A DNA stretch of 64,000 nucleotides from the NCBI GenBank assembly GCA_964016885.1, contig OZ024764.1, positions 1,612,001 through 1,676,000 on the forward strand, written 5' to 3'. Made by a program: the position numbers and the translations under genes. The DNA is from Eledone cirrhosa. Lineage: Eukaryota. Of the stretch, positions 1-64,000 are shown piece after piece. Position 1 is the first letter of the stretch. Each line of letters starts with the position of its first letter. The notes below the pieces were generated by a model. It was given only the letters and a program-made list of their open reading frames with translations, had not been told where the DNA came from and did not search any database.

Positions 1-69
1 GTTACACACCAGATATAACGAAACTGTGTTGTGAGACCTGCAAAAAACACTGTAATACTAACATTCCCG
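1..69 (+). CDS. Exon (5' end outside window) of a cysteine-rich repeat protein; (C)YTPDITKLCCETCKKHCNTNIP
   Basis: Open frame from base 3 with a CCxTC motif, ending at GTATGT donor (70-75), phase 1; same module as the next two exons. Confidence 0.8.
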
Positions 70-85
70 GTATGTATCTTTATTT

Positions 86-245
86 ATCATCATCATCATC
101 ATCATCGTTTAACATCCATCTTCCACGCTAGCATGGGTTGGACGGGCTGTCCATTTGTCAGGAATCAGGTCAAGGGACTGTGATTTCATTCACACAGAAC
201 TGGTTTTGGCTTGGTTTCTACAGTGGGATTCACTTCCTAACGCCA
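86..245 (-). mobile_element. RTE LINE family A-like 3' terminus with (ATG)n tail, intronic
   Basis: Reverse complement resembles 30700-30883 (cccatgctagcgtggaag...gatgatgatg). Confidence 0.75.
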
Positions 246-3200
246 ACCACTTTACAGAGTGGACTGGGTGTTGTTTGTTGTGACACCTACATGACCACTT
301 TACAGTGTGGCCTGGGTACTTTTTGTTGTGACACCTGCATGACCACTTTACAGTGTGGGCTTGGTACTTTTTGTTGTGACACCTACATGACCACTTTACA
401 GTGTGGACTGGGTGCTTTTTGTTGTGACACCTACATGACCACTTTACAGTGTGGACTGGGTACTTTTTGTTGTGACACCTACATGACCACTTTACAGTGT
501 GGCCTGGGTACTTTTTTTTTGTGACACCTACATGACCACTTTACAGTGTGGCCTGGGTACTTTTTGTTGTGACACCTACATGACCACTTTACAGTGTGGA
601 CTGGGTACTTTTTGTTGTGACACCTACATGACCACTTTACAGTGTGGACTGGGTACTTTTTGTTGTGACACCTACATGACCACTTTACAGTGTGGACTGG
701 GTACTTTTTGTTGTGACACCTACATGACCACTTTACAGTGTGAACTGGGTACTTTTTGTTGTGACACCTACATGACCACTTTACAGTGTGGACTGGGTAC
801 TTTTTGTTGTGACACCTACATGACCACTTTACAGTGTGTACTGGGTACTTTTTGTTGTGACACCTATATGACCACTTTACAGTGTGGACTGGGTGTTGCT
901 TGTTGTGACACCTACATGACCACTTTACAGTGTGGCCTGGGTACTTTTTGTTGTGACACCTACATGACCACTTTACAGTGTGGACTGGGTGTTGTTTGTT
1001 GTGACACCTACATGACCACTTTACAGTGTAGACTGGGTACTTTTTGTTGTGACACCTGCATGACCACTTTACAGTGTGGACTGGGTACTATTTGTTGTGA
1101 CACCTACATGACCACTTTACAGTGTGGACTGGGTACTTTTTGTTGTGACACCTACATGACCACTTTACAGTGTGAACTGGGTACTTTTTGTTGTGACACC
1201 TACATGACCACTTTACAGTGTGGACTGGGTACTTTTTGTTGTGACACCTACATGACCACTTTACAGTGTGGACTGGGTACTTTTTGTTGTGACACCTACA
1301 TGACCACTTTACAGTGTGTACTGGGTACTTTTTGTTGTGACACCTACATGACCACTTTACAGTGTGGACTGGGTGTTGCTTGTTGTGACACCTACATGAC
1401 CACTTTACAGTGTGGACTGGGTACTTTTTGTTGTGACACCTACATGACCACTTTACAGTGTGGACTGGGTACTATTTGTTGTGACACCTACATGACCACT
1501 TTACAGTGTGGCCTGGGTACTTTTTGTTGTGACACCTACATGACCACTTTACAGTGTGGACTGGGTACTTTTTGTTGTGACACCTACATGACCACTTTAC
1601 AGTGTGGACTGGGTAATTTTTGTTGTGACACCTACATGACCACTTGACAGTGTGGACTGGGTACTTTTTGTTGTGTCACCTACATGACCACTTTACAGTG
1701 TGAACTGGGTACTTTTTGTTGTGACACCTACATGACCACTTTACAGTGTGGACTGGGTACTTTTTGTTGTGACACCTACATGACCACTTTACAGTGTGTA
1801 CTGGGTACTTTTTGTTGTGACACCTATATGACCACTTTACAGTGTGGACTGGGTGTTGCTTGTTGTGACACCTACATGACCACTTTACAGTGTGGCCTGG
1901 GTACTTTTTGTTGTGACACCTACATGACCACTTTACAGTGTGGACTGGGTGTTGTTTGTTGTGACACCTACATGACCACTTTACAGTGTAGACTGGGTAC
2001 TTTTTGTTGTGACACCTGCATGACCACTTTACAGTGTGGACTGGGTACTATTTGTTGTGACACCTACATGACCACTTTACAGTGTGGACTGGGTACTTTT
2101 TGTTGTGACACCTACATGACCACTTTACAGTGTGAACTGGGTACTTTTTGTTGTGACACCTACATGACCACTTTACAGTGTGGACTGGGTACTTTTTGTT
2201 GTGACACCTACATGACCACTTTACAGTGTGGACTGGGTACTTTTTGTTGTGACACCTACATGACCACTTTACAGTGTGTACTGGGTACTTTTTGTTGTGA
2301 CACCTACATGACCATTTTACAGTGTGGACTGGGTGTTGCTTGTTGTGACACCTACATGACCACTTTACAGTGTGGCCTGGGTACTTTTTGTTGTGACACC
2401 TACATGACCACTTTACAGTGTGGACTGGGTACTATTTGTTGTGACACCTACCTGACCACTTTACAGTGTGGACTGGGTACTTTTTGTTGTGACACCTACA
2501 TGACCACTTTACAGTGTGGACTGGGTACTTTTTTTTTGTGACACCTACATGACCACTTTACAGTGTGGACTGGGTGTTGTTTGTTGTGACACCTACATGA
2601 CCACTTTACAGTGTAGACTGGGTACTTTTTGTTGTGACACCTGCATGACCACTTTACAGTGTGGACTGGGTACTATTTGTTGTGACACCTACATGACCAC
2701 TTTACAGTGTGGACTGGGTACTTTTTGTTGTGACACCTACATGACCACTTTACAGTGTGGACTGGGTACTATTTGTTGTGACACCTACATGACCACTTTA
2801 CAGTGTGGACTGGGTACTTTTTGTTGTGACACCTACATAACCACTTTACAGTGTGAACTGGGTACTTTTTGTTGTGACACCTACATGACCACTTTACAGT
2901 GTGGACTGGGTACTTTTTGTTGTGACACCTACATGACCACTTTACAGTGTGTACTGGGTACTTTTTGTTGTGACACCTACATGACCACTTTACAGAGTGG
3001 ACTGGGTACTTTTTGTTTTGACACCTACATGACCACTTTACAGTGTGGACTGGGTACTTTTTGTTGTGACACCTACATGACCACTTTACAGTGTGGACTG
3101 GGTGTTGCTTGTTGTTGTGACACCTACATGACCACTTTACAGTGTGGACTGGGTGTTGCTTGTTGTGACACCTACATGACTACTTTATAATGTGGACTGG

Positions 3201-3761
3201 GTACTTTTTGTTGTGACACCTACATGACCACTTTACAGTGTGGACTGGGTGTTGTTTGTCATGACACCTACGTGACCACTTTGCAGTGTGGACTGGGTGT
3301 TGTTTGTTGTGTCACCTACATGACCACTTTACAGTGTGGACTGGGTGCTTTTTGTTGTGACACCTACATGACCACTTTACAGTGTGGGCTGGGTGTTGTT
3401 TGTCATGACACCTACATGACCACTTTACAGTGTGGACTGGGTGCTTTTTGTTGTTACACCTACATGACCACTTTACAGTGTGGACTGGGTGCCTTTTGTT
3501 GCGACACCTACATGACCACTTTACAGTGTGGACTGGGTGTTGTTTGTCATGACACCTACATGACCACTTTACAGTGTGGACTGGGTGCTTTTCGTTGTGA
3601 CACCTACATGACCACTTTACAGTGTGGACTAGGTACTTTTTGTTGTGACACCTACATGACCACTTTACAGTGTGAACTGGGTACTTTTTGTTGTGACACC
3701 TACATGACCACTTTACAGTGTGGACTGGGTACTTTTTGTTGTGACACCTACATGACCACTT
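246..3761. repeat. 48-bp tandem array (about 73 units) derived from the RTE-A 3'UTR
   Basis: Unit GACCACTTTACAGTGTGGACTGGGTACTTTTTGTTGTGACACCTACAT resembles the reverse complement of 30620-30710 and is contiguous with the LINE tail at 86-245. Confidence 0.95.
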
Positions 3762-4010
3762 CATAGAGGAGGTTGGATATTTGGACGGGGTGAGGAAGAC
3801 TAGGTATGAGGGAGGTTTATGGGAGGGGAGATGGTAGGAAATGGTGTTGTCTACTAGGTATATGCCTCAGCCCGATAATAATAGAGGGCTGGAAGATGGA
3901 GTAGGGGGTGTGGTTTTGGGTGTATATTGGGTTCACAGGTGCCCACTGTCCCCGTCTATTGTCTCCTATATGTCGGCCCTGTTTTTATTATTGGTGTTGT
4001 TGTTGTACAG

Positions 4011-4127
4011 GCTGTGCTTGTGGAGATCGGCGAAGTGGCTGCTCCAATATAACAAGACTTGACTGTTATACTCAACACAAGGACTGCTGCTACACATGTT
4101 CAAAACTCAGAGACGCCAGCTACCCTG
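4011..4127 (+). CDS. Exon, Cys-rich module GCACGDRRSGCSNITRLDCYTQHKDCCYTCSKLRDASYP
   Basis: tgtacAG acceptor at 4009-4010, GTAAGT donor at 4128, 117 nt, phase 1-1, joins in frame. Confidence 0.85.
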
Positions 4128-4134
4128 GTAAGTC

Positions 4135-4425
4135 ACAGCTGCTGCTGCTGCTGCTGCTTCTTCTTCTTCTTCTTCTTCTCCTTCTTCTTCTTCTTCTTCT
4201 TCTTCTTCTTCTTCTTTTTCTTCTTCTTCTTTTTCTTCTTTTTCTTTTTCTTTTTCTTCTTTTTCTTCTTCTTCTTCTTCTTCTTCTTCCTCACCCCACT
4301 CTCTCTATCTCTGTTTCTCTCTCTATTTCTCTCACCACCACTACCTCCTACACCATCACCACCACCATTACTACTACTACCACCCCACCAACATCACCAC
4401 CACCACTACCACACCACCACCTTAC
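4135..4425. repeat. (CTG)n/(CTT)n/(CAC)n microsatellites in intron
   Basis: Direct inspection. Confidence 0.9.
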
Positions 4426-4561
4426 TATCATTATATTTCTATTCCAAAAGGTGTTGGATTGGCAGAAATCAGTAGAGTGTCCGTCAGGCGGCATTCTTTG
4501 TAGCACAGAGTTGTGGCCCTTTACGTTCCGAGTTGAAATCGCGTTATATTTCTATTTGCAG

Positions 4562-4762
4562 GGTGTGAATATGGAGACCGCAGTGACCAGTGTCAATCGT
4601 CTAATTGTGTCTACTACGACACCTACAGACAATCCAGAGTGTGTTGCCAGACTTGTAGACACCTCCTCACTGTACCAGTTACCACCATTGAGCTTACCCA
4701 CAGCCCTCCCTCCCCTGAACAGAGTTCTGCTGCTGCTGCTGCTAACGTTGCCGTCCCTTTCG
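4562..4762 (+). CDS. Exon, Cys-rich module GCEYGDRSDQCQSSNCVYYDTYRQSRVCCQTC plus Thr/Pro/Ser/Ala linker
   Basis: tttgcAG acceptor ending 4561, GTAAGT donor at 4763, 201 nt, phase 1-1. Confidence 0.85.
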
Positions 4763-4826
4763 GTAAGTTGACGAAAAAATATACATAACATAACATAACA
4801 TAACATCTATTTTATTTCTCACTCTT

Positions 4827-4862
4827 TCTTCTGATGAAGGACCAGCATCCGAAACGTCAAGA
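4827..4862 (+). ncRNA. Minimal type I hammerhead ribozyme (family B) within a ~150-220 bp dispersed repeat
   Basis: tctt-CTGATGA-a-gga/tcc stem II-GAAA-c-GTC-aaga; helix I tctt/aaga; palindromic ACGT stem III typical of Penelope-type minimal HHRs. Confidence 0.75.
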
Positions 4863-4952
4863 CCCTCTTCCTGCTATATCAAGCGTTAAACTAATATATT
4901 CCTTCCATATACTGTACAGATTGTGTTGTTATTTATGTTTACCTTTTACATA

Positions 4953-5196
4953 CATCATCATCATCATCATCATCATCATCATACATCCGCTTTTCCCTGC
5001 TTGCAAGGGTGGGACGGGCCCTATTCGGCGCAGCATCTCTCCACTCGTCACGGTCCTTCGTCATCTCCACCGTGAGCTTCAGCGATCTGAGGTCTGTTCC
5101 CACCACCTCCGCCCATGTTTTTCGTGGTCTACCTCTAACACGTCTTCCTTCAACTGGCATTTCCTGGCACTTCTTCACCCATCGGTCATCCTCCAT
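4953..5196 (-). mobile_element. RTE family B 3' fragment
   Basis: Encodes [28 protein letters not shown]...; (ATG)n tail; matches 38277-38520. Confidence 0.9.
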
Positions 5197-5231
5197 ATAT
5201 ACATATAATATACATATAAAGTAAAAGTATA

Positions 5232-5348
5232 TAATAATAATAATAATAATGAAATTATTGTGTACAGTGCTCAGGTGCACTACAACTCATCAAAGGTGCA
5301 TGTATAGTACATAGAATAATGTACAAATGTCAGGAAAGTGAACAGTGT
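5232..5348 (-). mobile_element. CR1-like LINE 3' tail
   Basis: Near-identical to 59252-59360 and 19547-19655, which abut a CR1-type ORF2 C-terminus; (ATT)n tail. Confidence 0.85.
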
Positions 5349-5769
5349 ATATACATATAAAGTACAAATATATACATATAAAGTACAAATATATACATAT
5401 AAAGTAAAAATATATACATATAAAGTAAAAATATATACATATAAAGTACAAATATATACATATAAAGTACAAATATATACATATAAAGTAAAAATATATA
5501 CATATAAAGTAAAAAATATATACATATAAAGTAAAAAATATATACATATAAAGTAAAAATATATACATATAAAGTACAAATATATACATATAAAGTAAAA
5601 ATATATACACATAAAGTAAAAATATATACATATAAAGTAAAAATATATACATATAAAGTAAAAATATATACATATAAAGTACAAATATATACATATAAAG
5701 TAAAAATATATACATATAAAGTACAAATATATACACATAAAGTAAAAATATATACATATAAAGTAAAAA
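5349..5769. repeat. 21-bp minisatellite ATATATACATATAAAGTAMAA (about 20 units)
   Basis: Direct periodicity. Confidence 0.9.
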
Positions 5770-6458
5770 TTAGAAAGAGAAGCCAGGACTATCCATCATC
5801 AGTGGTCTACTAGCTGTCATAGGTATTTCTTCGCAGTAAAGACCAGATACCTCAGGCTGGCGCGATACAATAACTAAAATAAGTTATTGGGATAAAAAGA
5901 ATTGGGTGGAGAAAGAGAGACAGGTGACCAAATACGAATGGTGAGGCAACGTAAAGAGAGGAAAAAATGAGAAAAATCAAGTCAATCATTCATTTTGAAC
6001 ATAAGAACTTGCGAATATTGACGAGGAGACAAAAGACACATCTTAACCGTGCGAAAAGTGAGCAAGAAATGAATTTCGCACGGTGTGGGACAATGGAGGA
6101 AGTGAGAGATAGGGTGAGTAGCAGAGGGGGTGAGTAAGAGGGAGAAGGAGAGAGAAAGAGGATAGAAGTAAGGGAAAGAATTATTAAGTGAAAGCCAGAA
6201 TTCCTGTGCTCATCTGCGGGTGTCCAGGAAAATTCATACCTTTCACTTCAAAGGATCTAAGAAGACTGAGAGATATGCTGTTATAGATATGCAGTGCCTA
6301 GCGCGTCTCATACGCATGCCGCTAAAATTAGCAGCTGGGTTTATGAGACTAAAGTTAGCTCAACACGGCTCGGAAAGTTTCCCTTCTTTGAACTATTTAA
6401 TTGTAAAAGACTATTTTGAGTTTATAACTCAATCTATGATATATATATATATATATAT

Positions 6459-6608
6459 AATGATAGGGACCCCAGTCCTATCATCTCATTTCTACAGCTA
6501 AGTAAACTGGTGCAATGTGAAATAAAGTGTCTTGCTCAAGGAAACAACACATCACCCAGTCTGAGAATTGAACTCACAACCTTTCGATTGCAAGGCCAAT
6601 GCTCTAAC

Positions 6609-6612
<4 letters not shown>
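6459..6612 (-). mobile_element. Partial tRNA-derived CORE-type SINE (family A)
   Basis: Matches the head/core of 52725-53060. Confidence 0.85.
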
Positions 6613-6662
<50 letters not shown>

Positions 6663-6664
<2 letters not shown>

Positions 6665-7108
6665 CGGAGTGGGGAGACCCAAGATGACCTGGGATGAGGT
6701 GATAAAAGCCGACCTTACCCAATTACACCTCTCAAAGGCGATGACACACGACCGTGATCTCTGGCGTCACGCAGTAATACAGAGTACCCGACCTCCCATG
6801 GGTACAAGCTGAAGCATATAGACAATATGCCCCCACACCCCCCCACCACAAGGTGGTCGTGGAGGTGCCACGGCAAAAAAGCACCCAGCCCACACTGTAA
6901 AGTGGACGTGTAGGCGCCACGAAAAAGCACCCAGCACTCACTGTAAATGAGGTTGGTGTTAGGAAGGGCATCCAGCTGTAGAAATCAAGCCAAATCAGTT
7001 CCTGTATGAGCAAGGCATGGTCAGCCGACCAGACACTGCCCACAACAGGACAACCCATCTAACCCATGCTAGCGTGGAAGAATGGACGTAAAACGGTGAT
7101 GATGATGA
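6663..7108 (+). mobile_element. 5'-truncated RTE-A copy inserted in (TA)n
   Basis: Near-identical to 30431-30880; RGVGRPKMTWDEVIKAD...; flanked by TA repeats. Confidence 0.95.
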
Positions 7109-7114
7109 TACATA

Positions 7115-7145
<31 letters not shown>

Positions 7146-7148
7146 TAA

Positions 7149-7366
7149 GGAACGATCGACTTTCGTCAAATCGGACCGAGGGAACAATGTTTCCATTGGT
7201 CTTTCCAATTGCTAGTACTATCTATCGGTCGCAACTCCAGGTAGAAGGAGCAACGTGAAATAAAGTGTCTTGCTCAAGGACATAACGCATCGCCTGGTCC
7301 AGGAATCGAACTCACAACCTTACTATTGCAAATCCAATTCTCTAACCACTCAGCCACACGCCTTCA
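7149..7366 (-). mobile_element. tRNA-derived CORE-type SINE (family B)
   Basis: A box TGGCTGAGTGG, B box GTTCGATTC, core ccttgagcaagacactttatttcac; second copy at 43799-43986. Confidence 0.85.
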
Positions 7367-7376
7367 CTATATGTAG

Positions 7377-7410
<34 letters not shown>

Positions 7411-7605
7411 TGGAAAATGTGTATAATCCTTGGTACAGTTAGGTATATTAAGACAGGGGGGAAACCAACAATCAACGACTCAATTTATAAAAAAATATTT
7501 AAAAAAAAATTTTTTCTAATCCGGAAAAAAATTCTTTTTGGATTTTGTGAAGAAAATAAATTTGTTGAAAGCACAAGTGAAGCCATTTTTTTCTTCCCCC
7601 CTGTC

Positions 7606-7821
<216 letters not shown>

Positions 7822-7909
7822 CATATATATACATATATATATATATATATTTGGATTTTAGTCTTCAAATTTATTATTATTACTATATATATATATATAT
7901 ACAAGTATG

Positions 7910-7983
<74 letters not shown>

Positions 7984-8079
7984 GTATGTATATATATATA
8001 CAAGTATGTATATTATATATACACATGTATATATCTACATGTGTATATATGTAATAGATCTATTTTCTTTTATTTTCAG

Positions 8080-8156
8080 CCTCACTCTATTGGATAACAA
8101 CTCTATTGATATCAGTCACTACAACGATGATGATGATGGCAAGTGGAATTCTGTGA
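8080..8156 (+). CDS. Probable last coding exon [25 protein letters not shown] (hydrophobic tail, GPI-signal or TM-like)
   Basis: Polypyrimidine tract plus ttttcAG (8078-8079); phase-1 join gives a hydrophobic stretch ending TGA 8154-8156; an overlapping GTGAGT donor at 8153 is an alternative. Confidence 0.6.
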
Positions 8157-8159
8157 GTG

Positions 8160-8267
8160 ATATACACACACACACAGGCACACACATACACATACACATA
8201 CACAGACACACATATAGACACATACACATACACACATATAGACACATACACACACACAGACACACAC

Positions 8268-8304
<37 letters not shown>

Positions 8305-9770
8305 GACACACATATAGACACATACACATACACATACACACATATAGACACATACACACATACACATACACAGACACACATATACAGACACACACACACA
8401 TACACAGACACACACACAGGCACACACACATACACATACAGACACACACATACACACACACACACAGAAACACACACACAGACACACACATACACATACA
8501 CATACACATACACAGACACACATATAGACACATACACATACACATACACACATATAGACACATACACACATACACATACACAGACACACACACACACACA
8601 GGCACACACACATACACATACAGACACACACATACACACACACACAGAAACACACAGACACAGACACACACACACACATAGACACAGACACACGCATGCA
8701 CACACACACACACATATACACACACACATACACATACACACATGCAGACACACACTCATACACACACACACAGACACACACTCATACACACACACACACT
8801 CATACACACACACACACACACACATACACATTCATACACACACACAATCATACACACACATACACATACTCACACATACACACACAATCATACACACACA
8901 TACTCATACTCACACAGACGCAATCATACACACACACACTCATACACACACGCGTGCGCAGATATATGCAGATATCAAAGTTTGTGTGTATATATATATA
9001 TATATGTGTGTGTGTATATAATATACCACCACGATCACAACAACGCCATCAAACACACCCAACACCCCACCCCACCACCATGCCACCCCGCCCCCACTCC
9101 AACACCCCACCACACCACTATCAACCACCCCACCCCCACCCCACAACACCCTCCAACCAATCACAGAATCTTGTCTTTAAACATTCCTTACTGATGAGTC
9201 AGCAATTCTTTTATTGACCACATTTACACCACCACACCTCCACCACCACCACCACCACACCACCACACCTCCACCACCACCACCACACCTCCACCACCAC
9301 CACCACACCACCACCACCTCACCACCACCACCACACCACCACCGCTACCACACCTCCACCACACCACCACCACCACCACTACACCTCCACCAAACCACCA
9401 CCACCACCACACCTCCACCACCTCACCACCACCACCACACCACCACCGCTACCACACCTCCACCACACCACCACCACTACACCTCCACCAAACCACCACC
9501 ACCACCACACCACCACCGCTACCACACCTCCACCACCACTACACCTCCACCACACCTCCACCACACCACCGCCACCACCACCACACCACCACTGCCACAC
9601 GACCACCACCACCACCATCATAAACACCATTACCACTCCCACCATCTTCAGCAACTCCACCACCACCACCACCACCACCACCACCACAACACTATCAACA
9701 CCACAACACAACAACAACACCACCACCACAACAATACCACCACCACAACTACTACCATAACACCACTAAC
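8160..9770. repeat. (CA)n-rich and (CAC)n-rich low-complexity tracts
   Basis: Direct inspection. Confidence 0.9.
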
Positions 9771-9784
9771 AGTGGTGTTGTGCA

Positions 9785-11330
9785 CCCTAGGCTAGCTCTA
9801 CAATGTGTACCTGGGTATTTAGTACCCTAGACTAGCTCTACAATGTGTACCTGGGTATTTAGTACTCTAGACTAGCTCTACAATGTGTACCTGGGTATTT
9901 AGTACCCTAGGTTAGTTTTACAATGTGTACCTGGGTATTTAGTACCCTAGGTTAGTTTTACAATGTGTACCTGGGTATTTAGTACCCTAGACAAACTTTA
10001 TAATGTGTACCTGGGTATTTAGTACTCTAAGCTAGCTCTACAGTGTGTACCTGGGTATTTAGTACCCTAAGTTAGCCCTACAATGTGTACCTGGGTATTT
10101 AGTACTCTAAGCTAGCTCTACAGTGTGTACCTGGGTATTTAGTACCCTAGACTAACTTTATAATGTGTACCTGGGTATTTAGTACTCTAAGCTAGCTCTA
10201 CAGTGTGTACCTGGGTATTTAGTACCCTAAGTTAGCCCTACAATGTGTACCTGGGTATTTAGTACCCTAGACTAACTTTATAATGTGTACCTGGGTATTT
10301 AGTACTCTAAGCTAGCTCTACAATGTGTACCTGGGTATTTAGTACCCTAGACAAACTTTATAATGTGTACCTGGGTATTTAGTACTCTAAGCTAGCTCTA
10401 CAATGTGTACCTGGGTATTTAGTACCCTAGACTAACTTTATAATGTGTACCTGGGTATTTAGTACCCTAAGTTAGCCCTACAGTGTGTACCTGGGTATTT
10501 AGTACCCTAGACTAACTTTATAATGTGTACCTGGGTATTTAGTACTCTAAGCTAGCTCTACAGTGTGTACCTGGGTATTTAGTACCCTAGACTAACTTTA
10601 TAATGTGTACCTGGGTATTTAGTACTCTAAGCTAGCTCTACAATGTGTACCTGGGTATTTAGTACCCTAGACAAACTTTATAATGTGTACCTGGGTATTT
10701 AGTACTCTAAGCTAGCTCTACAATGTGTACCTGGGTATTTAGTACCCTAGACAAACTTTATAATGTGTACCTGGGTATTTAGTACTCTAAGCTATCTCTA
10801 CAATGTGTACCTGGGTATTTAGTACCCTAGACTAACTTTATAATGTGTACCTGGGTATTTAGTACCCTAAGTTAGCCCTACAGTGTGTACCTGGGTATTT
10901 AGTACCCTAGACTAACTTTATAATGTGTACCTGGGTATTTAGTACTCTAAGCTAGCTCTACAGTGTGTACCTGGGTATTTAGTACCCTAGACTAACTTTA
11001 TAATGTGTACCTGGGTATTTAGTACTCTAAGCTAGCTCTACAGTGTGTACCTGGGTATTTAGTACCCTAGACTAACTTTATAATGTGTACCTGGGTATTT
11101 AGTACTCTAAGCTAGCTCTACAATGTGTACCTGGGTATTTAGTACCCTAGACTAACTTTATAATGTGTACCTGGGTATTTAGTACTCTAAGCTAGCTCTA
11201 CAGTGTGTACCTGGGTATTTAGTACCCTAGACAAACTTTATAATGTGTACCTGGGTATTTAGTACTCTAAGCTAGCTCTACAATGTGTACCTGGGTATTT
11301 AGTACCCTAGACTAACTTTATAATGTGTAC
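9785..11330. repeat. 40-bp tandem array (about 38 units) with an alternating 80-bp dimer
   Basis: Unit AGTACCCTAGACTAGCTCTACAATGTGTACCTGGGTATTT; A/B variants alternate. Confidence 0.95.
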
Positions 11331-11785
11331 CCCATTGTTCTAAATAACATAATTTCAACTTACAATTTGATAAGTTGGGAAGACTAGTTTTTGACACGTT
11401 TTACACAAATAACTAAGCCTGCATTTTCCACTACACAGTCCACACTCATCCACACCAGATCATAATACCATACAACCCTCTCCACCCCTTTTGATATTTC
11501 CACAATGCTGATCTGTGGCAGAGATCTTTAGCGATTTATTTATTGATCGCAAGAAATTTTTATATACCTAATTTAATTATTCAAATATATATATATATGT
11601 ATATATGTATATATATAAATAAAACTGTGATCCTTTAAGGTTCATAATGTACCTCTGAGGTCTGAACCCTAGGTGACTGTCTAGTTAGACGTAATGGTAA
11701 CACCAACCCTGCATACACACAAAAATCTTTACACAAATGCACGCACACATGTACATACATACATAGACACACACACAAATATATA

Positions 11786-12266
11786 CAGTTTACCCCTGGT
11801 ATTTGCAGGTGTTATTTTCCCAGAACACCCACAAAGAGTGAAAAACCGCAAATATTAGACGTGGTCCATAAAAATGCCTATAAACATCAAAATACAACGT
11901 AAAATATAAAAAAGAGGGAGAGTCTTATACGAAGGGACGTCCAATATACGCCAGCAAATATGGTATATTGTTGTTGATAATTTAGTGTTAAATATATATA
12001 TTTGTTTCTACTTTCGGCACAAGGCAGCTTTTACCCAGTATATTACTGGTACTTTATTTTATCGACCACGTAAGGATGAAAGGCAAAGTTAACCTTAGAG
12101 GGATTTGAACTCAGATCATAAATATTGCCATGAAAAAAGCCATAAAATAATCATGGAAGATATTAACAATTCCACGAATATTTGGTGGTTTCCACAAACA
12201 ATTATTTGTTAGGTTCTTAGGAAAATTCCGCGAGTAACCGGGGCTGATAATGCAAGGGGTACACTG
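11786..12266. mobile_element. Tc1/mariner-pogo-like MITE
   Basis: Imperfect TIRs CAGT(T/G)TACCCCT..., TA on both sides; nested SINE fragment at about 12000-12115. Confidence 0.6.
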
Positions 12267-12435
12267 TATATACATATTTACTGATTGCAGGAAATTTTTA
12301 TATATATCTATTTTAATTATACAAATACATATATAAAACTAGGATCTTTTAGGTTTCAGTTAGGCACCTGTCTGGGGTCTGAGCCCTGACTGGCCATAAT
12401 CGTATAACACCAACCCTGTTTAAAACTGTGAAACT

Positions 12436-12640
12436 TTAACCCATTACCATTCGCTATTGTATTTTTGTGGTAAAGGCTTTACCTCACATAATATCGAATT
12501 GAATATTTGAGATTTTGATATTATTTATTTTGAGAACAATACCTTAACATCAGTATGAGCAGCCAGTTACAGCTGGTTTGAACAGAAAGAGGTGAGAGAA
12601 TTCTGGCCAGATATGGCCGGTTTAAAGGCTAAAGGGTTAA
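12436..12640 (+). mobile_element. piggyBac-like MITE (~200 bp)
   Basis: TTAACCC...GGGTTAA ends; homologous copies at 61237-61451 and 62219-63527. Confidence 0.7.
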
Positions 12641-12929
12641 GGTTCTGTAGTGTACTTCTGTGCCCTAGGTGGCTGCCTAGTTAGCTTTAGACAGACACAC
12701 ACACGCACGCACACGCACACACACACACACACACACACACTGTAACAGAGATAGACTGACAGACAGACACCACAGAGGAAGGATGCCCAACAGCAAATGC
12801 AAATCCTTCTTCAAAATTTCACTGTGAAAACAAACGAAAAAAAATGTTGGTTAACTGCTTCGGAAAAATCTACAATTTCTCTTCCCAAATTCTATATTTA
12901 AATTTTACATTTTATATATCTATATATAT

Positions 12930-13650
12930 AAGTTAAGCACTAAGCAGAGAGTTGCTCTAGGTAGAGCTGCTACTTCTCCAAATTGAGAGACCACAGCTCT
13001 GATACTACAGACATGTGGTTAGAATGTCTCAGGAAAGAATCTCTGAACTGAGAGATCACAGCTCTGATACTACAGACATGTGGTTAGAATGTCTCAGGAA
13101 AGAATCTCTGAATTGAGAGATCACAGCTCTGATACTACAGACATGTGGTTAGAATGTCTCAGGAAAGAATCTCTGAACTGAGAGATCACAGCTCTGATAC
13201 TACAGACATGTGGTTAGAATGTCTCAGGATAGAATCTCTGAATTGAGAGATCACAGCTCTGATACTACAGACATGTGTTTAGAATGTCACAGGAAAGAAC
13301 CTCTGAATTGAGAGATCACAGCTCTGATACTACAGACATGTGGTTAGAATGTCACAGGAAAGAACCTCTGAATTGAGAGATCACAGCTCTGATACTACAG
13401 ACATGTCGTTAGAATGTCTCAGGAAAGAATCTCTGGACAGATTTTACAGGCAAAACAGCCTGCTGGAGACCCAGGGGTAGACCCTGAGCAAGATAGTTGG
13501 ATAACATCCATGAGCTTGGCTGGTCTCGCTTGGGGATCTAGCTGGATTAATTGGAGACGGTTGCTTCAGATAGGACCTGCTGGAAGGAGTGTTTGAGGAC
13601 TCTGCCTCCACGACCCTCTCAGGAATAAGTAGGAGAAGAAGAAGGCGACG
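12930..13650 (+). mobile_element. RTE family C 3' fragment containing a 65-bp x7 tandem array (12981-13435)
   Basis: Degenerate IERSQLxYYxHVVRMSQERISGQILQAK...RPRGRP; second array on - strand at 63837-64000. Confidence 0.8.
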
Positions 13651-13836
13651 ACTAAGCAAGGGAACTCTACTATGTTATTTGTATAGACTGATTTTGTATC
13701 GGTACAAAAGCCATACCAGTAATTACTCCTGTATTTGTGTGTGTTACTGAATATATGTTTAAAAATATAACTACTCCATTACCAAAGGTTTCTGGATCAC
13801 AGACAATATTAATATACGTCTGGATGGGTCGTATCT

Positions 13837-13900
13837 CTGTCTGATGAATGATCCAGACGTATATTCTTATCGTCTGTGATCCAGAAACCTTTGGTAATGG
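13837..13900 (+). ncRNA. Type I hammerhead-like motif with inverted partial copy upstream (13763-13825)
   Basis: CTGATGA 13841, stem II cagacg/cgtctg, GAAA-cc-ttt-gg-TA; helix I weak (ctgt/atgg). Confidence 0.55.
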
Positions 13901-14016
13901 AGTAGTTATATTTCGTGTTGTTCACTTTCTAATTATATATACATATATATATATGTATATATATGTATATGTATATATATGTGTATATATATATATATGT
14001 GTGTATGTGTGTGTAA

Positions 14017-14048
<32 letters not shown>

Positions 14049-14328
14049 TTCAAGAGTAACCAATCTTAAAGAGAGAGATGGAGATAGGAGAGGAGAGATT
14101 GGTGAATTAGTTAGAAGCCAAAGCGTAAAGGCATGTGCTCAATGTGCAATATGCAGTAGAAAGCAGCTAGGTGGCTGGGTTCATGCAGAAGTTAGGTGCG
14201 CAGAGCTGGAAATATTCATTAGTTAAGCAAAACAAGACCACAAATTTCACAAGGAAGACATTATTAAAAGATTGTCAACATCATATTATGTAACATTCTC
14301 TCCTTATTTTAATTTATATTCCTTTGAA

Positions 14329-14448
14329 GTTCCGATGAGCTGCTCTGTTTTTTAAATATGTTAATTATTTTCAACTGAACCAGATCAATTATGATATATA
14401 GTCATCTGATCCAGAAATATTATATGGAGTAGCGAAACAATTGTAAAC
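14329..14448 (+). ncRNA. Variant hammerhead (CCGATGA core, long stem II insert)
   Basis: gtt-CCGATGA-gctgctc...gagtagc-GAAA-caattg-TA-aac; second copy 43277-43395. Confidence 0.55.
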
Positions 14449-14561
14449 GGACATTATTATTATTATTCTCTACATTCCTTACATCAAACTAAAATATGTT
14501 GACAATCTTTTAATAATGTCTTCCTTGTGAAGTTTGTGGTCTTGTTTAGCTTAACTAATGA

Positions 14562-14593
<32 letters not shown>

Positions 14594-14639
14594 GTTTGCG
14601 TCTCAGTATGTTGTGTGTGTTTATATATATATATATATA

Positions 14640-14835
14640 AATGAAGTATTTCCATCGGAAAGGTCCAGGAAAAAAGAGTGCTCTATGTAGGTTACAGAGC
14701 TTATTAGTTATGTAATAAACAACATAAGATAATTATTTCATTTACCAGTGGTTTCTTGAAGGCAGATTTTGTCTGTCTTCAAGAAACCACTGGTAAATGA
14801 AATAATTATCTTATGTTGTTTATTACATAACTATA
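14640..14835. repeat. Fold-back cassette in (TA)n (arms about 14706-14765 / 14775-14833)
   Basis: Near-perfect inverted repeat; same family as 45398-45700. Confidence 0.85.
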
Positions 14836-15039
14836 TATATAGTTATATGTGTGTCAGTGTATGTTTTGTGTGTGTGTGTGTATACATATATACTCGTTTA
14901 TACATTCCAAATCTAAATCAAGTAAAAAAAAAAACATATAACATTCCCATAAAAACTTCATCAAATATTTTAAAGTCAACAGCAACCAGCCCCATATTTT
15001 TATTTTGGGGACCACAAAATACTATTAACTTTACATCCT

Positions 15040-16310
15040 CTCGTGGAGTTTAGCTACCCCAATGTATGTGACAGTTTTCATGGAGCTTAACTGCCCCTGT
15101 GAATGTGACAGGTTTCATTGAAGGTTTACCAAGAGAAAAAAATGAACCTGTCCTCTCTTTGAGTTTAGCTACCCCAATGTACTTGTTCTCTTATGGAGTT
15201 TAGCTACCCCAATGTATATGTTCTCTTATGAAGTTTATCTACTCTAATGTTCTCTTACGGAGTTTAGCTACCCCAATGTATCTGTTCTCTTATGGAGTTT
15301 AGCTACCCCAATGTACGTGTTCTCTTATGGTGTTTAGCTACCCCAATGTATGTGTTCTCTTATGGAGTTTAGCTACCCCAATATGTGTTCTCTTATGGAG
15401 TTTAGCTACCCCAATGTATGTGTTCTCTTATGGAGTTTAGCTACCCCAATGTATGTGTTCTCTTATGGAGTTTAGCTACCCCAATGTATGTGTTCTCTTA
15501 TGGAGTTTAGCTACCCCAATATGTGTTCTCTCATGGAGTTTAGCTACCCCAATTGATGCAGCTGTTTCATTGAAAATTTACTGAGTGAAAAAAAAATTAT
15601 CATGTCCTCTCGTGAGTTTAGTTTCCCCTAATTGATATGACAGACTTCATTGGAAATTTACCATGGAAAAGAAAAACGAACATATCCTCTCATGGAGTTT
15701 AGCTACCCCAGTGGACATGACTCGTTTTATTGGAAATTTACAAAAAAAAAAAAAAATGAACATGTCCTCTTGTGGAGTTTAGCTAGCCCTACGGACAGGA
15801 CTGGTTTTATTGGAAATTTACCACCCAACCCGCAAAAAAAAAAAACCGCGTCCTTTCTTGGAGTTTAGCTACCCCAATAGACATGAGTGATTTTATTGGA
15901 AATTTACCAAAAAAAACAAAAACATGAACGTGTCCTCTCTTGGAGTTTAGCTACCCCAGTGGATGTGATTTATTGGAAATTTAACAAAAAAAAAAAAACG
16001 AACATGTCCTCTTGTGGAATTTAGCTAAACCCCCACCCCCACCCCAAGAAAAAATGATTTTATTGGAAATTTACCTAGGAAAAATAAAAATGAACATGTC
16101 CTCTTATGGGGTTTAGCTACCCCAAATAGACATGACTGGTTTTATTGGAACTTTACCAAAAAAAAAAAAAAAAACGCGCCCTCTCTTGGAGTTTAGCTTC
16201 CCCAGTGGATATGACTGGTTTTATTGGAAAATTACCCCAAAACAAAACAAAAACATGTCCTCTTGTGGAGTTTAGCTAACCCAGTGGACATGATGGACTT
16301 GGAAATTTAA
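15040..16310. repeat. Degenerate ~85-bp tandem repeat with a nested 35-bp array (about 15160-15550)
   Basis: Both share the core GGAGTTTAGCTACCCC. Confidence 0.85.
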
Positions 16311-16544
16311 TGAGAAAAAATGATGAATTACATAGAACTACTTGGAAAATATTCTGTGGTTCTTAAACTGAGAGATTTTAAATATTTATATTTGCACCAG
16401 TAATTACTGGTACATTTTGTTATGTAACTAAATATTTTGTGTAATAACATGTACCTACATACTTGCATACACACATCTATGTGTGTATATATAAGTATAT
16501 ATATGTATGTATGTATATATATGCATGTATGTATATATACACAC

Positions 16545-16580
<36 letters not shown>

Positions 16581-16708
16581 GTGTGTATATATATATATAT
16601 ATATATACATGTATATATATATACATGTATATATATATATATATATATACATGTATATATATGTATATATACATGTATGTATATATATATATATACATGT
16701 ATATATAT

Positions 16709-16756
<48 letters not shown>

Positions 16757-16761
16757 ATATA

Positions 16762-16793
<32 letters not shown>

Positions 16794-16853
16794 CATGTAT
16801 ATATATATATACATGTATGTATATATATATACATGTATATATATATATACATG

Positions 16854-16892
<39 letters not shown>

Positions 16893-16964
16893 ATATGTAT
16901 ATATATATATACATGTATATATGTATATATATACATGTATATATATATATATATATACATGTAG

Positions 16965-16996
<32 letters not shown>

Positions 16997-17263
16997 ACAC
17001 ACACATGCATATCTATATACATACATACATACATACCTACAGCCATACATACATACATGTATACATGTATACAGCCATACATACATACATGTATACATAC
17101 CTACAGCCATACGTACATCCATGTATACATGTATGTGCAAAAAAATTGTGAATAAGACACTAAATACAGACAACTGCTTTGAAAACCTACAAATTCTCTC
17201 TGAAGATTATATAAAAATATATCATGGTACCAGTAATTCACTGGGGTATCCTAAATATCTTAT

Positions 17264-19297
17264 TTAACCCTCTTGTTACCATATTTCTAATGAAAGACAC
17301 TGCCCCTCAAGAATTTGGTTGGATTTAGTAATATAACTAACTTTCTCACTATTAAACTAGTGTTTGGAATATAACTTAACAAAGGTTCTTACATAAAACT
17401 ATGATGGAAAGTTTTTAGATAAATATAAACACTTTAACCCTTTCATTACCATATTTCTAATGAAAGACACTGTTGGTGTTTGGAACATAACTTAACAAAG
17501 GTTCTTACATAAAATTATGATGGAAGGTTTTTAGATAAATATAAACACTTTAACCCTTTCATTACCATATTTCTAATGAAAGGCTCTGTTGGTGTTTGGA
17601 ACATAACTTAACAAAGGTTCTTACATAAAACTATGATGGAAAGTTTTTTGATAAATATAAACACTTTAACCCTTTCATTACCATATTTCTAATGAAAGAC
17701 ACTGTTGGTGTTTGGAACATAACTTAACAAAGGTTCTTACATAAAATTATGATGGAAGGTTTTTAGATAAATATAAACACTTTAACCCTTTCATTACCAT
17801 ATTTCTAATGAAAGACACTGTTGGTGTTTGGAACATAACTTAACAAACGTTCTTACATAAAATTATGATGGAAGGTTTTTAGATAAATATAAACACTTTA
17901 ACCCTTTCATTACCATATTTCTAATGAAAGACACTGTTGGTGTTTGGAACATAACTTAACAAAGGTTCTTACATAAAATTATGATGGAAGGTTTTTAGAT
18001 AAATATAAACACTTTAACCCTTTCATTACCATATTTCTAATGAAATATACTGTTGGTGTTTGGTACATAACTTAACAAAGGTTCTTACATAAAATTATGA
18101 TTGAAAGTTTTTAGATAAATATAAACACTTTAACCCTTTCATTACCATATTTCTAATGAAAGACACTGTTGGTGTTTGGAACATAACTTAACAAAGGTTC
18201 TTACATAAAACTATGATGGAAAGTTTTTAGATAAATATAAACACTTTAACCCTTTCATTACCATATTTCTAATGAAAGACACTGTTGGTGTTTGGAACAT
18301 AACTTAACAAAGGTTCTTACATAAAACTATGATGGAAAGTTTTTAGATAAATATAAACACTTTAACCCTTTCATTACCATATTTCTAATGAAAGACACTG
18401 TTTGCGTTTGGAACATAACTTAACAAAGGTTCTTACATAAAATTATGATGGAAGTTTTTAGATAAATATAAACACTTTAACCCTTTCATTACCATATTTC
18501 TAATGAAAGACACTGTTGGTGTTTGGAACATAACTTAACAAAGGTTCTTACATAAAATTATGATGGAAAGTTTTTAGATAAATATAAACACTTTAACCCT
18601 TTCATTACCATATTTCTAATGAAAGACACTGTTGGTGTTTGGAACATAACTTAACAAAGGTTCTTACATAAAACTATGATGGAAAGTTTTTAGATAAATA
18701 TAAACACTTTAACCCTTTCATTACCATATTTCTAATGAAAGACACTGTTTGCGTTTGGAACATAACTTAACAAAGGTTCTTACATAAAATTATGATGGAA
18801 GGTTTTTAGATAAATATAAACACTTTAACCCTTTCATTACCATATTTCTAATGAAAGACACTGTTGGTGTTTGGAACATAACTTAACAAAGGTTCTTACA
18901 TAAAATTATGATGGAAAGTTTTTAGATAAATATAAACACTTTAACCCTTTCATTACCATATTTCTAATGAAAGACACTGTTGGTGTTTGGAACATAACTT
19001 AACAAAGGTTCTTACATAAAACTATGATGGAAAGTTTTTAGATAAATATAAACACTTTAACCCTTTCATTACCATATTTCTAATGAAAGACACTGTTTGC
19101 GTTTGGAACATAACTTAACAAAGGTTCTTACATAAAATTATGATGGAAGGTTTTTAGATAAATATAAACACTTTAACCCTTTCATTGCCATATTTCTAAT
19201 GAAAGACACTGTTGGTGTTTGGAACATAACTTAACAAAGGTTCTTACATAAAATTATTAAGGGGTGTTTCCAGGCAGTTTGGTAACAAAAGGGTTAA
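17264..19297 (+). mobile_element. piggyBac-like MITE expanded by a 116-bp tandem array (about 16 units)
   Basis: TTAACCCTCTTGTTACC ... GGTAACAAAAGGGTTAA TIRs; each unit begins with TTAACCCTTTCATTACC. Confidence 0.8.
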
Positions 19298-19545
19298 ATA
19301 AAAGTCTTCATATTTAATAAGTCTTAAAAATCTGGGTTTTCAAACAAGTAACTCTGTCTACTAACTTTTGTGTGACATGAATTTCAATTTTCAAGGAGAA
19401 CTGAAAATATGCAAGATTTTTTTTCTAAAATTTAACCATGCATCTTTTCATTATTGTTGTTATTATTAATATTATTATTAATATTTAAATTCCAATGAGA
19501 ACATATTGTTGTTGTTCCTTCATTCTTGTTGTTGTTGTTGTTCTT

Positions 19546-20580
19546 ATAATAATAATGAAATTATTGTGTACAGTGCTCAGGTGCACTACAACTCATCAAA
19601 GGTGCGTGTATAGTAGATAGAATAATGTACAAATGTCAGGAAAGTGAACAGTGTATTAGTCATGGTATACATGTGTGTGTGTGTATGGAGGGGGAATATC
19701 AGGTTTAGTGTTGGAGAATTTCAGGAAGCATGGAGGTTTTAAAGGATGTAGTGTCTCGACAGCTAACAACTGATGCAGGTAGTTTGTTCCATGGAGGTTT
19801 TAAAGGATGCAGTGTCTCGACAGCTAACAACTGATGCAGGTAGTTTGTTCCATGGAGGTTTTAAAGGATGCAGTGTCTCGACAGCTAACAACTGATGCTG
19901 GTACTTTGTTCCATGGAGGTTTTAAAGGATGCAGTGTCTCGACAGCTAAACAACTGATGCAGGTAGTTTGTTCCATGGAGGTTTTAAAGGATGCAGTGTC
20001 TCGACAGCTAACACCTGATGCAGGTAGTTTGTTTCATGGAGGTTCTAGAGGATGCAGTGTCTCGACAGCTAACAACTGATGCAGGTAGTTTGTTTCATGG
20101 AGGTTTTAAAGGATGCAGTGCCTCGACAGCTAACAACTGATGCAGGTAGTTTGTTCTATGTAGGTTTTAAAGGATGCAGTGTCTTAACAGCTAACAACTG
20201 ATGCAGGTAGTTTGTTCTATGTAGGTTTTAAAGGATGCAGTGTCTCGACAGCTAACAACTGATGCTGGTACTTTGTTCCATGTAGGTTTTAAAGGATGCA
20301 GTGTCTTGACAGCTAACAACTGATGCAGGTAGTTTGTTCTATGTAGGTTTTAAAGGATGCAGTGTCTCGACAGCTAACAACTGATGCAGGTAGTTTGTTC
20401 CATGGAAGTTTTAAAGGATGCAGTGTCTCGACAGCTAACAACTGATGGAGGTTTTAAAGGATGCAGTGTCTCGGCAGCTAACAACTGATGCAGGTAGTTT
20501 GTTCCATGCTTCAGCAACTTTGAGCATAAAAAAATACTTTCCGAAATTCGTGGGAGCTGTGCTGCTTTCTGACTTGTCCA
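19546..20580 (-). mobile_element. CR1-like 3' fragment with a 61-bp tandem array (19729-20507)
   Basis: Same tail and same array unit as 59252-60900. Confidence 0.9.
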
Positions 20581-20582
20581 CG

Positions 20583-21418
20583 GGTGTGGACTGGGAGCCT
20601 TTTTATCGTGACACTTACATGACCACTTTACAGTGTGGACTGGGCGCTTTTTGTCATGACACCTACATGACCACTTTAGAGTGTAGACTGGGTGTTGTTT
20701 GTTGTGACACTTACATGACCACTTTACAGTGTGGACTGGGTGCTTTTTGTTGTGACACCTACATGACCACTTTACAGTGTGGACTGGGTGTTGTTTGTTG
20801 TGTCTCCTACATGACCACTTTACAGTGTGGACTGGGTGCTTTTTGTTGTGTCTCCTACATGACCACTTTACAGTGTGGACTGGGTGCTTTTTGTTGTGTC
20901 TCCTACATGACCACTTTACAGTGTGTACTGGGTGTTTTTTGTCGTGACACCTACACGACTTCTTTAGTTTGGACTGGATGTTGTGGTACCAACATAACTT
21001 TACAGAGAGAGGGTGGTGGGAGTGTAAGGTGGGAGTAGGGGTAGTGGGTTGGGGTGTATATTTGGTTAAGAGGTGCCTACTGACTGTAGGTTTAACTCTG
21101 TATTTGCAGAAGGCAGGTCTTCTGTATTACTGCATAGCGCCAAAGATCTCGGTCCAGTGACATTGTCTTAGAGAGGTGCAAGTGTGTAAGGTCAGAATTT
21201 ATCAAATGGTCCCAGATTTTTCTGGGTCTGCCTACTCCGTAACTTCCATCAATTTTGATCACCCTGCACTTTTTTTATACAGCTGTCGTCTTTCATGCTC
21301 ATCACGTGACCACACCAACGTAGTCTTCTCTCAAGTAAACAGCATCTGATCCCTCTTATTCCTAATTTCTCACTTAGTTCATTTATGTTTCGCCGTTTGT
21401 GTATATTACTATTACAAA
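20583..21418 (-). mobile_element. Diverged RTE-A fragment with a 48-bp array (about 8 units, 20583-20960)
   Basis: NINELSEKLGIRGIRCCLLERRLRWCGHVMSMKDDSCIKK on - strand; array unit as in 246-3761. Confidence 0.85.
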
Positions 21419-21440
21419 TAAAATTTATATATAATAAATA

Positions 21441-21630
21441 ATTGTTTCTACTTTGGGCACAAGGCCAGCAATTACGCCAGTACATTACTGGTACTTTATT
21501 TTATCGACCCTGTAAGGATGAAAGGCAAAGTTAATCTCAGCGGGATTTGAGTTATGACATTTGAATGGCAAGGGCCATAACTCTATGCTAGAAAGCATGG
21601 CGTCCGACCCTCTACTGATACTGCCAATCC
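21441..21630 (-). mobile_element. tRNA-derived SINE with a Meta/MESC-like central domain (family C)
   Basis: ctttgcctttcatccttac..ggtcgataaaataaagtaccagt domain; ATATAATAAATAAT TSD-like flanks. Confidence 0.75.
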
Positions 21631-22090
21631 ATATAATAAATAATATAATATATACTATGTATAAATAATTATTATATAATTTATATTTTACTATATATAT
21701 ATATATATATATAAGAGAGTACTCAGATATTCAAAACAACAAACAGCGAAGGACGCGTTCCGCACTTGTCCGACAGACAACCTTTTCCCCCACCCCGGAA
21801 AAAAACCCCAGTTGATGGATGTGAATCCGAAATATATAGGGACTATTAAATCTCTCCCAAGGTAACTCTCTCTTGTGTTGTTATTTTTATTTTATCCTTT
21901 ATACTCTTTCCTTCATTCCTCTACACGTCTTATACACACCACGCATCTCAACGTACACCCACTTACATCTCTCTCTCCACCACCGGACCTTGTTACCCGG
22001 AGATTTACCCATTTGCATTGTCGAGGCTTCCAAACGACTTAAAGATATTTACTTATATATATATATATATCATTTGATATTTAATATAAT

Positions 22091-23133
22091 TGTTTCTACT
22101 TTTGAGCTAACTTTTGGGAGGCTCCCGTACAGCTCTGAGTTCTTCATCCTCAGTGCATACTGATTAATGTTCAGAGCCATCCTCAGCATTCTATATATAT
22201 AGTGACCAATAGGGCAGTCTTTTGTAGGAGAACAATTTGTGTTTCGAAGTCTATTTGTTTAAGGTCCCCCTCTCAGTTTTAGTGATATCAACCCTGAAAC
22301 TGCAACAACTAGAATTACCTTGTAGCTGTTATATGGTAGTGGAAACATCCATACAATTTGTGATTTGAGGTCTATTTCTTCACGATATCCTCTAAATTGT
22401 TCTACCATCAAACCCCAAACTCTAGTTGTGCCATTCATCACATTCGTGTAATTTGGGATCTAAGGTCTATTTGCTCACAACATCCCACTCAGGTGGTATT
22501 GACAGCATTCATAACTATAATTGTTTCTACTTTTGGCACAAGGCCAGCAGTTACCCAGTACATTACTGGTACTTTATTTTATTGACCCCGTAATAATAAT
22601 AATAATTGTTTCTACGTTAGGCACAAGGCCAGCAATTACCCAGTACATTACTGGTACTTTATTTTATTGACCCCGTAATAATAATAATAATTGTTTCTAC
22701 GTTAGACACAAGGCCAGCAGTTACCCAGTACATTACTGGTACTTTATTTTATTGACCCCGTAATAATAATAATAATTGTTTCTACGTTAGACACAAGGCC
22801 AGCAGTTACCCAGTACATTACTGGTACTTTATTTTATTGACCCCGTAATAATAATAATAATTGTTTCTACGTTAGGCACAAGGCCAGCAATTACCCAGTA
22901 CATTACTGGTACTTTATTTTATCGACCCCGTAATAATAATAATAATTGTTTCTACGTTAGGCACAAGGCCAGCAATTACCCAGTACATTACTGGTACTTT
23001 ATTTTATCGACCCCGTAAGGATGAAAGGCAAAGTTAACCTCGGCGAGATTTGAACTCAGAATGGCAAGGGCCGTAACTCTATGTGTCAAAGCATGGCGTC
23101 CGACCCTCTACCGATACTGCCAATTCACCGGTC
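22091..23133 (-). mobile_element. Composite family C SINE with 85-bp x6 tail array and captured RTE/REL fragments
   Basis: 20-bp direct repeats CATTTGATATTTAATATAAT at 22071 and 23134; 22097-22690 is near-identical to 55871-56465. Confidence 0.8.
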
Positions 23134-23369
23134 CATTTGATATTTAATATAATATTATATATCATCTCTACCATCCCCTTAGGCCCCAGCACTCGCTAGA
23201 CCTTCTCAACACCCCGCAGGGGGCGGTAGCACCCTATTTGAGAACCTCTGATGTTGTCATGTCTTCGACACATCTAAAGGATCTTCCCAGCCCCTTCTAT
23301 GACAAGCTTTCTATGAATGGATGCCCTCCCTATCACCAGACACTTTATAGAAAGCGTGGATGACTTGAA

Positions 23370-23650
23370 GGAGAAACTGGGTCCAAGAGGAATTGGAGGT
23401 AGTGTGCAGGAGAGGAGAAGCTGCATGGGTTGGGACATGTGATGGGCATGAATGATGATCCCTGGGTGAAGAAGTGCCAGGAAATGCCAGTGGAAGGAAG
23501 CCACAGTTGAGGATGACCAAGGAAGACCAGAATGGAGGTGGTGAGAGCTGATCTCAAATTGCTACAGCTGACGGGGGAGATGACAAAGTGGAGAGATGCT
23601 GTACTGAGAAGGACCCGTCAAACCCATGCAAACATGGGAAACGGACACAT
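23370..23650 (+). mobile_element. Degenerate RTE-B-like 3' fragment
   Basis: Similar to 38200-38490 (gtgaagaagtgccaggaaatgccagt...). Confidence 0.7.
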
Positions 23651-23659
23651 TTCAATCTA

Positions 23660-24072
23660 TCATCATCACCGTTTTACGTCCGTTCTTCCACGCTAGCATG
23701 GGTTAGACGGGTTGTCCAGTTGGCTGACCTTGTCTTGCTCATACTGGAACTGATTCTGGCTTGATTTCTACAGCTGGATGCCCTTCCTAACACCAACCTC
23801 ATTTACAGTGAGTGCTGGGTGCTTTTTAGCCGTGGCACCTCCACGACCACTTTACAGTGAGTGCTCGGTGCTTTTTTGCCGTGGCACCTCCATGACCACT
23901 TTGCAGTGGAATGATAGGGACCCTAGTCCCTATCATCTCATTTCTTCAGCTGAGTAAACTGGAGCAGAGTGAAATAAAGTGTCTTGCTCAAGGAAACAAC
24001 ACATCACCCGGTCTGAGAATTGAACTCACAACCTTTCGATTGTAAGGCCAATGCTCTAACCACTAAGCCATG
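23660..24072 (-). mobile_element. CORE-type SINE family A ending in the RTE-A terminus
   Basis: SINE head/core plus tail identical to the 30700-30870-type end. Confidence 0.85.
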
Positions 24073-24132
24073 AGAGATGTTAAAATATACAAGAGTTTTC
24101 TTTCTAAAATTTAACATTATTATTGTTGTAAT

Positions 24133-24396
24133 GGCGGTGAGTTGGCAGTATCGGTAGAGGGTCGGGCACCATGCTTTGCAGCATAGAGTTACGTCCCTTT
24201 ACGGTCTGAGTTCAAATCCCGCCGAGCTTAACTTTGTCTTTCATCCTTACGCGGTCAATAAAATAAAGTACCAGTAATACACTGAGTAATTGCTGGCCTT
24301 GTACCAAGAGTAGAAACAATTATTACGGGGTTGATAAAATAAAGTACCAGTAATACACTGAGATATTTGCTGGCCTTGTGCCAAAAGTAAAAACAA
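24133..24396 (+). mobile_element. SINE family C (Meta/MESC-like) with duplicated tail
   Basis: Head ggcggtgagttggcagtatcggtagag, B box GAGTTCAAATCC. Confidence 0.8.
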
Positions 24397-24528
24397 TTAT
24401 TATTATTGTTGTTGTTACTAATGTTAATATTGTTGTTGTTATTGTTATTATTAATATTTTAATTCAGATTTCGTTGTTGTTTACCCCATGTCTTGACAGC
24501 TGGGTTTATATATATATATATATATATA

Positions 24529-24885
24529 TCATCATCATTTCATCATTTCATTTTACGTCCCCGCCTTTCCCCTGCTTGCAAGGGTGGGACGGGAACTGAT
24601 TCTGGCTTGATTTCTACAGCTGGATGCCCTTCCTAACACCAACCTCATTTACAGTGAGTGCTGGGTGCTTTTTTGCCGTGGCACCTCCACGACCACTTTG
24701 CAGTGGAATGATAGGGACCCCAGTCCCTATCATCTCATTTCTACAGCTGAGTAAACTGGAGCAATGTGACACAAAGTGTCTTGCTCAAGGAAACAACACA
24801 TCACCCGGTCTGAGAATTGAACTCACAACCTTTCGATTGCAAGGCCAATGCTCTAACCACTAAGCCATGTGCCTCCATATACATG

Positions 24886-24921
<36 letters not shown>

Positions 24922-25195
24922 AAAGACCGGGTGATGTGTTGTTTCCTTGAGCAAGGCACTTTATTTCACATTGCTCCAGTTTACTCAGCTGTAGAAATGA
25001 GATGATAGGGACTAGGGTCCCTATTATTCCACTGCAAAGTGGTCGCGGAAGTGCCAGGGCAAAAACCACCCAACACTCACTGTAAATGAGGTTGGTGTTA
25101 GGAAGGGCATCCAGCTGTAGAAATCAAGCCAGAATCAGTTCCCGTCCCACCCTTGCAAGCAGGGAAAAGTGGACGTAAAATGATGATGATGATGA
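24529..25195. mobile_element. Inverted pair of CORE-type family A SINEs (24529-24875 minus; 24924-25195 plus, head-truncated) around (TA)n
   Basis: Both match 52725-53060. Confidence 0.9.
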
Positions 25196-25443
25196 TATAT
25201 ATATTAGAAAGTGAGGTTTTTTTTTTTGCAAAATGAAAAATAACCGAGGTGTCCTACACGAGTGAAAGTATAAAGAAAAAAGATGAAATCGAAAATGCAA
25301 CTGGAGTCTTATTTTTAAAAAAAATATATATTTATTTGGTTCTTTTACTGGTTTTGCAGTTCTTCTGCTTTTCAAATGTAGAGTTGAGATAGAGGGTCTG
25401 TGGTTTTTCTCACGCCTCTCATATATATATATATATGTATATA

Positions 25444-25504
<61 letters not shown>

Positions 25505-25694
25505 AGATCAAAAGATGGTTAAATGAGTTCCATGTATTTTATTATGCGCATTTCAAAAACAAATATCATCATGCAATAACATTTGTGTTTTCATCAGATA
25601 AAATAGGAAGACATGATATGAAGGTTAAAAACACTTGTGGATAGTGCAGTTTTAAATCAACATATTAACAATTAACCTTCATATCATGTCTTCC

Positions 25695-25765
25695 TATTTT
25701 ATCTGATGAAAACACAAATGTTATTGCATGATGATATTTGTTTTTGAAATGCGCATAATAAAATA
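25695..25765 (+). ncRNA. Type I hammerhead ribozyme; antisense copy at 25535-25605
   Basis: tattttat-CTGATGA-long stem II-GAAA-tgcgca-TA-ataaaata; 8-bp helix I, palindromic stem III; inside a fold-back with arms about 25496-25628 / 25672-25805. Confidence 0.85.
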
Positions 25766-26384
25766 CATGGAACTCATTTAACCATCTTTTGATCTTATAT
25801 ATTATGTATACTCCAGTCCTACAAACTGTAGAGTGCTTCTTATCCGATATCTGCATTGCTTTATTGTACTACAATAAAACTCACCTCCTACATATATATA
25901 TATATATATATATGTGTATCTAATGTTTGTTGAGTGAGTTGGAATTTAGCTGGAGTATCGCTATTAGGTTTCTCCGATTATGTATTTATATATTTACTCT
26001 TGGAGCAACAGATAGGAACTTTCCCGTTATAAGGTATGACTCTCTTTGTTTATTTTTTATATGAATATTGATTGTTTGTTCTTGTATCTCATTCTGTTAT
26101 TTTGCCCGAGAAAATATCTATATGTGTCATCAAGCGATGCGCCCATATGGTTATTTTTTCATATCCAATTGAGTTCTTAGCACGTGGCTTGAATTCTTAT
26201 CAGAGTTCAACTACCTGCGCATGTATTGTTTTTGGTGGTAGTCTCGTTCCTCCTATTTTCGGGACAGTGTGAGAATTTCTTTAGAACTGCTGGACTAACA
26301 ACCTAGCAGCTCCCTCAAGCACTGATGGTGATTATCGCTAAATATTGATGTTGATTTGGTTATCAATATTAATATTATTGGGCA

Positions 26385-26507
26385 CCCACTGAAGAATTAT
26401 AAGAGCCCACTTGAATAAGTATCTGTTGATCTTATACAAGCTTCTACATAAATTGGTATAATTTCACCCAACTTGTAGGAATCTTATAATGAAACAAGTC
26501 GTCTGGG
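26385..26507 (+). ncRNA. Type I hammerhead with a large stem II insertion
   Basis: ccca-CTGAAGA-attataaga...tcttataat-GAAA-caagtc-GTC-tggg. Confidence 0.7.
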
Positions 26508-26606
26508 AAGAGATATATTCGATATATCTCATATGAAATGATACAGCCAATTATCCACACAATACAATTAGTTAGCACCCCGAACGTTTAATTAGGAATA
26601 TATATA

Positions 26607-27081
<475 letters not shown>

Positions 27082-27102
27082 ATTATATATATATATATAT
27101 AT

Positions 27103-27168
<66 letters not shown>

Positions 27169-27206
27169 ATTATATATATATATATATTATATATATATAT
27201 ATATAT

Positions 27207-27259
<53 letters not shown>

Positions 27260-27314
27260 ATATATATATTATATATATTATATATATATATATTATATAT
27301 ATATATATATAATA

Positions 27315-55962: not shown

Positions 55963-56499
55963 TCTATATATATAGTGACCAATAGGGCAGTCTTTTGTAG
56001 GAGAACAATTTGTGTTTCGAAGTCTATTTGTTTAAGGTCCCCCTCTCAGTTTTAGTGACATCAACCCTGAAACTGCAACAACTAGAATTACCTTGTAGCT
56101 GTTATATGGTAGTGGAAACATCCATACAATTTGTGATTTGAGGTCTATTTCTTCACGATATCCTCTAAATTGTTCTACCATCAAACCCCAAACTCTAGTT
56201 GTGCTATTCATCACATTCGTGTAATTTGGGATCTAAGGTCTATTTGCTCACAACATCCCACTCAGGTGGTATTGACAGCATTCATAACTATAATTGTTTC
56301 TACTTTTGGCACAAGGCCAGCAGTTACCCAGTACATTACTGGTACTTTATTTTATTGACCCCGTAATAATAATAATAATTGTTTCTACGTTAGGCACAAG
56401 GCCAGCAATTACCCAGTACATTACTGGTACTTTATTTTATTGACCCCGTAATAATAATAATAATAACTAGCTGGAACAGTGAAAAAATTCACAGATAAT

Positions 56500-58870
56500 C
56501 ACCTCTCTCTAAATATATATTATAACACCCCTCTCTCTCTATATATATTATAACATCCCTCTCTCTCTATATATATTATAACACCCCTCTCTCTCTCTAT
56601 ATATATTATAACATCCCTCTCTCTCTATATATATTATAACATCCCTCTCTCTATATATATATTATAACATCCCTCTCTCTCTCTAAATATATTATAACAT
56701 CCCTCTCTCTCTATATATATTATAACATCCCTCTCTCTATATATATATTATAACATCCCTCTCTCTCTATATATATATTATAACACCCCTCTCTCTCTAA
56801 ATATATTATAACATCCCTCTCTCTCTATATATATTATAACATCCCTCTCTCTCTCTAAATATATTATAACATCCCTCTCTCTCTATATATATTATAACAT
56901 CCCTCTCTCTATATATATATTATAACATCCCTCTCTCTCTATATATATATTATAACACCCCTCTCTCTCTAAATATATTATAACACCCCTCTCTCTCTCT
57001 AAATATATTATAACATCCCTCTCTCTCTATATATATATTATAACATCCCTCTCTCTCTCTAAATATATTATAACATCCCTCTCTCTCTATATATATTATA
57101 ACATCCCTCTCTCTCTATATATATTATAACATCCCTCTCTCTCTATATATATTATAACATCCCTCTCTCTCTATATATATTATAACACCCCTCTCTCTCT
57201 CTAAATATATTATAACACCCCTCTCTCTCTCTAAATATATTATAACATCCCTCTCTCTCTATATATATTATAACACCCCTCTCTCTCTCTAAATATATTA
57301 TAACACCCCTCTCTCTCTCTAAATATATTATAACATCCCTCTCTCTCTATATATATATTATAACATCCCTCTCTCTCTCTAAATATATTATAACATCCCT
57401 CTCTCTCTATATATATTATAACATCCCTCTCTCTCTATATATATTATAACACCCCTCTCTCTATATATATATTATAACATCCCTCTCTCTCTATATATAT
57501 TATAACATCCCTCTCTCTCTAAATATATTATAACACCCCTCTCTCTCTCTAAATATATTATAACACCCCTCTCTCTCTCTAAATATATTATAACACCCCT
57601 CTCTCTCTCTAAATATATTATAACATCCCTCTCTCTCTATATATATTATAACACCCCTCTCTCTATATATATATTATAACATCCCTCTCTCTCTATATAT
57701 ATTATAACACCCCTCTCTCTCTATATATATTATAACACCCCTCTCTCTCTAAATATATTATAACACCCCTCTCTCTCTAAATATATTATAACATCCCTCT
57801 CTCTCTATATATATTATAACACCCCTCTCTCTCTCTCTAAATATATTATAACATCCCTCTCTCTCTATATATATTATAACACCCCTCTCTCTCTCTCTAA
57901 ATATATTATAACATCCCTCTCTCTCTATATATATTATAACACCCCTCTCTCTCTCTAAATATATTATAACATCCCTCTCTCTCTATATATATTATAACAT
58001 CCCTCTCTCTCTATATATATTATAACACCCCTCTCTCTCTCTATATATTATAACACCCCTCTCTCTCTCTCTAAATATATTATAACACCCCTCTCTCTCT
58101 CTAAATATATTATAACATCCCTCTCTCTCTCTATATATTATAACACCCCTCTCTCTCTCTAAATATATTATAACATCCCTCTCTCTCTATATATATTATA
58201 ACACCCCTCTCTCTCTCTCTAAATATATTATAACACCCCTCTCTCTCTCTAAATATATTATAACATCCCTCTCTCTCTCTAAATATATTATAACATCCCT
58301 CTCTCTCTATATATATTATAACATCCCTCTCTCTCTATATATATTATAACATCCCTCTCTCTCTAAATATATTATAACACCCCTCTCTCTCTCTAAATAT
58401 ATTATAACATCCCTCTCTCTCTATATATATTATAACACCCCTCTCTCTCTCTCTAAATATATTATAACACCCCTCTCTCTATATATATATTATAACACCC
58501 CTCTCTCTCTCTAATATATTTTAACCCCCTCTCTCTATATTATAACCCCCTCTCTCTATATTATAACCCCCTCTCTCTATATTATAACACCCCTCTCTCT
58601 CTAAATATATTATAACACCCCTCTCTCTCTAATATATTTTAACCCCCTCTCTCTATATATATTTTAACCCCGTCTGTCTATATTTAACCCCCTCTCTATA
58701 TATATTTAACCCCTTCTCTCTATATTATAACCCCCCCTCTCTCTATATATATTATAACCCATCCCTTTCTGTATATCATAAACCCCTCTCTTTAAACATA
58801 GTATAACCCCTTCTCACTATATATATATAATAACCCATCCCTTTCTCTATAGTATAACCCCCTCTCTCTC
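56500..58870. repeat. ~28-32 bp minisatellite TATAACAYCC(CT)n(AT)n
   Basis: Direct periodicity, degenerating toward the 3' end. Confidence 0.9.
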
Positions 58871-58999
58871 CTTCCGCTCTTTGATTTTCTTTGGCCGTAG
58901 ATTGTTTACCACCCCCCTTCCATTGTTTTACTGAGAGTGTGACACACATGGTCGGATGTACCCTCCTTAGGTATTAGTGTATTAATATAGAAGGGGTTT

Positions 59000-59250
59000 T
59001 ACTTTTGGCACAAGGCCAGCAATTAACCCCAAGTGTATTACTGGTACTTCATTTTATCAACCCCGTAATAATTGTTTCTAATTTTGGCACAAGGCCAGCA
59101 ATTACCCCAGGGTACTTTATTTTATTCACCCCGTAAGAATGAAAGGCAAAGTTAACCTTGGCGGGATTTGAACTCAGACCGTAAAGGGGCGTAACTATGC
59201 TAGAAAACATGGTGTCCGACCCTCTACCAATACTGCTAAACCACCGCCAC
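59000..59250 (-). mobile_element. SINE family C with duplicated tail
   Basis: Central domain and tRNA-like head on - strand. Confidence 0.75.
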
Positions 59251-59251
59251 T

Positions 59252-60900
59252 AATAATAATGAAATTATTGTGTACAGTGCTCAGGTGCACTACAACTCAT
59301 CAAAGGTGCATGTATAGTACATAGAATAATGTACAAATGTCAGGGAAGTGAACAGTGTATGAGTCGTGATATACATGTGTGTGTGTTTATGGAGGGGGGA
59401 CATCAGGTGTAGTGTTGGCGAATCGCGTATGGAAGTTTTAAAGGATGCAGTGTCTCGACAGCTAACAACTGATGTAGGTAGTTTGTTCCATGGAGGTTTT
59501 AAAGGATGCAATGTCTCGACAGCTAACAACTGATGCAGGTAGTTTGTTCCATGGAGGTTTTAAAGGATGCAGTGTCTCGACAGCTAACAACTGATGTAGG
59601 TAGTTTGTTCCATGGAGGTTTAAAAGGATGCAGTGTCTCGACAGCTAACAACTGATGAAGGTAGTTTGTTCCATGGAGGTTTTAAAGGATGCAGTGTCTC
59701 GACAGTTAACAACTGATGCAGGTAGTTTGTTCCATGGAGGTTTTAAAGGATGCAGTGTCTCGACAGCTAACAATTGATGCAGGTAGTTTGTTCCATGGAG
59801 GTTTTAAAGGATGCAGTGTCTCGACAGCTAACAACTGATGTAGGTAGTTTGTTCCATGGAGGTTTTAAAGGATGCAGTGTCTCGACAGCTAACAACTGAT
59901 GAAGGTAGTTTGTTCCATGGAGGTTTTAAAGGATGCAGTGTCTCGACAGCTAACAACTGATGCAGGTAGTTTGTTCCATGGAGGTTTTAAATGATGCAGT
60001 GTCTCGACAGCTAACAACTGATGCAGGTAGTTTGTTCCATGGAGGTTTTAAAGGATGCAGTGTCTCGACAGCTAACAACTGATGTAGGTAGTTTGTTCCA
60101 TGGAGGTTTTAAAGGATGCAGTGTCTCGACAGCTAACAACTGATGCAGGTAGTTTGTTCCATGGAGGTTTTAAAGGGGGCAGTGTTTCGACAGCTAACAA
60201 CTGATGCAGGGAGTTTGTTCCTTGGAGGTTTTAAAGGATGCAGTGTCTCGACAGCTAACAACTGATGAAGGTAGTTTGTTCCATGGAGGTTTTAAAGGGT
60301 GCAGTGTCTTGACAGCTAACAACTGATGCAGGGAGTTTGTTCCTTGGAGGTTTTAAAGGATGCAGTGTCTCGACAGCTAACAACTGATGCAGGCAGTTTT
60401 TTCCATGCTTCAGCAACTGGAAGTGTGAAAATATGTTTTTGAAAGTCATGGGAACTGTGCTGTTTTCTGACTTTGTTGGCATGTCCACGTGTGTTAGACA
60501 CATGGAAATCAAAAAGGTGCTCAGGGTTGTTGTTGGCGAGATGGTTAATAATTTTGTGGGTGTTTACCAAGTCAGTTGCCAGACGTCGGAGCTTCAATGT
60601 ATCCATACCCAGGGAAGCAAGGTGTTCAGAGTATGGTAGATGCCTGATGGAGGGTATTCGCTTGGTTGCACATCTCTGAACAGTTTCCAGGCGGTCAATA
60701 TTCTGAGCAAGATAGGGGTTCCAGACTGGTGATGCAAATTCTAAGTGTGGCCACACCATAGCTATGTACAGCTTTAAATAGATATCTGGAGAGCGGCTGA
60801 CAAAGGTCTTGCTGAGTGATGCTAAGACACCCTCGGCCTTCTTGACAATTTTAGAGACTTGCTTCGTCCAATGCAAATCACTGCTGACAGTAATGCCCAA
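59252..60900 (-). mobile_element. CR1-like LINE 3' portion with a 61-bp array (about 16 units, 59428-60407)
   Basis: LGITVSSDLHW...PHLEFASPVWNPY...NTRGH...WKKLPASVV; (ATT)n tail. Confidence 0.9.
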
Positions 60901-62055
60901 TATCAATATCTATTTCCTCGAGACATCCTATTATCAAGCTCAAAACTCTTAGTTATTGTGAGCTATAACATCCATACAATTTCTGTTTCAATGTCTACTT
61001 ATTCAAGACATCCCTCTCCCAGTTTTAGTGGTATCAAGCCCAGAGCTCCTATAACTACTAGAACTATCTTAATGTTGTTATGTAGTATTAACAACATCCA
61101 TACAATTTGTAAGTGAAGGTCTTTTCAAGATATCCTCTAAAGTTTTCTATGAAGCCCCACACTCTAGCTGTCAGGTGGTATTGACAATTATCTGTTTCAA
61201 TATTTATTTATTTAAGACGCTCCATTCTCAGTTGTCTTAACCCGTTAGTATTTACATTACTCTATATATACTATTATATTTTCATGGTAAAGGCTTTACC
61301 TCACATAATATCGAATCTATGAGATTTTGAAAGTATTTATTTTGAGAACAATACCTTAACATCAGTTTGAGCGACCAGTTACAGCCAGTTTCAATAGAAA
61401 GAGGTTAAAAATTCTGGCCAGTTTTGGTCGGTTTGAACATTAAAGGGTTAAGTCCAAAATTCCTAAAACAACTAGAAGCTGTTGTGCGGTGTTAACAACA
61501 TCCAAACAATTTGTAATTTGAGGCCTATTTCCTCAAGATATCCGCTAAATATTTCTACCATCAAGCCCCAAACTCTAGATGTTGTCTGTTTTTGACAACA
61601 TTCATATAATATGTGATTCAATGTCACCCCAAGACACCCCACTCTCAGTTTTAATTCTATCAAGTCCAAACTTCCTACAACAACCTCTAGTTATTATCTG
61701 GTATTGACAACATCCATACAATTTGTAATTTGAGGTCTATTCACGCTATCTTCTATAATTCTTTTACCATTGATCCCCAAACTCGAGCTGTCAGGTGCTA
61801 TTGACAACATTCACATTATCTCTTTTTCAATATCTATTTATTCAAGACACCCCACTCTCAGTTTTAGTGGTGTGAAGCTCAAATCTCCTACAATTGGGAT
61901 TACCTTCATGTTGTCAGGTGGTATTAAACACATCGATGCAATTTCATAAAATCTGTATATTTTGTCATTTGTTTCAGTACTTTCAAGGCCATGCTGTGGT
62001 CCCCTGGGGACAGTAACATCAATAAGCTGGCATTTACACCTATTTCTCTGCACAA
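60900..62055 (-). pseudogene. Degenerate, tandemly repeated REL-endonuclease C-terminal fragments
   Basis: CQLIDVTVP...KVIPIVG; recurring aacatccatacaatttgt..tttgaggtctattt motif, also at 22240-22500 and 56010-56280. Confidence 0.55.
61237..61451 (+). mobile_element. piggyBac-like MITE
   Basis: TTAACCC...GGGTTAA; homologous to 12436-12640. Confidence 0.7.
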
Positions 62056-62218
62056 CTACATTATTATAATTAATTGTAAACTTCCTATGAATTCTGCTTT
62101 GTTCCTACCTCATGCCGAGTGGCAGCTTGGCAGTTGAGCAGGTAAAATTTCATAATACACACTTTTAATTGTCACAAAAATGATGCCACAAACAACAGTA
62201 AATGTCTTTGAAAGGTAT

Positions 62219-63527
62219 TTAACTCTTCAGCACTTAAACCAGCCATATCTGGCCAGAATACTCTCACCTCTTTCTGTTCAAACCAGCTATAACCGTGCAC
62301 TCATACTTATGTTAAGGTATTGTTCTCAAAATAAATAATATCAAAATCTCAAATATTCAATATTATCTGAGATAATTATATGAGATAAAGCCTTTACTGT
62401 GAAAATACAATAGTATATATAGAGTAATGTAAATGTTATGTGAGATATTATGTGAGGTAAAGCCTTTACTGTGAAAATACAATAGTATATATAGAGTAAT
62501 GTAAATGTTATGTGAGATATTATGTGAGGTAAAGCCTTTACTGTGACAATACAATAGTATATATAGAGTAATGTAAATGTTATGTGAGATATTATGTGAG
62601 GTAAAGACTTTACTGTGACAATACAATAGTATATATAGAGTAATGTAAATGTTATGTGAGATATTATGTGAGGTAAAGCCTTTACTGTGAAAATACAATA
62701 GTATATATAGAGTAATGTAAATGTTATGTGAGATATTATACGAGGTAAAGCCTTTACTGTGACAATATAATAGTATATATAGAGTAATGTAAATGCTATG
62801 TGAGATATTATGTGAGGTAGAGCCTTTACTGTGAAAATACAATAGTATATATAGAGTAATGTAAATGTTATGTGAGGTATTATGTAAGGTAAAGCCTTTA
62901 CTGTTAAAATACAATAGTATATATAGAGTAATGTAAATGTTATGTGAGATATTATGTAAGGTAAAGCCTTTACTGTGAAAATACAATAGTATATATAGAG
63001 TAATGTAAATGTTATGTGAGATATTATGTGAGGTAAAGCCTTTACTGTGAAAATACAATAGTATATATAGATTAATGTAAATGTTATGTGAGGTATTATG
63101 TGAGGTAAAGCCTTTACTGTTAAAATACAATAGTATATATAGAGTAATGTAAATGTTATGTGAGGTATTATGTAAGGTAAAGCCTTTACTGTGAAAATAC
63201 AATAGTATATATAGAGTAATGTAAATGTTATGTGAGATATTATGTGAGGTAAAGCCTTTACTGTGACAATACAATAGTATATATAGAGTAATGTAAATGT
63301 TATGTGAGATATTATGTGAGGTAAAGACTTTACTGTGACAATACAATAGCATATATAGAGTAATGTAAATGTTATGTGAGATATTATGTGAGGTAAAGCC
63401 TTTACTGTGACAATACAATAGTATATATAGAGTAATGTAAATGTTATGTGAGATATTATGTGAGGTAAAGCCTTTACTGTGAAAATACAATAGTATATAT
63501 AGAGTAATGTAAATGCTAAAGAGTTAA
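62219..63527 (-). mobile_element. Same MITE family expanded by a 72-bp array (about 16 units, 62377-63515)
   Basis: TTAACTCTT...AAGAGTTAA ends; unit corresponds to about 61250-61310 of the unexpanded copy. Confidence 0.85.
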
Positions 63528-63836
63528 TCCACACATTTCACAAACAATTGTCTTACAAATTATGCCACAAGGACACAAACAACAGTAAATGTCTTTACAA
63601 GGTATATAAATTGATAAAACCCTTCTTAGTACTTGGACAGTACCAGTCAGCACTGTATCTCTTGCAGAGAGAGATGGCTCTCTGGCTATCTGGTCCAAAT
63701 TGTTTTCAGTTCCCTTTTGTATCAATCCAAGTACACCAATCATCACTGGTATTGTACAGGCCTTCAGATGCCAAATTATATTATTGTTGTTGTTATTATT
63801 AGAGCAGTGAATTGGCAGTAATTAGCAGAGCATTGT

Positions 63837-64000
63837 ACATGTTTTCCTCAGACATTCTAACCACATGTCTGTAGTATCAGAGCTGTTATCTCTCAATTCA
63901 GAGATTCTTTCCTCAGACATTCTAACCACATGTCTGTAGTATCAGACCTGTGATCTCTCAATTCAGAGATTCTTTCCTGAGACATTCTAACCACATGTCT
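63837..64000 (-). repeat. 65-bp RTE-C-derived array running off the window end
   Basis: Reverse complement of the 12981-13435 unit. Confidence 0.9.

Follow-up and report, generated by a model that had tools for sequence, protein, structure and literature searches.

How two almost identical arms, set head to head and each with a hammerhead, came to lie inside a TA microsatellite is the question raised by an insert of ~400 nt in Eledone cirrhosa DNA (hereinafter the cassette). The cassette was analysed in its setting of 64,000 nucleotides (the window), a stretch of AT-rich repeat DNA with an apparently cephalopod-like repeat landscape. For Penelope-like elements (PLEs), an inverted copy accompanied by a tail on one side only, and a bias for (TA)n, have been published (PMC8557442, PMC3846280, PMC8969392); similarly, hammerheads on opposite strands, 100-700 bp apart and belonging to truncated PLEs, have been noted in Schistosoma (PMC4209133). 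The origin of the inverted repeats and tails of PLEs has been called undefined (PMC8557442), and one published proposal attributes the inverted repeats to antisense self-priming (PMC3846280). The layout itself is already known; the new part is the detail of ends and junctions in the family of the cassette, together with a stem shared between families.

The arms of the cassette (25490-25628 and 25672-25810) are 139 nt long, differ at a single position (25806) and are separated by 43 nt (Table 1). In inverted orientation the arms match exactly over up to 134 nt, whereas 100 shuffles gave at most 18 nt. The near-identical arms reported in a first-pass annotation (25496-25628 and 25672-25805) fall within these confirmed arms. 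The left arm lies directly against (TA)n, its outer end being a TA-like stretch that merges into the microsatellite, while the right arm runs on for 81 nt, close to the ~85 nt first claimed, before (TA)n resumes at its end. The cassette contains no ORF of at least 100 aa. The tail was considered as the start of an ORF because one frame is open here by eye, and this was dropped because the frame is closed in a neighbouring family (51279). A poly(A)-signal-like hexamer precedes the tail end in just two of six tails examined. No second copy of the family is found elsewhere in the 64-kb window.

Table 1. Features of the cassette and its microsatellite target (positions in the window)
Feature	Positions	Strand	Remarks
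(TA)n target, left part	25421..25497	.	
Tail-less copy, 176 nt	25490..25665	-	Read 25665->25490; 37 nt native 5' sequence + 139-nt arm
Type I hammerhead, left copy	25535..25605	-	Identical to right-copy hammerhead
Native 5' segment	25629..25665	-	Contains 25659-25666, inner end common to other family copies
6-nt filler at head-to-head junction	25666..25671	.	Private to this copy
Tail-bearing copy, 220 nt	25672..25891	+	5'-truncated by 37 nt relative to left copy
Type I hammerhead, palindromic stem III (dimer type)	25695..25765	+	By motif and fold analysis
TA-like stretch, fixed short-arm end	25796..25810	+	By dinucleotide steps and loose ends in public reads
4-bp RCTC/GAGY stem, start of tail	25810..25834	+	Also in 4 other fold-back families and 1 unfolded element
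One-sided 81-nt tail	25811..25891	+	AATAAA at 25873-25878, 13 nt short of end
(TA)n target, right part	25892..25913	.	

Public reads contain further copies of the family. All or part of 25629-25891 is present in 18 of 24 listed runs (13 studies), none of them an RNA run, and at least half of its words in seven. Four runs were mapped, namely X1 (3956 contigs), which may share its source with the window itself, X4 (33 contigs), X24 (5097 raw reads) and X19 (Hi-C, ~1/100 of the run; 0 reads). Likeness was set at 85. The joints listed number 15 out of 52, and the filler rows 12 out of 18. The joints mostly lie on one short contig each, with a shorter side of less than 30 nt in 12 of 13; RAD reads give undue weight to a small number of loci, and the p-values given for joints assume unbiased listing.

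The commonest joint connects 25629 to 25672 on opposite strands (19 contigs of X1, one of X4 and 404 reads of X24 with 38 starts). It was rejected as a shared fold-back because the unit natively runs in this order. Specifically, the spacer 25629-25665 lies natively upstream of the left arm, the one without a tail. The true junction of this copy is therefore 25665/25672 with a 6-nt filler between, and the 43-nt centre is ruled out as a neutral loop. The bin depth at the filler is that expected for no coverage in X4 (observed 21.7, expected 21.7) and in X24 (263 versus 259).

The outer end of the short arm is constant among copies. Loose ends behind 25810 continue as (TA)n in 57 contigs of X1, two contigs of X4 and 268 reads of X24. 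The check proposed in the first-pass annotation, whether short-arm end points are fixed, thus has a positive answer in two organisms: the arm ends at the TA-like stretch and (TA)n follows. The reading of the short arm as an inverted pseudo-LTR (pLTR) copy of PLE type without the 3' tail is likewise supported; the tail in family reads is one-sided and fixed. Scored by dinucleotide steps, the stretch 25796-25810, a putative internal priming site, is more TA-like than any other 15-mer in 25672-25891 (11 of 14); scored by ungapped match to (TA)n, it is unremarkable (best 9 of 15, with four ties).

The two inner ends behave differently. All 13 listed non-native joints depart from 25659-25665 (p ~5e-6 if uniform, 18 positions; 15 of 52 joints listed), and 12 of the 13 have microhomology of 1-6 nt. 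The landing points on the sense arm are variable, from 25672 to 25862, as judged from 22 starts (13 joints, eight filler rows and this copy), for which three X1 rows at 25798 were merged with a table row and two landing points were shifted by hand for element variants. Nine starts lie upstream (duplication), six at 25790-25810 (p ~0.02) and seven in the tail (deletion). Antisense-arm inner ends thus span 8 nt, and sense-arm ends 190 nt, in the listed joints. We infer that 25659-25666 is the transcript 5' end of the family. Copies extending beyond 25665 are present in X24 (310 reads), X4 (one contig) and X1 (16 contigs), indicating that this 5' end is not universal. A C at the start of a filler is expected from a copied cap (PMC11702581), and 7 of 11 X1 fillers start with C (p 0.0007-0.008); this was not counted as a cap signature, two of the C-initial fillers being explained by element sequence and three resembling the native continuation with one change.

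The right-arm hammerhead consists of the core (CUGAUGA, 25703-25709; GAAA, 25746-25749), an 8-bp stem I (25695-25702/25758-25765), a domain II that forms a 12-bp hairpin (25710-25745) and a self-complementary 8-nt stem III (25749-25756), with the cut site after 25757. The minus strand carries the mirror image of this hammerhead (25597->25543). The core and stems I-III are found on both strands, in agreement with the earlier claim of a complete, outward-pointing hammerhead in each arm. As in minimal type I hammerheads, the core is of the form CUGANGA/GAAA/UH and the palindromic helix III is predicted to be unstable as a monomer: the 8-nt duplex has a predicted energy of -10.5 kcal/mol, and closure within a monomer would cost 2.0 kcal/mol. 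The G10.1-C11.1 pair is A25710-U25745 in this copy; family variants A>G and T>C are listed at these positions, unphased with respect to each other.

Family variation modestly supports the hammerhead assignment. None of the 40 listed variants (of 55) hits the invariant core, and pairing in stem II would be kept by all eight variants listed there (p ~0.02 versus random transitions; 40 of 55 listed). A stem III variant at 25751, seen in X24 alone, breaks the palindrome. Rfam returned no hammerhead, neither in one search with seven weak snoRNA/sRNA matches nor in a second among the 150 of 274 matches listed, all to microRNA models, and the ribozyme call therefore rests on motif and fold analysis. 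Seven listed family variants within the hammerhead (25696-25736) are A>G on the sense strand; these are conceivably fixed A-to-I edits of an RNA intermediate, their polarity being ambiguous.

The first-pass annotation proposed that a transcript from either strand would carry a ribozyme. Such a transcript does contain one hammerhead sequence; its activity is less to be expected. The predicted fold of the cassette transcript has an energy of ~-230 kcal/mol and leaves the hammerhead core unpaired with a probability of at most 0.001, and there is no second copy on the same strand with which to dimerise. Buried in a predicted 139-bp hairpin, both ribozymes are probably inert in this cassette; in a read-through transcript, the ribozyme is predicted to be masked by the rest of the same RNA. 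Because both arms cross the cleavage site, the RNA template must have been uncut.

There are six further fold-backs in the window (13763-13913, 14705-14833, 43998-44116, 45398-45635, 45800-45937 and 51279-51617). The claim that the layout recurs is sustained for the ends and only in part for the ribozymes: a tail on one side (~63-146 nt) is present in five of the six, whose short arms end in TA-rich sequence, whereas the hammerhead core is in both arms only at 45398 and 45800, with one intact and one mutated core at 51279. Tails of the neighbouring families measure ~63-87 nt, with one of ~146 nt. The fold-backs at 14705 and 45398 are members of a single family: they share the short end and the tail, and differ in fold point. 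The 14705 copy folds exactly at the stem II loop of the hammerhead of this family, which could have arisen by joining at a natural hairpin or by a subsequent deletion. In the hammerheads at 45800-45937, stem III has a genuine loop (16-nt segment) and domain II measures 12 nt; hammerheads of this type may be able to fold as monomers. Folding is nearly loop-free at 14705, 43998 and 45800, in two cases at natural palindromes.

These elements share a stem at the start of the tail. It has the form RCTC-N11..20-GAGY, with 4 bp and, in one case, a loop of 52 nt, and begins 2-7 nt past the departure point of the short arm in six of seven fold-backs from five families; it is absent from the 13763 fold-back. 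In one family GCTC/GAGC replaces ACTC/GAGT, an A-U to G-C swap. The window holds 11 strict matches, six of them within these elements, and 9.4 kb hold seven compared with a shuffle mean of 1.45 (maximum 5), for a motif that has only 4 bp and was defined after being seen. The pairs were read by script; MAFFT did not line up the stem. The same stem is present in an unfolded element of ~420 nt between two (TA)n runs (45975-46395, minus strand), which has a type I hammerhead with a 12-bp stem I. Upstream of its ribozyme is a short, splice-donor-like GGGTATGTCA motif in common with the 51279 family.

Other repeats of the window include an RTE-like LINE (27617-30580, plus strand; a 987-aa frame with RVT_1 (RT), endonuclease and PHD matches, a disrupted start and (TA)n flanks). 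Long 80-bp tandem arrays in opposite orientation (33860-35386 and 35946-38273) are built from an RTE 3' coding segment. A SINE-like repeat of ~290 nt is present in three copies of alternating orientation around the cassette (24520-24811, 24924-25205 and 26597-26890). Another dispersed family (4805-4937, 32896-33078, 46918-47121, 51630-51830 and 52312-52516) has a minimal hammerhead with a 4-nt palindromic stem III, the core being intact in three of the five copies, and a single hammerhead core at 43002-43098 (plus strand) has a ATATATAT stem III, a weak stem I and a (TA)n run ~60 nt on.

A broken, 5'-truncated PLE-like ORF at 53261-53930 (plus strand) contains an RT-thumb-like stretch, a CxxC-type linker and GIY-YIG. 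It adjoins a TA-rich run and is followed by a 51-bp tandem array; we label the remnant Neptune-like by its linker motif only. The GIY-YIG part (53542-53769) matches PF01541 with E 0.0012 and 19.5 bits, under the cut-off of 22.6, and has no DNA similarity to the cassette. A hammerhead-like core at 53274 was rejected as a link to this remnant because it has no stem I. No reverse transcriptase or endonuclease gene linked to the cassette family was found.

From the pattern of ends and junctions in family copies, priming from both strands of a cut (TA)n site, as first suggested, is kept as the likeliest origin. Specifically, the cassette is probably a short, protein-free, Penelope-like pLTR piece, whose RNA of ~260 nt was reverse-transcribed from both ends of the cut. 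An internal promoter would start the RNA near 25665 on the minus strand and transcription would proceed through hammerhead and tail. A PLE GIY-YIG/RT protein acting in trans would bind the tail, for which the RCTC/GAGY stem is the probable site, and would cut both (TA)n strands. The tail-less arm would result from one target end, annealed to the TA-like stretch beside the base of the stem and extended as far as the RNA 5' end; the tailed arm would result from the other, primed at the RNA 3' end and extended to a variable stop. The cDNA ends would then be joined via microhomology or filler, with the ribozymes as passengers of the insertion. In this copy the second cDNA would have reached almost the RNA 5' end, hence a whole hammerhead in both arms.

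In favour of such twin priming are a short end that is fixed and continues as (TA)n in two organisms, the clustered inner ends, the microhomology and the position of the short-arm end 2-7 nt before the RCTC/GAGY stem. The split of sense starts into duplications, internal-site starts and deletions is the pattern of twin priming, and the 5' sequence on the tail-less arm is not predicted by simple snap-back of a tail-primed cDNA. On the other side, the outer ends of other family copies are absent from the records that hold their joints, and the loop-free fold-backs at 14705, 43998 and 45800 are equally explained by snap-back or later deletion. With the joints and fillers partly listed (15 of 52; 12 of 18), copies with a truncated tail-less arm may exist unseen. 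Duplications of up to 139 nt, compared with 1-10 bp for L1, would require strand displacement or a second RNA.

Parts of this scheme have precedents in the available portions of published work. Penelope has an internal promoter (PMC2377424). In vitro, the PLE protein of Poseidon-Ac cuts and extends both strands at AT-rich DNA, from two starts that bracket the tail, and insertion is independent of hammerhead cleavage (PMC11167929). On the twin-priming reading, the cassette is similar in its two tail-bracketing starts, the stem-loop at the start, the AT-rich target, the extension of both strands and the dispensability of ribozyme cleavage; it differs in that its internal site is (TA)n-like, whereas the Poseidon-Ac start is not homologous to the cut DNA. 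That account, in its available part, gives no explanation of inverted copies. L1 twin priming likewise involves internal RNA priming via microhomology, with deletion or duplication junctions near the internal site (PMC11702581), whereas the cassette family has a fixed internal site, duplications to 139 nt (L1, 1-10 bp) and no poly(A).

A bolder version of twin priming, which we put forward tentatively, is that these are SINE-like, self-transcribed Penelope parasites of ~260 nt with programmed twin priming, in which the RCTC/GAGY stem, conserved in families that otherwise cannot be aligned, would position the RT so that, of the two cut (TA)n ends, one primes on an in-built mimic of TA and the other on the RNA 3' end.

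Alternatively, a dimeric enzyme working on two RNAs could have made both arms as 5'-truncated cDNAs of a long autonomous transcript, 25665 being a pause or joining hotspot. The longer copies past 25665 in two organisms are consistent with this, as is the PLE protein, a predicted dimer that extends both strands (PMC11167929), and long duplications would be possible without strand displacement. Such truncation should, however, scatter both inner ends, while the antisense ends of the listed joints keep within 8 nt and the sense ends range over 190 nt. We regard this explanation as possible and, on balance, unlikely.

Antisense self-priming (Arkhipova 2013) was put forward to account for PLE palindromes of head-to-head form (PMC3846280). 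In that model an antisense template, RNA or cDNA, with its end at ~25665 would fold at microhomology and prime the sense arm, and the hairpin would integrate. This would leave one inner end fixed and the other variable, with microhomology, and the loop-free palindromic centres of three other fold-backs fit snap-back. We nevertheless consider it improbable for the cassette: it requires an antisense RNA with a defined 3' end, leaves unexplained the short end on the TA-like stretch at the foot of the shared stem, and departs from the in vitro insertion, in which sense RNA was used (PMC11167929).

That the hairpin is mobile as a unit, whether as a MITE, a fold-back DNA transposon or a tandem retrozyme, is very improbable. 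The long inverted arms and the TA target would fit, and type I hammerheads mark retrozymes, which are pLTR-derived (preprint 10.64898/2026.07.22.740005). The junction of this copy is, however, unshared, and junctions vary among copies. In place of the symmetric termini and shared internal structure of a MITE, there are an 81-nt unpaired tail at one end and copy-specific junctions. Head-to-tail tandem units with a hammerhead each, as in retrozymes, are found neither at the locus, which has no tandem array, nor among the 15 of 52 joints listed, none of which is head-to-tail; the sequence beyond 25665 (30 letters visible) differs from the tail end. An assembly or library chimera is hardly credible: no listed read or contig spans the cassette or crosses 25666-25671, but a single-copy junction would be invisible under the summed family depth, the same junction class is present in independent short-read contigs and raw reads, and seven fold-backs are alike in anatomy with ends tied to a sequence motif.

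Twin priming being the preferred reading, the cassette can be placed among known elements as far as the available parts of the sources describe them. Like EN+ PLEs, it has head-to-head pLTR copies, a one-sided tail, a shorter inverted copy and no TSD discernible in the microsatellite (PMC3846280, PMC8557442); unlike them, it has a tail of 81 nt in place of 30-40 bp and contains no ORF. The minimal type I hammerheads of metazoan PLEs also have an intact core, a long helix II and a palindromic helix III for dimers (PMC4209133, PMC6765202), and differ from that of the cassette in G10.1-C11.1, which is A-U here, and in helix I, which is at least 8 bp here. The Hydra and Neptune clades share the canonical hammerhead and the targeting of (TA)n or microsatellites, Hydra being present in molluscs (PMC8557442), whereas the cassette family is without a linked protein. 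Non-LTR retrozymes are also non-autonomous and pLTR-derived with a type I hammerhead, but form head-to-tail tandems (preprint 10.64898/2026.07.22.740005), whereas the cassette is a dispersed head-to-head unit. The cassette resembles a PLE end in its working, yet, without an ORF and with the GIY-YIG remnant unrelated in DNA, it is not an autonomous PLE.

Searches of the literature found no twin-priming account for PLEs, no clustered 5' end implying a short self-transcribed PLE unit and no description of the tail stem; the figures of PMC11167929 and the supplements of the retrozyme preprint, outside this search, could bear on the novelty of the stem. Eight short motifs from these elements are absent from the supplement text of PMC8557442, and the supplements of PMC11167929 gave no text matches. 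Viral contig collections, scanned twice, gave 0 matches. A match in a metagenome collection was set aside as a chance match of 24 nt; three prokaryote matches, likewise attributed to chance, have no hammerhead fold and lie in ORF-bearing, AT-rich DNA.

A short and very abundant family, in which the internal end is fixed, the 5' end clustered and a stem shared with other families, amounts to a natural junction library and a minimal RNA, and thus offers a means to tell twin priming, priming on two RNAs and snap-back apart. The fixed end points of the cassette family suggest how PLE hairpins form, and such hairpins, if common, are a ready source of long dsRNA. Programmed twin priming, if true, would account for the pLTR that is inverted and without a tail in PLEs, and would seed a genome with thousands of hairpins.
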